DNA of 63,460 nt, the filler included, from Actinomycetota bacterium (GTDB taxonomy: Bacteria > Actinomycetota > CADDZG01 > JAHWKV01 > JAOPZY01), in the NCBI GenBank assembly GCA_025963875.1. It is 8 parts of 8 records of this genome, joined end to end, with 100 filler letters (N's around TTAATTAATTAA, not from the genome) between each part and the next. Parts side by side here need not be neighbours in the genome. Positions count along the whole stretch, not along the records: positions 44,986 to 50,075 come from JAOPZY010000258.1; 7 more parts are not named here. One strand, 5' to 3'. A program made the translations under genes and the position numbers. This document shows positions 1 through 63,460 of this stretch, in pieces. The stretch's first letter is position 1. Every line of letters starts with the position of its first letter. The notes beneath the pieces were generated by a model that did not search any database, was not told the DNA's origin, and saw only the letters and a program-made list of their open reading frames with translations.

Positions 1-1
1 C

Positions 2-226
2 GGCCACGTAGACGGTGTCGTGACCGGTGAAGGCCGCCCCGGTGAGGCCGTTGCGCCCGGTCGGTGCGTAGTCCCAGGCAACCACGTCGGCGGCGATGTA
101 GTACGTGCGCTCGATGCCCGGGCCAGATGCCGCCCCCTGAAGCTCCATGACGTGCGGAGCGTGGGTGCAGGCCGCAGCCAGGATGACAACTGCAACCACT
201 ATCCCTGCCAACCGTCGCAAGGTCAT
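2..226 (-). CDS. Multicopper oxidase-like lipoprotein, N-terminal part (runs off window start)
   Basis: Manual translation MTLRRLAGIVVAVVILAAACTHAP...RTYYIAADVVAWDYAPTGRN: lipobox LAAC plus the YYIAA..WDYAP motif of ceruloplasmin-like cupredoxin domains. Not in the ORF track. Confidence 0.7.
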   Translation of the reverse strand, partial: MTLRRLAGIVVAVVILAAACTHAPHVMELQGAASGPGIERTYYIAADVVAWDYAPTGRNGLTGAAFTGHDTVYVA

Positions 227-347
227 CCCGCCCGCGACGGCTCGGCCCTCACCTGGCTGCTCTGAAAGACTCAAACACGACGGGCGCGATGTTAGGCCAG
301 CCTAAGTTGTGATGTCAAGCCACCTTAATAACCGCGATTAAGAGAGC

Positions 348-821
348 CTAAGGGTCGGGGCGGCCGGAAATTTGCTCGCTCGTTGCCCCTTCGGAGCCCA
401 AAGGCTCTCCGTGATACCTGCCGAAGTACTCCATGTCGTGGGCCCCGTGGCGCGCCAGTACCTCTGCGACTCGGGTCTTCCGGCGCTCGTCGGCGGGGAC
501 CGCGATCAGGAACCGTCCCGCCGCAAGCTCGCGGGCATACCGCTCCCTTTCCTCGGGTTCGTCGCCGAGCGTGTGCTCGGCGAACCGGTAGAGCGCGCCC
601 ACAGGCCCGGGCCGTCGGTCTGCGGCTTCGACTCGGGCGGCCCCTTCGGCTCCACACAGCACGACGATGTCCTCTTGGCTGTAGCCCTCTCCAATCAGGT
701 CCTGGATCGCCGCGGTCACCTGGCTGGGGTCGTCGACGACGCCGAGGACGCGATCGTCGTCGCGAGGAGTAAGGAAGGTCTCCGGCGGCTCGTGGAGCCA
801 GATCTGGTCGTTCGGATCCAT
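348..821 (-). CDS. Hypothetical protein, general-stress/YflT-like fold
   Basis: 157 aa; pattern GVVDD..A.AAIQDL..GY....I.VL and Y.REL.AG.FLIAV typical of this small ferredoxin-like group. Confidence 0.5.
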   Translation of the reverse strand: MDPNDQIWLHEPPETFLTPRDDDRVLGVVDDPSQVTAAIQDLIGEGYSQEDIVVLCGAEGAARVEAADRRPGPVGALYRFAEHTLGDEPEERERYARELAAGRFLIAVPADERRKTRVAEVLARHGAHDMEYFGRYHGEPLGSEGATSEQISGRPDP

Positions 822-989
822 CAGGGGAACCTCTTCTTGGTCAGGGGAACGGTCATTCTACTGGAACCTCTCGACAGAGGCCTGCTCGCCACATTTCCAC
901 CCGCCCGGGACGCGGGTCCCGATGGTCGTGATGAAGTGCGGACGCCGGATTGGCGGCGAAACGCCGCCGATCTGCGATAGAAGGAACGC

Positions 990-3110
990 ATGCCTTCGGA
1001 CGCCCGGGTGTCGAACGCCGTACCGGACCTTCTCACCGCTCCCAGGTCCATTCCTTCCAGGCTCTGGGAGAGGCTCGTCGCACCGCTTCCCACGCCGGGC
1101 GCCGGTCTGGCCGAAACCCCGCTGCCCACCACCGGGGACAAGCTCCGCCTGTTCGGCCTGAGCTTCCTGATGCTCTTCGTGGAGCTGGCCCTGATCCGGT
1201 GGACCGGTGCCAACGTCCTCTACCTCTCCTACTTCTCCAATTTCGTTCTGCTCGGCAGCTTCCTCGGCATCGGGCTCGGCTTCCTCCGTCCGACCATCTG
1301 CGGCGCCAGCCTCTTCGCCTTCGCCGCCCCGCTCCTGGCCGGCGCCGTGGCGTACGTCCACTTCTACCCGGTGCAGATCGACCGGACGAGCAGCCAGATC
1401 ATTTACTTCGGCCACTTCGTCCCGACGGGCATGCCGATCTGGGTCACGCTGCCCTTCATCTTCCTGGCCGCCGCCATGGTGATGGCCACGATCGCCTCCG
1501 GCGTGGCTCAGACCTTCGTGCGCTTCAAGCCGCTCGATGCCTACCGCCTCGACATCGTCGGCAGCATCGCGGGCATCGCCGCCTTCACGGCGCTCTCGCT
1601 GTTCCAGGCCCCGCCACTTGCCTGGGGCCTCGTCGCGTCGCTGGGGTTCGTCGCGGTGCTCGGCTCGTCGCTCCGTCCGCTCCAGGTCGTCGCGATCACC
1701 GTGCTCCTTCTGCTGTTGGGGATGGAGTCCGCCGCGGCGCACACCAAGTGGTCGCCCTACTACAAGGTGACGTGGGGAGGCAGCGGCCGCTTCGTCGGCG
1801 TGAGCGTGAACGGCATCCCCCACCAGGTCATCACCTCGGTGCAGACGCGCAGGGAGACCGAGCCGATCTATTTCCTCCCGTACGAGCGCACGCCCGGACT
1901 GAAGCTCGACAACGTCCTGATCGTGGGCGCGGGCACCGGCACCGACGTCGCCATCGCGCTCTCCCAGGGGGCACGCCACGTCGACGCGGTGGAGATCGAC
2001 CCGCAGATCTACCGGCTCGGCAGGCAACTCAACCCGGCCCGGCCGTACCAGGATCCCCGCGTGTCGATCCACATCGACGACGGGCGGGCCTTCATCCAGC
2101 GGACCAACCAGCGGTACGACCTCGTCATCTTCGCCCTGCCGGACTCCCTGACGCTCGTCTCGGGCCAGTCGTCCCTCCGGCTGGAGAGCTACCTGTTCAC
2201 CAAGGAGGCCATGAGCCGGGTGCGCGGGCTCCTGCAGCCGGACGGGGTCTTCGGCATGTACAACTTCTACCGGGAGTCGTGGCTGGTGGACCGCCTCGCC
2301 ACCACGTTGCAGCTCGTCTACGGGCGGCCGCCCTGCGTGGATGTCGTGGGCAACTTCGGGCACGAGGCCCTCTTCCTCGCCGGCAGGACACCCACCGCCG
2401 TGACGTGCCCCGCCACGTGGACGGCGACCACCCGCTTCACCCAGCCCGCGACGGACAACGAACCTTTCCTGTACCTGAAGCAGCGCGGTATCCCGACCCT
2501 GTACTGGAAGACGTTGCTGCTCATCCTGGCCGTCGCCCTGGTGGCCGTCTGGGGGTACGCAGGCAGGCTCCGCAGCGGCCGGCAGTACACCGACCTGTTC
2601 TTCATGGGCGCCGCCTTCCTCCTGCTGGAGACCAAGAGCGTCGTGCAGTTCGCGCTCCTCTTCGGCACGACCTGGCTGGTCAACGCACTCGTCTTCGCCG
2701 GCGTCCTCATCTCGGTGCTGGCGGCGGTGGAAGTCTCACGCCGCGTCACCTTCCGGCGGCCGGCATGGCTCTATCTCTGGCTGCTGATCGCCCTGGCGGT
2801 CGCTTGGGCGGTGCCGCCGGACACGCTCCTGCGCTTCGGCCCGGTGCTGCGCTTCGCCCTTGCGGTCCTGCTGGCGGGGGCGCCGATCTTCCTGGCCAAC
2901 CTGGCCTTCTCGCAGCGCTTCAAGGACGTGGCGACATCGGCAACCGCCTTCGGCATGAACCTGCTCGGGGCCATCCTGGGCGGGGCGCTGGAGTACTCGG
3001 CCCTCGTCGTCGGCTACCGAGCCCTGGCGCTGCTTGCCGCCGCCCTCTACGGGCTGGCATTCCTCTTCGGACGCAGCCACCTGCGAGGGGGCGTGCCGAC
3101 CCGCGGATGA
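990..3110 (+). CDS. Membrane-fused spermidine synthase-like SAM-dependent protein
   Basis: N- and C-terminal multi-TM regions flank VLIVGAGTGTD, VDAVEIDP, DDGRAF and YDLVIF motifs. Confidence 0.8.
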   Translation: MPSDARVSNAVPDLLTAPRSIPSRLWERLVAPLPTPGAGLAETPLPTTGDKLRLFGLSFLMLFVELALIRWTGANVLYLSYFSNFVLLGSFLGIGLGFLRPTICGASLFAFAAPLLAGAVAYVHFYPVQIDRTSSQIIYFGHFVPTGMPIWVTLPFIFLAAAMVMATIASGVAQTFVRFKPLDAYRLDIVGSIAGIAAFTALSLFQAPPLAWGLVASLGFVAVLGSSLRPLQVVAITVLLLLLGMESAAAHTKWSPYYKVTWGGSGRFVGVSVNGIPHQVITSVQTRRETEPIYFLPYERTPGLKLDNVLIVGAGTGTDVAIALSQGARHVDAVEIDPQIYRLGRQLNPARPYQDPRVSIHIDDGRAFIQRTNQRYDLVIFALPDSLTLVSGQSSLRLESYLFTKEAMSRVRGLLQPDGVFGMYNFYRESWLVDRLATTLQLVYGRPPCVDVVGNFGHEALFLAGRTPTAVTCPATWTATTRFTQPATDNEPFLYLKQRGIPTLYWKTLLLILAVALVAVWGYAGRLRSGRQYTDLFFMGAAFLLLETKSVVQFALLFGTTWLVNALVFAGVLISVLAAVEVSRRVTFRRPAWLYLWLLIALAVAWAVPPDTLLRFGPVLRFALAVLLAGAPIFLANLAFSQRFKDVATSATAFGMNLLGAILGGALEYSALVVGYRALALLAAALYGLAFLFGRSHLRGGVPTRG

Positions 3111-3120
3111 AGCCGGCTCT

Positions 3121-3531
3121 TCAGGCTGGCAGGGCCACCATGCGACAGGGGATCTCGGCGTCCTCGTCGAGTTGGTAGCTGGCGCAGATGCGGTGGTACC
3201 CATCGGCCACCGCCAGACGGTGGCGCCCAAGCTCCCCGCGAACCAGCAGGACCGGTGACAACGCCTTGCCGTCCTTGACCTTCTTGAGGTCCTTTGCCAC
3301 CTCTGGATCATCGGCCGGCAGCAACGGCAAGGCGCTCGCTCGCAGCAGGTCGTTGGCCCGATGGCGCAGAACCGGAGCCTTCTCGAGGAGGCGGGCGATC
3401 GTCTGGGACCTCTCGTCATCCATCAGGAGGCTGAGGTAACGAGCGGCTGCTGGGTAATCGGATTCGTCTGGTTCGGTCTTCCAATGCTCGTGTTCGCCCA
3501 ATGGTCCTCTCCCGATCGGTGGTTCTTCCAC
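3121..3531 (-). CDS. Small hypothetical protein, ParB/sulfiredoxin-N-like
   Basis: PVLLVR...VADGYHR motif. Confidence 0.5.
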   Translation of the reverse strand: MEEPPIGRGPLGEHEHWKTEPDESDYPAAARYLSLLMDDERSQTIARLLEKAPVLRHRANDLLRASALPLLPADDPEVAKDLKKVKDGKALSPVLLVRGELGRHRLAVADGYHRICASYQLDEDAEIPCRMVALPA

Positions 3532-3614
3532 ATTTCGGTATACATGGTTGAACGCGTCCGGCGACGGAACACTCCGGGGATGTATGCGCCAACGTCGCCC
3601 TCAGGTCCTCACCG

Positions 3615-6600
3615 TTGCCCGCCGTGCGCCTGAATCAGCTTTTCCAGCCCGTTGGGGCGCTGACCGAGCGTGCGGCCGCATCCCTCCAGGGCCGGAAAAG
3701 CCGCCGCACGTGGGTCGGGAACGGCCGTGCCCACATCGAAGTACGCGGTCTCTCCGGTCCGCGCTCCGAGGAGGTGGCGGCGAGTCTCAAGGCAAAACTC
3801 GAGCGGTTGCGAGGCGTGCACTGGGCTGAGGTGAACGTCGCGCTCGGCCGCGCCATCGTGGCGATCGACAGTGACGAACCGGACGTGGGGGACCTCATCG
3901 AGGCCATCGAAGCCGTCGAGGCCGCCCTGGGCGTGCACAAGGAGCGCTTCCCCTACGATCGTCCGGAGCACCCCGCAGACATCGAGCCGCTACATCGCAA
4001 CCTCACGGCGATGGCGGCTGACGTCATCGGGCTGGGCGTCAGCACGTCGGCGAGCCTGATGCATGCGGTGCCGATCCCCGGCGAAGTGGCTGCGATCGCA
4101 TCCTTCATCGACAGCCAGCCCCGGCTTCGGCGGTTGGTGAGCGAGGCGGTGGGGCCACCCGTGGCCGACCTGGCGCTGGCACTGGGGAGTGCCTTCGCCC
4201 AAGGGCTCGGACAAGGTCCGATTGGACTGGTCGTGGATCTTGCCCATCGCTCGAATCAGGTGGCGGAGGTCGTCGCCCGCCGGCGAGTCTGGGCGTTGCG
4301 GGAGCCGGAACTGCAGGCCAAGCCGGCATGGGCCCGAGCCGAGAGCACTGCGGTTGCCGCTGCACCCCCCGGTCGACCCGTCCCGCTTCCCGGCGGCCCG
4401 GTGGAGCGATGGGCCGACCGGACATCGCTTGCCTCCCTGGGGGCCTGTGGGGTTGCCGCCGCCGCCACCAGGGACCCGCGCCGCGCCGCGAGCGTCACCC
4501 TTGCAGGAATGCCGAAGGCCGGGAGGCTGGGTCGGGAGGCCTTCGCGGCGCAGCTCGGGCGGGTCCTGGCGGCCCGCGGCGTCGTGCCGTTCGATTCCCG
4601 TCGCCTGCGGCTCCTGGACCGGGTGGACACCGTGATGCTGGAGGCCGCAGCGGTGCTCACGGGGGCCCAGGTGGTTGGCCGGGTCATCCCTGTGGAAGGC
4701 GACGGCAGCGCCCGGCAGGACATCCTCACCGCCAGGGTGTATCGCTTGTACAGCGGCCGGGAAACGACAACCGTCCGGCGGCGGGGACGGTGGTCGCTCG
4801 GCCCCCTCGAATCTCTGGACGCCACCTTGCCGCGCGGCACGAAGTCGTCGGCTGCCCGTGCAGCCCAGAGCTGCGACGCGGTCCTCGGTCTTGCCTACGG
4901 AGGTCGCCTCGCGGCGCTTGTCACCGTCGAGTCCGAGCTGGACCCCCTTGCGGAGGAGCTTGCGGGCGCCATCCGCCGGGCCGGGCATTTTTTCGTCGTC
5001 GCCGGAACGACCGGTGCTGTTGCGCAGCGGCTCCACGCCGACCGGAGGACTGCCGCCGGCAAGCGCCTGCGGTTCGCAGTCCAGGACCTGCAAGGCGAGG
5101 GGAGGGTCGTGGCGCTGCTTGCCACACGTGGTGGCGAGGCGCTCAGGGCCGCCGATTGCGGGGTCGGCATTCTTACTCCAGGCAAACCCCCGCCCTGGGG
5201 AGCGCACCTGATGTGTGGTCCCGGCCTGGCAGCTGCCCACCTGGTCGTCGAAGCGACGACCTCTGCCGTCCGGGCGAGTCGTCGGAGCGCCGGACTGGCC
5301 GTTGCAGGGTCTGCGGTGGGGGGCGTTCTTGCCCTGTCCGGTGCGAGGGGGCAGGCCGCCCGGCGCGCCGTTCTTCCTGTCAACGGAGCCGCCTTGGCGG
5401 CGGTTGCGTGGGGAGCCTGGGACGGCGTCCAGCTGGGCCGCAGGCCCGACCCCGTCCCGGCAGAGACAACGCCGTGGCATGCCGTGCCGTGGGACGCGGT
5501 CCTGCGCAAGCTCGGGACATCACCGGAAGGCCTGGCGCCCGACGAGGTCCGGCGGCGCCGAAGCGGATCCGCCTGGGCGGCCCGCGGCCAGCCCCCGGGC
5601 CTCGCGGCCACGATTGTCGACGAGCTCGCCAACCCGTTGACGCCCGTGCTCGCGGCGGGGGCCGGGCTGGCAGCCGCCGCCGGCTCCCCCATGGATGCCG
5701 GGCTCGTCGGCGGCGTCATGGTGGGCAACGCCGTGTTCTCGGCCCTCTACCGCCGGCGGACCTTCGCATCCCTTCGCCGGCTGGTGCCAGCCGAGGAGAC
5801 GCAGGTGCTCGTCCGGCGGTCAGGGCCGGCGTCCATGGTCCCCGCGACCCAGCTTGTGGTCGGTGACGTCGTCGAGCTCGAGGCGGGTGCGGTCGTGCCG
5901 GCCGATCTCCGCCTGCTGGACGCGACCGCCCTCGAGGTGGACGAGTCGTCCCTCACCGGGGAATCCCTTCCCGTGCCGAAGTCCCCCGCCCCCGTCCCAG
6001 ACGTTCCGGTGGCCGAGCGGAGCTCCATGCTCTACGAGGGAACGACCATTGCCGCTGGATCCGCCGTCGGCGCCGTGGTTGCTCTCTTTCCCGCTACCGA
6101 GATCGGGAGGAGCGTGGCCCTGGCCCACGAGAGGGCCGGGCCGCCGCTGGGCGTGCAGGCCCGGCTCCGGTCGATCACCAACCTGACGCTTCCCATCTCG
6201 CTTGCAGGCAGCGCCGCACTGATCGCCAATGGTCTGCTGCGCGGGCGGCCCTTCCGGGAGGCGCTCGGGGATGGCGTGAGTCTCGGCGTCGCGGCCGTAC
6301 CCGAGGGACTCCCCTTCGTCGCCAATGCCGCGGCGTTCGCCGGCGCGAGGCGGCTCTCGTCACGGGGCGCTCTGGTCGCCAACCCGGAGGCCCTCGAGAC
6401 GCTGGGGAGGGTCGATGTCCTGTGTTTCGACAAGACCGGCACACTGACCCTCGGCAAGCTCAGCGTTCGGCTGGTCTCCGACGGGGTCACGGACCTGCCA
6501 CCGCAGCAGCTGGTGCAACCCCACCGTGAACTCCACCGGGCGGTCCTCGCTGCCGGCGTCCGCGCCAGCCCTCCGGCCGGTGGCCCGAGGCCACCGCATG

Positions 6601-8117
6601 CCACAGATCGGGCAGTGCTCCGAGCGGCGCGCGAGGCCGGGGTCGATCCCTCCACCGGGCTCTCGCGGTGGACCCGGATCGGCGAGGTTCCCTTCGAGCC
6701 CGCCCGAGGGTTGCACACGACCGTTGGGGAATCGGGTTCCCGCAGGCTCATCAGCGTCAAGGGCGCCCCCGAGCGGGTCCTGGAGCTGTGCACGAGCTGG
6801 CGAAGCCCGGATGGGGACGTGCCGCTGGATCGCCGTCAACGGCGGATGGTCGAGGCCCACGTCGAACATCTGGCCAGGCGCGGTTTTCGGGTGCTGGCGG
6901 TGGCGGAACGGGCGGACGCCCGACCGGATGCACCGGTCAACGGCTCACGCTCGGCCCCCGATCACCTCCCCGATCTTGTCCCCAGGGACCTGCGGCTTCT
7001 TGGTTTGCTTGCCCTTGCCGACGAGGCGCGCGACACGGCCGCGCCCGCCATCGCCGCCCTGGGAAGGGCAGGCGTCGCGGTGCGGATGATCACCGGCGAC
7101 CATCCGACGACGGCGGCCGCCGTGGCAAAGGAGCTGGGCATCCTGAACGGCGGAGCCGTGCTCACCGGTGCCCAGCTCGATGGGCTGACCGACGACGAGC
7201 TCGCCGCCAGGCTGCCGGAGGCGACGGTCTTCGCAAGGGTCACGCCGACCCAGAAGGTGAGGATCGTCGAGGCCCTCCAGCGTTCGGGGCGGCGTGTTGC
7301 GATGACCGGCGACGGCGCCAACGATGCACCGGCGATCCGGCTGGCTGCGGTTGGCTTCGCGGTCGGAGACCGCGCCACGCCGGCTGCTCGCGACGCCGCC
7401 GACGTCGTGATCGTCGGCGACGAGTTGGAGACCATCATCGACGCGATCGTCGAGGGACGGGCCATGTGGGCCTCGCTCCGTGACGCCCTGGCCATCCTCC
7501 TCGGCGGCAACCTCGGCGAGATCGCCTTCGAGCTGACCGGGAGCGCGCTCACCGGCCACTCCCCGCTGAACCCACGCCAGCTCCTGCTGACCAACCTGCT
7601 GACCGACCTCGGTCCCGCCCTCGCCATCGCACTCCAGCCGCCCCGTGACCGCCCGACGGAGGAGCTGCTGCGGGAGGGACCGGATGCTTCGCTGGGGCGG
7701 TCGCTCAACCGCCAGATCGTTCTCCGAGCCGTGTCGACGGCGGCGGCCGCGACGGGGGCCTGGGTCGTGGCACGTCCCACGGGACGCAGGCGATCGGCGA
7801 CGGTGGGCCTCGCCGCCCTTGTCGGGGCCCAGCTGGGGCAGACGCTCGTCGCAGGCCGTCGGAGCCCCCTGGTGATCGGGACGGTCGCCGTCTCGGGAGC
7901 TGCCCTTTTCGCAGTGGTCCAGACGCCGGGGGTCAGCCAATTCTTCGGCTGCACACCGCTTGGGCCCGCCGAGTGGGCGACGGCCGCCGGTGCCGCCGGG
8001 ATAGCCACGTTCGGATCGATCGCGCTTCCCTGGGCGGCCTCCAGAGTGAGATCCTTGGGGCACCGCCGCCCGAGGAATGGACATTCTCCAGGCGGGTATC
8101 CCGATGCAGACGGATGA
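3615..8117 (+). CDS. Large cation-transporting P-type ATPase (CtpH/CtpI-like)
   Basis: 1500 aa; LTGES, AVPEGLP, DKTGT, KGAPE, MITGD and MTGDGAND motifs; long N-terminal extension. Confidence 0.92.
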   Translation: MPAVRLNQLFQPVGALTERAAASLQGRKSRRTWVGNGRAHIEVRGLSGPRSEEVAASLKAKLERLRGVHWAEVNVALGRAIVAIDSDEPDVGDLIEAIEAVEAALGVHKERFPYDRPEHPADIEPLHRNLTAMAADVIGLGVSTSASLMHAVPIPGEVAAIASFIDSQPRLRRLVSEAVGPPVADLALALGSAFAQGLGQGPIGLVVDLAHRSNQVAEVVARRRVWALREPELQAKPAWARAESTAVAAAPPGRPVPLPGGPVERWADRTSLASLGACGVAAAATRDPRRAASVTLAGMPKAGRLGREAFAAQLGRVLAARGVVPFDSRRLRLLDRVDTVMLEAAAVLTGAQVVGRVIPVEGDGSARQDILTARVYRLYSGRETTTVRRRGRWSLGPLESLDATLPRGTKSSAARAAQSCDAVLGLAYGGRLAALVTVESELDPLAEELAGAIRRAGHFFVVAGTTGAVAQRLHADRRTAAGKRLRFAVQDLQGEGRVVALLATRGGEALRAADCGVGILTPGKPPPWGAHLMCGPGLAAAHLVVEATTSAVRASRRSAGLAVAGSAVGGVLALSGARGQAARRAVLPVNGAALAAVAWGAWDGVQLGRRPDPVPAETTPWHAVPWDAVLRKLGTSPEGLAPDEVRRRRSGSAWAARGQPPGLAATIVDELANPLTPVLAAGAGLAAAAGSPMDAGLVGGVMVGNAVFSALYRRRTFASLRRLVPAEETQVLVRRSGPASMVPATQLVVGDVVELEAGAVVPADLRLLDATALEVDESSLTGESLPVPKSPAPVPDVPVAERSSMLYEGTTIAAGSAVGAVVALFPATEIGRSVALAHERAGPPLGVQARLRSITNLTLPISLAGSAALIANGLLRGRPFREALGDGVSLGVAAVPEGLPFVANAAAFAGARRLSSRGALVANPEALETLGRVDVLCFDKTGTLTLGKLSVRLVSDGVTDLPPQQLVQPHRELHRAVLAAGVRASPPAGGPRPPHATDRAVLRAAREAGVDPSTGLSRWTRIGEVPFEPARGLHTTVGESGSRRLISVKGAPERVLELCTSWRSPDGDVPLDRRQRRMVEAHVEHLARRGFRVLAVAERADARPDAPVNGSRSAPDHLPDLVPRDLRLLGLLALADEARDTAAPAIAALGRAGVAVRMITGDHPTTAAAVAKELGILNGGAVLTGAQLDGLTDDELAARLPEATVFARVTPTQKVRIVEALQRSGRRVAMTGDGANDAPAIRLAAVGFAVGDRATPAARDAADVVIVGDELETIIDAIVEGRAMWASLRDALAILLGGNLGEIAFELTGSALTGHSPLNPRQLLLTNLLTDLGPALAIALQPPRDRPTEELLREGPDASLGRSLNRQIVLRAVSTAAAATGAWVVARPTGRRRSATVGLAALVGAQLGQTLVAGRRSPLVIGTVAVSGAALFAVVQTPGVSQFFGCTPLGPAEWATAAGAAGIATFGSIALPWAASRVRSLGHRRPRNGHSPGGYPDADG

Positions 8118-8146
8118 GCCGGAACTCAACCGAGGAGTGGCAACCA

Positions 8147-8556
8147 TGGCGACGACCAACGAGCAACCCAAGGAATCCCGACCGCGCGGGCGGGTGATCC
8201 CCCTGCCAGGGCTGCCGGCACTGCCCCACCTGCCGGCACTGCCCCACCTGCCGGCCCTGCCCGGTATCCGGCAGCTCTCCTGGTTGCGGCCGCAGGTCAA
8301 GCTCCCGTCCCGGGACAAGATGTTGCTCTACGCCGGCCTTGGCGCGATGGCTGCCATCGACCTCATCGACTGGCCGGTCGCCGCCGCCATTGCCATGGCG
8401 CAGGTGCTCACCAGCTCGGGCTCTCGATCGCAGTCCCTGCCCGAGGTCTCCGTGCATCGGAGCGAGGCCCCGGCAGGGGACAAGGCGCCAGCAGCGGCGG
8501 CCCCATCGCCTGCGCGGAAGGCGCATTCTCGGCGGCCACGCGCACAGCAGACGTAG
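8147..8556 (+). CDS. Small membrane protein associated with CtpH-type ATPase
   Basis: GGAG RBS; TM segment YAGLGAMAAIDLIDWPVA followed by an Ala/Pro/Lys-rich tail; start codon uncertain. Confidence 0.6.
8212..8262 (+). repeat. 18-bp in-frame tandem repeat encoding LPALPH
   Basis: ctgccggcactgccccac present twice plus a partial third copy. Confidence 0.75.
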
Positions 8557-8563
8557 AAGGGCG

Positions 8564-8818
8564 TCAGACCCCGGACTCGGCGCCACTGGCGAGCTCGGCG
8601 ATCGCCTTGTTGTGAACGTTGTCGGCGATGAGATGCCCGACGCCGATGATCAACGCCAGCTCCCAGTCGACGAGCTCGAAAGCAGCCATGAGCCCGAGGC
8701 CCGCGTACCAGGCCAGCCGCTCGGGCTTGGGCAAGCAAACCCGCAGTCCGATCACCGGTAGGGTGACGTACGACCCGAACGCCGCCGTGCCGTCGGTCCC
8801 GTTGTCGCGTTGCGCCAC
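8564..8818 (-). CDS. Small membrane protein resembling mycobacterial Rv0424c-type ctpH neighbours
   Basis: LPVIG...PKPERLAWYAGLGLMAAFELVDW..ALIIGVGH..A.N.HN pattern; GGAGG RBS; family match from memory. Confidence 0.65.
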   Translation of the reverse strand: MAQRDNGTDGTAAFGSYVTLPVIGLRVCLPKPERLAWYAGLGLMAAFELVDWELALIIGVGHLIADNVHNKAIAELASGAESGV

Positions 8819-9015
8819 ATCCGCCTCCTTTTACTCCAATGTCCAGGTCTGATCTACCCGTTCGTCTACGAGCCTGGGCACGCCGCCGGCTGTTTGCCGA
8901 ATTTTCGCGAAACCGTCGCGTCCCATTCACACAACCTTCAGACCCCCGTCACCTGGGGTCCCTACCGTTGATGTTCTGGAGAATGCCGCGTGAAGCCAAA
9001 CGGAAGGGGCTCGTC

Positions 9016-9117
9016 GTGGAAGAGTTGGTTGTGCAGGTGCTCATCGAAGTCGCGGTCGCCGTCGTCGCCCTCCTCTTCGGACAGCTGCTCAAGAAGATCG
9101 GCCTCGTGCCTGCCTGA
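9016..9117 (+). CDS. Putative 33-aa single-TM microprotein
   Basis: GGAAGGGG RBS, GTG start; MEELVVQVLIEVAVAVVALLFGQLLKKIGLVPA with GC3-rich codons. Confidence 0.5.
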   Translation: MEELVVQVLIEVAVAVVALLFGQLLKKIGLVPA

Positions 9118-9140
9118 GGCGGGGTACGCCACCGCCTCTG

Positions 9141-10415
9141 TCATCCACCGCCCATGACCTGCTGCACCAGGTACACGACACTGACCAGGCTCACCCCGAG
9201 AACGATAACCCAGGCTGCCGCCCTGAGCGCGCCGCGCACGGCGTGGTCGCCCATCAGACCCCGTTCGCTCGCCACCAGCAGGAGCAGGACGAGCCCGATG
9301 GGCGTGCCGATCCCTCCCGCGATCGAGGCAAGGAACAGCAGTCTGATGGGCGAGAAGCCCGTGAACGCGAAAGCGCAGCCCAGCGCCATCGCCCCCACCG
9401 TAACTGCGTAGAAGGCCGGGGCCCGGTGGGGTTTCTCTGAAAGGCCCCGGGGCCAGTCGAACTGGGCCCCCACGACGTAGGCGGCGGTGGCCAGCAGGAC
9501 CGGCAGCGCGAGGAGTGCCGAGCCGAGCAGGCCGATCCCAAAGACGTATTCCGCATACTTTCCGGCCACGGGGGCCAGGGCCCGGGCGGCGTCCTGGGCG
9601 GTCTGGATCTGCTGGTGGTGCACGCCGAGCGTGGCAGCCGTGGCGATCAGGATGAACCACATCACCGCCACCGCGAAGAAGATGCCCGTCACCGCGTCGG
9701 CCTCTTCGAGCCGCAACCATGCAAGGGGTCGCTTGTCCTCCGCCTCCTCGATCGTCTGCCAGACGTACACGTAGCTCGTCAGGGTCGTGCCGAGAAGGGC
9801 CAGGGCGCCGGCGATGTAGTCCTTGTTCAGCTTGAACGTCGGAAGCACCGTGTGCCGCACCACCATGGACCAATTGGGGTGGGCGAGGACGGCCGCCGCG
9901 ACGTAGGCGAGCAGCAGGAGCAGCACGTAGCGAAGCACCCCCTGGAACTCGTCGTAGGAGCCGACGAAGAGCAGGCCCAGGATGAGCACAGCCAGCGGGA
10001 TCACGAACAACCGCGGGGAAAGGTGGGTGAGCAGTCCCAGGGCGGCGGCTCCCGCCTCCAGGTCCGCGGCGATGGTGATCACCGTGACCACCAGGATCGA
10101 GCCGAGCAGCAGCAGCTGCGACACGCGCCCGAACCGGCGCTTCACCAGGTACTGCAGGTCTTCGTGGGTCACCACCCCGATGCGGGAGCTGATGGCCTGA
10201 ATGACGGCGAGGATCGGCAAGATGAGAATCGCCAGCCACGACAACCCGTACACCGTCGTGGCGCCGATGACCGCCATCGTGGCGACCGTCGTCGGATCGA
10301 CGTCGGAAGCTCCCGCGATGAGACCGGAAGCCGAAGACCTCAGGTGGTCGAGGAGCCGGGGCGGCGGCCCGTTTTCCTGCTTGTCGCTCTGTGGGCCGGT
10401 TGTTGCCGCGCTCAC
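9141..10415 (-). CDS. NRAMP-family divalent metal transporter
   Basis: GASDVDP, GATTVYGLSW, GTTLTSY and about 11 TM segments. Confidence 0.85.
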   Translation of the reverse strand: MSAATTGPQSDKQENGPPPRLLDHLRSSASGLIAGASDVDPTTVATMAVIGATTVYGLSWLAILILPILAVIQAISSRIGVVTHEDLQYLVKRRFGRVSQLLLLGSILVVTVITIAADLEAGAAALGLLTHLSPRLFVIPLAVLILGLLFVGSYDEFQGVLRYVLLLLLAYVAAAVLAHPNWSMVVRHTVLPTFKLNKDYIAGALALLGTTLTSYVYVWQTIEEAEDKRPLAWLRLEEADAVTGIFFAVAVMWFILIATAATLGVHHQQIQTAQDAARALAPVAGKYAEYVFGIGLLGSALLALPVLLATAAYVVGAQFDWPRGLSEKPHRAPAFYAVTVGAMALGCAFAFTGFSPIRLLFLASIAGGIGTPIGLVLLLLVASERGLMGDHAVRGALRAAAWVIVLGVSLVSVVYLVQQVMGGG

Positions 10416-10539
10416 CGCGCTTCCTCACTGCCGGGCCTCGGCAACTCGATCGGTCCCCCGGCTCAAGCCGGAGGGTAGTCGCCTTTCGCGCGCCGGTGCG
10501 CGATGCGCTCCTGACATCCAGCACGCCCGACGATGAAAC

Positions 10540-10956
10540 CTACAGAACGGGCTCCAGGACGACCACGGGGATCTTCCGTTCGGTCCTCAGCTCGTGCTCC
10601 TCGAACGCCGGGATGGTGCGCTTCTGCAGGTCCCAGTACCGTTCGCGCTCGTCGCCCTCGGCCACGCGGGCCTTCACCTCGACAATGTCCGTCCCCACCT
10701 CGATGGCGGCCTCGGGGATGGCCACGAGGTTGAGGTACCAGTCCGGGTGGCGGGGCGCCCCGCCACCGGAAGCGAACACGACGAAGACGTCGTCGATCGG
10801 CAGGTAGACGAGGGGATTTTCCCGGGCCTCACCGCTGCGCGCTCCAATCGTGTGGAGGATCAGGAGCGGCACACCCTCGAAGTTGCCGCCGACCCTGCCC
10901 CCCTCGGCGCGGAAACCCTCGATCAGCTTCTCGTTCCAGGCGTTGATGTCCGACAT
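10540..10956 (-). CDS. Deazaflavin (F420)-dependent nitroreductase family protein (Ddn-like)
   Basis: LLILHTIGARSG..RENPL, ASGGGAPRHPDWYLNL, RKIPVVVLEP; ATG 10956 with GGAGG RBS. Confidence 0.9.
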   Translation of the reverse strand: MSDINAWNEKLIEGFRAEGGRVGGNFEGVPLLILHTIGARSGEARENPLVYLPIDDVFVVFASGGGAPRHPDWYLNLVAIPEAAIEVGTDIVEVKARVAEGDERERYWDLQKRTIPAFEEHELRTERKIPVVVLEPVL

Positions 10957-11082
10957 GGCCCTCCTCCCGGCTCTGAAGGGACGTACCCCGGACAAGTATT
11001 CGCGGAACCTTCGCGCTGGCGCCACTCTTGCGCCACCCAACGGACAAGTCCCGTTCACGAGGGGTCGCGATGATGCTGGTCC

Positions 11083-12753
11083 ATGACCACCGACGACGAG
11101 GCCGACGACGAGGCGAGAGTCTCCCGCCGCAGGTTCCTGCAGGGAGCCGGCACCGCCGGGGTCATCGCCGCAACGCCATGGCTCTGGCCCGGCGCCGCGG
11201 GCGCCGCGGGTGCCTCGACCGGGCCCACCCTCCTGAGGCAGACCCCCATCGCCGGTGCGCCACCGCCCGAGCAGCTCCACCTCCAGTTCGGCGGGGACGC
11301 CGCGAGCGAGATGTCGGCAAGCTGGGCGACGCCCGTCCGGGTGAACCGCCCGCGGCTGCGGCTCGGCAAGCCGGGCCTGGGCCACGGCATCGACATCGAC
11401 GCCGACGAGCGGGTCTACACCGAGGCCCTGACGGGCCAGACGGTCTACACCTATCACGCCCGGATGGAGGGCCTCGAGGCGGACACCGACTACGCCTACC
11501 AGGTTCACCACCTGGGGGCGGATCCCCTGGCGGGCCGGTTCCACACCGGGCCCGACGGGCGGTCGAAGAAGTTCCGCTTCACGAGCTTCGGCGACCAGTC
11601 CGTGCCGATGCCCATCGGCCTCGGCCTGGGCCCGTGGTCGCCCAACGCCGGGTTCGTGGTCGACGCCGTCGAGGCTGCGAACCCCCTGTTCCACCTCTTG
11701 AACGGCGACCTCTGCTACGCCAACGTCAGCGACTCGCCGGTCGAGACCTGGAGTGCGTTCTTCAACAACAACATGCGTTCGGCACGCAACCGGCCGTGGA
11801 TGCCGTGCGAGGGCAATCACGAGAACGAAGTCGTCAACGGCCCCCAGGGCTACCTCGCCTACCAGACCCGCTTCGACCTCCCCGCCAATGGCGAGCAACC
11901 TCCCTTCGCCGGCAACTGGTATGCCTTCACGGTAGGAGCCATCCGGGTCGTCTCGATCAACAACGACGACGTCTGCCTCCAGGACGGCGCCTTCAGCACC
12001 TACCGCCGCGACCACGTTCCCGGCTACACGAGCAACGGCGCCAACCCGTACATCCGCGGCTACAGCGGGGGCGCCCAGAAGCGGTGGCTCGAGCGGACCC
12101 TGCGGGAAGCCCGGGAGGACACCGGCATCGACTGGATCGTCGTCTGCATGCACCAGGTCGCGATGTCATCCGCGCACTTCAACGGCGCCGACCTCGGGAT
12201 CCGCCAGGAGTGGCTGCCCCTCTTCGACCGCTACGGCGTCGACCTCGTCGTGGCCGGTCACGAACACCACTTCGAGCGGACATTCCCGGTGAAGGGGGTC
12301 GTGCCGGGCAGCGCGTTGCTCACCCCGCAGACCCAGGGCACCGACGCCGCGAGCATCGACACGACGGCCGGGTGCTGCCACATGATCATCGGCGGAGGGG
12401 GCCATTCGGGATTCACGCCGCCGAGCGCCTTCGACACCCCCCACGACGGCGTGCTGATCGCCGGCGTCGGCAACGGCAGCCCGCAGCAGCAGCATCCGAC
12501 GATCATCGTGACCGAGCCTGCCCCATGGTCCGCCTACCGTGACGTGACCACGCCCTACGGCTTCGCCACCTTCGACGTCGACCCCGGCGCAGGTGCCGGC
12601 ATGACGACGATCACCGTCACCCACTACGGCGCCCAGAAGGGCTCCAGCGTCTATGCCCCGGTCGACACGTGCGTCCTCCGGCGTCCGTCCCGGCGCCACG
12701 GCCAGGCCGGTGGCGACCGCGGGCTTGCAGCAACGGCGGCCCGAGCCCGGTAG
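11083..12753 (+). CDS. Tat-exported purple acid phosphatase-like metallophosphoesterase
   Basis: SRRRFL Tat signal; FGD, GDLCY, GNHE and GHEH motifs. Confidence 0.88.
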   Translation: MTTDDEADDEARVSRRRFLQGAGTAGVIAATPWLWPGAAGAAGASTGPTLLRQTPIAGAPPPEQLHLQFGGDAASEMSASWATPVRVNRPRLRLGKPGLGHGIDIDADERVYTEALTGQTVYTYHARMEGLEADTDYAYQVHHLGADPLAGRFHTGPDGRSKKFRFTSFGDQSVPMPIGLGLGPWSPNAGFVVDAVEAANPLFHLLNGDLCYANVSDSPVETWSAFFNNNMRSARNRPWMPCEGNHENEVVNGPQGYLAYQTRFDLPANGEQPPFAGNWYAFTVGAIRVVSINNDDVCLQDGAFSTYRRDHVPGYTSNGANPYIRGYSGGAQKRWLERTLREAREDTGIDWIVVCMHQVAMSSAHFNGADLGIRQEWLPLFDRYGVDLVVAGHEHHFERTFPVKGVVPGSALLTPQTQGTDAASIDTTAGCCHMIIGGGGHSGFTPPSAFDTPHDGVLIAGVGNGSPQQQHPTIIVTEPAPWSAYRDVTTPYGFATFDVDPGAGAGMTTITVTHYGAQKGSSVYAPVDTCVLRRPSRRHGQAGGDRGLAATAARAR

Positions 12754-12800
12754 GCAGCCGCATCCCGAGCAGGGCTCTTCAGCGAAACCTCCGAGATCAA

Positions 12801-12839
12801 GTGTCTGTTTGACCGCGCTCTACGCGGTCAAACAGACGC
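12801..12839. repeat. REP-like palindrome, family A copy 1
   Basis: gtctgtttgaccgcg-ctcta-cgcggtcaaacagac, perfect 15-bp stem; related copy at 21877. Confidence 0.75.
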
Positions 12840-13119
12840 AAGTGCTCCCGCCTCACCACGATGGGTTAGGGACGGCTTAACGGCGGGTTAGTTCCCATCC
12901 CGACCAATCGTGCCGACGAGGCGCCGATGAACCATTGGGACCTCCTCGGGGATAGGGAGGCTGTCCTGTTGGGCTCGCTTGCGCTCGAATAGGACTCTCA
13001 ACGCGGCGGTACGTACCCCAACTGTCAGAAGGAAATGGTCCTTTCTTGTCATTGGGAGCCCCCACAGACATGCCGATCATCAGACCAGGGTGACTGACGC
13101 ACGCATACAGGAGGCCACG

Positions 13120-13593
13120 ATGGAACGGTTGCGACGCACGCGGAGCGACGATCGGGGCACAGCCGCCCTTGAGCTCGCCTTCGTACTTCCGGTCTTTCTG
13201 CTCATCGTGTACGGGGGTCTGTCGTTCGGCCTGGCGATGGCCGCGAAGGGGTCGATCACCCAGGCCGCCGCCGAGGGGGCTCGATCCGCGATCGGCGCCT
13301 CGGTCATCCCCGCCGACAACGGTAGTCAGTGTGCGGCCTACACCCGCACAGCCCAGGCCCAGGCCGTGCAGGCGCTGAAGGGCCTCGGGGCTGCGGCGAC
13401 CTACGCGGTCGTCACGCCGACCGTCGGCATGGCGGCTGGAGGGGCGTGCCAGGACAACGCCGTCACGGGCGTCATCGTGACCGTCACCGTCAGCTACCCC
13501 TACGGCGCCCATCCGACCATCCCCAAGGCCCCGGGTCTCGGGCTCGTCCTGCCCGCGAACATCAACTCGACGTACTCGGTGGCGGTCTCATGA
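13120..13593 (+). CDS. TadE/TadG-family pseudopilin
   Basis: DDRGTAALELAFVLPVFLLIVYG prepilin-like G/xxxxE motif; AAAEGARSA. Confidence 0.88.
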   Translation: MERLRRTRSDDRGTAALELAFVLPVFLLIVYGGLSFGLAMAAKGSITQAAAEGARSAIGASVIPADNGSQCAAYTRTAQAQAVQALKGLGAAATYAVVTPTVGMAAGGACQDNAVTGVIVTVTVSYPYGAHPTIPKAPGLGLVLPANINSTYSVAVS

Positions 13594-15095
13594 GCACCCG
13601 CCTGCAGTCCATGGGACGTCGCCTGGTCCGACACGTTGTCCGCCGTTCCGGGCTGGTCCTCGGTCACGAGCAGGGCGAGCAGGGAGTCATCGCCGTCCTG
13701 GCCGCCATCGTCCTCACCGTGACGATCACGTCCGGCGCGCTTTCTCTCGACATCGCGGGCCGGGTGACGGAGGTGCGCCGGGACCAGGCGGTCGCGGATC
13801 TCGCCGCCCTGGACGCGGTTCGTAATCTTGGGTCCGCCCAGACGGTTGCAGCGGCCAGCGCGCGCCGAAACGGAGTCGACAACACCAAGAGCGGCAACAG
13901 CGTGGTTGCCACCCTCGGGGAGATCAATGTGGTCAACGGTCGAAATGTGTTCTCCGCCGGCAGGTCGCAGACGGCGGTGCAGGTCACGGTGTCCACGCCG
14001 TACAAGGACTTCCTCGGCGGGACCAAGGGATCCATGGTCGCCAGCGCTTCCGCCTCCAACATCGGGATGGCCGGGTTCTCCGTCGGTGCCACGCTGGTGA
14101 ACATCAACGTCGGGCTCGGCAAGTTCGGCGGTGCCAGCCTGGGCCTTATCGGTTACAAGGGTCTTGCCAGCGGTACCGTGACGCTGGGAGCCCTGGCGAC
14201 GAAGCTTGGGTTGTCGCTCCTCACGCCGGATCAGGTCCTGGCCAGTCAGGTCACGGTCGGCCAGCTCGTCACTTCGAGCGCCTTGCTCCTCAGCGCGGCC
14301 GACCCCTCCTACGCCACCCTGACGGCCCTGGGCACAACCCTTGCGGGGAACCCGGTCAACAACCTCAACAAGGTCGCTCTGGGATCGGTCCTCGGCCTCA
14401 CGCAGGGATCCGGCGTCGGTCTGGGGGCCACGCTCAACCTCCTCCAGGCCGTGACCGGCTCGGTCCAGCTCGCGACCCAGAAGGCCGGACTTGCCGCCAA
14501 CATCAATATCTCTGTCGCCGGCTTGGTGGGCGCAAGCTTTAGCGTCACTGCCATCGTGCCGCCCACCATCGTCTACGGCCCGCTGGGTACCACGGCAACC
14601 AATACCCAGGTGACCCTGAACGCCTCGATCGACCTCAATCTTGGCCTCGCTGCCGTTCACCTGCCCCTCACATTGACGCTGGGGGGCGCCATCGGCACGC
14701 TGAAGGCGATCACCTGCGCCAACGCCACGCCGACTTCCATCAAGCTGGGGACTGCCTTCCCGTCCCTGACGCTCAACGTCAGTGGGGGCTACATCACACT
14801 CCTGGGGTTGCCTCTCGCCACCAACATCGTGGGCCCCATCACGGTCGTCAGCAACGGCGTCGCGGACGCGGTCCTCGCTTACCCAGCCAACTTCAGCTCG
14901 AATGCCGTCTCGAACCTGGCCGTCAGCGTCCTCTCGAGCCTCGCCCTGACTGGCATCGCCAACCTCGTCGGCTCCGGATTGCTCGGGAGTCTCCTCGCCG
15001 ACCTCCTGAACGTCGTCGGCGGTGTGGTGGTGCCGCTGGTGCTCGGTATCGTGGGCAGCCTCACCAGTCTCCTGGGCATCACCGTCGGCAGTGCG
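13590..15095 (+). CDS. TadG-like pilus assembly protein (truncated at contig end)
   Basis: EQGVIAVLAA..., DQAVADLAALDAV; ATGA coupling to the upstream gene. Confidence 0.8.
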
Positions 15096-15195
15096 NNNNN
15101 NNNNNNNNNNNNNNNNNNNNNNNNNNNNNNNNNNNNNNNTTAATTAATTAANNNNNNNNNNNNNNNNNNNNNNNNNNNNNNNNNNNNNNNNNNNN
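15096..15195. other. Artificial contig spacer (same spacer at 19576-19675, 27212-27311, 41927-42026, 44886-44985, 50076-50175, 57017-57116)
   Basis: N run, TTAATTAATTAA (stops in all six frames), N run. Confidence 0.98.
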
Positions 15196-16783
15196 CCGCG
15201 ACGCCGGTGGCCGCGAGGTCGGCTAGCGCCGCATCCCGCACCTCGGCCACCGCAGCCGCGAGCGCCGACCCGTCGAACGGCGCCAGCAGGGAGCGCTCGA
15301 GCTCGCGGTGGAGCATCACGTCGCCGGACGCGATGCCGTACGCCGAGAGCGTCGACGCGCCGTCGCCCAGCGGGATCACCACCTCACGGACCCCGGACTC
15401 GGCGGCGTACCCGAAGGCGTGCACCGGGCCGGCGCCTCCGAACGCGTAGAGCGCGAAGTCGCGCGGATCGTGCCCCCGCTCCACCGTTTGCTGGCGGATC
15501 ACCGTGGCCGCATGCATGTTGTTGATCCGCAGGATGCCGGCGGCAGTCTCCTCGGCGGTCAGGCCGAGCCGGGTGGCGAGCCTGCCCACCGCGGCGACGG
15601 CCGCATCGCGATCCAGCGGCATCCGGCCGCCCAAGAACGCCTCGGGACGGAGCAGGCCGAGCACGACATCCGCGTCGGTCACCGTTGCCTCCACACCGCC
15701 GCGGCCGTAGCAGGCCGGGCCTGGCTCGGAGCCGGCGCTGGCCGGGCCGACCCGCAGCCCGCCGGTAGCCTCGTCGATCCAGGCGATCGAGCCACCGCCG
15801 CAGGCGACCGAGCGCACGTCCAGGTGCGGCAGCCGGTAGGTGTACTGGTCGATCACTTTCTCCTCCGCCACCGCCGGCTTACCGTCGACCACCAGCCCGA
15901 GGTCGAACGAAGTGCCGCCCATGTCGGTGGCCACCACGTGGTCATGGCCGTAGGCGCCGGCGAGGGTCGCGACGCCGATCAACCCGCCGGCCGGGCCGGA
16001 GTCGATGATGCCCAGCGGGGTGGCGGCGGACGCGGGGAGCACGCCGCCGTTGGACTGCATGACCAGGAGCGGGGTCTGCAGCCGGCTCTCCAGGTCGCTG
16101 AGGTACCGCGAGGAGGCTGGGCCGACGTAGCTGTTGAGCACGGTGGCGACCGTGCGCTCGTACTCGCCGAGGCGGGGTGACACCTCCGCCGAGCTCGACA
16201 CGAACACATCGGGGATGGCCTCCGCCAGGGCCTTCTCGTGCGCCGGGTTCGCGAACGACCACAGCAGCGCGATGGCGACGGCGTCGAGCTCGTAGTCGTC
16301 GATCATCCTGCCGATCTGCTCGGCCGCGGCGTCGATGTCCAGCTCGACGACGACCTTTCCGCTCGCGTCGACCCGCTCGTGCACCTCGACCACGGCACCC
16401 GGCACGATCAGCGGCGCCGGCAGCCGGCTGCCGTGTACCGAGAAGACGCCCTCGATCGAGCGACCGGCGACCCGGCCGGCGCCGCGCATGATGGCGAGCG
16501 CGTCAGCGTGCCCGGCCGTGGCGACGAGCCCGACCCGCGCGCCGCTCCGCTCGAGCACTGCGTTGGTGCCGATGGTGGTCCCGTGTCCGAACCGCTCGGC
16601 CTGCTCGAGCAGCGTGGTGAGGTCGACGCCCACAGTCTCGGCAAGCCGTTCCAGCCCGGCCAGCACCCCCGACACCGGGTCCTCCTTGGTGGACAGTGTC
16701 TTGGCCGTGCGGTGGTTGCCCTCCCGGTCCACGAGCACGCAGTCGGTGAACGTGCCACCGATGTCCACGCCGATGTAGTACAT
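15196..16783 (-). CDS. Hydantoinase A/5-oxoprolinase ATP-binding subunit (3' truncated)
   Basis: GVDIGGTFTD, HGTTIGTNAVLE, SGPAGG, DMGGTSFD, SAGSEPGPACY, FGGAGPVH. Confidence 0.92.
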
Positions 16784-17116
16784 GGCTCACTCCTGGCTCA
16801 CGAGTCTTCGCAATGTCTAGGCACGACTATCCCGAAGGAGGGGTCTGATGTCGTGACGGCTGGCGCCCAACCCTCACCCCCGCTAGCCGGAATCCGGCTC
16901 CCGGTAGTAACGGGACGAGCGGGGTCGGTAGATGCTGTACCGACGCTCCATAAGGCTGTTCTAAATGTCTTTGAGTAGATTCTGGTGTAGAACACCACTT
17001 TTTACTCACAGACATTTCCGAGCCGTTGACCGCGGGGCCGGCGTGACTGAGAAGTCTCGCCGGATCCACAGGGCCCTCTGAGGTTTCTCCGAGCAACGGG
17101 CCTCACTGTTTCAGCC

Positions 17117-19174
17117 ATGGACACCCTCACCCCGCTGGTGGAGGCCGGCCCTCACAAGCCGGTCCCCGCCCCTCCGCGCAGCGCCGGACGCCTCCACCGC
17201 CTGCTGGCCGGACGGCCCGGTGACCCCCGCTGGGCGAGGCCGGCCCTGCTCGTCCTTCTCGGTGGCACCGCCCTCCTCTACCTCTGGGGCCTCGGCGCCT
17301 CCGGCTGGGCCAACAGCTTCTATTCGGCGGCCGTCCAGGCCGGGACGAAGAGCTGGAAGGCCTTCTTCTTCGGTTCCTCAGACGCCGCCAACTTCATCAC
17401 CGTCGACAAGCCGCCCGCCGCGCTGTGGGTGATGGAACTCTCGGCCCGCCTGTTCGGGGTCAACGCCTGGAGCATCCTCGTCCCCCAGGCGCTGGAGGGC
17501 GTCGCAGCCGTCGGACTGCTCTACGCCGGCGTCCGGCGCTGGTTCGGGGCCGGAGCCGGGCTGCTTGCCGGTGCGGTGCTGGCGCTGACGCCGGTCGCCG
17601 CCCTGATGTTCCGCTTCAACAACCCCGACGCCCTCCTCGTCCTCCTGCTCACCGCCGCCGCCTACGCCATGGTCCGGGCACTGGACGAGGGCCGCACCCG
17701 GTGGCTGGTGCTCGCCGGCTCCCTGATCGGGTTCGGGTTCCTCGCCAAGATGCTGCAGACCGTCCTGGTCGTCCCGGGATTCGGCCTGGCCTACCTCGTC
17801 GCTGGTCCGGTGTCCCTGCGCCGCCGCATCGTGCAACTCCTGGCCGCCGGAGGGGCGATGGTCGCCTCGGCGATGTGGTGGGTCGTGGCCGTCATGGCAG
17901 TCCCGGCCTCCGCCCGCCCCTACATCGGCGGCTCGCAGAACAACAGCCTCTGGAACCTGATGTTTGGCTACAACGGCTTCGGCCGCCTCACCGGCAACGA
18001 GACCGGCAGCGTCGGCGGGGCCGTAACCACCGGAAGCCGCTGGGGGGCCACCGGCCTGCTGCGCATGTTCAACACCCAGTTCGGCGCCCAGGCGTCATGG
18101 ATCATTCCAGCGGCCCTCATCCTGCTCGCCGGGGGCCTGGTCTTCACGCTGCGGGCAGGTCGCACCGACCGGCTGCGGTCCTCGCTCGTGCTCTGGGGGG
18201 GATGGCTCGTCGTGACCGCCGCAGCCTTCAGCCTGGGCAAGGGGATCATCCACCCCTACTACACCGTGGCCCTGGCTCCTGCCGCCGGCGCCCTCGTCGG
18301 CATCGGCGGATCGGCGATGTGGCGGTTGCGTCACCGGTGGCAGGCCCGTGCCGTCCTCGCAACCGCCCTCGGCGCCACAGCAGTGTGGTCCTACCTGCTG
18401 CTGCTCCGGACGCCTGCCTGGAACCCGTGGCTGCGCGACGTTGTCCTCCTCGGGGGCCTCGTCGTTTCGGTCCTCGTCGCCGGCTGGACGCACCTGCTCG
18501 GCAGGGCGGCCGGGTTGGTGGCGGCATCAGCCGTCCTTCTCGCCCTGGTCGGCCCGGGCGCCTACTCGCTGGCGACGGCGGCCACGACCCACAGCGGTGC
18601 GATCCCCTCGGCGGGTCCCGTCGGTGCGGGCGGTGCCGGGCCCGGTGGGTTCGGTGGCCCGGGAGGACGTGCGGATGGCCTGGCCGGTGGCGCCCCGGCG
18701 GGGCGTTTCGGTTTCGGCGGCACCCAAGGAGGTGCTCCAGGAGCAACCCAAGGGGGTGCTCCACGAGCAACCCGAGGTGCCCCGGGCAGCGTAAGGGGGC
18801 TCCTGGGCGGCAGCACCCCAAGCGCAGCGCTGACGGCCGCCCTGCAGGCCTCTTCAGGCCGCTACACGTGGGTGGCCGCCGCGGTGGGGTCGAACCGGGC
18901 CTCCGGCTACCAGCTGGCCACCGGCAAGCCGGTCATGGCCATCGGGGGCTTCAACGGCACGGACCCGGCGCCGACCCTCGCCGAGTTCGAGAAGCTTGTC
19001 TCGGAAGGTAAGATCCACTACTTCATCGCCGGAGGCGCCGGCGGAGGACCGGGCGGCACCGCGGTCTCCTCCACCTCCAGCCAGATCACCACCTGGGTGC
19101 TGAGCCATTTCACGGCGCAGACCCTTGGAGGAACAACCGTGTACGACCTGACAGTAGTTCCGCTATCGCCCTGA
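17117..19174 (+). CDS. GT39/ArnT-like membrane glycosyltransferase (YkcB-like)
   Basis: ANSFYSAAV, ITVDKPP, RFNNPD, GYNGFGRL, IGGFNGTDPAPTL; Gly-rich linker. Confidence 0.88.
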   Translation: MDTLTPLVEAGPHKPVPAPPRSAGRLHRLLAGRPGDPRWARPALLVLLGGTALLYLWGLGASGWANSFYSAAVQAGTKSWKAFFFGSSDAANFITVDKPPAALWVMELSARLFGVNAWSILVPQALEGVAAVGLLYAGVRRWFGAGAGLLAGAVLALTPVAALMFRFNNPDALLVLLLTAAAYAMVRALDEGRTRWLVLAGSLIGFGFLAKMLQTVLVVPGFGLAYLVAGPVSLRRRIVQLLAAGGAMVASAMWWVVAVMAVPASARPYIGGSQNNSLWNLMFGYNGFGRLTGNETGSVGGAVTTGSRWGATGLLRMFNTQFGAQASWIIPAALILLAGGLVFTLRAGRTDRLRSSLVLWGGWLVVTAAAFSLGKGIIHPYYTVALAPAAGALVGIGGSAMWRLRHRWQARAVLATALGATAVWSYLLLLRTPAWNPWLRDVVLLGGLVVSVLVAGWTHLLGRAAGLVAASAVLLALVGPGAYSLATAATTHSGAIPSAGPVGAGGAGPGGFGGPGGRADGLAGGAPAGRFGFGGTQGGAPGATQGGAPRATRGAPGSVRGLLGGSTPSAALTAALQASSGRYTWVAAAVGSNRASGYQLATGKPVMAIGGFNGTDPAPTLAEFEKLVSEGKIHYFIAGGAGGGPGGTAVSSTSSQITTWVLSHFTAQTLGGTTVYDLTVVPLSP

Positions 19175-19339
19175 CCGGCAACGACGGAGACTAGCGATCA
19201 CAGCTGGATTCTGTGAGTACCAGACGACGTACCAGCTCCACTTTGTGCTCACAGAATTCTCACAGCAACGGAGGCCGATCCCTTGGGGCTTACGCAGGGG
19301 AACATCCTCGAGATCTACCGCCACTGCGGGGAGCCGGGA

Positions 19340-19575
19340 TCAAGGCACGGCTGCGCTCATGGGGGCGACGAGCTTGCGGTGGCGGGGGCTGCGGAGAAGG
19401 CGCCAGATACCGCGGAGGTCGGCCAGGGCGGTGGCGACGACGTCGACGCGTGAGTCGGGGTCGTCGACCCAGTCCACGGGCACCTCGTGGATGCGCAGCC
19501 CGTTGCGCTCGGCGAGGGCGAGGAGCTCGGTGTCGAAGAACCAGCCCGTGTCCTCCACGAGCGGCAGGAGCCGGC
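19340..19575 (-). CDS. GT2 (DPM-synthase-like) glycosyltransferase, C-terminal fragment
   Basis: WFFDTELL, IHEVPVDWVDDPDSRV. Confidence 0.85.
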
Positions 19576-19675
19576 NNNNNNNNNNNNNNNNNNNNNNNNN
19601 NNNNNNNNNNNNNNNNNNNTTAATTAATTAANNNNNNNNNNNNNNNNNNNNNNNNNNNNNNNNNNNNNNNNNNNN

Positions 19676-20935
19676 GATCTCCGGACGACCTTCCACCTCT
19701 CCGGGAGCTTTGCGTCGCGGCTCGCGGGCCGGCGGGGAGCATCGATCACCGCCGTCGACGGTGTGAGCCTGGTCGTGGAACGGGGCCAGATCTACGGCGT
19801 GATCGGTGAATCCGGCAGCGGCAAGACCACCCTCGGCCGCTCGATCCTCCGGCTCGTGGAGCCCACGTCGGGCACGGTCATGCTCGACGGGCGCGACATC
19901 CTGCGCCTGCGCCCACGGGACTTCCGGCCCTACCGCCGGCGGATGCAGATCGTGTTCCAGGACCCCCAGGCCGCCCTCAGCCCCGCGATGACGGTGGGAG
20001 CCGCGGTGGCCCACCCGCTCATCATCCATGGTCTGGCCGACCGCGAGGAGGCGCGCCGCCAGGCCGGCGAGATGCTGGAGCGGGTGGGCCTAGAGCCGGC
20101 GGGGCGGTTCCTGAACGCCTACCCGACCGATCTCTCCGGCGGCCAGAAGCAGCGGGCCGTCATCGCCCGGGCGTTGATGCTGGGCCCGGAGCTCGTCGTG
20201 GCCGACGAGCCCGTGTCGATGCTCGACGCCAGCGTCCGGACCAAGATCCTGTCGCTGCTGCTGGACCTGCAGCGCTCGCTCGGCCTGACGTACGTCTTCA
20301 TCACCCACGACCTCGCCACCGCAAGGTTCGTGTGCGATTCGATAGCGATCATGTACCTGGGCCAGGTGGTCGAGCAGGGTCCGGCCCGAGCCGTGTACGC
20401 CGAGCCACGCCACCCCTACACGAAGGCGCTGCTGGCGGCCGTCCCGCAGCCGGATCCGTCCAAGCGGGCGAAGAAGGAGATCCCCGGCGGCGAGATACCC
20501 GACGCAGCCTCGCCGCCGGCGCACTGCCGGTTCCACCCCCGCTGCCCCCGGGCGTTCGCTCCGTGCGGCTTCGAGGGCAGGGACCTTGTGGATGCGCTGG
20601 AGTCGAGGTGGACCGGGCTCGCGGAAGAGGAGTTCGCCGCCGAGCGGGCCCTGCTGGCCCGGTTGCTGCCCCAGGGCCGCAGGTTGATCGTCGTGCCAGG
20701 CGACGGCGCCCGCCCGGACGACGCAGTGCAACTCCTGGAGCGGCTCCGGGAGGAGGGGGGGCCGGCATTCCGCACCATCCAGTCCATAACTGCCGAGCGC
20801 GGCGTGGTGGTCGTCGAGCTCCCGCCCGGGCGGGACCCCGTGCCGGTCGTTGTCGACGGCACCTTCGTGTCCTGTCACCTCTACCCACCCGATGCGCCCG
20901 CCGGGGACCTCGATCATAAGAATAATTTCACGTAG
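19676..20935 (+). CDS. Oligopeptide/dipeptide ABC ATPase (DppF-like), 5' truncated
   Basis: GESGSGKTT, LSGGQKQR, ADEP, HPYTKALL, CRFHPRCP. Confidence 0.9.
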   Translation, partial: DLRTTFHLSGSFASRLAGRRGASITAVDGVSLVVERGQIYGVIGESGSGKTTLGRSILRLVEPTSGTVMLDGRDILRLRPRDFRPYRRRMQIVFQDPQAALSPAMTVGAAVAHPLIIHGLADREEARRQAGEMLERVGLEPAGRFLNAYPTDLSGGQKQRAVIARALMLGPELVVADEPVSMLDASVRTKILSLLLDLQRSLGLTYVFITHDLATARFVCDSIAIMYLGQVVEQGPARAVYAEPRHPYTKALLAAVPQPDPSKRAKKEIPGGEIPDAASPPAHCRFHPRCPRAFAPCGFEGRDLVDALESRWTGLAEEEFAAERALLARLLPQGRRLIVVPGDGARPDDAVQLLERLREEGGPAFRTIQSITAERGVVVVELPPGRDPVPVVVDGTFVSCHLYPPDAPAGDLDHKNNFT

Positions 20936-21080
20936 TTTTTTCGATTCACGAGCAGCCGTGGGTCAGGGGCCCATGATGGCATTGACACTTCCAGATACGT
21001 GTTCTCGATTGCTCGCAATCGCCAAAGTCCCGATTGGACGGCTCTGAGAGGCATCCCGGTAAATCGAGGTCGGTGGTTAC

Positions 21081-21854
21081 ATGGAGAGGGCATGGGGGGG
21101 ATTGTGTCGATCTGCTGCGTTGTCACATGGGCACCATACGCTGGGCGACGCGACGGGTCCGGCGCCTTCGGTGGGCCGCGGAGGAGCGTGCACAGCCTTG
21201 CTGGATGAGGCGCCTGGGGGCCACGAGCGCCAGCCTTCCATCAACCTCATCATCTGCGACAGCCAACCGATCTTCGCCCTGGGACTCGTGCAGCTCCTCC
21301 GCAGTGAGGCGCCGGAGTTCGAGGTGGCCGGGATCGCAGCCTCGGTCGACGATCTCCTCGAGATGACCAGCCGGCTCCGACCGGATCTGGTGATGCTCGA
21401 TGCCCGCTTCGGCATCGAGCCGGCGCGACCGCTCTTCTCCATGTCCCCGCCGGTCAAAGTGATTCTCGTGGCCAGCGCCGACCACGAGATGGACCTGGCC
21501 GATGCGCTGGCTGCCGGGGTGTGCGCCTATCTCCTCAAAGAGCAGGGCATCTCCGACATCGTCCAGGTCTTACGGCTGGTCCTGCGCGACCTTCTGGTCG
21601 TCCCCGCGGCCCTCGCGAGGAGCACGCTGCATTCCGGGACGGAGGGCCTGCGTGCCCTCGACGCGGTCGAGCGCCAGATCCTGGCGCATATCGCACAGGG
21701 GGAAACGAACCGGGACATCGCCCGGGCATTGAACCTGAGCGAGCGAACCGTGCGCCGGCGGGTGATTCACGTCTACGACAAGCTGCACGTGAGCGACCGC
21801 GTGGACGCCGCCCTCTACGCGGAGCGCCACGGGCTCCGTGCGCCCACCGTCTGA
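21081..21854 (+). CDS. NarL/LuxR-family response regulator (true start probably further downstream)
   Basis: REC domain (PDLVMLD, YLLK) plus HTH GETNRDIARALNLSERTV. Confidence 0.85.
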   Translation: MERAWGGLCRSAALSHGHHTLGDATGPAPSVGRGGACTALLDEAPGGHERQPSINLIICDSQPIFALGLVQLLRSEAPEFEVAGIAASVDDLLEMTSRLRPDLVMLDARFGIEPARPLFSMSPPVKVILVASADHEMDLADALAAGVCAYLLKEQGISDIVQVLRLVLRDLLVVPAALARSTLHSGTEGLRALDAVERQILAHIAQGETNRDIARALNLSERTVRRRVIHVYDKLHVSDRVDAALYAERHGLRAPTV

Positions 21855-21876
21855 GACGCATCTTCACGAAATCGAC

Positions 21877-21913
21877 TTTCTGTTTCACCACGCTATGCGC
21901 GGTGAAACAGAAA
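21877..21913. repeat. REP-like palindrome, family A copy 2
   Basis: tttctgtttcaccacg-ctatg-cgcggtgaaacagaaa, at the junction of convergent genes. Confidence 0.7.
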
Positions 21914-22607
21914 AAGAATTCTGCTGGCTACCAGTCGGGGCGCCACCAGACGCCGCGCGAGGGAGCCAGGCGGCCGTGAAGATGTGATCGCGGCCGAGGA
22001 GGAACCGCCCCTGAATCCGTTGGATGTCGGCCGCCAGGGGGCCGAGCTCGCGAGCCGGAGAGACGGAGAACCGGCCCTGTGACAGCGTGACCTCGACGTC
22101 GGCGAACTCGAGCTCGAAGTGCCGAACCGGGTACAGCGCCTTGAAGAGGCTCTCCTTGGCGCTGAACACTACCGTGCGCCAGCAGGGATGTCCCGAATCC
22201 CGATACCGGTCCAACTCGGCGGGCGTGCAGATGAAGGACTCCAGATCGCTGCCGGCAGCCCCCCATTGCTCCGCGTCGATCCCCAGTGCTGGCAGATGCT
22301 CGCTGAGCGCCACTGCGGCGGCCACGTAGCCCGGGCAGTGCGTGATGCTGCCCACGATCCCCGCCGGCCACAACGGCTCCCGGCGCGGTCCCGAGGGAAT
22401 CGCGACGTCGTGGACCCCGAGCGCGGCAAGTGCCAGGCGGGCGCAGGCGCGGCCGGCTCGGAAGTCGCGGCGCCGCTTCTCTGCGGCGTTGGCGATGATT
22501 GCCGACTCCTCCGGAAAGAGCGAAACGTCGTGCGGGGGCCGTTCACCCTCGACCACGCGAACAACCGGCGGGACGATGCGCTCGATCAGTTTCGGCTCGT
22601 TTTCCAT
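21885..22607 (-). CDS. 4'-phosphopantetheinyl transferase (EntD/Sfp type)
   Basis: KRRRDFRAGRACAR, WPAGIVGSITHC, GIDAE, FSAKESLFKA. Confidence 0.92.
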   Translation of the reverse strand: MENEPKLIERIVPPVVRVVEGERPPHDVSLFPEESAIIANAAEKRRRDFRAGRACARLALAALGVHDVAIPSGPRREPLWPAGIVGSITHCPGYVAAAVALSEHLPALGIDAEQWGAAGSDLESFICTPAELDRYRDSGHPCWRTVVFSAKESLFKALYPVRHFELEFADVEVTLSQGRFSVSPARELGPLAADIQRIQGRFLLGRDHIFTAAWLPRAASGGAPTGSQQNSFSVSPRIAW

Positions 22608-22641
22608 GCATAACGCGCGGTTCGATGGGTATCTCGTCTAC

Positions 22642-24042
22642 ATGAGTTTCCGGGGGGGACCTCTAAATACGACATTCGCTTCTTCCCCGCGCCCCACCCT
22701 CCCGGCCGATGCCCTGCACGACACGCTCTCCGAGCTCGCGCAACGATACAGAGTGCCGGGAGCCCAGCTCGCCATCCACCATGGTGGTCAGACCGTCTCG
22801 GTCGAGGTCGGCGAGCTGCGGCATGGGACGGGGCACCCGGTCAGGCGGGATTCGGCGTTCGCCATCGGCTCGATCACCAAGTCCTTCACGGCGACGTTGG
22901 CGATGATCCTTGCCGCCGATGGGGACCTGGAGCTCGATGCGCCGGTGGCCGACGACGTGCCGGAGCTGCGCAACGGCTCGGATGACCTCGGGAGGCAGCT
23001 CACGCTTCGCGACCTGCTGAGTCACACCAGCGGTCTCTGCCTCGGCCCCGACTCGACGGAGGTTGCCGGAGCGTCCCGGCGGCGCTACGTGCTTGACCAC
23101 TGTCTCAGCCAGAACCGGGTCGTTCCTCCGGGCACCGGCTTCTCGTACTCCAACATCGGCTACGTCCTGGCGGGTCACCTGATCGAGGTCGTCACCGGCA
23201 TGACCTGGTGGGAGGCCGTGGAGTCGATCCTGTTGCGGCCCCTGGGCATCGAGGCAACCTTCATCGCCACACCCGACCACCGCCCGCCGGGGCGTGCGGT
23301 TGCCACCGGTCATTCGTACAACGCCTCGATCGACAGGATCCGTCCCGTCGGGCAGTCCCAGGCCCTCGCCGAGGCCCCGGCGGGCGCGCTGCAGATGAGC
23401 GCCGTCGACCTTGTGACCTTTGGATCGGTCCACCTCGGTGGTTGCACGGCGGGGCTGCTGCCGCCCGCGTACGCAGAGCACATGCGGGAGGCCGTTCCTG
23501 CGGCGCAGCCGTTCGGAATCGCCGACGGATGGGGGCTGGGGCTGGCATTGTTCTCCACCGGAGACACCGTCTGGGTCGGCCACGACGGCAATGCGGACGG
23601 CACCGCCTGCTACCTGCGCATCGAGCCGGTCAGCGGCACCGTTGTGGCCTGCACCACCAATGCAGTCAGGGGGATCGGCCTGTGGCAGGAACTCGTCACC
23701 GAGCTGGCAGGAGCAGGCCTGCCGATCGCCAACTACTCCACAATCGAAAGGCTGGGCCCGCGCACATCTGCTCCACCCGACTGCGTCGGCAGCTACCTGA
23801 ACGGGAACCTTGAGTACTCGGTGACGCTGGAGCGCCGGGATGCCCTGCTCGCAGTCGACGGCGAGAACATCGCGCGTCTCGCATTCCACGAGGGTTTCAC
23901 GTTCGCCCAGCAGGATCTGGAGTCGGGACAGTGGGCGAACGCGGGACGGCTCCTGCCGGATCCGATCAGCGGGGATTTCGACCTGATCCAGGTGGGCGGC
24001 CGCCTCGCTCGCCGTCATTCCGGGGGCCCGCGGGAAAGCTGA
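22642..24042 (+). CDS. Beta-lactamase/PBP-like serine hydrolase; candidate PBP-type thioesterase
   Basis: SITK (SxxK), LLSHTSG, YSN and GHDG motifs; extra C-terminal domain; no signal peptide. Confidence 0.85.
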   Translation: MSFRGGPLNTTFASSPRPTLPADALHDTLSELAQRYRVPGAQLAIHHGGQTVSVEVGELRHGTGHPVRRDSAFAIGSITKSFTATLAMILAADGDLELDAPVADDVPELRNGSDDLGRQLTLRDLLSHTSGLCLGPDSTEVAGASRRRYVLDHCLSQNRVVPPGTGFSYSNIGYVLAGHLIEVVTGMTWWEAVESILLRPLGIEATFIATPDHRPPGRAVATGHSYNASIDRIRPVGQSQALAEAPAGALQMSAVDLVTFGSVHLGGCTAGLLPPAYAEHMREAVPAAQPFGIADGWGLGLALFSTGDTVWVGHDGNADGTACYLRIEPVSGTVVACTTNAVRGIGLWQELVTELAGAGLPIANYSTIERLGPRTSAPPDCVGSYLNGNLEYSVTLERRDALLAVDGENIARLAFHEGFTFAQQDLESGQWANAGRLLPDPISGDFDLIQVGGRLARRHSGGPRES

Positions 24043-24066
24043 GACGACCGCCCAGGTCCGGTGCGA

Positions 24067-24273
24067 TTACGACCCCGACGCGCCGTCCATCTGCTCGCGC
24101 AGGCTCCGGGGACGCATGTCTGTCCAGACCTCGTCGACGTAGGCGGAGCACTCCTGCTTCGTCCCTTCCTTGCCCACGCGATACCACCCTGCCGGCACCT
24201 CGTGGCCGGCCAGCCACAGTGAGTACTGGTCCTCGTCGTTGCGCAGGACCTCGTAGCGGGCGTCGTCATCCAT
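24067..24273 (-). CDS. MbtH-like protein
   Basis: NDEDQYSLW, VPAGW, WTDMRPRSL. Confidence 0.95.
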   Translation of the reverse strand: MDDDARYEVLRNDEDQYSLWLAGHEVPAGWYRVGKEGTKQECSAYVDEVWTDMRPRSLREQMDGASGS

Positions 24274-25621
24274 CTCGCTGTCTCCTTTCGCTGGGGAGCG
24301 ATTCGCTTGAGAACGATTGCGTCGAAAGAGGCCGTTCGAGGGGTTGCTCGGCCACGGGGGACGCCTCGCCGGCATCGTGGCCGGGAAAGGCGCGCAGCGT
24401 GGGGCTGAGGGTGGCCAGCACCGTGACCAGCGCGAGGCCGGCCGCGCATAGCAGGACCGCCCGGTCGTAGGACACGGCCCCCACGAGGAGGCCGCCGACC
24501 GCCGGGCCGAGGGCGGCCGCGACGCCGCCGAGCACGCCCATCACGCTGGCCAGCCGGCCGCGCATCCCATCGGGCGTCACCAGGAGCTGGTAGGTGATGA
24601 TGGTCGTATTCGCGGTCGGCGGGAGGAACGCCATCGCGGCGAACAGCACCCCGAGGCCGTACCCGTTGCGGAGGAAGACGGCGAGGGGGGCGAGGGCCGT
24701 CAGGATCCAGAACACGCTGACGATCGACACGTACGGGTGGAGCTTCCGGTGCAGGTACGGCGCTACCAGCGTGCCGAGGAGTCCGCCCACACCCAGCATC
24801 GCCGCCATGACGCCGATCTGACCCGGCGGCACACCCCTGCCTCTGGCCAGCACGATGATGACGATGTAGTAGGCGGCGAAGAACAGATTGAGGCCGACGG
24901 CACAGAACGCCACCACCCGGATCGACCGGTTCCCCCAGACCCAGCGCAGACCCGCCGCCATCTCATGGACAAGATGCGGTTCGGGCTCCGGCTGGGTCTC
25001 CGGATCGGGTTTGGGCGGCAAGCGGAGGAACGTCAGCCCGACGAGGGCCAGGGCGTGGGTCACCACGTCGACGGCGAACGGCATGAATCTCCTCAGGGCG
25101 AACAGGAACCCGCCGGCTGCGGTGCCCAGCAGGTCGGCCAGATAGGAGCGGGCGGTGTTCATCGCCACCGCCGTCGAGACCTGGTTGTCCGGCACGACGT
25201 TCGGCAGGCTCGCGTCCTCGGCCGGGACGAACAGGGCCGAGCACACACCCATCACTGCCGCCACCACGATGATATGCGGCAGCGTGACCACGCCCCACGC
25301 AATCGCCGCGACCAGGCTGGCTCCCGAGATCACCTGCGCCGCCTCGCAGCCGAGCATGATCTTCTTGCGGTCCCAACGGTCAGCGAGCGCTCCCATCGGC
25401 AGCCCGGCGACGACATGCGCCGCGGCGATCACGCCGAGGACAAGGCCGGACGCTCCCGCTGAGCCGGTGATGGCGAGCACGAGCAGGGGGAAGGCGATCG
25501 TCGACGCGCTGAGGCCGAATTCCGACACCACCTGGCTGCCCCAGAGCACCTGGAAGTTCCGGTTGCGTGACAGGGGGATCGTGGCGGGCCGTCCGCGCTC
25601 GTCTCCGTTGCGGTGCGCCAT
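24266..25621 (-). CDS. MFS transporter (EntS/H+ antiporter-like)
   Basis: RNRNFQVLW, GALADRWDRKK, about 12 TM segments. Confidence 0.88.
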   Translation of the reverse strand: MAHRNGDERGRPATIPLSRNRNFQVLWGSQVVSEFGLSASTIAFPLLVLAITGSAGASGLVLGVIAAAHVVAGLPMGALADRWDRKKIMLGCEAAQVISGASLVAAIAWGVVTLPHIIVVAAVMGVCSALFVPAEDASLPNVVPDNQVSTAVAMNTARSYLADLLGTAAGGFLFALRRFMPFAVDVVTHALALVGLTFLRLPPKPDPETQPEPEPHLVHEMAAGLRWVWGNRSIRVVAFCAVGLNLFFAAYYIVIIVLARGRGVPPGQIGVMAAMLGVGGLLGTLVAPYLHRKLHPYVSIVSVFWILTALAPLAVFLRNGYGLGVLFAAMAFLPPTANTTIITYQLLVTPDGMRGRLASVMGVLGGVAAALGPAVGGLLVGAVSYDRAVLLCAAGLALVTVLATLSPTLRAFPGHDAGEASPVAEQPLERPLSTQSFSSESLPSERRQRDG

Positions 25622-27211
25622 CAGGCCGTCTCCGCCGCGTGCCGGGCAATCCGCCGGAGAGCGTCGACGAAGTCGTGGGCAACCGATGTCACCGTCGAGG
25701 CCGCGTACCGGTCGGGCCGGTAGTACCAGGAGAAGCCGAGCTCTCCGTCACCCACCTCGCCCACCACCTCCAACAGGTGCTCGCCCACATCGGCGGGGTC
25801 GGTGGCCTGCCCGAGGGACCCGTGGAAGGTCCGGTAGAGGCTGCTCCCAATCTCTCCCTGCGACCGGGCGTCCCACTGGCCCAGGTAGTTGAACACGATC
25901 TGCGGCCCCGGCTTTCCGGCGAGCAGCCGTTCGCGAGCCGGCCCCGGGCCCAGGTGTTGCAGCGCCCCGAAACCGAACCCGTTGCCGGGAATGGCGCGGA
26001 GCTGCCGGCGCACGGACTTGACCAGCTCACGCCACCGGGGCTCCTCTCCGGGGGGCACGTCGAGCACGACGGGGAAGAGGGTGGTGAACCAGCCGACGGT
26101 GCGAGAGAGGTCGACGCCGTCGAGGACGTCCTCGCGGCCGTGGCCCTCCAGGTCGATGGAGACGCGCTCGCATCCGGTCCACCGGGACAGGGCCCACGCC
26201 AGGGCTGCGAGCAGGACGTCGTTGATCCCGGTCCGGTAGGCGGCGGGTGCCGCATGCAGCAGGGCATCGGTCTCCTCGCGGCTCAGCTGGACGGAGACCA
26301 CCCTGGCCGGCGTCCGCACGGGCACCACCGTGGCATCCCCCGGCAGCTCGGGCCCCTCCAACGCTGCCGCCCAATGGTCGAGCTCCTGGTCGAACCCCCC
26401 GCCGGCCGCGTGGTCACGCAGCGCCAGCGCCCAGTCCCGGAACGACGTCGTCTTGGGTCCGAGATCGATCGTCTGTCCCAGGACCACCTGCTGGTAGGCG
26501 GCATCGAGGTCGTCGAACAGGAGGCGCCACGAGACACCGTCGACGACAAGGTGGTGCGCCGCCAGGAAGAGGTAGGGCCTGCGCCCAGGTCCGGAGACAA
26601 AGAGCACGCCCTTGAACAGCGGACCGCTCCGGAGGTCGAAGCTGGCGTGGATCTCGTCGGCGATTTTCTCCATGGCAGCCGGGAGCTCTTCTTCCCCCAC
26701 GTGTGACAGGTCGTGCCGCTGTAGCACTTCCATGGACTCGAGGGGCTCGAGGCCGGCGTTGTGCTGCTGCCATTGCCCGTCGGTGTGGACGAACCGCATG
26801 CGGAGTGCGTCGTGGTGGGCCACCAGCGCGTCGAGCGCTCGCCGGAGGGCCTCCTCGTCGAGATCGTCGGTCAGCTCCAGGAGATGGGACTGGTTGAAGT
26901 GCTGAGGGTTGACCCTGCGCGTCCGGAAGAACCAGTGCTGGATCGGCGTGAGCGGGACGGGGCCGACGACGGGCTTCCGCTCGGCCGCCCCGTCGTCCAC
27001 GATCGTGATCAGGGGCGCGAGGCCGGCGACGGTCTGGTGCTGGAAAAGGTCCTTGGCCACGAAGCGCAGGCCGGCCTTGCGGGCCCGCGACACGACCTGG
27101 ATGCTCAGGATGGAGTCCCCGCCGAGCTCGAAGAAGTTGTCCTCGACCCCGACCCGCTCGAGGCCGAGCACGTCGGCCCAGATCCCCGCCAGCGTGGCCT
27201 CGGCGTCGGTG
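25621..27211 (-). CDS. NRPS C-terminal T-E didomain (5' truncated)
   Basis: PCP motif FFELGGDSI; epimerase motifs PLTPIQHWF, HHLVVDGVSW, EGHGRE, RTVGWFT, FNYLGQ; no TE domain. Confidence 0.93.
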
Positions 27212-27311
27212 NNNNNNNNNNNNNNNNNNNNNNNNNNNNNNNNNNNNNNNNNNNNTTAATTAATTAANNNNNNNNNNNNNNNNNNNNNNNNNNNNNNNNN
27301 NNNNNNNNNNN

Positions 27312-27365
27312 GGGGGCGAGCTTGATGATCTCGGGCCTCGTCCCGAGCGGGATGAGCAGCCTCAC
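27312..27365 (-). CDS. wecB: UDP-GlcNAc 2-epimerase, N-terminal fragment
   Basis: Manual translation MRLLIPLGTRPEIIKLAP; GTGA coupling to the upstream gene. Confidence 0.8.
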
Positions 27366-28849
27366 GATTCGAAGACCTCCTCGAAGTGTCGGATCATCGT
27401 CACGCCGCTCCGGTAGGTGAGCCGTTCGGGGCGGATCGCCAGGCCGAGCACGCCCCGGAGGTACTCGCCCACCAGGTCGGCCCCGGCCGCGATGGAGAGG
27501 GGGAGGCCCCCGGAGAACCGAGGGTTGACCTCGATGAAGGTGATCGTACCGGCCTCGTCGACGAATCCCTGGACGTTGGCGGGCCCGGTCAGCCCCACTG
27601 CGGCGAGCACCTCCCCGGTGCGGGCGACGAGGGCGTCGTCGGAGAACGTCCTGCCCTTCGTGGAGATCCCCGCCTTGGTCTCCAGCCGCCAGCGGGGGAC
27701 CGCGCCGGCCAGCGTCCCGTACGGGTCCACCAGAGCGTCGACCGTGAATTCACGGCCGGTGACCCGGGTCTGGACGATGGGCTGGTCGACCCGCCGCAGC
27801 GCCCAGGCGAGGTCACGGCTGTCGTCTGCGGTGTAGACATCGCGCGAGCCGCGCCCGAAGCGGGGCTTCACGATCCACGGTCCGGGGACCCGGTCCACTC
27901 GCCCAGGCGAGGTCGCCGGGACTTTCACGCCGGCCCGCTGCATCACCTGGACGAAGCGCCACTTGTCGAGGCAGGCCTCGAGGGCGGTAGCCGAGGGGAT
28001 CCAGATTCCTGCCCCCGCGTCGCGGAGCTGGTATTCCGCCCGGGCCAGCCCTGCCATCTCCTCGGCCACGGTGCACACGACCGCCGTGGCCTGCGTCCGC
28101 CTCGCCACTGCGACGATCTCGGCCACGTAGCTGGGATCGTCGGCCCTCGGCACCACCGACCCCTCGTCGGCGAGGCGCAGCCCTGCCGCGAGCTCATCGG
28201 CGTCGACGCCGATGACCCGGACCCCGTGCCCGTCCAGCGCCCGGATCACCGACACGCCGGCCGGTCCGCCCGCCCCGGTCACGATGATCGTCCGCCCCTG
28301 CACGCCGGCTCCCCGGCCGATCGGCGCCGCGGAAAGGGAGCGGTCGAGCCGGGCCGGCAACGTGACAAGCCGGTTGCCGTTCCCGTTGCTCCGCACCGCC
28401 GGTACCTGGATTCCTTCCGGGATCCCTGTGTGGGCAACGAATGCCATCTCCAGTGGGGGAGGGACAGCCGCAAGCGTGCGAGCGGATGGGCCCTGGGCGG
28501 CAGGCTCGTGGCGGTGGGCCCAGAGCCGCAGCTCCACGACCGCCCGAGAGTCCATCGGCTCCCACTGCTGGCGTGCGACGGTGGCGGCCAGCGTCCTGAT
28601 GACCGCCGGATCGGTCTCGGTGGCGGCGCAGCGCAGGAGCAGGTCGGCGAAGGCCGACAGTCCCTGCGCACCCGCCGCGGCGATGGCGGAGCTCCGCACC
28701 GCCGCGTCCCCTGCGCCCAGGGCGAGCTCAAGACTCCGTCGCACCCGGCTCCGACCCCGCGACCGGGTGACGCGCCGCCAGACGATGCCGGCAACGGCCA
28801 GGCTGATGCCCACCGCAAGTAGCACGCTGGAGGCGTCGGGATGGGTCAT
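27362..28849 (-). CDS. ATP-grasp protein with N-terminal TM and HEAT-like region
   Basis: TGAGGPAG, CLDKW, IVKPRFGRGSR, EFTVD, IEVNPRFSGG; start MTHPDA. Confidence 0.82.
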   Translation of the reverse strand: MTHPDASSVLLAVGISLAVAGIVWRRVTRSRGRSRVRRSLELALGAGDAAVRSSAIAAAGAQGLSAFADLLLRCAATETDPAVIRTLAATVARQQWEPMDSRAVVELRLWAHRHEPAAQGPSARTLAAVPPPLEMAFVAHTGIPEGIQVPAVRSNGNGNRLVTLPARLDRSLSAAPIGRGAGVQGRTIIVTGAGGPAGVSVIRALDGHGVRVIGVDADELAAGLRLADEGSVVPRADDPSYVAEIVAVARRTQATAVVCTVAEEMAGLARAEYQLRDAGAGIWIPSATALEACLDKWRFVQVMQRAGVKVPATSPGRVDRVPGPWIVKPRFGRGSRDVYTADDSRDLAWALRRVDQPIVQTRVTGREFTVDALVDPYGTLAGAVPRWRLETKAGISTKGRTFSDDALVARTGEVLAAVGLTGPANVQGFVDEAGTITFIEVNPRFSGGLPLSIAAGADLVGEYLRGVLGLAIRPERLTYRSGVTMIRHFEEVFES

Positions 28850-29370
28850 GCGAGCGCCTCGGCAGCCCGCCGCGGCAGGACCAGGTACAGCATGAAGATG
28901 TACCCGAAGAGCGTGTACCCGAAGGTGAACACGGCGCCCACCCAGTCGTGGAACATGACGAGCGCTCCCCGTCCCCCCACCGATCCGACCCAGAGGACCG
29001 CCGCCATCCGGATGACGTTGCCGGCGGTCACGATCGCCACCGCGGCGATGAGGGCGGCGAGCTCGCGGGACCGGGAACGCCCACGGGAGCTGGCGGCGAG
29101 GGCGGCAAGGCAGACGAGGGCGAGCACCGAGGCAAGGACCGAGCAGGCGGGGGTCACGAGGGCGGCGAAGGGGTAACCGTGTACGGGCAGCACGATGATC
29201 TCGGGACCGATGGCGAGCGGCGGCCGTCCGCCGGCGACCAGGTGCAGGGTCCATGCCGTTGCGAGCGCCTCGAGGTGGCGCGTGGGGGCCTGCAGGAGGG
29301 CGAACCCTGCGGTCGCCGCCACGAGCACCAGGACGACCCTGATCGCGCTCCGGCGCGCGCGGCGGGTCAT
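28846..29370 (-). CDS. Exosortase/archaeosortase-family transpeptidase
   Basis: Multi-TM with ordered catalytic triad TPACS, GNVIRM, FHDWVG. Confidence 0.82.
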   Translation of the reverse strand: MTRRARRSAIRVVLVLVAATAGFALLQAPTRHLEALATAWTLHLVAGGRPPLAIGPEIIVLPVHGYPFAALVTPACSVLASVLALVCLAALAASSRGRSRSRELAALIAAVAIVTAGNVIRMAAVLWVGSVGGRGALVMFHDWVGAVFTFGYTLFGYIFMLYLVLPRRAAEALA

Positions 29371-30797
29371 GCGCCGGTCCTTTGCGGGATGCCTTCGCCG
29401 GCTCGGGCGGTCTTGGCCCAGGCGTACCGCCGGCCGGCGACGCCCTCGACCCAAGCGGCGCAGCAGAGCGAGATGGAGATGAAGAAGAGCGGAAGGAACC
29501 AGGCGAGGGCGAAGGCCTCCCGGCGGTCACTCCGGCTGACGAGGAGCCCGGCGCCCAGCTCCAGCAGGGGGCCGAGGAACAGCAGGGTCCAGAGGAGGAA
29601 CAGTCGCAGCGGGTCGGGAGGGATGACCAGGCCGGCGAGCCACAGCCCGAGGACCAGGAGGCCGAGGCCGGCCAGCACCGGCAGGTGGAACGCGAGGAGG
29701 AACATCGTCGTCTCGACCTTCTGCGGGCGCGAGAGGTGACGGCTCTGCCATACGGCCCGGCGGTAGTCCCGCCACGCCTGCTGGTGGCCGCGTGCCCAAC
29801 GGTGCCGCTGCCGCCAGTAGCGGGAGACCGTGGCGACCGCCTCCTCGGCATCCACGGCGGTGACGTCGTACCGCACCCGCCAGCCGGCCAGGTGCAGCCG
29901 GAGCGTGAGGTCGGTGTCCTCGGTAACGCTGCGCGGATTCCATCCCCCCAGCTCCCGAAGGGCGGAGGCCCGCACCGCGCAGTTGGCACCGCCGTAGGCG
30001 GGAAGGCCGAACAGCGCCTGCCGGCCGTACTCGTTCACGAGGTAGCCGGCAAAGTAGTCGATGGCGATCAAGCGGGCCAGCGGGGAGATGTGCGGGTTGA
30101 CGATCTCGCAGCGGCCCTGGACCGCCGCCACCGCCGGGTCCGCGAAATGTCGCACGAGGCGCCGCACCACATCGGCCCGGGGACGGTGGTCGGCGTCGAA
30201 GACGACGATGATCTCGCCCGTGGCGAGGGGAAGGGCCGCGTTGAGTGCCCCTGACTTGCCGCCACCGGCCCCCGGGGCCCGGTGCAGGCAGGCCAGGCGA
30301 GGCTCTCGGGCCGCTGCGGTGTCGAGGATCTCACCGGTGCGGTCCGAGGAGCCGTCGTCGACGACAACGAGCTGGAGGCGCTCCGCCGGATAGTCCAGGC
30401 TGAGGAGGCTCGTGACGAGCACCTCCGCCACCGCCTCCTCGTTCTTGCAGGCAACCAGCACCGTCACGGGCGGCTGGATCCCGGTCTCGATCAGGGGGGC
30501 GGCCAGGTCGGCCGGCGCCGAGTCGAGCGCGGCAACCGCAAAGGCCAGATGGCGTGCGAAGAAGGCGAAGAAGCTGATCTGGAGTGCAACGCCCAGGGCG
30601 TTGACGAGGAGGGGAAATCCCAGCAGCGCCGTGCCGACGAGCGCGGCGGCGGCGAGCAGGGCGAAGGTCCATGGGGTTCCGCCGGTGCCTTCACCGACGT
30701 CCTCGACAAGGCCCGCGGGGCCGCCGTCCATGAAGGACGACGGCCCCCGACCCGCCCGCAAGCCGCTCAGGGAGCCAGCTCCCCGCGGCGGCAACAA
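29367..30797 (-). CDS. Processive-type GT2 membrane glycosyltransferase
   Basis: DDGSSD, GKSGALN, FDAD, TED, QRHRW. Confidence 0.9.
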   Translation of the reverse strand: MLPPRGAGSLSGLRAGRGPSSFMDGGPAGLVEDVGEGTGGTPWTFALLAAAALVGTALLGFPLLVNALGVALQISFFAFFARHLAFAVAALDSAPADLAAPLIETGIQPPVTVLVACKNEEAVAEVLVTSLLSLDYPAERLQLVVVDDGSSDRTGEILDTAAAREPRLACLHRAPGAGGGKSGALNAALPLATGEIIVVFDADHRPRADVVRRLVRHFADPAVAAVQGRCEIVNPHISPLARLIAIDYFAGYLVNEYGRQALFGLPAYGGANCAVRASALRELGGWNPRSVTEDTDLTLRLHLAGWRVRYDVTAVDAEEAVATVSRYWRQRHRWARGHQQAWRDYRRAVWQSRHLSRPQKVETTMFLLAFHLPVLAGLGLLVLGLWLAGLVIPPDPLRLFLLWTLLFLGPLLELGAGLLVSRSDRREAFALAWFLPLFFISISLCCAAWVEGVAGRRYAWAKTARAGEGIPQRTGA

Positions 30798-30813
30798 CCA
30801 GGGAGTGCCCGCA

Positions 30814-31473
30814 CTAGCTCACTCCCTCGAACACGATCTCCACCGACGGCGCCGCGATGGCACCGGCGGAGAGGTCCCACACGAAGCGCTCGATCTCGAA
30901 CGCCTCGGCGTAGTGCACGCGGCCCTGGAACCCGCGGTAGCGGGCCTGAGCCGCGACGGCCTCGAGGTCGACCAGGCGGTTCTTCAGCACCTGCGACTCG
31001 TGGGCCCGGATGAGGTCCAGCTTCTGCTCCACGAAGCCCTCGACATCGAGGAACATCTGGGGCACGAACCCCCGCGACGTCGGGGCCTCATACGTGAGCA
31101 CCCGGGTGACCCGGCGGGCAGCGGCCAGGCTGGCTGCGGCGACCGTACGGTGGTCCTGGTGGGTGTCGTTCGGTGAGTGCGTGTACAGGATGTCGGCTCG
31201 GGTCGACGCGATGACGCTCTCGACGGCCTGCACCGACAGGCTCCCGTCCGGGACCATCCCGTCCTGGAAGCCTCCCCAGAACAGCTCGGCACCGAGGCGC
31301 CGAACAGCCTCCTGCTGCTCACTGACCCGGGACTGGGCGGCCTGTGGCCCCTGCTCCCCGGGCGTCATGACCAGCATGGCCACGCGGTCCCCCCGGGCGA
31401 CATGGGCGAGCAGGGCCGCACCGCAGCCGAGCTCGATGTCGTCCGGGTGGGCGCCGATGGCCAGGACTCTCAC
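30814..31473 (-). CDS. PIG-L/LmbE-family N-deacetylase
   Basis: AHPDDIELG, HQDH, AHESQ, AEAF. Confidence 0.92.
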   Translation of the reverse strand: MRVLAIGAHPDDIELGCGAALLAHVARGDRVAMLVMTPGEQGPQAAQSRVSEQQEAVRRLGAELFWGGFQDGMVPDGSLSVQAVESVIASTRADILYTHSPNDTHQDHRTVAAASLAAARRVTRVLTYEAPTSRGFVPQMFLDVEGFVEQKLDLIRAHESQVLKNRLVDLEAVAAQARYRGFQGRVHYAEAFEIERFVWDLSAGAIAAPSVEIVFEGVS

Positions 31474-32237
31474 AGCGCGCTCCGCGAAGCCGCTGCCGCC
31501 AGGCGCCGCCGGTAGCCCCGGTGCTGCATGAATGCGAAGCCGATCCCGGCGAGGCCGGTGAGCCCCAGCACGCCGATCGTCCCGACCGGAACGACCGTCC
31601 CTGCGGTGGCGTCGCAGTGGGACTGGGAGATGATGATGTCACCCGTAGCGAGCCCGAGGTTCAGCAGGATGTGCACGGCGTTGACCGTGATGGAGTTCGT
31701 GCCCCCGCTGGACGACGTGATCTGCTCGTTCAGGATGACCGTGGCCAGGCCCGCAACGGTGAGCGTGGTGTTCGGCCCGGGGTTGACCGCAAGGGTGGCC
31801 CCGGACAGCTTTGCGTTCGTCAACGTCGACGATCCCGTGACGCCCGACGAGTTGGCCGTGCAGTTGCTCGCAATGAGATCAGCCGTCAGCACGCCGGCGA
31901 GCGCGTTGACCGTCGCAACCGACGCCGAGCTGGCAGAGCTCGGCGACCCGGTCGTGGAGCCCTGGGTGGCCGCATTGAGGATCCCCGCCGACAGGACGCT
32001 GCAGGCGGTGCCGGCGCAGATGGTGGCCAGCGACTGGCTGACGTTGCCGCCGGTGGGCGGCAGGGTGACGCTCGGCGTAGGGCCTGCGGTGACGTTGATG
32101 CCGGCCACGGTGGCGTTGACGCTCACTCCGAACGCCGAGCCGCTCACGGTCCCGCTTGCCCATGCCGGCGTGGCCGCCGCAAGGGCGAGTCCCGCCAGCG
32201 CGACGAGGCTGACGCCCCGAAGTCGAATGTTGCCCAT
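31470..32237 (-). CDS. Secreted Ser/Thr-rich protein (choice-of-anchor P-like) with C-terminal sorting signal
   Basis: Signal peptide ending AWA; PGPNT, VILNEQ, ITVNAVHI; C-terminus VPVG + TM helix + RGYRRR. Confidence 0.75.
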   Translation of the reverse strand: MGNIRLRGVSLVALAGLALAAATPAWASGTVSGSAFGVSVNATVAGINVTAGPTPSVTLPPTGGNVSQSLATICAGTACSVLSAGILNAATQGSTTGSPSSASSASVATVNALAGVLTADLIASNCTANSSGVTGSSTLTNAKLSGATLAVNPGPNTTLTVAGLATVILNEQITSSSGGTNSITVNAVHILLNLGLATGDIIISQSHCDATAGTVVPVGTIGVLGLTGLAGIGFAFMQHRGYRRRLAAAASRSAL

Positions 32238-32847
32238 GAGTTGATTTCTCCCTATCCGGCTTGATCCGGGCCGCTACCCCCGGCCTTCGAGGCCCGTGCG
32301 GCTCCCGCCCGCGCCCGGCCCGCGACCCGTCAAGCACCTTGAGTTGTGGCGTGGATTTGCTAGAGTGTGGTGACCAAATCGTCGCGTTTCCTCGCGAAGG
32401 TGAGCGGCGAATAGGTCAGCTGATCAGGGGATCTCTCGTCAGGGAGGTCCCCTGATTTTTGAGGGTCCGTTCAGGAATGGAAGCCGTCGCGGCCGCGGCA
32501 TCAGGCATGCTGCCGACGCAGGATCCAGGCACGGCACACCACAAGAGCGATTGATTGGAGCCCCCCAGGACAATTGCACGACAATGCTGTCGTTGCTGCT
32601 CAACGGACCATAAGCCCGACATCTGGGGTGGTCAAATTAATATTCGCTCACCACGAGAATCACGACGAAATGGGACAGGAAATGCACTGGAAATTCCTGA
32701 AGCAGTGTCCCCCAAACGGGGGGTCCGTTTCAGGTTCTTTTGTGCGGGATGGGCCGATGTCTCCGTTTCAATCGCTTCCTGTGGCTGGACGCGCCTCCGG
32801 CCCCAAGGATGGGGCGGGAGGCGATTCTTAGATGATGCGACCCCGGT

Positions 32848-33144
32848 CTAACGGACCCAGAGCTCGTAGTTGCTGAACACCCCGCCACCGGTGCACTGGT
32901 ACTCGCTGAATCGACCCGTGTTGAGTTCACGCCTGCCGGCGGCATCGCAGTCGCTGTGCCAGAAGTAGTTGTCGAGGTAGTTCCAGCCGATACCGGCCGG
33001 CGGGTTGCAGGGGCAGCTGTCCATCGGGACGGCAACGGCCGTGCTGGTTGCCGGAGCGGCCTGGGCTGCGGGGGCAAGCGTGCCGACCGCGGCGAGCAGC
33101 GTGCTGCCGAGTGCAAGTGACACAAGCGCCTTGCGGAAGATCAT
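32848..33144 (-). CDS. Small secreted Cys/Trp-rich peptide, copy B (98 aa)
   Basis: GAAAGGA RBS; signal peptide ending AQA; DSCPCNPPAGIGWNY...C...YQC...YELWVR. Confidence 0.8.
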   Translation of the reverse strand: MIFRKALVSLALGSTLLAAVGTLAPAAQAAPATSTAVAVPMDSCPCNPPAGIGWNYLDNYFWHSDCDAAGRRELNTGRFSEYQCTGGGVFSNYELWVR

Positions 33145-33190
33145 GGTTTTTCCTTTCATGGGGCGACCGGTTCGACGGGACGCACCCGGC

Positions 33191-33496
33191 CTAACGGACC
33201 CAGAGCTCGTAGTTGCTGAACACCCCGCCACCGGTGCACTGGTACTCGGTCCACCGACCGGTGTTGAGGTTGCGCCTGCCGGCAGCGTCGCAGTCGTCGT
33301 GCCAGAAGTAGTTGTCGATGTAGTTCCAGCCGATGCCGGCCGGCGGGTTGCAGGGACAGCTGTCCATCGGGACGGCAACCGCCGTGCTTGTTGCCGGAGC
33401 GACCGGAGCGGCCTGGGCTGCGGGTGCGAGCGTGCCGACCGTGGCGAGGAGCGTGCTTCCGAGTGCAAGCGAAACGAGTGCCTTTCGGAGGATCAT
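33191..33496 (-). CDS. Small secreted Cys/Trp-rich peptide, copy A (101 aa)
   Basis: Near-identical tandem paralog of 32848-33144 with the same RBS context. Confidence 0.8.
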   Translation of the reverse strand: MILRKALVSLALGSTLLATVGTLAPAAQAAPVAPATSTAVAVPMDSCPCNPPAGIGWNYIDNYFWHDDCDAAGRRNLNTGRWTEYQCTGGGVFSNYELWVR

Positions 33497-33948
33497 GGTT
33501 TTCCTTTCGTGAGGCGGCCGGTTCAACCGGACGCGTTCTGGTTGCTGATGTGCCGTACCTTTCGCCTGAGTCCCGCCGGAATTCCCACCCCCTTTCCGAG
33601 TCGGTTTTCCTTGTAGACGGATCATGGCGCTCGGCGAGGTCCGGCAGAATCGCGCGTCGAATGAGGGTTCCGTGTTGGTTACGGAGCGGTTTCCTTACCT
33701 GATGGATAGGCAAGGGAACCCAGGCGAAGGCAACCGCTCCCGAAGCTCCTCCTGCATCTCCGGGGGGCCGTGGCCAAGCGGAGCGGGCCCCCCCGGCCCT
33801 CGGCCCTCCTCCAGCTCGGCCGTCCCCCGGCTTGCGACCGAAGAGCTTCCTCGAACTTCGGCAGCTGAAGGGGCTCCGGTGAACTTAGGGGCCCAGCGCG
33901 CAAATACGCGCGATTGTGGACTGACCTCGGCTCAAACCCCTCCCAGGG

Positions 33949-34440
33949 TCAGCAGCTTGCGAGCCAGAGGTTGGAGCTTGCCGATGTCGTCACGATGGGA
34001 GCCGGTAACGTTGGCAGCGACTGGCCGTTTGCCAGGCACACCCGGCCCCCCTGGAACTCCGTGCCGGCAAAGACCATGACGTCGGGCTTGCCCTCCTGGG
34101 GAGCGGGGATGCCGTGGTTGTAGAAGGAGGCGGCCCGGCCGGCGATGAAGCGCAGCTGCTGAGGGAACTTGCCGAAGTCTCGCTCGCTCCCGAAGATGCC
34201 GACGCCGGCTCCTCGGAACTGCGGGGCCTGCCAGGCGCAGAGGTAGCCCAGGGGGCAACTCGCAAGGCTCTCGCCGACCGAGCGGAGGAGGGGCGTGGCC
34301 GCCGGCTGGGGAACAGCGCGGGCCGGGCGGCCTCCCGACCGGAAGGCACGGAGAGGCCCGAAGGCGAGAAGAGCGACGGCCAGAAGCCCCGGCAGGGCGG
34401 CTGCCACTGCAAGCCGGCGCCTCGCCCCCGGCCGTCCACC
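33949..34440 (-). CDS. TM plus peptidase-inhibitor-I36-like domain; probably the frameshifted C-terminus of the kinase
   Basis: RRRLAVAAALPGLLAVALLAF then CPLGYLCAWQAPQFRG...AASFYN. Confidence 0.6.
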   Translation of the reverse strand, partial: GGRPGARRRLAVAAALPGLLAVALLAFGPLRAFRSGGRPARAVPQPAATPLLRSVGESLASCPLGYLCAWQAPQFRGAGVGIFGSERDFGKFPQQLRFIAGRAASFYNHGIPAPQEGKPDVMVFAGTEFQGGRVCLANGQSLPTLPAPIVTTSASSNLWLASC

Positions 34441-35236
34441 CGGGGCCGAGGAACCGGAGGGGCCCTGCTCCGGGCTGCAGTGATTGCACGAGGGCGGCTG
34501 CCGAGGAAGGCCGGCGGGCCGGATCGATTGCCAGTCCGAGGCGGATGCGCTGGATCATCGCTGTGCCCGCAGTGCCGGCCACCTCGGGCGGAACGCCGGG
34601 CCGCGGCGGCGCACCGGTGAGGAGGGCGTACCCGGTTGCCGCGAGGCTGAAGATGTCCGAGGAGGGGCTCGGGCCGTCCGTGAAGACCTCCGGGGCTGCG
34701 TAGTCGGGGGTGAGCCGCGCCACGCTCCCGTTGCTCCTAGCGGGGGAGCAGATCCCGAAGTCGACGAGGACGACCCTGCCTTCCGAGGTCAAGACGAAGT
34801 TGGAAGGTTTCAGGTCCTGGTGCATCACGGGCGGGTCGTGGGCATGCAGGTGGTCCACCGCCTCGCCGGCCTGCTTCAGGTAGTCGAGCACCCGCTCGGG
34901 CGGGAGCCCCGGGGTGCCCTCGGTGGTCAGCACCTGGCGCAGGTTCCGTCCCTCGATCCAGTCCATGACGAGGTAGTAGCGGTCCTCCAAGACGAAGTCC
35001 TCCCGCAGGAGGGCAAGGTTCGGGTGCGGGCGCACGGTAAAGAGGACCCGGGCTTCCTCGAGCCCGGCCTTCCAGTCCTCCCCCTGGGGCAGCGCCTTCA
35101 CCTTGAGAGCGACGTGGCGCTGGTGGACGACGTCGATGGCGCGCATCACGGTCCCCTGCCCGCCTCGTCCCACGATGTCCAGGACCTCGTACCGTCCGCG
35201 GATCGGGGAACGCACGGTGGAGACTGTGGAACTCAC
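34441..35236 (-). CDS. Hanks-type Ser/Thr kinase domain (frame shifts near 34430-34480)
   Basis: GRGGQG, VALK, HQDLKPSN, DFG, YAAPE, DIFSL. Confidence 0.88.
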
Positions 35237-35889
35237 GGTGGAGGCACCTCCCTCAACTTATCCGGCGCCTTGAGGGGCGCCTCGGGACACGCTGCGATCC
35301 GCAACTCTCCGACGCTGACCGCCCCACGGCGAATGGCTTCGTTGGCGAGCCGGACCCTGCGAGAACCCGTGCCCGAGTAGATGCCGAACTTGTCGTACAG
35401 GTGCAGGAGGTGCTGCTTCACGGCCGCCTCCGTGACAACGAAGGTGTCGGCAATCTGCCGGATCGGCGCGGGCTCGGTGAAAAGGTCTCCGGAGGCCAGC
35501 GGGAGGCATAGGGCCACGAGCACATCGCGCTCTCGGGGCGTGAGCGCCGGCGCCGACTTGGCGGCCTGCGTCTCGGTCTCGTCCGGGTCGAGCCCTTCCG
35601 CTGTGAACACCAGCCTTGTGGCCCCGAGCCGGATCTCGTCCCCGCTGCGCAGCTGGCGGTCCCCGAGGAGCCGCTGGCCGTTGACGAACGTGCCGTTGCG
35701 AGCCGCCAGGTCCCGCACGCACCATCCTCCGGCGAAGCGCTCCAGCACCGCGTGCATCCGGGACACCGTCGCGTCGGAGGCCAGGACGACGTCGTTCGAG
35801 CGAGCCTTGCCCATGCTGACCCGCTGGGCGTCCAGGACGACGACATCCCGCCCTTGGGGCTGCCAGACCTCTAGGTAGTACATCGGCAT
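35233..35889 (-). CDS. FHA-domain protein with C-terminal LuxR-like HTH
   Basis: VSRMHA, RNGTFVNG, LRSGDEIRLG; LTPRERDVL...AAVKQHLLHLYDKF. Confidence 0.85.
   Translation of the reverse strand: MPMYYLEVWQPQGRDVVVLDAQRVSMGKARSNDVVLASDATVSRMHAVLERFAGGWCVRDLAARNGTFVNGQRLLGDRQLRSGDEIRLGATRLVFTAEGLDPDETETQAAKSAPALTPRERDVLVALCLPLASGDLFTEPAPIRQIADTFVVTEAAVKQHLLHLYDKFGIYSGTGSRRVRLANEAIRRGAVSVGELRIAACPEAPLKAPDKLREVPPP
35257..35286. repeat. 30-bp palindromic element, copy 1 (inside the FHA gene)
   Basis: cttatccggcgccttgaggggcgcctcggg; 29/30 identical to 63235-63264. Confidence 0.8.
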
Positions 35890-35950
35890 CGCCTACCTTT
35901 GAGCGCCGTGCCCGGGCAGGTGATACATGGTTCGCAGGGAAGTCGGCTTC

Positions 35951-36583
35951 TCAGCCCACGATCCGGAGCACCAGGTTGGAGGCTGAGGTGGCAATCGGCC
36001 CCAGGATGCGGGGGAGGACCAGCAACGCTGCGATCAGCAGGATCACGAAGCCGTACTGGTCGAGGAAGAAGATGATGTGCTGCTTGTTCGGCGGCAGGAT
36101 GGCGCCGAGGATCCGTGACCCGTCGAGCGGGGGGATGGGCAGGACGTTGAGGATGGCAAGCAGGACGTTGAGGTACAGGAACTCCAGGAGGAATCGGTAG
36201 GCGAGGCTACCGGACGTGGCCGGGCTCAGGCGCGCCAGGAGCGCCCCTGAGACGAAGGCCAGGATCACGTTGACCAGAGGGCCGGCCGCCCCCACCAGGG
36301 CCGCCCCGAACCTCCGGTTGCGGAGCTTGCTCGGTGTCATCGGGACGGGCTTGCCCCAGCCGAAGCCCACCAGCACGATCATGAGCGTCCCGAACGGGTC
36401 GAGGTGGCGGACGGGGTTCAGCGTCAACCGCCCGGCGAGGCGGGCGGTGGGGTCCCCCTGGAGCTCGTCGGCCGCGGCGTGGCCGAATTCGTGGAGCGCG
36501 ATGGCCAGCACGATCGCGAGCGCGATGAGGATGAAGTCGGAGAACTGCCCGTGGATCAGCAGGTCGATCATGCCGAGACGCAT
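35951..36583 (-). CDS. Site-2 protease (M50 family)
   Basis: HEFGH, AAGPLVN, NVLPIPPLDG. Confidence 0.92.
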   Translation of the reverse strand: MRLGMIDLLIHGQFSDFILIALAIVLAIALHEFGHAAADELQGDPTARLAGRLTLNPVRHLDPFGTLMIVLVGFGWGKPVPMTPSKLRNRRFGAALVGAAGPLVNVILAFVSGALLARLSPATSGSLAYRFLLEFLYLNVLLAILNVLPIPPLDGSRILGAILPPNKQHIIFFLDQYGFVILLIAALLVLPRILGPIATSASNLVLRIVG

Positions 36584-36674
36584 GGGGGCAGCATACTGGG
36601 GAGGCGTCCGTACTCCGCCCGGAGAATGCCCGGGAGATCCCGAGACCGGTCCAGACCCCCGGTAGTATCTGGGC

Positions 36675-37679
36675 ATGACCCGCGTCTTCTCGGGGGTCCA
36701 GCCCACCGGCGAGGGTCCCCACATCGGCAATTACATCGGAGCGTTCCGGCGCTGGGTGGAGCTGCAGGACACCCAGGACGAATGCTTCTACTGCGTCGTC
36801 GACCTCCACGCCATGACGGTCCCCTGGGAGCCGGAGTCCCTCGCCGAGGGCGTGCGCCGGACCGCCGCGACGCTGATCGCCACCGGCATCGACCCCGAGC
36901 GGTCGGTCCTCTTCGTGCAGTCCGACGTCCCGGAGCACACCGAGCTGGCGTGGATCCTCATCTGCCTCTCGCGGATGGGCGAGCTCGGCCGCATGACGCA
37001 GTTCAAGGACAAGAGCCGGGGCGGCGAGGCGGAGTCGATCGGGGCGGGGCTCTTTGTCTATCCCTCGCTCATGGCCGCCGACGTCCTGACCTACCGCGCC
37101 GACCGCGTACCCGTCGGCGACGACCAGCGCCAGCATCTCGAGCTCATGCGGGACCTCGCCATCCGCTTCAATCGCAAGTTCGGCGAGACATTCCCCGTCC
37201 CCGAGGCCGTCATCGGCAGGCAGGGGGCCCGGATCATGTCCCTCGACGATCCGACCGAGAAGATGAGCAAGAGCTCCGGCCGCCCCGCCTCCGCCATCGG
37301 CATGCTGGACGATCTCCCGTCGGTCCGGAAGAAGATCGCCCGGGCCGTCACCGACTCGGGGTCGACGGTGGCGTACGGGCCGGAGCATCCCGCGGTCTCC
37401 AACCTGCTCGACATCCTTGCCGCCGTCACGGGGGAGTCGACCCCGGAGCTCGTCGCCCGCCTGGAGGGCCAGGGCTACGCCAGGCTGAAAGCGGACCTCG
37501 CCGACGCGGTCGTGGCCGTGCTGGAACCCTTCCAGACGCGTTACGCCGAGCTCATAGGGGATCCGGCGATGCTGGACAAGGTTCTCGACGAGGGGGCGGA
37601 CAAGGCGCGGGCGGTGGCGGGGCCGACGATGGCGCTGGTCCGGGAGCGGGTGGGCCTCCGCTCGGGCGTCCTCCGGTGA
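36675..37679 (+). CDS. trpS: Tryptophan-tRNA ligase
   Basis: HIGN, VPVGDDQ, KMSKS. Confidence 0.96.
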   Translation: MTRVFSGVQPTGEGPHIGNYIGAFRRWVELQDTQDECFYCVVDLHAMTVPWEPESLAEGVRRTAATLIATGIDPERSVLFVQSDVPEHTELAWILICLSRMGELGRMTQFKDKSRGGEAESIGAGLFVYPSLMAADVLTYRADRVPVGDDQRQHLELMRDLAIRFNRKFGETFPVPEAVIGRQGARIMSLDDPTEKMSKSSGRPASAIGMLDDLPSVRKKIARAVTDSGSTVAYGPEHPAVSNLLDILAAVTGESTPELVARLEGQGYARLKADLADAVVAVLEPFQTRYAELIGDPAMLDKVLDEGADKARAVAGPTMALVRERVGLRSGVLR

Positions 37680-38446
37680 GCTTCGCCGTCCATCAGGACG
37701 TCTTCGAGGGCCCCCTCGACCTGCTGCTGCAACTCGTGTCCAAGGACCGGGTCGATGTCGCGGACGTGACCATCGCCACCATCACCGACGACTTCCTGCG
37801 GGCCATCGAGGCCCTGGGGTCCCTCGACCTGGACGCCGCGTCGAGCTTCCTCGTGCTGGCGGCCACCCTCCTGGAGCTGAAGTCGCTCAAGCTGCTACCC
37901 CGACAGGAGGCGGACCCGGAAATGGCTGCGCTCCTGGAGGAGCGGGACCGGCTCCTCCAGCGTCTGGTCGAGTACGCCACCTTCAAGGGCGCCGCTGATG
38001 CGCTCAGCTGGGCGCTCGACGCCAACGAGGGCTACTTCACCCGGACCGGTGGGGTCCCCGACGAGCTGCGCCCCGCCCTCCCCGACCTTCTCGAGGGCGT
38101 GACGCTGGAGCAGTTCTGGAAGGTGGCGGTCAAGGTCTTCGCCCCCCGGGTGCCGGCGCCGATGGACACGTCGTACATCGCCCCCATGCGCGTCAGCGTC
38201 GCCGAGATGGTCGAGGTGCTGGCCGAGGAACTCCGCCGCCGCCGGGCGGTGTCCTTCCGGGACCTCTGCGGCGAGTCGGCCAGCCGGGCGGACGTGGTGG
38301 TGCGGTTCCTCGCCCTGCTCGAGCTGTTCCGCCAGCAGTACGTCCAGGTCGAACAGCCCGGACCCTTCGACGGCATCACGGTGCGGTGGCGCCAGCCCCA
38401 CACCGGGGCTGAACGCCGCAGCGACGGCCCGGAGGGGCTGCGGTGA
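37676..38446 (+). CDS. scpA: Segregation/condensation protein A
   Basis: FEGPLDLLLQL, LKSLKLLP, RFLALLEL; GTGA coupling. Confidence 0.93.
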   Translation: MSFAVHQDVFEGPLDLLLQLVSKDRVDVADVTIATITDDFLRAIEALGSLDLDAASSFLVLAATLLELKSLKLLPRQEADPEMAALLEERDRLLQRLVEYATFKGAADALSWALDANEGYFTRTGGVPDELRPALPDLLEGVTLEQFWKVAVKVFAPRVPAPMDTSYIAPMRVSVAEMVEVLAEELRRRRAVSFRDLCGESASRADVVVRFLALLELFRQQYVQVEQPGPFDGITVRWRQPHTGAERRSDGPEGLR

Positions 38447-39015
38447 GCCCGGCCGGCGCCGACGTCCGGCGGGCCGCCGAGGCGATCCTCTTCGTCGCAG
38501 AGGAACCGGTGGCATCCTCGGAGCTCGCCCTCGTCCTGGAGCTGCCCGCAGCGGAGGTCGAGACACTGATGGAGGAGCTGGGTCGTTCGTACGACGAGCA
38601 GGGGCGGGGCTTCGTCCTGCGGCGGGTCGCCGGGGGGTACCGGCTGGCGAGCCACCCCGCGGCAGCTCCATTCCTGGAGCGCTTCGTCTCCGAGCACCGG
38701 CCAGCCCGTATGACCCAGGCAGCCCTCGAGACCCTCGCGGTCGTGGCCTACCGCCAGCCGGTCTCGCGGGCGCAGATCGCGGAGATCCGCGGGGTGTCGC
38801 CCGACTCGGTCCTGCGCACCCTCGTCACCCGCGGGCTCGTCCAGGAGGTCGGCCGGGACCCCGGACCGGGCAACGCCATCCTCTACGGCACCACGAGCAC
38901 CTTCACCGAGCGGCTCGGGCTCATGGGCCTCGCCGATCTGCCGCCGCTGGCCGGTTTCATGCCGACCACCGCGGAGGTGGAACGAATGGAATCGGGTCTC
39001 GGGCCCGGGATATGA
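38443..39015 (+). CDS. scpB: Segregation/condensation protein B
   Basis: EAILF, ALETLAVVAYRQP, IRGV, YGTT. Confidence 0.94.
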   Translation: MSPAGADVRRAAEAILFVAEEPVASSELALVLELPAAEVETLMEELGRSYDEQGRGFVLRRVAGGYRLASHPAAAPFLERFVSEHRPARMTQAALETLAVVAYRQPVSRAQIAEIRGVSPDSVLRTLVTRGLVQEVGRDPGPGNAILYGTTSTFTERLGLMGLADLPPLAGFMPTTAEVERMESGLGPGI

Positions 39016-39839
39016 CCATGTCCAACGTGCCCAAGCCGCCCAAGCCTCGGCCCAAACCGAAGCGGCCCGCGCAACCCGCCCCCGCCCGGGGCGCCGGTTC
39101 CGTTCCGGAGGGGGTCCGCCTCCAGAAGCTCCTGGCGGGGGCCGGCATCGCATCTCGCCGGCGTTCCGAGGATCTGATCCGGCGAGGCCTCGTCACGGTC
39201 GACGGGCGGACCGCCGTCCTGGGGGAGCGGGTGGATCCCACGAAGGTGGCGGTGGCGGTGGAGGGCAGGCGGGTGTCGCTCGATCCCGGCAAGCTCTACT
39301 ACGCCCTCAACAAGCCCGCGGGTGTGGTCACGACGAGCAAGGACCCCGAGGGCCGCACGACGGTGCTCGACCTGCTGGGGTTCGCGGAGCGCGTCCTGCC
39401 GGTGGGCAGGCTGGACGCCCCCACCGAGGGGCTCCTGTTGCTGACCAATGACGGCGAGCTGTCGCACCGCCTCGCCCACCCCTCGTACGAGGTGCCCCGG
39501 ACCTACGTCGCCGAGGTGAAGGGGGAGCCCGGGCGCGGCGCCCTCCGGCGTCTCACGGAGGAGGGCGTCCCGATTCCCCAAGGCGGCACCGCCCGGGCCG
39601 ACAGCGTGACCGTCGTCGACGTCCGCCCGGGCCGGGATGCCCGGAGCCTGGTTGAGGTCGTCGTCCATGAGGGCCGCAAGCACGTCGTGCGCAACATGCT
39701 GGCGGCCGTGGACCTGCCGGTCGTGCGGCTGGTCCGGACCCAGTTCGGCCCCCTGCGCCTCGACCGACTGGCGCCCGGCAGCTACCGGAGGCTCTCGCAG
39801 GCCGAGGTCGCGGCGCTCTACGAGGCAGTCGGGCTGTAG
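39012..39839 (+). CDS. rluB: RsuA/RluB-family pseudouridine synthase
   Basis: RLQKLLA..G.ASRR, VGRLD, LLLTNDG, HEGRKH. Confidence 0.88.
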   Translation: MTMSNVPKPPKPRPKPKRPAQPAPARGAGSVPEGVRLQKLLAGAGIASRRRSEDLIRRGLVTVDGRTAVLGERVDPTKVAVAVEGRRVSLDPGKLYYALNKPAGVVTTSKDPEGRTTVLDLLGFAERVLPVGRLDAPTEGLLLLTNDGELSHRLAHPSYEVPRTYVAEVKGEPGRGALRRLTEEGVPIPQGGTARADSVTVVDVRPGRDARSLVEVVVHEGRKHVVRNMLAAVDLPVVRLVRTQFGPLRLDRLAPGSYRRLSQAEVAALYEAVGL

Positions 39840-39975
39840 GCGTCAGCCGGCCGGGAACAGAGGAAGCGCCCCCTCCGGGAGAATTCATCCCTTCCAGATC
39901 CTGACGGAGCGGCGTAGGCTGGCGACACTCACCTCAAACGAAGCACCCCCGAGCAACGACAGGGAGGACGCCATC

Positions 39976-40524
39976 ATGCTTTCCGACTTCCGGACGCGCA
40001 AGCTTGCCTCAGGATTCGCGGAACTGGACGCAGACGAGGATGGGCGTCTGGAGCGCGGCGATATCGAAATGCTGGTGGAGAGCCACGGATCCGCCTACGG
40101 CTTCGAGCCGGGTTCGCCCGAATACGAGGACCTCGCCCGAAAGACGTTGGGCATCTGGGACCAGCTCCGGCAGTTTGACTCCGACGGGGACGGCCAGGTG
40201 ACCCTCGAAGAGTATGTGGCGGGCTTCGATGCCTTCATCAGCCAGCGGGATGCCTTCATGGCGGGGATGGGCGCCCTGGTGGACTCCTTCTACTCGATGG
40301 CGGACCGCGACGGCGACGGCCTCATCAGCGAGGAGGAGCTGATCCTTCACTACCGTGCGTGGCGGCACTCCGAGGACCAGGCGAGGCAGGCATTCACGCA
40401 CCTGGACCGGGGGGGCCGCGGCGGGATCTCCAAGCAGGACTGGATGCGCAACCTCGAGGAGTTCTACTTCAGCGACGACCCCGAGGCGCCGGGGAACTGG
40501 CTCGCACCGCTTCCCGGGGCCTGA
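39976..40524 (+). CDS. EF-hand calcium-binding protein (calerythrin-like)
   Basis: Loops DADEDGRL, DSDGDGQV, DRDGDGLI; GGAGG RBS. Confidence 0.88.
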   Translation: MLSDFRTRKLASGFAELDADEDGRLERGDIEMLVESHGSAYGFEPGSPEYEDLARKTLGIWDQLRQFDSDGDGQVTLEEYVAGFDAFISQRDAFMAGMGALVDSFYSMADRDGDGLISEEELILHYRAWRHSEDQARQAFTHLDRGGRGGISKQDWMRNLEEFYFSDDPEAPGNWLAPLPGA

Positions 40525-40528
40525 TCGG

Positions 40529-41059
40529 ATGAGGCGCGCCGGTCTCGCTGCCTTCGCCGCCTGCCTTGCTCTCGCGGCGCTGGTGGCGCTCGGCATCCCG
40601 GCGGCGGCGGACGAGGCACGCCAGAACCAACGATTCCTTATCGCGGGCACCGTGGAGAGCCCCACCGCCCTCGTCGTCGCCGAGGGGCTGGTGCACGGCC
40701 TGGGGACGTTGACCGCCGAGTCGGCCGACTTCCACCAGGACACTAACTCCTACGACGAGACCGACCTTCTGGCCGTCGGCTCCGGGTCGCTGCAGGTGGT
40801 GGTCCACGGGTCGTTCAACACCTGGCCGTTCACGCTCGACCCGGCGAGCTGTAGCCAACACGGCACCGTGAAGGGGACCTGGACGATCGCCTCGGGTGCT
40901 GGTTCGCTGGCCGGTGCGACCGGGGGCGGCACCTTGTCCGGCGTCTTCCTTACCTACGCAGGCAAGACGGCCGCCGGCTGTGACGAGACGGCGATCAAAG
41001 GGTTCGTGTTCGGCCCGATGGTGGGGGCCCTGCAGCTGCCGCAAGGATCGGGCGACTGA
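40529..41059 (+). CDS. Secreted beta-rich hypothetical protein
   Basis: Signal peptide; two Cys; GTWTIASGAGSLAGATGGG. Confidence 0.6.
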   Translation: MRRAGLAAFAACLALAALVALGIPAAADEARQNQRFLIAGTVESPTALVVAEGLVHGLGTLTAESADFHQDTNSYDETDLLAVGSGSLQVVVHGSFNTWPFTLDPASCSQHGTVKGTWTIASGAGSLAGATGGGTLSGVFLTYAGKTAAGCDETAIKGFVFGPMVGALQLPQGSGD

Positions 41060-41702
41060 ACTCGCGGTCGCGCCGCAGCATCTCGATGGTGCCGCGGCGG
41101 CATCGCCGGTGCCGGCTGCCGCGTCCTGCCGGCGGGTTACGTCAGAAGTGCTTCTCAGTGGCGTGCGCCATGCTGGATGGCGAGGAATGCACGCAACCAG
41201 TTGGTAGCTTGTCATCAACTCGGCCTCTGAACCAGCGCGCAAAGAAGCCCGAATTGAGAGAAGTAATGAGATCCGTTGAGTGCCCGGTTTTGCTTAGCTA
41301 GGGCGCAAGGGGGCCTCTTCGTGATATTCCTGTCGTGGCCGACTGGCACGGCGAGCCCTTCTCTCAATCGTTCCATTGCATTACATACCTTCCGAGCGAA
41401 TTACATACCTTCTGATTGGTATGCAATTCAGTCCCGGTTGCCCAATTGCGAACTGTTTCCGCCGCCATCTTTTGGGGTAAACAAAGTATTTGTGGCACGC
41501 GCCCGATCCTATGAGCCGCAATCAATGCCGCCAAGGAAGCCCTTACGGACCAGGGTTTTACGCGAGCGGGGGTTGAGGCCCTCGAGGACACCCACCGGCG
41601 ATCGGCCCGCGCTCTCACGCGCCCGACGCCCTACCCGTGGGGACCCGCAGAACCGGGCGCCGGCGGCCCTGGCCTGTAAAGACGAATGTGTGACACCTTG
41701 AT

Positions 41703-41734
41703 AGCAGGGTCCTGATGAGGACCAGGACCCTGAT
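41703..41734. promoter_or_regulatory. Tandem palindromic operators (A.CAGGnnCCTGAT) upstream of a MarR gene
   Basis: agcagggtcctgat and accaggaccctgat. Confidence 0.5.
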
Positions 41735-41926
41735 AATTGGCCCGGAATCGGGTTATCGAACGGGGGATGAAAACTTGGGTCTCTTTGAGGAGGGGCCGCA
41801 GCCAATCGGGTACCTGCTCAAACGCGTCCAGCACTCCCTTCGTCTGGCGATGGACGAGAAGCTTCGCGAGTACGAGCTGAGCACCCCTCAATACGCCGCA
41901 CTCTGGGCTCTCGGGCGGGAGCCGGG
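41715..41926 (+). CDS. MarR-family regulator, N-terminal fragment (start likely near 41775)
   Basis: IGYLLKRVQHSLR.AMDEKL..YELSTPQYAAL. Confidence 0.75.
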
Positions 41927-42026
41927 NNNNNNNNNNNNNNNNNNNNNNNNNNNNNNNNNNNNNNNNNNNNTTAATTAATTAANNNNNNNNNNNNNNNNNN
42001 NNNNNNNNNNNNNNNNNNNNNNNNNN

Positions 42027-42346
42027 CCGTGCTGTTCCTCGACGAACCGTTCAGCGCCCTCGACGAGCTGACCCGGGAGGAGATGAACCTCGAGCTCCTC
42101 CGGGTCTTCCAGAGCGAGCCGGAGCTGAAGGCCGCCGTACTCGTCACCCATTCCATCGAGGAAGCAACCTTCCTGGCCGACCGCATCGTGGTGCTGAGCG
42201 GGCGGCCCGGACGGGTGCTCGACATCGTCCCCGTCGACCTGCCCCGCCCCCGCGTTCTCGACCACAAGGACTCAGAAAGGTTCCATGCATGCGTCGCTCA
42301 ACTCCGTCGTCTTCTGCGATCCAGCGCGCCGCCCCGGTCCTCCTGA
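42027..42346 (+). CDS. NitT/TauT-type ABC ATPase, C-terminal fragment
   Basis: LDEPFSALDELTR, VTHSIEEA, RPGRV. Confidence 0.88.
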
Positions 42347-43068
42347 CGCCGGCGGCCTTCCTGGCCGTCTTCGTGATCGGCTGGGAGGTCCTGGTGCGCG
42401 TCCTGCACGTCCCCGCCTACCTGGTGCCCAGGCCGAGCCAGTTGCTCAACTCGGTGCCAGCGGACATCGGGTCCCACATTTGGATCACGGCCGAGGAAGT
42501 GGCGCTCGGTTTTGTCGTCGCCAACCTGCTCGCCTTCGTCAGCGCCATCGCGTTCGCCCAGAGCCGCACCCTCGAGCGCGGTCTGTACCCGATTGCCATC
42601 GCCCTGAAGACGACGCCGCTCGTGGCGATCGCCCCCCTGCTCGTCCTGTGGTTCGGGACCGGTCTTGCGTCCAAGGTGGTGGCGGCCGCCCTGATCAGCT
42701 TCTTCCCGATGCTCGTCAACACCATCAAAGGGGTGCGCTCGATCGGCGCCGACGAGAACGAGCTGTTCCTTGCGCTGCGGGCCAACCGCCGGGACCGCCT
42801 CCTCCGCCTGCAGCTGCCCACGGCCCTGCCCTACATCTTCGCGGCGCTCAAGATCTCGAGCTCCCTGGCCGTCGTGGGCGCGATCGTGGGGGAGTTCGTC
42901 GGCGCCAAGGCCGGCCTCGGGTTCCTGATCCTGCAGTCGTCCTACCATCTCGATTCCGCTGCGCTGTTCGTCACCATCATCCTCGCCGCCCTCCTCGGCT
43001 TCGCGTTGTTCGGGGCGGTCTGCGTGGTGGAGCGGCTCGTCTGCACGTGGGAGCAGGTGGAGGCGTGA
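42289..43068 (+). CDS. NitT/TauT-type ABC permease
   Basis: PLVAIAPLLVLWFG, FFPMLVNT, GAIVGEF. Confidence 0.9.
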   Translation: MRRSTPSSSAIQRAAPVLLTPAAFLAVFVIGWEVLVRVLHVPAYLVPRPSQLLNSVPADIGSHIWITAEEVALGFVVANLLAFVSAIAFAQSRTLERGLYPIAIALKTTPLVAIAPLLVLWFGTGLASKVVAAALISFFPMLVNTIKGVRSIGADENELFLALRANRRDRLLRLQLPTALPYIFAALKISSSLAVVGAIVGEFVGAKAGLGFLILQSSYHLDSAALFVTIILAALLGFALFGAVCVVERLVCTWEQVEA

Positions 43069-44102
43069 GCGTCCTGTCCCTGCACCGGATTCCGAGCGCG
43101 GACCCAGCCGACACCAGTGGGTTGCCGCAGGCCTGCAAGGATGGCCTCGATCCCTCGCGGGCTCTTGCCGTGATCGGCAAGACCGAGGGCAACGGGTGCG
43201 TCAACGACTTCACGCGCGGGATGGCCGCCGCCGCCTGGCAGGCGGTGTTCCCGGTGCCGATTGTCGCCGTCATGTCGGGTGGCACCGAGGGTGTCCTCTC
43301 GCCGCACGTCGTTGTGCTCACTACCGCCGACGACGACAGCGCCTATCCGTGCGGTGCTCTTGTGGCTGCCGCTGGTCGTACGCCTCGGATCGCACCCGAG
43401 CAACTCGGCCGGCGCGGCCAGGCCGAGGCCGTGGCGGCCTCCTTGCGCCAGCTCTGCGCCGACGCGGGTATCTCGCCCGGGGAGGTGGAATTCGTGCTCG
43501 TGAAATGCCCGCTGCTGACGGGCGTGGTGATTGCGGAGCGACCCCCGGGCGTCCTCGCGTCGAACGACACCTACGAGTCCATGGCCCACAGCCGGGCGGC
43601 CTCCGCGCTCGGCGCCGCCCATGCCCTCGGTGAGATCAACGAGGCCCAGCTCGTTGCCGGTCTTGCCGGGGACCTGAGCGTCTACTCCAGCGTCGCCTCC
43701 GCCAGCGCGGGGGTCGAGGTTGACTGCTGCGAGATCGTGGTGCTCGGCCACAATCCTGCGGCCCGAGGGCCGCTGCGGGCCACGCATGCGGTGATGCGAG
43801 ACGCCCTTGATGCGGCCTCAGTGCAGCTGGCGCTGGAGCGGATCCGAGGCGCCGGGGGCCACGTAGTCCACCTCTTCGCGAAGGCTGAGGCCGACCCCAG
43901 CGGCAGCGTCCGCGGTCGCCGGCACACCATGCTCACCGACTCGGACATCCATGACACCCGGCACGCTCGCGCTGCCCTTGGAGGACTCCTGGCCGGCCTG
44001 ACGGGCGAACCCGCCATCTACGTCTCCGGCGGCGCCGAACATCAGGGCCCGCCTGGCGGGGGCCCGGTGACGATCATCTGGGAGCTGCCGAAGCCAATCT
44101 GA
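43065..44102 (+). CDS. atzD: Cyanuric acid amidohydrolase-type ring-opening amidohydrolase (AtzD/barbiturase family)
   Basis: GKTEGNGCVNDFTR, MSGGTEG, RAASALG, YVSGGAEHQGPPGGG. Confidence 0.85.
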   Translation: MSVLSLHRIPSADPADTSGLPQACKDGLDPSRALAVIGKTEGNGCVNDFTRGMAAAAWQAVFPVPIVAVMSGGTEGVLSPHVVVLTTADDDSAYPCGALVAAAGRTPRIAPEQLGRRGQAEAVAASLRQLCADAGISPGEVEFVLVKCPLLTGVVIAERPPGVLASNDTYESMAHSRAASALGAAHALGEINEAQLVAGLAGDLSVYSSVASASAGVEVDCCEIVVLGHNPAARGPLRATHAVMRDALDAASVQLALERIRGAGGHVVHLFAKAEADPSGSVRGRRHTMLTDSDIHDTRHARAALGGLLAGLTGEPAIYVSGGAEHQGPPGGGPVTIIWELPKPI

Positions 44103-44885
44103 GCGCCTCGAATTCTGTGTCTGTCAGCTCGATCTGCAACGCGGCCAGGTTCTCCTTCAGGTGCTGGGGCGACAGCGTCCCTGGGATCGGCAGGATCGTC
44201 GGGGAGCGCCGGAGGAGCCACGCGAGCTCGATCTGCGCGGGCGTCGCCTCGTGTCGAGCGGCGATTTCTTCAACGGCGGTCCCCCCGTCACCGCGCAGCG
44301 GGAAGAAGGGCACGAACACGATGTCTTCCCTAGCGCAGTAGTCGACGACCGTCTCGTGTTTACGTTCGGAAATGTTGTAGTGATTCTGGACGGCGGCGAT
44401 CGGCACGACCCGGCGGGCTCGCTCGATCTCGTCGATCGAGACCTCGGAGATACCGACGTGCCGGATCTTGCCGCGGTCGCGGTACTCCTTGATGGCGGCG
44501 AGACTGTCTTCGAGCGGCGTCTCCCGGTCGACCCGGTGCAGGTAGTAGAGAGGGATGCTGTCCGTGCGCAGTCGACGAAGGCTCTCCTCGATTTCGGCGT
44601 GGAGCACCTCCGGACGTCCGTGACCGGGGCCGCCAATCCCGCCTTTCGTGCCTACCAGGACACCGTCGGGATTGGCTGACAGCGCCGCACCGATTGTCTC
44701 TTCGCTTTCCCCACGTGTGTACGAGTGAGCGGTGTCGATCATCCCGACCCCGGCGGCGACCGCTTCCTTCACGAAGGCCACGTTCGCCGGCGTGTTGGAG
44801 AGACGGTTTGTCCCCAGCCCCATGCGGACGATCTCGGCTTCACCGAGTCTCAGCTTCGGCTCATGATGCGTGGAAGACGACGTGC
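44074..44885 (-). CDS. Aldo/keto reductase (5' end at contig edge)
   Basis: IDTAHSY, GTKGG, YYLHR, GKIRHVGISE, IPGT. Confidence 0.9.
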
Positions 44886-44985
44886 NNNNNNNNNNNNNNN
44901 NNNNNNNNNNNNNNNNNNNNNNNNNNNNNTTAATTAATTAANNNNNNNNNNNNNNNNNNNNNNNNNNNNNNNNNNNNNNNNNNNN

Positions 44986-45329
44986 GCGTGCTCAGGCAGG
45001 CGGGCACGGAGGCCCCCTTTACGGGCGAGTACTTCGACTGCCATGACGACGGCACCTACCGCTGCGCGGCGTGCGGGGCCGAGCTGTTCACCTCCGATGC
45101 CAAGTTCGAGTCCGGGACGGGCTGGCCCAGCTTCACCGAGCCGGCGGTTGCCGCCGCGGTGGACCTGCACAAGGACTTCTCCCACGGGATGCTGCGGACC
45201 GAGGTCCGCTGCCGGGCCTGCGGCTCGCACCTGGGCCACGTGTTCAACGACGGGCCGCGCCCGACCGGCAAGCGGTTCTGCATCAACTCGTGTGCCCTGG
45301 AGCTGGACCGGGAAGGCGGTGCGGTATGA
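44986..45329 (+). CDS. msrB: Methionine-R-sulfoxide reductase (5' truncated, Cys form)
   Basis: [33 protein letters not shown]. Confidence 0.95.
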
Positions 45330-45805
45330 CCACGACCAGGTACGCAACCTTCGGCGCTGGCTGATTCTGGGGCATCGAGGCGGAGTTCCGCCTCATCCCC
45401 GGCGTCGTCGACACCGCCGTCGGCTACGCCGGCGGCAAGACGTCGAACCCGACCTACGGGGACGTCTGCTCGCACCGCACCGGCCACGCCGAGGTGGTGC
45501 GGGTCGAGTACGACCCGTCCCAGGTGTCGTACGAGACCCTGCTCGACCGCTTCTGGCACATCCACAACCCCACCACGAAGAACCGGCAGGGGTTGGACTT
45601 CGGGAGCCAGTACCGATCGGTGATCTTCTTCCACGACGACGAGCAGAAGGCCGTCGCCATCGCGTCCCGGGATGCCCAGGACCGTTCGGGTGAGCACCGC
45701 AAGAAGATCGTGACCGAGATCCTCCCCGCCCCGGAGTTCTGGCGGGCCGAGGAGTACCACCAGCAGTACTACGACAAGCACGGCATCGCGGCCTGCAGGT
45801 TCTGA
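45326..45805 (+). CDS. msrA: Methionine-S-sulfoxide reductase, predicted selenocysteine form (TGA at 45362-45364)
   Basis: ATFGAG(TGA)FWG matches the GCFWG active site; the frame continues through GYAGG, TGHAE, RQG.D.GSQYRS and [12 protein letters not shown] coupling to msrB. Confidence 0.9.
45367..45402 (+). promoter_or_regulatory. Bacterial SECIS-like hairpin in msrA
   Basis: ctgggg-c-at-c-gaggcgg[agtt]ccgcctc-at-ccccgg; apical GT about 21 nt after the TGA. Confidence 0.7.
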
Positions 45806-45874
45806 GCGAGCCGGAGGGGTGTCCCGTTCCGAATGAGGCAGGAGGGAGTATGAGCTGGAAGGGGGGAGCCCGAC

Positions 45875-46042
45875 ATGCCGGAATTCAAATGAGTGGACGC
45901 CGGGGCGAACTGTAACGGTCACTTCAAGGCAGCCACCAAAGAGGATCTGATGCGCGACGTCGCCGAACACTTCAAAAAGAAGCACGGAGTGGGGGACCCG
46001 ACGGAGACCATCATGAACCTGGTGGCGAAGCTGGCGAAGTAG
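45875..46042 (+). CDS. DUF1059-like small metal-binding protein, predicted selenoprotein (TGA at 45890-45892)
   Basis: GGAG RBS; MPEFK(U)VDAGANCNGHFKAATKEDLMRDVAEHFKKKHG...; TGA falls at the first Cys of the F.C.D.G..C...EH...HG pattern. Confidence 0.75.
45893..45936 (+). promoter_or_regulatory. SECIS-like hairpin in the DUF1059-like gene
   Basis: gtgg/ccac, gcc/ggc, gggg/cttc and actg/cggt stems; apical GT 20 nt after the TGA. Confidence 0.5.
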
Positions 46043-46078
46043 TTACGGCCACGCCGTTCCTGGTCCAGGGACACGAGA

Positions 46079-47839
46079 ATGTCGACAATCAAAACTGCAC
46101 CGGTCGCCGAGCGAAAAGGCTCCAGGATCGATCTTGGCGCCCGCCTGGTGATGACGGCGCTCTACAAGCGCCTGTTCTCGCTGGGGCTCTGGGAGCACAT
46201 CCGCTCGGTGGGCGGCAACCGGGACAAGGGGATCGGGGGAGCGTACTTCGTCACCCACGACAACCAGGCCTTCTTCGAGGACCTGATCCGCAGCGGCTCG
46301 TTCTGCAAGGACTCCGCTGCGGGCTCCATCCTCCACAAGAGGGTCATCTCGCTGCGGGAGGTTGGCGCCCAGCCGGGGCTGCACCTCGAGTTGGGTGCGG
46401 ACGACCGCATCTACGTCCACCTGGACGAGCACTCGCCGGTCGGGGGGGTCAAGGCGGACGGCACGTGCCGCTACGAGCGGGCCAAGACCGCCGACCATAT
46501 CCGCCTCGACGTGCTCCGCGCCTTCACCGGCTCCCTGCGTGTCGGGGCGCTCGCTGGCAGGGTGTCATCCTCGGGCAGGGAGCTGGCCGCGGCCGAGGGC
46601 GGCTGGCGCAAGGCCCGGGACTCGATCGAGCCAGAGGTGGTGGCCCGGGCCGCCCTCACGCTCGCGACGCTGCTCGAGGAGCAGGGCCACGTCGCCCGTG
46701 CCGAACGCCTGTACCGCGACGCCATGGCGACCGGGCACGCGGAGTTGGGCCCCGCCGCCGCCTTCAGCCTCGCTGAGCTGCTCGAAGAGCGCGGGGAGCT
46801 CGACCGGGCCGAGGAGGTCTACCGCTGGTCCATCGCCACCGGCCACAAGGAGTTCGCAGCCTGGGCGGTGTCCGGGCTCGCCGCCCTGCTCGAGAAGCGG
46901 GGCCAGGCCGACGGCGCCCGGGACGCGTACATGACGGCCCTGGCCATCCAGCATCCCGAGATCTCGCCCTGGGCCGCAGTCAAGCTCGGCGGCTTCCTCG
47001 TCGACCAGGGTGAGATCGCCGGGGCGGAGGCTGCCTACAAGATGGCGATCGCCTCCGCCCATCCCGAGTTCGCTCCCTGGGCTGCCCTCGACATGGCATC
47101 CATGCAGGACAAGCTCGGCCGCCGGGAGGACGCCGCCGAGGGCTACCGGGCCGCCATCGCCACCGAGCACCCGGACGCGACGCCCTGGGCAGGCCTCAAG
47201 TTGGCAGCCCTCCTGGAAGCCGAAGGCGACAGTGCCGCGGCCCTGTCCGCCTATGAGGGGGTCATTGCGTTCGCCCACCCCGAGGCCAGTCCCTGGGCGT
47301 GGATCCGCTACGGCGACCTGCTGCAGGAATCAGGCGATTCTGATCGGGCACGGGAGGCCTACGCATCGGCGGTCGCGACGGGCCACGAGGACGCCGCACC
47401 GGACGGCGCGGTGAAGCTCGGCGGGCTCGCCGTCGCCGCCGGTGACTACGCCGCCGCCCGGGACGCCTACCAGCAGGCGATCGACTCGGCCCACCCCGAG
47501 GCCGCCGCCGCGGCAGCCCTCGGCCTGGCATCGCTGCTGGAGGAGCTGGGGGAGCGCAAGGATGCCGTACGGATGTACGAGGAGGCCGCCTCGACCAGCA
47601 ATTCCCAGGTTGCTCCCTGGGCGCTGCTCGGCCTCGGCAGCCTCCTCGAGGCCGAGGGTGACGAGGCGGGCGCCCGCGACGCCTACGCCCGCGCCCTTGA
47701 GAGCGGCCACCCGGAGGCAGGCCTCAGTGCCGGCGTCAAGCTCGGCGCCCTCCTCGAGGCCGCCGGCGACGAGGCGGGGGCCAAGGATGCCTACCGGGCG
47801 GCCCTGGCTCTTCAGGAAGCGCAGCCCGCTTCTCCCTGA
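46079..47839 (+). CDS. TPR/SEL1-like repeat protein with unknown N-terminal domain
   Basis: About 10 repeats of about 37 aa (LG.LL...GD...A..AY..AI...HPE). Confidence 0.85.
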   Translation: MSTIKTAPVAERKGSRIDLGARLVMTALYKRLFSLGLWEHIRSVGGNRDKGIGGAYFVTHDNQAFFEDLIRSGSFCKDSAAGSILHKRVISLREVGAQPGLHLELGADDRIYVHLDEHSPVGGVKADGTCRYERAKTADHIRLDVLRAFTGSLRVGALAGRVSSSGRELAAAEGGWRKARDSIEPEVVARAALTLATLLEEQGHVARAERLYRDAMATGHAELGPAAAFSLAELLEERGELDRAEEVYRWSIATGHKEFAAWAVSGLAALLEKRGQADGARDAYMTALAIQHPEISPWAAVKLGGFLVDQGEIAGAEAAYKMAIASAHPEFAPWAALDMASMQDKLGRREDAAEGYRAAIATEHPDATPWAGLKLAALLEAEGDSAAALSAYEGVIAFAHPEASPWAWIRYGDLLQESGDSDRAREAYASAVATGHEDAAPDGAVKLGGLAVAAGDYAAARDAYQQAIDSAHPEAAAAAALGLASLLEELGERKDAVRMYEEAASTSNSQVAPWALLGLGSLLEAEGDEAGARDAYARALESGHPEAGLSAGVKLGALLEAAGDEAGAKDAYRAALALQEAQPASP

Positions 47840-47925
47840 CGTCACGGCAGTCCGGGCCATCCGCCCCAAGCTCCGCTCCGAATCTCTCCTGCAAGCACAA
47901 GCCAAGGGAGCGAAGGGAGCGGGTC

Positions 47926-48393
47926 ATGGAGGGTTCACAGAAATTGGGCATCGTCCGGATGTACGCCTTGGTGTTCGGTCTCGCCTATCTGGCGGTCGCT
48001 GCACTCGAGGTGGGTCTCAAGGTCTTCGGTTCGGGCAGCCTGATGGTCGGCGGCCAGACCATCCTCAAGATCACGCCGGCACAGAACGCCATCCACTGGC
48101 TGGTCGGCCTCGCCGTGCTCGGTTCCTTCTTCGCCGGCACCGCAGTCGCCAAGATGGTCGCCAGGGGCGTCGGCATCGTGTTTCTCCTGGTGAGCGCACT
48201 CGGCATCTTCGCCGCCACCTTCACCGGCAAGCTCCTCGGCTTCCCGGGCGCCCTGCCGGTCTCGTACAACGTCGTGCACGTGGCGACCATGGTCGCCGCA
48301 CTGTTCGCAGGATTCGCCGCCGAGGCGGCGTACCAGGGTCGCCGGACCACCTCCTCGGGTTCCGGCGCACCAGCAAGCATGGCCCCCCGCTAA
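47926..48393 (+). CDS. DUF4383-like membrane protein
   Basis: Four TM segments; NAIHWLVG and NVVH motifs. Confidence 0.65.
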   Translation: MEGSQKLGIVRMYALVFGLAYLAVAALEVGLKVFGSGSLMVGGQTILKITPAQNAIHWLVGLAVLGSFFAGTAVAKMVARGVGIVFLLVSALGIFAATFTGKLLGFPGALPVSYNVVHVATMVAALFAGFAAEAAYQGRRTTSSGSGAPASMAPR

Positions 48394-48517
48394 GCAACGA
48401 CCACCCAGTACAGCCGGGGGAGTTGGTCGGGACGGGGGCGGCGAACTTGGCCAGCCGCCCTCGTCCCCGCCGCATCGGGCCGGCCCGTCTCGTTGCTGAG
48501 ATGGGCCGGCTCATCCA

Positions 48518-49395
48518 TGTCCGAAGAGAAAGGGTGTCCTGTGGGTAGGCTGCCAGCCGTGCGTGGTCGACGCTGGAACTCCGAGACCCTCGTCTGCGGC
48601 ATCCGCGGGCACGTCGCTCCCGCCGCAGAGGTGCGAACGCTTCTTCCCGAGCACTCCGGCGTGGGGGTCGACCTCCCCGATGGCCGCCGCCTCGCCCGGT
48701 GCCTGCGCTGCGACGCCTGGATCGCGGTGCCGGCCGACACCGCGGCCGGAGCCGAGCGGGAGTCGCTCCCGGACCTGGAATCGATGGAGATGCCCCGCCG
48801 AGGGAAGCGCCTGCGGGAGGCCATCATCCTGCGCCTCATCGCCATCGACCGGGCGTTCCATGCCGTCCTCTTCGGTGCCATTGCCGTCGGCTCCTTCCTT
48901 GCGGAGCGAAGGTTCCCGCTGTTCCAGGCAACGCTGCAGCGATGGCTGGTGTTCATCGACCAGGCCGCCGGCCAGACGGGGCCGACGCCCACCAAGTCGT
49001 TCGCCGATCGGGAACTCCGGCACCTGCTCACCGTCCGGAGCAGCTCCCTGCGGCTGGTCGCCATCACCGCCGCGGTGTACTGCGTGTTGGAGGCCACCGA
49101 GGCCGTAGGACTGTGGAGGGAACGGCGGTGGGCCGAGTACCTGACCGCGGTGGCGACGGCCGGCTTCCTGCCCTTCGAGATCATCGAGCTGACCAAGAGG
49201 GTGAGCCCCCTCAGGCTGGGGACCTTTGTGATCAACCTCGCCATCCTCGTCTACCTGATCTGGGCCAAACGCCTCTTCGGCGTGGGCCGCCTGCGCAAGG
49301 CGAAGAAGGAACTCGACGTCGAGGACGTGAAGAGACTCTTCGGGCCCGGGTCCGGGGGGACGCCGTTCGTGCGCCAGGGAAGGTTGGGAGCCTAG
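48518..49395 (+). CDS. DUF2127-like membrane protein with N-terminal Cys/His motif
   Basis: CGIRGH...RCLRC; EAVGLWRERRWAEY, FLPFEIIE, NLAILVYL. Confidence 0.75.
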
Positions 49396-49539
49396 CGCGC
49401 GCCTGCGCGCGATTCGCTCCCAACTTCGGGCCACGGGCCGCCCGAACCGTCATTGCCTGTGCGGCCTCGCCGGCGTCGTCACGGCGCTCCTGGCCATCGA
49501 TCCACTCGCCCGCCGCCGCAGATCGGCGCGGTCCGTCGA

Positions 49540-50075
49540 TTAGCCGGGAGGAATCTGGAAGTTCACACCCATGAAGCAGGAGGGGTTCGGCGGGAGCGAC
49601 CCGTCCTTGGCGACCTGGCTCCAGATCGCGGAATCGGCGCCGTTCAGGACCACGACGCTGGCCCCCCCGACGGTCTGGCCGACGCCGCTCATCGTGCAGC
49701 TCTTCACGTTGGCGGGGTCAAGCAGACGGGCGGTCATGGCGAGCCGGATGATGTCCGGGAGGGGCGAGTTGAAGGCCGCCCGCTGCCGGCCGGTCCGGAT
49801 GAGGTCGAAGATGTAGCGCATGTCGAGCGCCTGCTTGTGGAACTTGCGGAAGGCCGAGATGATGATCTGGCTCTGGTCGTTGCTCCGGCCGAAGTCGCCG
49901 CCCGGGGTGTTGTAGCGGTCCCGGCTGAACGCCAGGGTGTCTCCCCCAAGCATGTGGTAGTCGCCCGGGTCGAAGTGGGTGCCCGTGTCCGCGGGGTTGT
50001 GCATGGGCTGGTAGACGTGGATGTCCAGGCCCCCGACGGCGTCGATCAACGGCATGAAGTTGCTGAAGTTGGTGT
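49540..50075 (-). CDS. LytR/CpsA/Psr (LCP) family protein, C-terminal part
   Basis: LIDAVGG, LAFSRDR, GDFGRSNDQ. Confidence 0.85.
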
Positions 50076-50175
50076 NNNNNNNNNNNNNNNNNNNNNNNNN
50101 NNNNNNNNNNNNNNNNNNNTTAATTAATTAANNNNNNNNNNNNNNNNNNNNNNNNNNNNNNNNNNNNNNNNNNNN

Positions 50176-50419
50176 CGACGCCCAGGTCTTCTCGCCGACG
50201 GTGAGGGAGGAGATCGCCTTCGGGCCGCTCAACCTCGCGATGGCGGCCGAGGAGGTCGAGGAGCGGGTGGCGGACACCCTCGACATGCTGGGCATCGCCG
50301 ACATCGCGGATCGGGCCCCCTACCAGCTGTCGGGTGGGCAGAAGGAGCGCGTGGCGATCGCCTCCGTGCTGGTGATGAACCCCGAGGTGCTCCTGTTCGA
50401 CGAGCCCACCGCCGCCCTG
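50176..50419 (+). pseudogene. ECF/CbiO-type ABC ATPase fragment that breaks off after DEPTAAL
   Basis: [29 protein letters not shown] followed by unrelated sequence. Confidence 0.7.
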
Positions 50420-50576
50420 CGAGCCCGAACTCCTCCAGGTCCTTGAGGTCCTGAACGACTTCGGTGGCAAGCTGCACGTCCTTGCTCCTCAGGGCCTGAA
50501 GTTCCTCCACAACGGGGTTCGCGCCCCGGAACCGGCAGAACTCCACTTCCCACCGGTCCATCGGCACGTGCCCCAT
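50420..50576 (-). pseudogene. RelE/HigB-like toxin N-terminal fragment
   Basis: WEVEF....G.NPVVEELQAL...LKDLEEFG, then runs into the antisense of the ABC gene. Confidence 0.5.
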
Positions 50577-50809
50577 TATGACCTATAAGTCATGAAGCGA
50601 CAACCGTGCCATTGTCAGCAACCGCCGCCGGCCCTTTCCTCGATTACGGGTAACCCTCGGCCCAGACGGAGGAATGGATCTCAAGATGCCGCATGTGGGC
50701 GGGACAACTTTTGGGTTATAGCTCGCATCGTTCGCCGGCACTCCGTTAGCAGGCGTTAGGAGGTGGGGTGAGAATCAGCGACAAAGATGTGTAGATATGG
50801 CTTCCTCAG

Positions 50810-50884
50810 TCGGGCTGGGGAGATTTGAACTCCCGACCCCTTGACCCCCAGTCAAGTGCGCTATCCAAGCTGCGCTACAGCCCG
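50810..50884 (-). tRNA. tRNA-Pro(GGG)
   Basis: CGGGCTGTAGCGCAGCTTGGATAGCGCACTTGACTGGGGGTCAAGGGGTCGGGAGTTCAAATCTCCCCAGCCCGA folds as a cloverleaf; CCA not encoded. Confidence 0.96.
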
Positions 50885-50937
50885 AGGCCCCTATCCTACC
50901 GCCCCGGCTCCCAGTGGGACCCATCGGGCCGACGTTG

Positions 50938-50986
50938 GAGGTGCGGAAGAAATACGTCGCCCAGCAACGAAAAACTTCCGCACCTC
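50938..50986. repeat. REP-like interrupted palindrome, family B copy 1
   Basis: gaggtgcggaag-aaata-cgtcgc-cca-gcaacg-aaaaa-cttccgcacctc. Confidence 0.65.
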
Positions 50987-51002
50987 GGGGGAGCAAAGCC
51001 CG

Positions 51003-52397
51003 TCAGCCCTCGTCCCGCCTCCCGTGGCGACGCTCCTGGCGCCGGGTGACAAAGTGGATCGGGTTGCCCGTGAACCCGTACGTCTCCCGCATCCGCCGCT
51101 CCAGGTACCGCAGCCAACCCGCACCCAGCTCGCCGTTCGTGAACAGCACGACGGTCGGGGGTGCGGTCTCGGCCTGGGTGGCGTACAGGATCCGCACCTC
51201 TCGCTGGTTCACCCTCGGCGGAGGGTTGGACTGCTGGGCGTCCTGCACGAAGGTGTTCAGCTCCGCCGTCGGTACCCGCAGCGTCCGGGCCTCCAGGACC
51301 TCGTCGACCTTCGGGATCAGCTTCATGGCCCCCCGACCGGTCAGGGCCGAGGTCCGGACCAGGGGGGCATACCCGATGAACGGCAGTTTGTCGATGGCCG
51401 CCCCGGCCAGGGCCTTGGCCTCGGTCTCGCCCTCGACCAGGTCCCACTTGTTCAGCACGAGCACGATGCCGACGCCCGCCTCGGAGATGGCGCGGGCGAT
51501 GCGCTGCTCCTGGTGGCCCGCCCCCTCCATGATGTCGACGATGAGCACCGCCACGTCGGAGCGTGCCAGGGCCGAGCGGGTGCGGCCCGTGGAGGGGATC
51601 TCCAGGCCGGACGTCTTCGCACGGCGCCGGATGCCGGCGGTGTCGACCAGGCGGTAGCGCTTGCCGTTCACCTCGATGACGGTGTCGATGGCGTCCCGGG
51701 TCGTCCCCGGGTCGGCGTGGACGATCGCCCGCTCCTCGCCCACCAGGCGGTTGAACAGCGACGACTTGCCGACGTTCGGCCTCCCGAGGAGGGCGATGGC
51801 GGGGATGTCGGTGGTGAGCAGGCCCGACGGCTCGTCGGGCAGCAGCTCGACGATGCGGTCCAGGAGGTCGCCCGACCCCCGACCGTGGAGGGCGGACAGG
51901 GGGTACGGCTCGCCGAAGCCCAGTCCCCACAGCTCGGCGGCCGCGAGCTCCCCCGCCAGGTTGTCGACCTTGTTCGCCACCAGCACCACGGGAGCCTTCT
52001 GCCGGCGGAGCCGCTGCGCCAGGGCAAGCTCGTCGGAGGTCACCCCGACGATGGCGTCGACGACGAAGAGCACGACGTCGGCCGCCCCGATGGCGCCAAC
52101 CGCCTGATCGGCGACCCTGCCCTGCAGGCCCTCCATGCCGTCCGGCCCGAGGGCCTCCTCGACGATCCCCCCCGTGTCCTGCAGGACGAACGACTTGCCC
52201 TGCCACGACGCCTCGACGTCGAGGCGGTCACGGGTGAGCCCGGGGATGGGCCCCACGATCGGCCCCCGCCGCCCCGAGAGGCGCCCGACCAACGTCGACT
52301 TGCCGACGTTCGGGCGCCCGATGACGGCGACGACGCCGACCGGCCCATCCACCGCCGGCGCCGGAACCGAAACCGTTGAATCTCCTGTTTCCACCAT
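51003..52397 (-). CDS. der: Ribosome biogenesis GTPase Der
   Basis: Two GRPNVGKS G-domains; DTGG/DTAG; NKVD/NKWD. Confidence 0.96.
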   Translation of the reverse strand: MVETGDSTVSVPAPAVDGPVGVVAVIGRPNVGKSTLVGRLSGRRGPIVGPIPGLTRDRLDVEASWQGKSFVLQDTGGIVEEALGPDGMEGLQGRVADQAVGAIGAADVVLFVVDAIVGVTSDELALAQRLRRQKAPVVLVANKVDNLAGELAAAELWGLGFGEPYPLSALHGRGSGDLLDRIVELLPDEPSGLLTTDIPAIALLGRPNVGKSSLFNRLVGEERAIVHADPGTTRDAIDTVIEVNGKRYRLVDTAGIRRRAKTSGLEIPSTGRTRSALARSDVAVLIVDIMEGAGHQEQRIARAISEAGVGIVLVLNKWDLVEGETEAKALAGAAIDKLPFIGYAPLVRTSALTGRGAMKLIPKVDEVLEARTLRVPTAELNTFVQDAQQSNPPPRVNQREVRILYATQAETAPPTVVLFTNGELGAGWLRYLERRMRETYGFTGNPIHFVTRRQERRHGRRDEG

Positions 52398-52410
52398 CTC
52401 AGAACCCTCT

Positions 52411-53064
52411 CTAGCCCCTCGTCACTGCCACGATCTCATCCACGACGTCGTCCACCGACCGCCCCGTCGAGTCGATGACGGTAGCCCCCTCCGCCACCCG
52501 TAGCGGCGAGACCTCCCGGCCCGCATCGAGCCGGTCCCTTGCCTCGATCCCGATCAGGACGTCCTCGAGCGACACGAGAACGCCTTCCAGCGCCAACTCC
52601 GCCGCCCGCCGCCGTGCCCGTTCCTGCGGTGCGGCGGTAAGGAAGAACTTGAAGTCCGCCTGGGGCAGGACGACCGTCGCGATGTCCCTGCCCTCCACGA
52701 CCCCGCCCCGCTCCCCCACCAGGCGGCGCTGCCGGTCCACCATCCATTCTCGCACCGGCCCGTTGGTCGCAACCTGGGAGACCGAGGCCGTGACCGGTCC
52801 GCCGCGCACCTCGGCCGAGACGTCCCGCCCGTCGAGGAACACCTTGCCGTCCCGCAGGTCGATGTCGGTGCCGTCCAGCAGGGACTGCAACCCGTCGGCG
52901 TCCAGGGCTCCGACTCCCCGCTCGAGCGCCTTCAGCGTAACCGCCCGGTACATCGCCCCCGTGTCGATGTGGGGCAGCGACAGCCGCTCGGCCACCGCCC
53001 GGGCCACCGTGGACTTCCCCGAGCCGGCCGGGCCGTCCAGGGCGATGGTGATGGGCCGGTCCAC
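52411..53064 (-). CDS. cmk: Cytidylate kinase
   Basis: IALDGPAGSGKST, DTGAMYR, EGRDI. Confidence 0.95.
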   Translation of the reverse strand: MDRPITIALDGPAGSGKSTVARAVAERLSLPHIDTGAMYRAVTLKALERGVGALDADGLQSLLDGTDIDLRDGKVFLDGRDVSAEVRGGPVTASVSQVATNGPVREWMVDRQRRLVGERGGVVEGRDIATVVLPQADFKFFLTAAPQERARRRAAELALEGVLVSLEDVLIGIEARDRLDAGREVSPLRVAEGATVIDSTGRSVDDVVDEIVAVTRG

Positions 53065-53069
53065 GAGGC

Positions 53070-54353
53070 TCAAGAGGCGAGCCCGCCGAGATCGTCCAGG
53101 AATCCAGGATAGGAGATGGCCGTTCCCTCCCAGCCGCCGATCGTGACCGGCCCGCCGGCGACCATCGCAGCCACAGCGAACGCCATCGCCATGCGGTGGT
53201 CCCCGGCGGATTCCACCCGCCCCCCGTGCAGCAGCGTCGGTCCCCGCACCGAGAGGCCGTCGGGCGCCTCCTCCACGTCGGCCCCGAGCCCCCGGAGCCC
53301 GGTCGCCAGCACGGCCAGCCGGTCCGATTCCTTCACCCGCAGCTCCGCGGCATCGCGGATCGTGGTCACCCCCTCGGCCTGGGTCGCCGCCACAGCCACC
53401 AGCGGCAGTTCGTCGATGGTCCGGGCCACGACCCCGCCGGAGACCCGAACCCCTCGCAGCCCGGCGGCGCGCGCCCGCAGCGATCCGACCAGCTCGGGCT
53501 CGGCAGCCTGCGGGATCACCTCGACCTCCGCCCCCATCGACGCCAGGATCTCCAGGAGGCCGGTTCGCGACGGGTTGACCCCGACGCCCTCGATGCACAC
53601 CTGGCTCCCCGGGACAAGGGTCGCCGCCACCACCCAGAACGCGGCGGACGAGAAGTCGCCCGGCACGTCGAGCTCGAAGGCGGGCAACGGGAGGTGCTTC
53701 CCGGCCGCCAGCGTGACCGAGCCGGGAGCAATGGAGACGGGAAGGCCAAGCCATGCCAGCATCCGCTCGGTGTGGTCCCGGGACGCTCCCGGCTCGGCGA
53801 CGCTCGTCGGCCCCTCCGCCTGCAGCCCGGCCAGGAGGACCGCTCCCTTCACCTGGGCGCTGGCGATCGGTATGTCGTAGGCGATCCCTCGCAACGGGCG
53901 GCCCTCCACCCGGATCGGCGGCCGGCCCCCCTCGGCAAGCGACAGCGAGGCACCCATCCGCCGCAACGGCGACGCCACCCGCTCCATGGGGCGCGACGAC
54001 AGCGACGCGTCCCCCGACAGCACGAAGCGGCCGGGACGGCCCGCCAGCGCCCCCGTCAGGAGCCGCATCGTCGTGCCGGAGTTGCCAGCGTCAAGATCCG
54101 CCTCGCGAGCGACCTGCCATCCCAACCCCTCGACGGACAGCAACCGGGGCACGGGACCGGACGGGACGTCAAGCCCCAGCCGAGCGAGCGATGCCGCGGT
54201 CGAAGCGACGTCCGCCCCGTGAGCGGCGCCACGGACAATCGAGCGGCCCGCCGCCATGGCGGCGAAGATCAGTGCCCGGTGCGACACCGACTTGTCCCCG
54301 GGCACGGCCAGGTTGCCCTGCAGCCGGTCGACCCGGGAAAGCGTGACGTCCAT
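53070..54353 (-). CDS. aroA: EPSP synthase
   Basis: PGDKSVSHR, GNSGTTMR, SAQVK, RDHTE, KESDR, DHRMAM. Confidence 0.96.
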   Translation of the reverse strand: MDVTLSRVDRLQGNLAVPGDKSVSHRALIFAAMAAGRSIVRGAAHGADVASTAASLARLGLDVPSGPVPRLLSVEGLGWQVAREADLDAGNSGTTMRLLTGALAGRPGRFVLSGDASLSSRPMERVASPLRRMGASLSLAEGGRPPIRVEGRPLRGIAYDIPIASAQVKGAVLLAGLQAEGPTSVAEPGASRDHTERMLAWLGLPVSIAPGSVTLAAGKHLPLPAFELDVPGDFSSAAFWVVAATLVPGSQVCIEGVGVNPSRTGLLEILASMGAEVEVIPQAAEPELVGSLRARAAGLRGVRVSGGVVARTIDELPLVAVAATQAEGVTTIRDAAELRVKESDRLAVLATGLRGLGADVEEAPDGLSVRGPTLLHGGRVESAGDHRMAMAFAVAAMVAGGPVTIGGWEGTAISYPGFLDDLGGLAS

Positions 54354-54433
54354 TGGGGCTCGACTCCCCGTCGTCGCAGCCGGCCCTCGGGGATGTGGCC
54401 GGAACGGGCTCAGATTAACGGCTGGGCCGCCCT

Positions 54434-54808
54434 TCACAGCGCAGCGGCCGCCAGCCCCGCCGCCGCGGCCGCTGCCCCGAGAACGAGGCTGGCGAGCGCG
54501 TTGCGGAGGGCCTCGTTCACCGCCCCTTCCTCGGCGAGGCGCACCGTCTCGTAGGTAAAGGTGGAGAAGGTCGTGTAGGCGCCGCAGAACCCTGTCCCGA
54601 GAATGAGTCTCGGGGTGGCCGGAAGGCCGTGGAATAGGGCGAGGCCCGTGAGGAGGCCGAGCAGGAACGACCCGCTCACGTTGATGGCCAGCGTTCCCCA
54701 CGGGAACACACCCTGCGTGCGGGAGGAGATGGCATCGTCCAGGAGGTAGCGGGCCGGAGCCCCGACCGCGCCGGCGACGACGAAGCCGGCCCAGGCCCAG
54801 GGGCTCAC
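54434..54808 (-). CDS. crcB: Fluoride channel Fluc/CrcB
   Basis: [27 protein letters not shown]. Confidence 0.93.
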
Positions 54809-55146
54809 GAACGGGACCGGCCGCTGTACTTGATGACCTCGACGTCGTCGAGGATGATCAGGCCCTCCGTCACGAGTTCGTCGAGCTCCGTCAGGAAGGA
54901 CTGGATGCGCTCCTCGGTATCCACGATGACGATGGCCATGGGCAGATCGTCGGACAGCGACAGGATCCGGGTGGTGTGGATGTGATTGGAGGCGCCGAAG
55001 CCCTCCACGCCCCGGAACACGCTGGCCCCGGCGAGACCCGCTCGGTGGGCACGCTGGACGATCTCGGTGGCGAGCGGCGTATGCCCGCACCGGTCCGCCT
55101 CGCCGACAAAGACCGTAAGACGCTTCTGATGGCCCTCGAGCTTCAT
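54805..55146 (-). CDS. DUF190 (PII-like) protein
   Basis: [29 protein letters not shown]. Confidence 0.9.
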
Positions 55147-55178
55147 CTCCCGCCTCCTCCCCTGGACACCTTGAAGGA

Positions 55179-55589
55179 TTAGCCCTCTGCTCTCATTGGA
55201 AGCCGGATGGCTCGGGCAACGAGCATCCCGGCCCACACCGCAACGAATCCTGCCACCAGGCTCGCCAGCCCGTAGACGACGCCGGTGCCGGCCTGCCCGC
55301 CCCGCACCAGCAGGTCGGTCTCGACCGCGAAGGTCGAGTAGGTGGTGTAGGCACCCAGGAAGCCCGTGGCTACGAACGGCCGCACGTAGCGCGTGGGCGG
55401 GAACCGCTCGAGGATGAGCACCAGGACAAGCCCCAGGGCGAAGCTCCCGGTGACATTGGTCCAGAACGTCGCCCAGGGGAAGCTCCCCTTCGCCACGTGG
55501 ACGAGCTGGGCGACGCCGTAGCGGGCGGGGGCCCCCAATGCGCCACCGAGGGCGATGGCGGCAAGGATCGTGCCACGGCGTCGGTGCAT
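55179..55589 (-). CDS. crcB: Fluoride channel Fluc/CrcB
   Basis: [28 protein letters not shown]. Confidence 0.92.
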
Positions 55590-56146
55590 GTGGCCGCCAG
55601 GGTAGCGAAGGCCGCTCGGGCGAGACTACGGCGGCCAGCGCATCTCAGGGGTTGCGTTTCGTCGCATTTCTCTTGCGGTCCGCCCAGCGTCGTGCTAGCG
55701 TGCAATTGAAACGAATCGGTCCCGTATTTGAACGCACGGTGCGCGAGCACGGTTGACGGGGGCAGGGGACCAGTCCACGTTTCACGCACGGCAGCAAGAC
55801 CGGCGCGTCCCAGACCCCGACGCTGGCCGGCCCCTCCCCGAGCCTGACAACTCCGTGGAACTGCCGCGCGCCGTCAAGGGATTGCGGAAGGGGGGTCTCA
55901 AATAGCAAGCGGGGGTCCGCCGCGCGGGCGGACGGCGAGGGTCACTCAAGGAAGGTAACCGGAGCCGGGGCCGTTGCTCCAAGTCCGCACCACCCAACTC
56001 GTACCACGATCGTCCGCGCCCTGACGATCAGCCGGAACACTGCACCCAACCCAAACGCACGGTCGAAAGCTTGACCAACCGCGCCACGAACAGCCCGGGC
56101 GGTACCTGCCGCCCAGTTCGCAACACCCAATAACGGGGGAACGCAG

Positions 56147-56809
56147 ATGACACACGTCCAGCACCGAATCTCCGCCTTGCTTCTCGCCGGCGCTCTCGCC
56201 GTTGCGACCATATCGGCAACTTCGGCGAGCGCCGCCCTCGCCGCTGACACCCCGGGTACGGGGACCTGCACCACGACCATCAGCGGGCCGTTGACCGGCG
56301 CCCTCACCGCAGCCGTCGGCACCACCTGCCTCACCAACGTCACCCTGCACGGCGCCATCACCGTCAACCCGGGTGCGGCCCTCTCGATCATCGACTCGAA
56401 GATCTACGGGGCCATCACCACCAACGGCGCCTCCGCATTCACCTTCTGCAACAGCTCGACGGTCGGAGGGGCCATCTCGGTCGCCACGAGCACGGGATTC
56501 ATCCTCATCGGTGACGGCGGGGAGGGAACCTGCGCGGGCGGCAACATCGACGGCGCCGTGACGCTGGACAGCAACAGCGGTGGCGTGGAGCTCGGGGGCA
56601 ACACGATCGTCGGTGCGGTCAAGGTCAGCGGAAACGTCGCGCCCACCAACGGGATCCCCGTCGAGGACGCTGCGACGGAGATCGAGGGCAACGCCGTCGG
56701 CGGCACCCTCACGTGCAGCAGCAACACTCCGGTTCCCACCAACGACATGAAGTCGAACACGGTGAAAAGCACCAGGACCGGCGAGACCTGCGCCTCGTCC
56801 ACCTTCTGA
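56147..56809 (+). CDS. Secreted beta-solenoid-like hypothetical protein
   Basis: Signal peptide; repeated (I/V).GA(I/V) units; several Cys. Confidence 0.65.
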   Translation: MTHVQHRISALLLAGALAVATISATSASAALAADTPGTGTCTTTISGPLTGALTAAVGTTCLTNVTLHGAITVNPGAALSIIDSKIYGAITTNGASAFTFCNSSTVGGAISVATSTGFILIGDGGEGTCAGGNIDGAVTLDSNSGGVELGGNTIVGAVKVSGNVAPTNGIPVEDAATEIEGNAVGGTLTCSSNTPVPTNDMKSNTVKSTRTGETCASSTF

Positions 56810-56824
56810 ACCCAGGCTCCAGGT

Positions 56825-56866
56825 GAGCCATCCCGGGCCCTGCTCAGGTTGTGCCCGGGATGGCTC
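56825..56866 (+). terminator. Intrinsic terminator-like hairpin
   Basis: gagccatcccgggc...gcccgggatggctc followed by cttt, just after the stop codon. Confidence 0.6.
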
Positions 56867-57177
56867 CTTTGAGCGGCGGGGAACCCCGTCGGGCCGGCGG
56901 CCCACCGGGTGCTGTCACGGCCTCCGAGGTCGAATGCCTCAGAAAACCGGCATCAGGAACACTTCGTCGGCGTAGCACCAGCCCCAGTCCTCGCCCGGCT
57001 CGAACGAGCGGACAACNNNNNNNNNNNNNNNNNNNNNNNNNNNNNNNNNNNNNNNNNNNNTTAATTAATTAANNNNNNNNNNNNNNNNNNNNNNNNNNNN
57101 NNNNNNNNNNNNNNNNTAACTAGAATCCGGCCCACACGCCAAGTGCGGGCCGGCACCGAGCCGGTGGGGGACCCGAC

Positions 57178-58302
57178 ATGATTCCGCCGTACTCGAGGTC
57201 GACGTTCGCCCATCGCCGGCGCATCCGGCGGCTCGTGCGCACCGCAGTCCTGGCAGCGGTCCTGCTGCTCCTCGCCGTCTTCGTGTTCCTCAAGCCTTTT
57301 GGTATTGGGGCTGGAATTAGGGGCATTGGGGGGATTGGGTCGAAAAAGGTGGGGACGAACGGCGGGCGGTCCTCGGCAACGGCGACGCCGACGCCCACCG
57401 GGGCGGGCTCGTCGCTGGCGCCGGTCGTGCCCGTCACGTCGACGCTGTCAGCCGCCACCGCCCCAACGCTGAAGGTGAGCGCCATGGCGAAGGGGCTCGG
57501 GGCTGCCGTGTCAAGGGCGGTGGCGGTCGCCGACGGCCAGACGATCCTGGTCCTCGGCGGCCTTGTGGGGGGGAGTTCCTCGGCCTCCGTGCGGCGCTTC
57601 TCCCCCGCCAGCGACACCGTGACGGCGGCCGGGACGCTCGCGGTGGCCACCCACGACGCCGCGGCCACGTCGTTCGGCCCGAACGCCGTGGTGTTCGGCG
57701 GCGGCGAGGCGGTGACCATCGACAAGGTCCAGAGCTTCGCGTCGCAGGGGTCCCAGGTGATCGGAAAACTCCCGCAGCCCCGCTCCGACCTGGCCGTGGC
57801 GACGATCGGCGACCGGACGTACGTCCTCGGCGGCTACGACGGCAAGAGCGACCAGACCGACGTCCTCGTGACGACCGACGGCGTGAGCTACAAGGTGGTC
57901 ACGCAGCTCCCGACGCCCGTGCGCTACGCGGGCGTCGCCGCCGTCGGGACGACGATCTACCTGGTCGGCGGCGAACACAACGGCGCCCAGGTCTCGCAGA
58001 TCCAGGCGGTGGACGTGGCGGCGGGGACCGCCAAGGTCGTGTCGAACCTGCCGGTCGCCCTGTCGCACGAAAGCGTGTTCGTCCTCGGCGGGACGATATT
58101 CATGGCGGGGGGCCGATCCGGCGGTGCCGTCCGGAACCAGGTCGACGTCATCGACCTGCCCACGGGGGGCCTCACCCGGGCGGGGCTCCTGCCCAAGGCC
58201 GCCGCGGACATGGCCCTGGGCCAGAACGGAGGCGACGTGTACCTCTTCGGCGGGGAGTCGCCGACGCCCCTGTCGTCGATCGTGCACATCGGCATCGCAT
58301 AG
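57178..58302 (+). CDS. Membrane-anchored Kelch-repeat protein
   Basis: N-terminal TM; repeated YVLGG/YLVGG/FMAGG/YLFGG blades. Confidence 0.85.
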   Translation: MIPPYSRSTFAHRRRIRRLVRTAVLAAVLLLLAVFVFLKPFGIGAGIRGIGGIGSKKVGTNGGRSSATATPTPTGAGSSLAPVVPVTSTLSAATAPTLKVSAMAKGLGAAVSRAVAVADGQTILVLGGLVGGSSSASVRRFSPASDTVTAAGTLAVATHDAAATSFGPNAVVFGGGEAVTIDKVQSFASQGSQVIGKLPQPRSDLAVATIGDRTYVLGGYDGKSDQTDVLVTTDGVSYKVVTQLPTPVRYAGVAAVGTTIYLVGGEHNGAQVSQIQAVDVAAGTAKVVSNLPVALSHESVFVLGGTIFMAGGRSGGAVRNQVDVIDLPTGGLTRAGLLPKAAADMALGQNGGDVYLFGGESPTPLSSIVHIGIA

Positions 58303-58350
58303 GGCGCTGCCGGCTCGGCCGGGCGCCCGAGCGGCGGTAGGCTTCGGCCC

Positions 58351-59349
58351 ATGAAGAAGCTGATCAACCACCCCGACGACGTCGTCCGGGAGGCGCTCGA
58401 AGGCCTGGCGGCCGCCCATCCCGACACCCTGCGGGTGAACCTGAAGCCCGCCTACGTCGTCCGGGCGGATGCGCCGCTGGCGGGCAAGGTCGGCGTCGTT
58501 TCCGGCGGTGGCAGCGGGCACGAGCCGCTCCACACCGGGTACGTGGGCAAGGGCATGCTCGACGCCGCATGCCCGGGCCAGGTGTTCACCTCGCCGACGC
58601 CCGACCAGGTGGCCGAGGCGACCGCGGCGGTCAACGGCGGGGCCGGGGTCCTGCACATCGTGAAGAACTACACCGGGGACGTGCTCAACTTCGAGATGGC
58701 TACCGAGATCGTGGCGGAGGACGGCATCGAGGTGACAGCCGTCGTCATCGACGACGACGTGGCCGTCACGGACAGCCTCTACACCGCCGGGCGCCGAGGT
58801 GTGGGGGCCACCGTCCTTGCCGAGAAGATCGCCGGGGCCGCGGCCGAGGAAGGCCGCCCCCTCGCCCAGGTCGCGGCGGTCTGCCGGACGGTCAACGCCA
58901 ACGCCCGGAGCATGGGGATCGCCCTCACGTCCTGCACGGTGCCGCAGGTGGGGCACCCGACGTTCGATCTCGGCGAGGACGAGATGGAGGTGGGCATCGG
59001 CATCCACGGAGAGCCGGGGCGGAGCCGCTCGGTGCTGCGGCAGGCCGATGAGATCGTCGAGATGCTGGCGGGTCCCATCCTGGACGACCTGGGGGCCGAG
59101 ACCGGCGACCAGGTCCTGGCGCTGGTCAACGGCATGGGGGCGACGCCCCTCCTCGAACTCTACGTGGTCTACCGGCGGCTCCACTCGCTGCTGGAGGAGC
59201 AGGGCCTGCGGGTGGTGCGCCGCCTCGTCGGTTCCTACATCACGTCGCTCGACATGGCCGGCTGTTCGGTGACGCTGCTGAAGATGGACAAGGAATTGCT
59301 GCGCCTGTGGGACGCTCCGGTGTTCACGCCGGCGCTGTCCTGGGGCTGA
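58351..59349 (+). CDS. dhaK: Dihydroxyacetone kinase subunit K
   Basis: [27 protein letters not shown]. Confidence 0.95.
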
Positions 59350-59357
59350 CGCCGCCG

Positions 59358-60005
59358 GTGGGGATCACGGCGCCGGGGTGGACAACCGATACCGCCGCGG
59401 CCTGGGTCCGTGCGTGTGCCCGGGTGATCGCCGCCAACCGCAACTACCTGACCGCGCTCGACGCCGCCATCGGCGACGCCGACCATGGGACCAACATGGA
59501 CCGCGGGTTCGCGGCGGCGGTCGAGAAGCTGGACGAGACGCCGACCGGCACCGAGCCCAGCGCCGTCCTCCGGCTGACGGGCATGGCGCTTCTCTCCACA
59601 ATCGGCGGGGCGTCCGGCCCGTTGTACGGCACCTTCTTCGTGCGGATGAGCAAGGCGTGCGAGTCCAAGGCGGAGCTCGGCCTCGGCGACTGGGCCGAGG
59701 CCCTGGACGCCGGGGTCGAGGGGGTCGTCTTCCGAGGCCGCGCCGAGGCCGGCGACAAGACGATGGTCGACGCCCTGCTCCCGGCCCGGGACGCCCTCCG
59801 GGCGGCCGCCAAGGACGGGCTGGAGCTGGCCGCGGGCCTTGCCGCCGCGGCAGCTGCGGCCGAGGAGGGCATGCGGGCTACGACGCCCATGGTGGCGAAG
59901 AAGGGCCGCGCCAGCTACCTGGGCGACCGCAGCGCCGGGAACCAGGATCCGGGCGCCACCTCCGCCTACCTGCTGCTGAAGGCAGCAGCCGACGTCTGGG
60001 GATAG
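59358..60005 (+). CDS. dhaL: Dihydroxyacetone kinase subunit L
   Basis: [36 protein letters not shown]. Confidence 0.93.
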
Positions 60006-60007
60006 CA

Positions 60008-61507
60008 CTGGGACCGTACGTGGGCGCCCTCGACCAGGGCACGACCAGCAGCCGGTTCATGGTCTTCGACCGGGAGGGCCGGGTGGTGGCGGCGGAGCAG
60101 CGCCCCCACGAGCAGATCTTTCCTTCACCTGGATGGGTCGAGCACGATCCCATCGAGATCTGGCGCCGCTGCCGTGAGGTCATCGCCGGCGCCCTCGAGA
60201 AGGCGGGGCTCCGGCCCTCCGACCTCGCGGCCCTCGGGGTGGCGAACCAGCGGGAAACCATCGTGGTTTGGGACCGGGACACGGGGGCCCCGCTGTGCAA
60301 CGCCATCGTGTGGCAGGACACCCGGACCCGTGCGATCTGCGAGGACCTCATCGCCGGGGACGACGCTGGCATCGACCGCTTCCGGGCGTTGACGGGGCTG
60401 CCCGTCGCCACCTACTTCTCCGGGCCGAAGCTGCAGTGGGTGCTCGACGATCTCGACCTGCGGATGCACGCCGCCCGGGGCGAGGTGCTGTTCGGCACCA
60501 TGGACACCTGGCTGATCTGGAACCTCACCGGGGGCCCCGACGGAGGGGTCCACGTCACCGACGTGACGAACGCCAGCCGCACCCTGCTCATGGACCTCAC
60601 CTCGCTGGAGTGGGACGCGGAGATGCTGGGCCGCTTCTCGATCCCCAAAGCGATGCTGCCGGAGATCCGGTCCTCCTCGGAGGTCTACGGGACGGCCACC
60701 GGTGTCCTTCCCGGGGTACCGGTGGCCGGCGCCCTCGGGGACCAGCAGGCTGCCCTCTTCGGTCAGTGCTGCTTCGACGAGGGCGACGCCAAGAACACCT
60801 ACGGGACCGGGTGCTTCCTCCTCGTCAACACCGGCGGGCGCCGCGTCGCCTCCTCCTCGGGGCTCATCACGACCGCCGGGTACAGGATCGGCCACGCCCC
60901 GGCGGTCTACTGCCTCGAGGGATCGGTGGCCATGGCCGGCGCCGTCGTGCAGTGGCTGCGAGACAACCTCGGGATCATCGCAAGCTCCGCCGAGGTGGAG
61001 GCGCTGGCGGCCAGCGTCCCCGACAACGGGGGGGCCTACCTCGTGCCGGCGTTCTCGGGCCTCTTCGCCCCGTACTGGCGCAGCGACGCCCGGGGCGTCA
61101 TCGCCGGCCTGACCCGCTCCGTCCACCGCGGCCACCTCGCCCGGGCAGCGCTGGAGGCGACGGCGTTCCAGACCCGGGAGGTGGTCGACGCCATGGCCGC
61201 CGACACGGGCACCACGCTGGGAAGCCTGCGGGTCGACGGGGGCATGGTGGGCAACGGGCTCCTGATGCAGTTCCAGGCGGACCTGCTGGCCGTCCCCGTC
61301 GTCAGGCCCACGGTGGCCGAGACGACGTCGCTGGGCGCCGCGTTCGCCGCGGGCCTGGCGGTGGGGTACTGGGGCTCCCTCGCCGAACTGCGGCGGTGCT
61401 GGACGGAGGACCGCCGCTGGGAGCCGGCGATGCCGTCCCAGGAACGGGACCGGCTGGTGGCCGAGTGGAAGAAGGCGGTCACCCGAAGTTTCGACTGGGT
61501 TTCGTAG
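60008..61507 (+). CDS. glpK: Glycerol kinase (start codon unclear)
   Basis: [32 protein letters not shown]. Confidence 0.95.
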
Positions 61508-61511
61508 CGAG

Positions 61512-62645
61512 ATGAAGACCGATGTGCTCGTCGTCGGGGGCGGGGCGACGGGGGCCGGCGTGGCGAGGGACGCGGCGATGCGCGGCTTTTCCACCGTGCT
61601 GGTCGAGCGGGGGGTGCTTGCCTCCGGGACGACGGCCAAGTTCCACGGGCAGCTCCACTCGGGCGCCCGCTATGTCGTGCGGGATCCCACGTCGGCCCGG
61701 GAATGCGTGAGCGAGTCGGCGATCCTGCGGCGGATCGCGCCCGGATACGTGGATGACACCGGCGGGGTGTTCGTGCTCCTGCCCGGCGACGACTCCAGCT
61801 ATCCCGACCGCTTTCTCCCGGCGTGCCGGGCGGTGGGGGTGGCGGTCGAGGAGCTGGACCCGGCCCTGGTGATGCGTCAGGAACCCGGCCTGGCGAGGGA
61901 CGTGGTCCGGGCGTTCGCCGTTCCCGATGGCGCGCTCGATGCGGTGGGTCTGGTGAGGGCCTGCGCGGCTTCGGCGGCCGCGTCGGGGGCGCGCATCCTG
62001 ACGGAACGCCCGCTGACCGGGCTGCACGTGGACGCGGGCCGGGTCGTGGGGGGCAGGTTGGAGGACGGCACGAGCGTCGAGGCGGAGGTCGTCGTCAATG
62101 CAGCGGGGGCGTGGGCGGGGAGGGTGGCCGCCATGGCGGGGTGCCGGGTCCCTGCTCGGCTGAGCAAGGGCGTCATGGTGGCGGTGCCCGTTCGCCTTGT
62201 CCACGTGGTGGTCAGCCGGTGCCGGCTCCCGGCGCACGGGGACATCCTGGTGCCGCTCGGGGCCTCCACGATCATGGGCACGACCGATACCCCGGTCGGC
62301 GATCCCGACGACGCGGTGGCGGATGGTGCCGCCGTCCGGGCGATGGCGGCGGCGGGCGACGAACTGGTCCCCGGCTTCTCGTCGGCGGGACCGGTTCGGG
62401 CGTGGGCGGCGGTGCGGCCCCTTGTGGGCGTCGGGGCTTCGGAGCCCGGCGGCCGGCAGGTGAGCCGTTCGCACCGGGTCATCGACCACGGCGAGCACGA
62501 TGGGGTCGCGGGCCTCATCACCGTCACCGGGGGCAAGGCGACAACGTTCCGGCTCATGGCCGAGGAGGCGGTGGACGCGGTCTGCGCCGCTCTTGGGTCG
62601 CCCAGGCCGTGCCGGACTGCCCTGGAGGAGCTGCCCGGCCGGTGA
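61512..62645 (+). CDS. FAD-dependent glycerol-3-phosphate dehydrogenase (GlpA/GlpD-like, short)
   Basis: GGGATG, HSGARY, VNAAGAW, GGKATTFR.MAE. Confidence 0.82.
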   Translation: MKTDVLVVGGGATGAGVARDAAMRGFSTVLVERGVLASGTTAKFHGQLHSGARYVVRDPTSARECVSESAILRRIAPGYVDDTGGVFVLLPGDDSSYPDRFLPACRAVGVAVEELDPALVMRQEPGLARDVVRAFAVPDGALDAVGLVRACAASAAASGARILTERPLTGLHVDAGRVVGGRLEDGTSVEAEVVVNAAGAWAGRVAAMAGCRVPARLSKGVMVAVPVRLVHVVVSRCRLPAHGDILVPLGASTIMGTTDTPVGDPDDAVADGAAVRAMAAAGDELVPGFSSAGPVRAWAAVRPLVGVGASEPGGRQVSRSHRVIDHGEHDGVAGLITVTGGKATTFRLMAEEAVDAVCAALGSPRPCRTALEELPGR

Positions 62646-62691
62646 AAGTCCGGAACTTTTCGCGTGGATGCACGCGTTTTTTTCCGGACTT
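62646..62691. repeat. REP-like interrupted palindrome, family B copy 2
   Basis: aagtccggaa-ctttt-cgcgtg-gatg-cacgcg-ttttt-ttccggactt. Confidence 0.65.
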
Positions 62692-62738
62692 CCGAAACGC
62701 CCCGCTTCCTGTCGGTACCCATCCTCATACTGGGGCAT

Positions 62739-63460
62739 ATGAACGATGCACTAATGGATCTTGCCGCATCACAACATGGTCTAATCGCTCGGCACCAAGC
62801 ACTTGGTGGGGGCGGCCTGTCGGCTGGCCAGTGGGGCTGGCTGGCGAAGAGCGACGACTGGGAGCGGGTGCATGCAGGAGTGTTCCGCCGGGTCGGGGCG
62901 CCCCAGACATGGGAGCAGGCGCTCATGGCGGGATGCCTCGCAGTGGACGGCATCGCCTCCCATCGCGCGGCAGGGACGCTCTGGCAGTTGCCGCAGATTG
63001 AGCGCAGGCTTGAGATTGTCATCCCGGCGAGGCGACGAGCGACCCTCAAGGGCTTCGACGTTCATCGCATCTCCTCTTTGCAGCCCGTCGACCGCACCCA
63101 TCGCAGTGGGATCCCGGTCACGTCGCTCGCCCGGACGGTCATCGACGTCTCGCTGGAGGTGCCCCGCCTGGCCCCCGTCATCGTGAACCACGTGCTGGCC
63201 GCACGGGGGGTGCCGCTCGAACTCCTCTTCAACTCTTACCCGGCGCCTTGAGGGGCGCCTCGGGCGGCTGAAGGCGCAGGGGACTCGCGGTCGTGACGGT
63301 GCGGCGGGCCTGCTCGAGATGCTGGAGGAGCGCCGGGGCCGCAAGCGGCATGTGGACAGCGAATTCCAGCGTCAGTTGGAGCAGATCGCCCTGGACGGCT
63401 ACAAGGCCGGGCTCCTTCCCGAGCCGTTCTTCGAGTACCCGGTCCAGCTGGCCAACGGGC
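62739..63460 (+). pseudogene. AbiEi/DUF559-type actinobacterial protein disrupted by a 31-bp insertion
   Basis: LAASQHGLI, W.RVHAGVF, ASHRAA..LW, IPVTSLARTVID; after the insertion a shifted frame continues RLKAQGTRGR...DSEFQ...LPEP..EY. Confidence 0.75.
63234..63264. repeat. 30/31-bp palindromic element, copy 2
   Basis: tcttacccggcgccttgaggggcgcctcggg; removing it restores LFNRLKAQG. Confidence 0.8.

Follow-up and report, generated by a model that had tools for sequence, protein, structure and literature searches.

A probable selenocysteine codon in a small DUF1059 gene beside msrB and msrA in an Actinomycetota genome

Introduction

The question raised by this locus is whether a TGA codon, the sixth of a 55-codon frame on the plus strand (45875-46042), ends translation or is read as selenocysteine (Sec). 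The frame lies in a window of 63,460 nucleotides, by which we mean the whole stretch of DNA that was analysed, taken from an assembly of an Actinomycetota bacterium (GCA_025963875.1). The window consists of eight contigs strung together by seven N44-TTAATTAATTAA-N44 linkers (15096-15195, 19576-19675, 27212-27311, 41927-42026, 44886-44985, 50076-50175 and 57017-57116), and genes on either side of a linker are therefore not neighbours.

The prototype of a bacterial selenoprotein gene with a SECIS inside its reading frame is E. coli fdhF, where the element is read by SelB. According to the bacterial SECIS consensus given in a 2026 review, the element is a stem-loop past the UGA whose small apical loop lies at a distance of 16-37 nt and has a G in its first two positions (PMC13188914). 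Based on the data described below, the UGA of codon 6 is very probably read as Sec, and the window gene would accordingly encode a selenoprotein. What leads to this reading is that the TGA is kept, that the sequence on either side of it is conserved as protein, that some homologues have Cys in its place and that related genomes carry Sec machinery; the argument is comparative and does not draw on a demonstrated SECIS or on chemical data.

The gene and its reading frame

The gene starts with an ATG at 45875, carries the in-frame TGA at 45890-45892 and ends, after 55 codons, with a TAG at 46040-46042. A Shine-Dalgarno-like sequence, GGGGGGAG (45861-45868, plus strand), is located six bases 5' of the ATG, and GGAAGGAG or GAGGAGG is found at the same distance from the start in the related loci. 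With the TGA translated as U, the product is MPEFKUVDAGANCNGHFKAATKEDLMRDVAEHFKKKHGVGDPTETIMNLVAKLAK. The sole entry for this gene in the mechanical ORF list is a 49-aa GTG frame (45893-46042) that begins right after the TGA.

When U is read as C, the protein matches PF06348 (DUF1059) with 48.9 bits, well over the gathering cut-off of 21.1 (E = 7.8e-13), and residues 1-48 align with positions 1-48 of the 56-position profile. Alignment of 48 diverse members from the related order shows that only U/C6, G10, A11, C13, H32 and H37 are invariant, which includes the Cys...Cys...His...His columns of the family. An earlier note on this DNA had described a frame led by a ribosome-binding site and missing from the ORF track, encoding a DUF1059-like protein with TGA as codon 6 and at the first Cys of the family pattern; all of these points are borne out by the frame, the profile match and the invariant columns.

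Conservation of the TGA codon

A protein search recovered 26 relatives, which comprise 19 calls of 49 aa that start just after the TGA column, three stubs of 30 aa and four full-length proteins. The latter have Cys at the TGA column and share 76-85% identity with the window protein. Gene callers shorten the Sec forms of DUF1059 to 49-aa or 30-aa stubs, and because of this the Sec-containing family is invisible in proteomes.

The picture is different when the DNA is read. TGA is present in 5/5 full-length loci from species-representative genomes (seven loci fetched; the five are all from Actinomycetota MAGs) and in 18/18 full-length loci from metagenomes (19 fetched). The resulting 23 of 23 refers to full-length loci, with the partial matches L006, L007 and L034 left out; all 23 share the reading frame, their protein identity is 65 to 95%, and some are identical to each other (over the first 51 nt, 21 sequences reduce to 18 distinct ones). 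Coding conservation is seen on both sides of the UGA in all 23 loci: the five codons 5' of it are conserved as M/V-P/L-E-F-K/R while their synonymous third positions vary. Counting TGA against Cys among the homologues thus gives 23/23 TGA loci and four close Cys proteins, with 32 Sec genes against 29 Cys genes in the related order.

Public soil sequencing runs were also consulted. At 45890-45892, the contigs of four runs (three from RNA libraries, one from DNA) show no other letter, so a change to TGC or TGT, which the earlier note had allowed for, is not what these contigs carry. One RNA-library contig of 580 nt spans 45467-46046, although contigs from RNA libraries are no proof of transcription.

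Selenocysteine machinery and genetic code

Decoding of codon 6 would depend on the bacterial SelA/SelB/tRNA-Sec/SelD system. Among the five closest genomes, which are incomplete MAGs, selA was found in 5/5 and selB, adjoining selA, in 5/5; selD was found in 4/5 (G002-G005, loci L008-L011), and a tRNA-Sec above the gathering score in 1/5. Each of the four selD genes has one in-frame TGA, and SelD itself is therefore probably a selenoprotein in these four relatives. The order to which the genome G001 belongs has selA in 26/26 genomes, above the cut-off in 24 and cut by contig ends in the other two; for its published genomes the counts are 22/22 at E up to 1e-30 and 20/22 above the cut-off. No sel gene was detected among the 36 window ORFs scanned, so the machinery is shown in the relatives only and is implied for the window's own genome by the neighbouring Sec-msrA. 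The Sec reading proposed in the earlier note, which had asked for selA/selB/selC/selD, is supported by what the relatives carry.

TGA is not reassigned in this lineage. It serves as an ordinary stop at the end of the window's msrA and of 85 of the 153 long ORFs in the related loci.

DUF1059 in the related order and worldwide

The 26 genomes of the order were searched in six frames, which gave 73 PF06348 matches in 21 genomes; 69 of these were translated, and the other four are in unpublished genomes. The counts that follow are restricted to published genomes, and the unpublished G103, G108, G111 and G112 are left out. The published genomes hold 62 DUF1059 genes, of which 32 have TGA at the first-Cys column, 29 have Cys and one is broken. 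Every one of the 17 published genomes with a PF06348 match has at least one TGA form, with up to four Sec paralogues in a genome. The TGA forms make up at least six subfamilies in the published genomes, and a seventh is seen only in an unpublished one. Order-wide read-through would mean several additional selenoproteins per genome in this group of soil Actinomycetota. A TGA form has a Cys paralogue in tandem with it on five published contigs, and such couples are natural pairs for asking what selenium contributes at the site.

A tree of 70 distinct published proteins places all 45 Sec forms, together with 11 Cys forms, in one well-supported clade, and the window's DUF1059 is found within an all-Sec clade of 22. 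About five switches between Sec and Cys are needed on this tree and its well-supported branches force at least two, bearing in mind that it is based on 59 alignment columns, with many forks left unresolved.

In the rest of the class matches are few: 11 further genomes of 86 have one, and TGA is present in two of the matches. Run worldwide against 1.84 billion representatives, the profile gave 337 clusters at E up to 0.001. Among the best 150 of these 337 clusters, 118 fit the pattern C-x5-8-C...H-x3-5-H, and about eleven are N-terminal stubs of the type expected from a TGA.

Two smaller observations were made in this set. The broken gene is a paralogue of a Sec subfamily (L043, G102:C197:294-392) which is apparently frameshifted or decayed at its 5' end. 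As for the terminal stop, TGA is used by 1/46 Sec-form genes, compared with 7/25 Cys forms and 85/153 long ORFs nearby; since the rows are related, its rarity in the Sec forms may reflect inheritance and not selection.

Genomic context

The contig that carries the gene (44986-50075) encodes, in this order, MsrB, MsrA, DUF1059, a 586-aa TPR protein, a membrane protein and DUF2127. The msrB gene (44988-45329, plus strand; PF01641, E = 1.3e-46) is cut at the contig start and its stop overlaps the start of msrA (ATGA). The msrA gene (45326-45805, plus strand; PF01625, E = 5e-64) ends with a TGA stop and has a further TGA at 45362-45364, within a GUFWG motif, which confirms the in-frame TGA that had been reported for this neighbour. 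A strong hairpin (45363-45406, plus strand; z = -2.95) places a loop G-U 21 nt past the msrA TGA.

On the other side, 36 nt past the DUF1059 stop, the TPR protein gene begins (46079-47839, plus strand; TPR families assigned by Pfam). Residues 1-165 of the TPR protein (46079-46573) are its most conserved part, and no Pfam family matches them. Complex prediction for the window TPR protein with the Cys orthologue alignment gave a score of 0.00, which is uninformative either way.

This arrangement is kept in the related loci. The msrA gene is directly upstream of DUF1059 in 20/23 of them; in two, the sequence begins too near the gene to show what precedes it, and a third has a different neighbour. 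The TPR gene is downstream in 22/23, and the remaining contig ends 11 nt past DUF1059. Within the order the TPR gene stands beside 8/36 loci, and these are exactly the window's subfamily (seven published, one unpublished). More distant members (L004, and L099 of G098) have no msr link, nor has any of the other Sec subfamilies, whose neighbours (RtcB, SMC-like, PALP, FGGY and GltX) show no common theme; the msr link may therefore hold only for the window's subfamily.

Scanning of 44986-48500 found no promoter-like or terminator-like sites. The DUF1059 gene is probably co-expressed with the upstream msrB and Sec-msrA and with the downstream TPR gene, and this gene context suggests a role in the response to, or the repair of, oxidative damage.

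A link to [NiFe] hydrogenase was considered as well. PMC9561532, one of two papers found to mention DUF1059 in passing, names a DUF1059 domain among the components of group 1m [NiFe]-hydrogenase clusters, along with a TPR protein and a CooC-type ATPase. This lead was not borne out: the [NiFe] hydrogenase genes of five genomes (the large subunits in four) are on contigs other than those with DUF1059, and no hydrogenase match was obtained in G098, which has five DUF1059 genes.

A metal site or a redox pair

The position of Sec on an invariant Cys suggests that the residue is chemically active, and a Sec at one member of an invariant Cys-Cys-His-His set would give the first functional handle on DUF1059. 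The AlphaFold2 model calculated on the 48-member alignment (mean pLDDT 94.1; an earlier model from 23 sequences reached 83.1) consists of a strand (3-5), a short helix (6-9), a second strand (16-18) and two helices (22-37 and 44-53). On this small strand-strand-helix-helix fold, Sec would take the first of the four invariant Cys/His-type positions.

Four invariant residues of Cys and His type point to a metal site rather than to a plain redox pair. The assignment of Sec/Cys6, Cys13, His32 and His37 as metal ligands is a plausible one to which we give slightly less than an even chance. Together they may form one Cys2His2-like site with a selenolate ligand, which could double as a Sec-Cys redox switch, and it is possible that one site serves both roles. 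The earlier note had proposed a Sec-for-Cys metal or redox site; replacement of the first family Cys by TGA stands as an observation, while the metal or redox part is what we infer from the invariant U/C-C-H-H set.

The classical Cys2His2 zinc finger has two Cys ligands on a beta hairpin and two His near the end of a helix, and the predicted model of DUF1059 resembles it in its Cys-type and His residues arranged on strands and then on a helix. However, DUF1059 has its residues much further apart and an additional C-terminal helix, and the structural matches are insignificant (Foldseek rows to zinc fingers have E of 4-7). Sequence search of the PDB found no relevant solved relative, and fold searches with the two models gave no clear match (VIA-align best Z of 4.3 and 3.8, to unrelated small proteins; Foldseek E above 1).

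Another hypothesis is that Sec6 and Cys13 are not metal ligands but a redox pair, cycling between selenol/thiol and selenenylsulfide, which acts as a reductant or resolving partner for MsrA/MsrB. The presence of msrA directly upstream in 20/23 related loci fits such a function, as does the occurrence of Sec in redox motifs in most known selenoproteins (PMC13188914). Yet both His residues are as invariant as the Cys/Sec positions, and a dithiol-type centre needs no His. The spacing is U-x6-C and not UxxC or CxxU, and the distant members and other Sec subfamilies named above have no msr link. Furthermore, the catalytic column of msrA is TGA in 14 and TGC in four of the 18 related loci that cover its N-terminus, while DUF1059 has TGA throughout. 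For these reasons we regard the redox pair as doubtful.

A broader proposal can be built on the metal site. DUF1059 would be a family of seleno-metalloproteins (a selenolate, a Cys and two His at one metal site) that has multiplied in a soil Actinomycetota order to several Sec paralogues per genome. The window's subfamily would pair, as the smaller protein, with a dedicated TPR protein whose conserved N-terminal domain has no family assignment, and would form a metal or redox switch that depends on selenium and is linked to the repair of methionine sulfoxide. We put this forward tentatively, as a speculation that is rather unlikely to hold in full.

The candidate SECIS hairpin

SelB would probably be recruited by a stem-loop in the coding sequence at about 45902-45925 (plus strand), that is nt 13-36 counted from the U of the UGA, with an apical G-U at 45912-45913 (nt 23-24). 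The minimum-energy fold of this region is a hairpin at 45893-45936 with -16.5 kcal/mol, and its G-U lies 20 nt past the TGA. In the Boltzmann samples for the window, the probability of an apical loop that begins within nt 14-27 is 0.87, and the loop starts at nt 24 in 87% of samples. Over both forms of the gene this probability has a mean of 0.55 and a median of 0.65 for Sec sequences (n = 50), compared with 0.24 and 0.05 for Cys sequences (n = 28); the difference has p = 0.004, with the sequences being related and non-independent and with four Sec and three Cys of the 78 rows coming from unpublished genomes.

Compared with dinucleotide shuffles the hairpin has z = -0.33, and 73 of 200 shuffles fold as well; compared with 200 synonymous recodings the window segment has z = -1.65, and in this minimum-energy test the Sec and Cys sets show no difference (Mann-Whitney p = 0.21, with a pooled codon table that is perhaps too GC-rich for some genomes). 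RNAalifold found 0 compensatory pairs in 21 subfamily sequences. The candidate structure is 94.4% paired in these sequences, against 20-47% when it is slid along the alignment, but this is no better than in column shuffles. The full 44-nt hairpin (45893-45936) was rejected as a conserved element: among 18 distinct sequences, pair 6-45 is open in 12 and pair 7-44 in 6. The core at 45902-45925 is kept in the subfamily and consists of codons already fixed by the protein.

With its energy at chance level, no covariation and core codons that the protein fixes, the SECIS can be called no more than a compatible candidate. The earlier note had placed a hairpin at 45893-45936 with a GU apex 20 nt after the TGA, and had given the same spacing for msrA. 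The location and the apex hold, and the spacing in msrA is close (21 nt); its stability does not exceed that of shuffles, and covariation, which the note had looked to for confirmation, did not appear, the outer pairs being broken in many relatives.

Other readings of the codon

Could the UGA be a true stop? The gene would then consist of a five-codon leader followed by a 49-residue protein for which ribosomes, having terminated, re-initiate at the GTG at 45893. A GTG comes right after the TGA in the window, as it does in 22/46 distinct Sec-form genes, and gene callers annotate exactly this 49-aa product. But the codon in this place is GCN, GTA, GTC or TCC, none of them a start, in the other 24/46, including GTA in one lineage of the window's own subfamily (L005). 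Conservation at the protein level extends to the five codons 5' of the TGA, whose residues agree with the start of the Cys homologues (FRC/FKC-VDAG), the Shine-Dalgarno sequence precedes the upstream ATG or GTG and not the inner GTG, and the 49-aa form would be deprived of one of the four invariant residues. We therefore consider re-initiation highly improbable.

An ordinary Cys or Trp protein made by low-level read-through of the UGA, through a near-cognate tRNA (Cys or Trp) and with no part for Sec machinery, has an equally slender chance. It would agree with the chance-level energy of the hairpin and its missing covariation, and with Sec machinery being shown in the relatives' genomes and not in the window's. 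Against this, the in-frame stop is TGA in 46/46 distinct published Sec-form sequences, and a leaky stop held at an invariant ligand, with TGC only one mutation away, is hard to explain if Sec gives no benefit. The presence of selA in 26/26 genomes of the order and the same TGA-or-Cys pattern in the neighbouring msrA, there with a strong SECIS-like hairpin, also argue against it.

A nonsense mutation, a pseudogene or an assembly error has a negligible probability and is already contradicted, for although one relative's paralogue is broken (G102:C197:294), the same TGA occurs in 23/23 related loci between flanks that are both kept as protein, it recurs in independent contigs of four runs, and the in-frame stop is never TAA or TAG, all of which agrees with the earlier note in making a chance mutation unlikely. 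The reading of codon 6 as Sec is thus the one that we prefer.

Relation to known selenoproteins

Literature searches that joined DUF1059, PF06348, COG5466 or 'small metal-binding protein' with selenoprotein or selenocysteine found no report. DUF1059 is absent from Supplementary Table S3 of Peng et al. 2016 (PMC5029168), in which a few rows are named only 'hypothetical' or 'unknown', and PF06348 and 'DUF10' occur 0 times in the main text of the 2026 review (PMC13188914). Table 1 of that review lists 119 prokaryotic selenoprotein families, Sec-MsrA among them. The accessible text on deep-Sep (PMC12013277) gives nine new selenoprotein families, none of which is DUF1059, and BSepDB was built from reported families (PMC13326102). 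NCBIfam has 0 families that match the protein at E up to 1, and no listed selenoprotein family was matched. DUF1059 is missing from the selenoprotein catalogues checked, and as far as these go its Sec form is uncatalogued; the impression in the earlier note that it had not been described as a selenoprotein agrees with the literature and lists consulted. If read through, it would add one family to the roughly 119 listed.

The closest known relatives are the Cys-containing DUF1059 proteins (PF06348; 'predicted small metal-binding protein' in JGI annotation), which have the same HMM family, length and invariant C...C...H...H residues, whereas the window gene encodes the first Cys position by UGA. 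With selenoprotein genes that are read by SelB through an in-frame SECIS, the window gene shares an in-frame UGA where a Cys is conserved, homologues that have this Cys, a lineage with Sec machinery and a candidate hairpin with its apical G-U 20 nt past the UGA, inside the 16-37 nt range given in the review (PMC13188914); in contrast to them, its hairpin is weak and the pairing has no covariation support.

Sec at predicted metal-binding positions has precedents in Table 1 of the review (PMC13188914), namely MerP-like, YHS-domain and CobW-related proteins and the 'metal-binding double selenoprotein MbdU'. As far as the table describes them, these are likewise small proteins of soil and sediment bacteria with Sec where homologues have a metal-binding Cys, but they belong to unrelated families with the motifs UxxC, CU and GxU, and not U-x6-C ... 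H-x4-H as in DUF1059.

A further observation in the window

Elsewhere in the window, 3615-8117 is a 1500-codon open frame whose P-type ATPase domains do not start before residue 728. Either its start was called too far upstream in GC-rich DNA, or the protein has a long N-terminal region with no family assignment.
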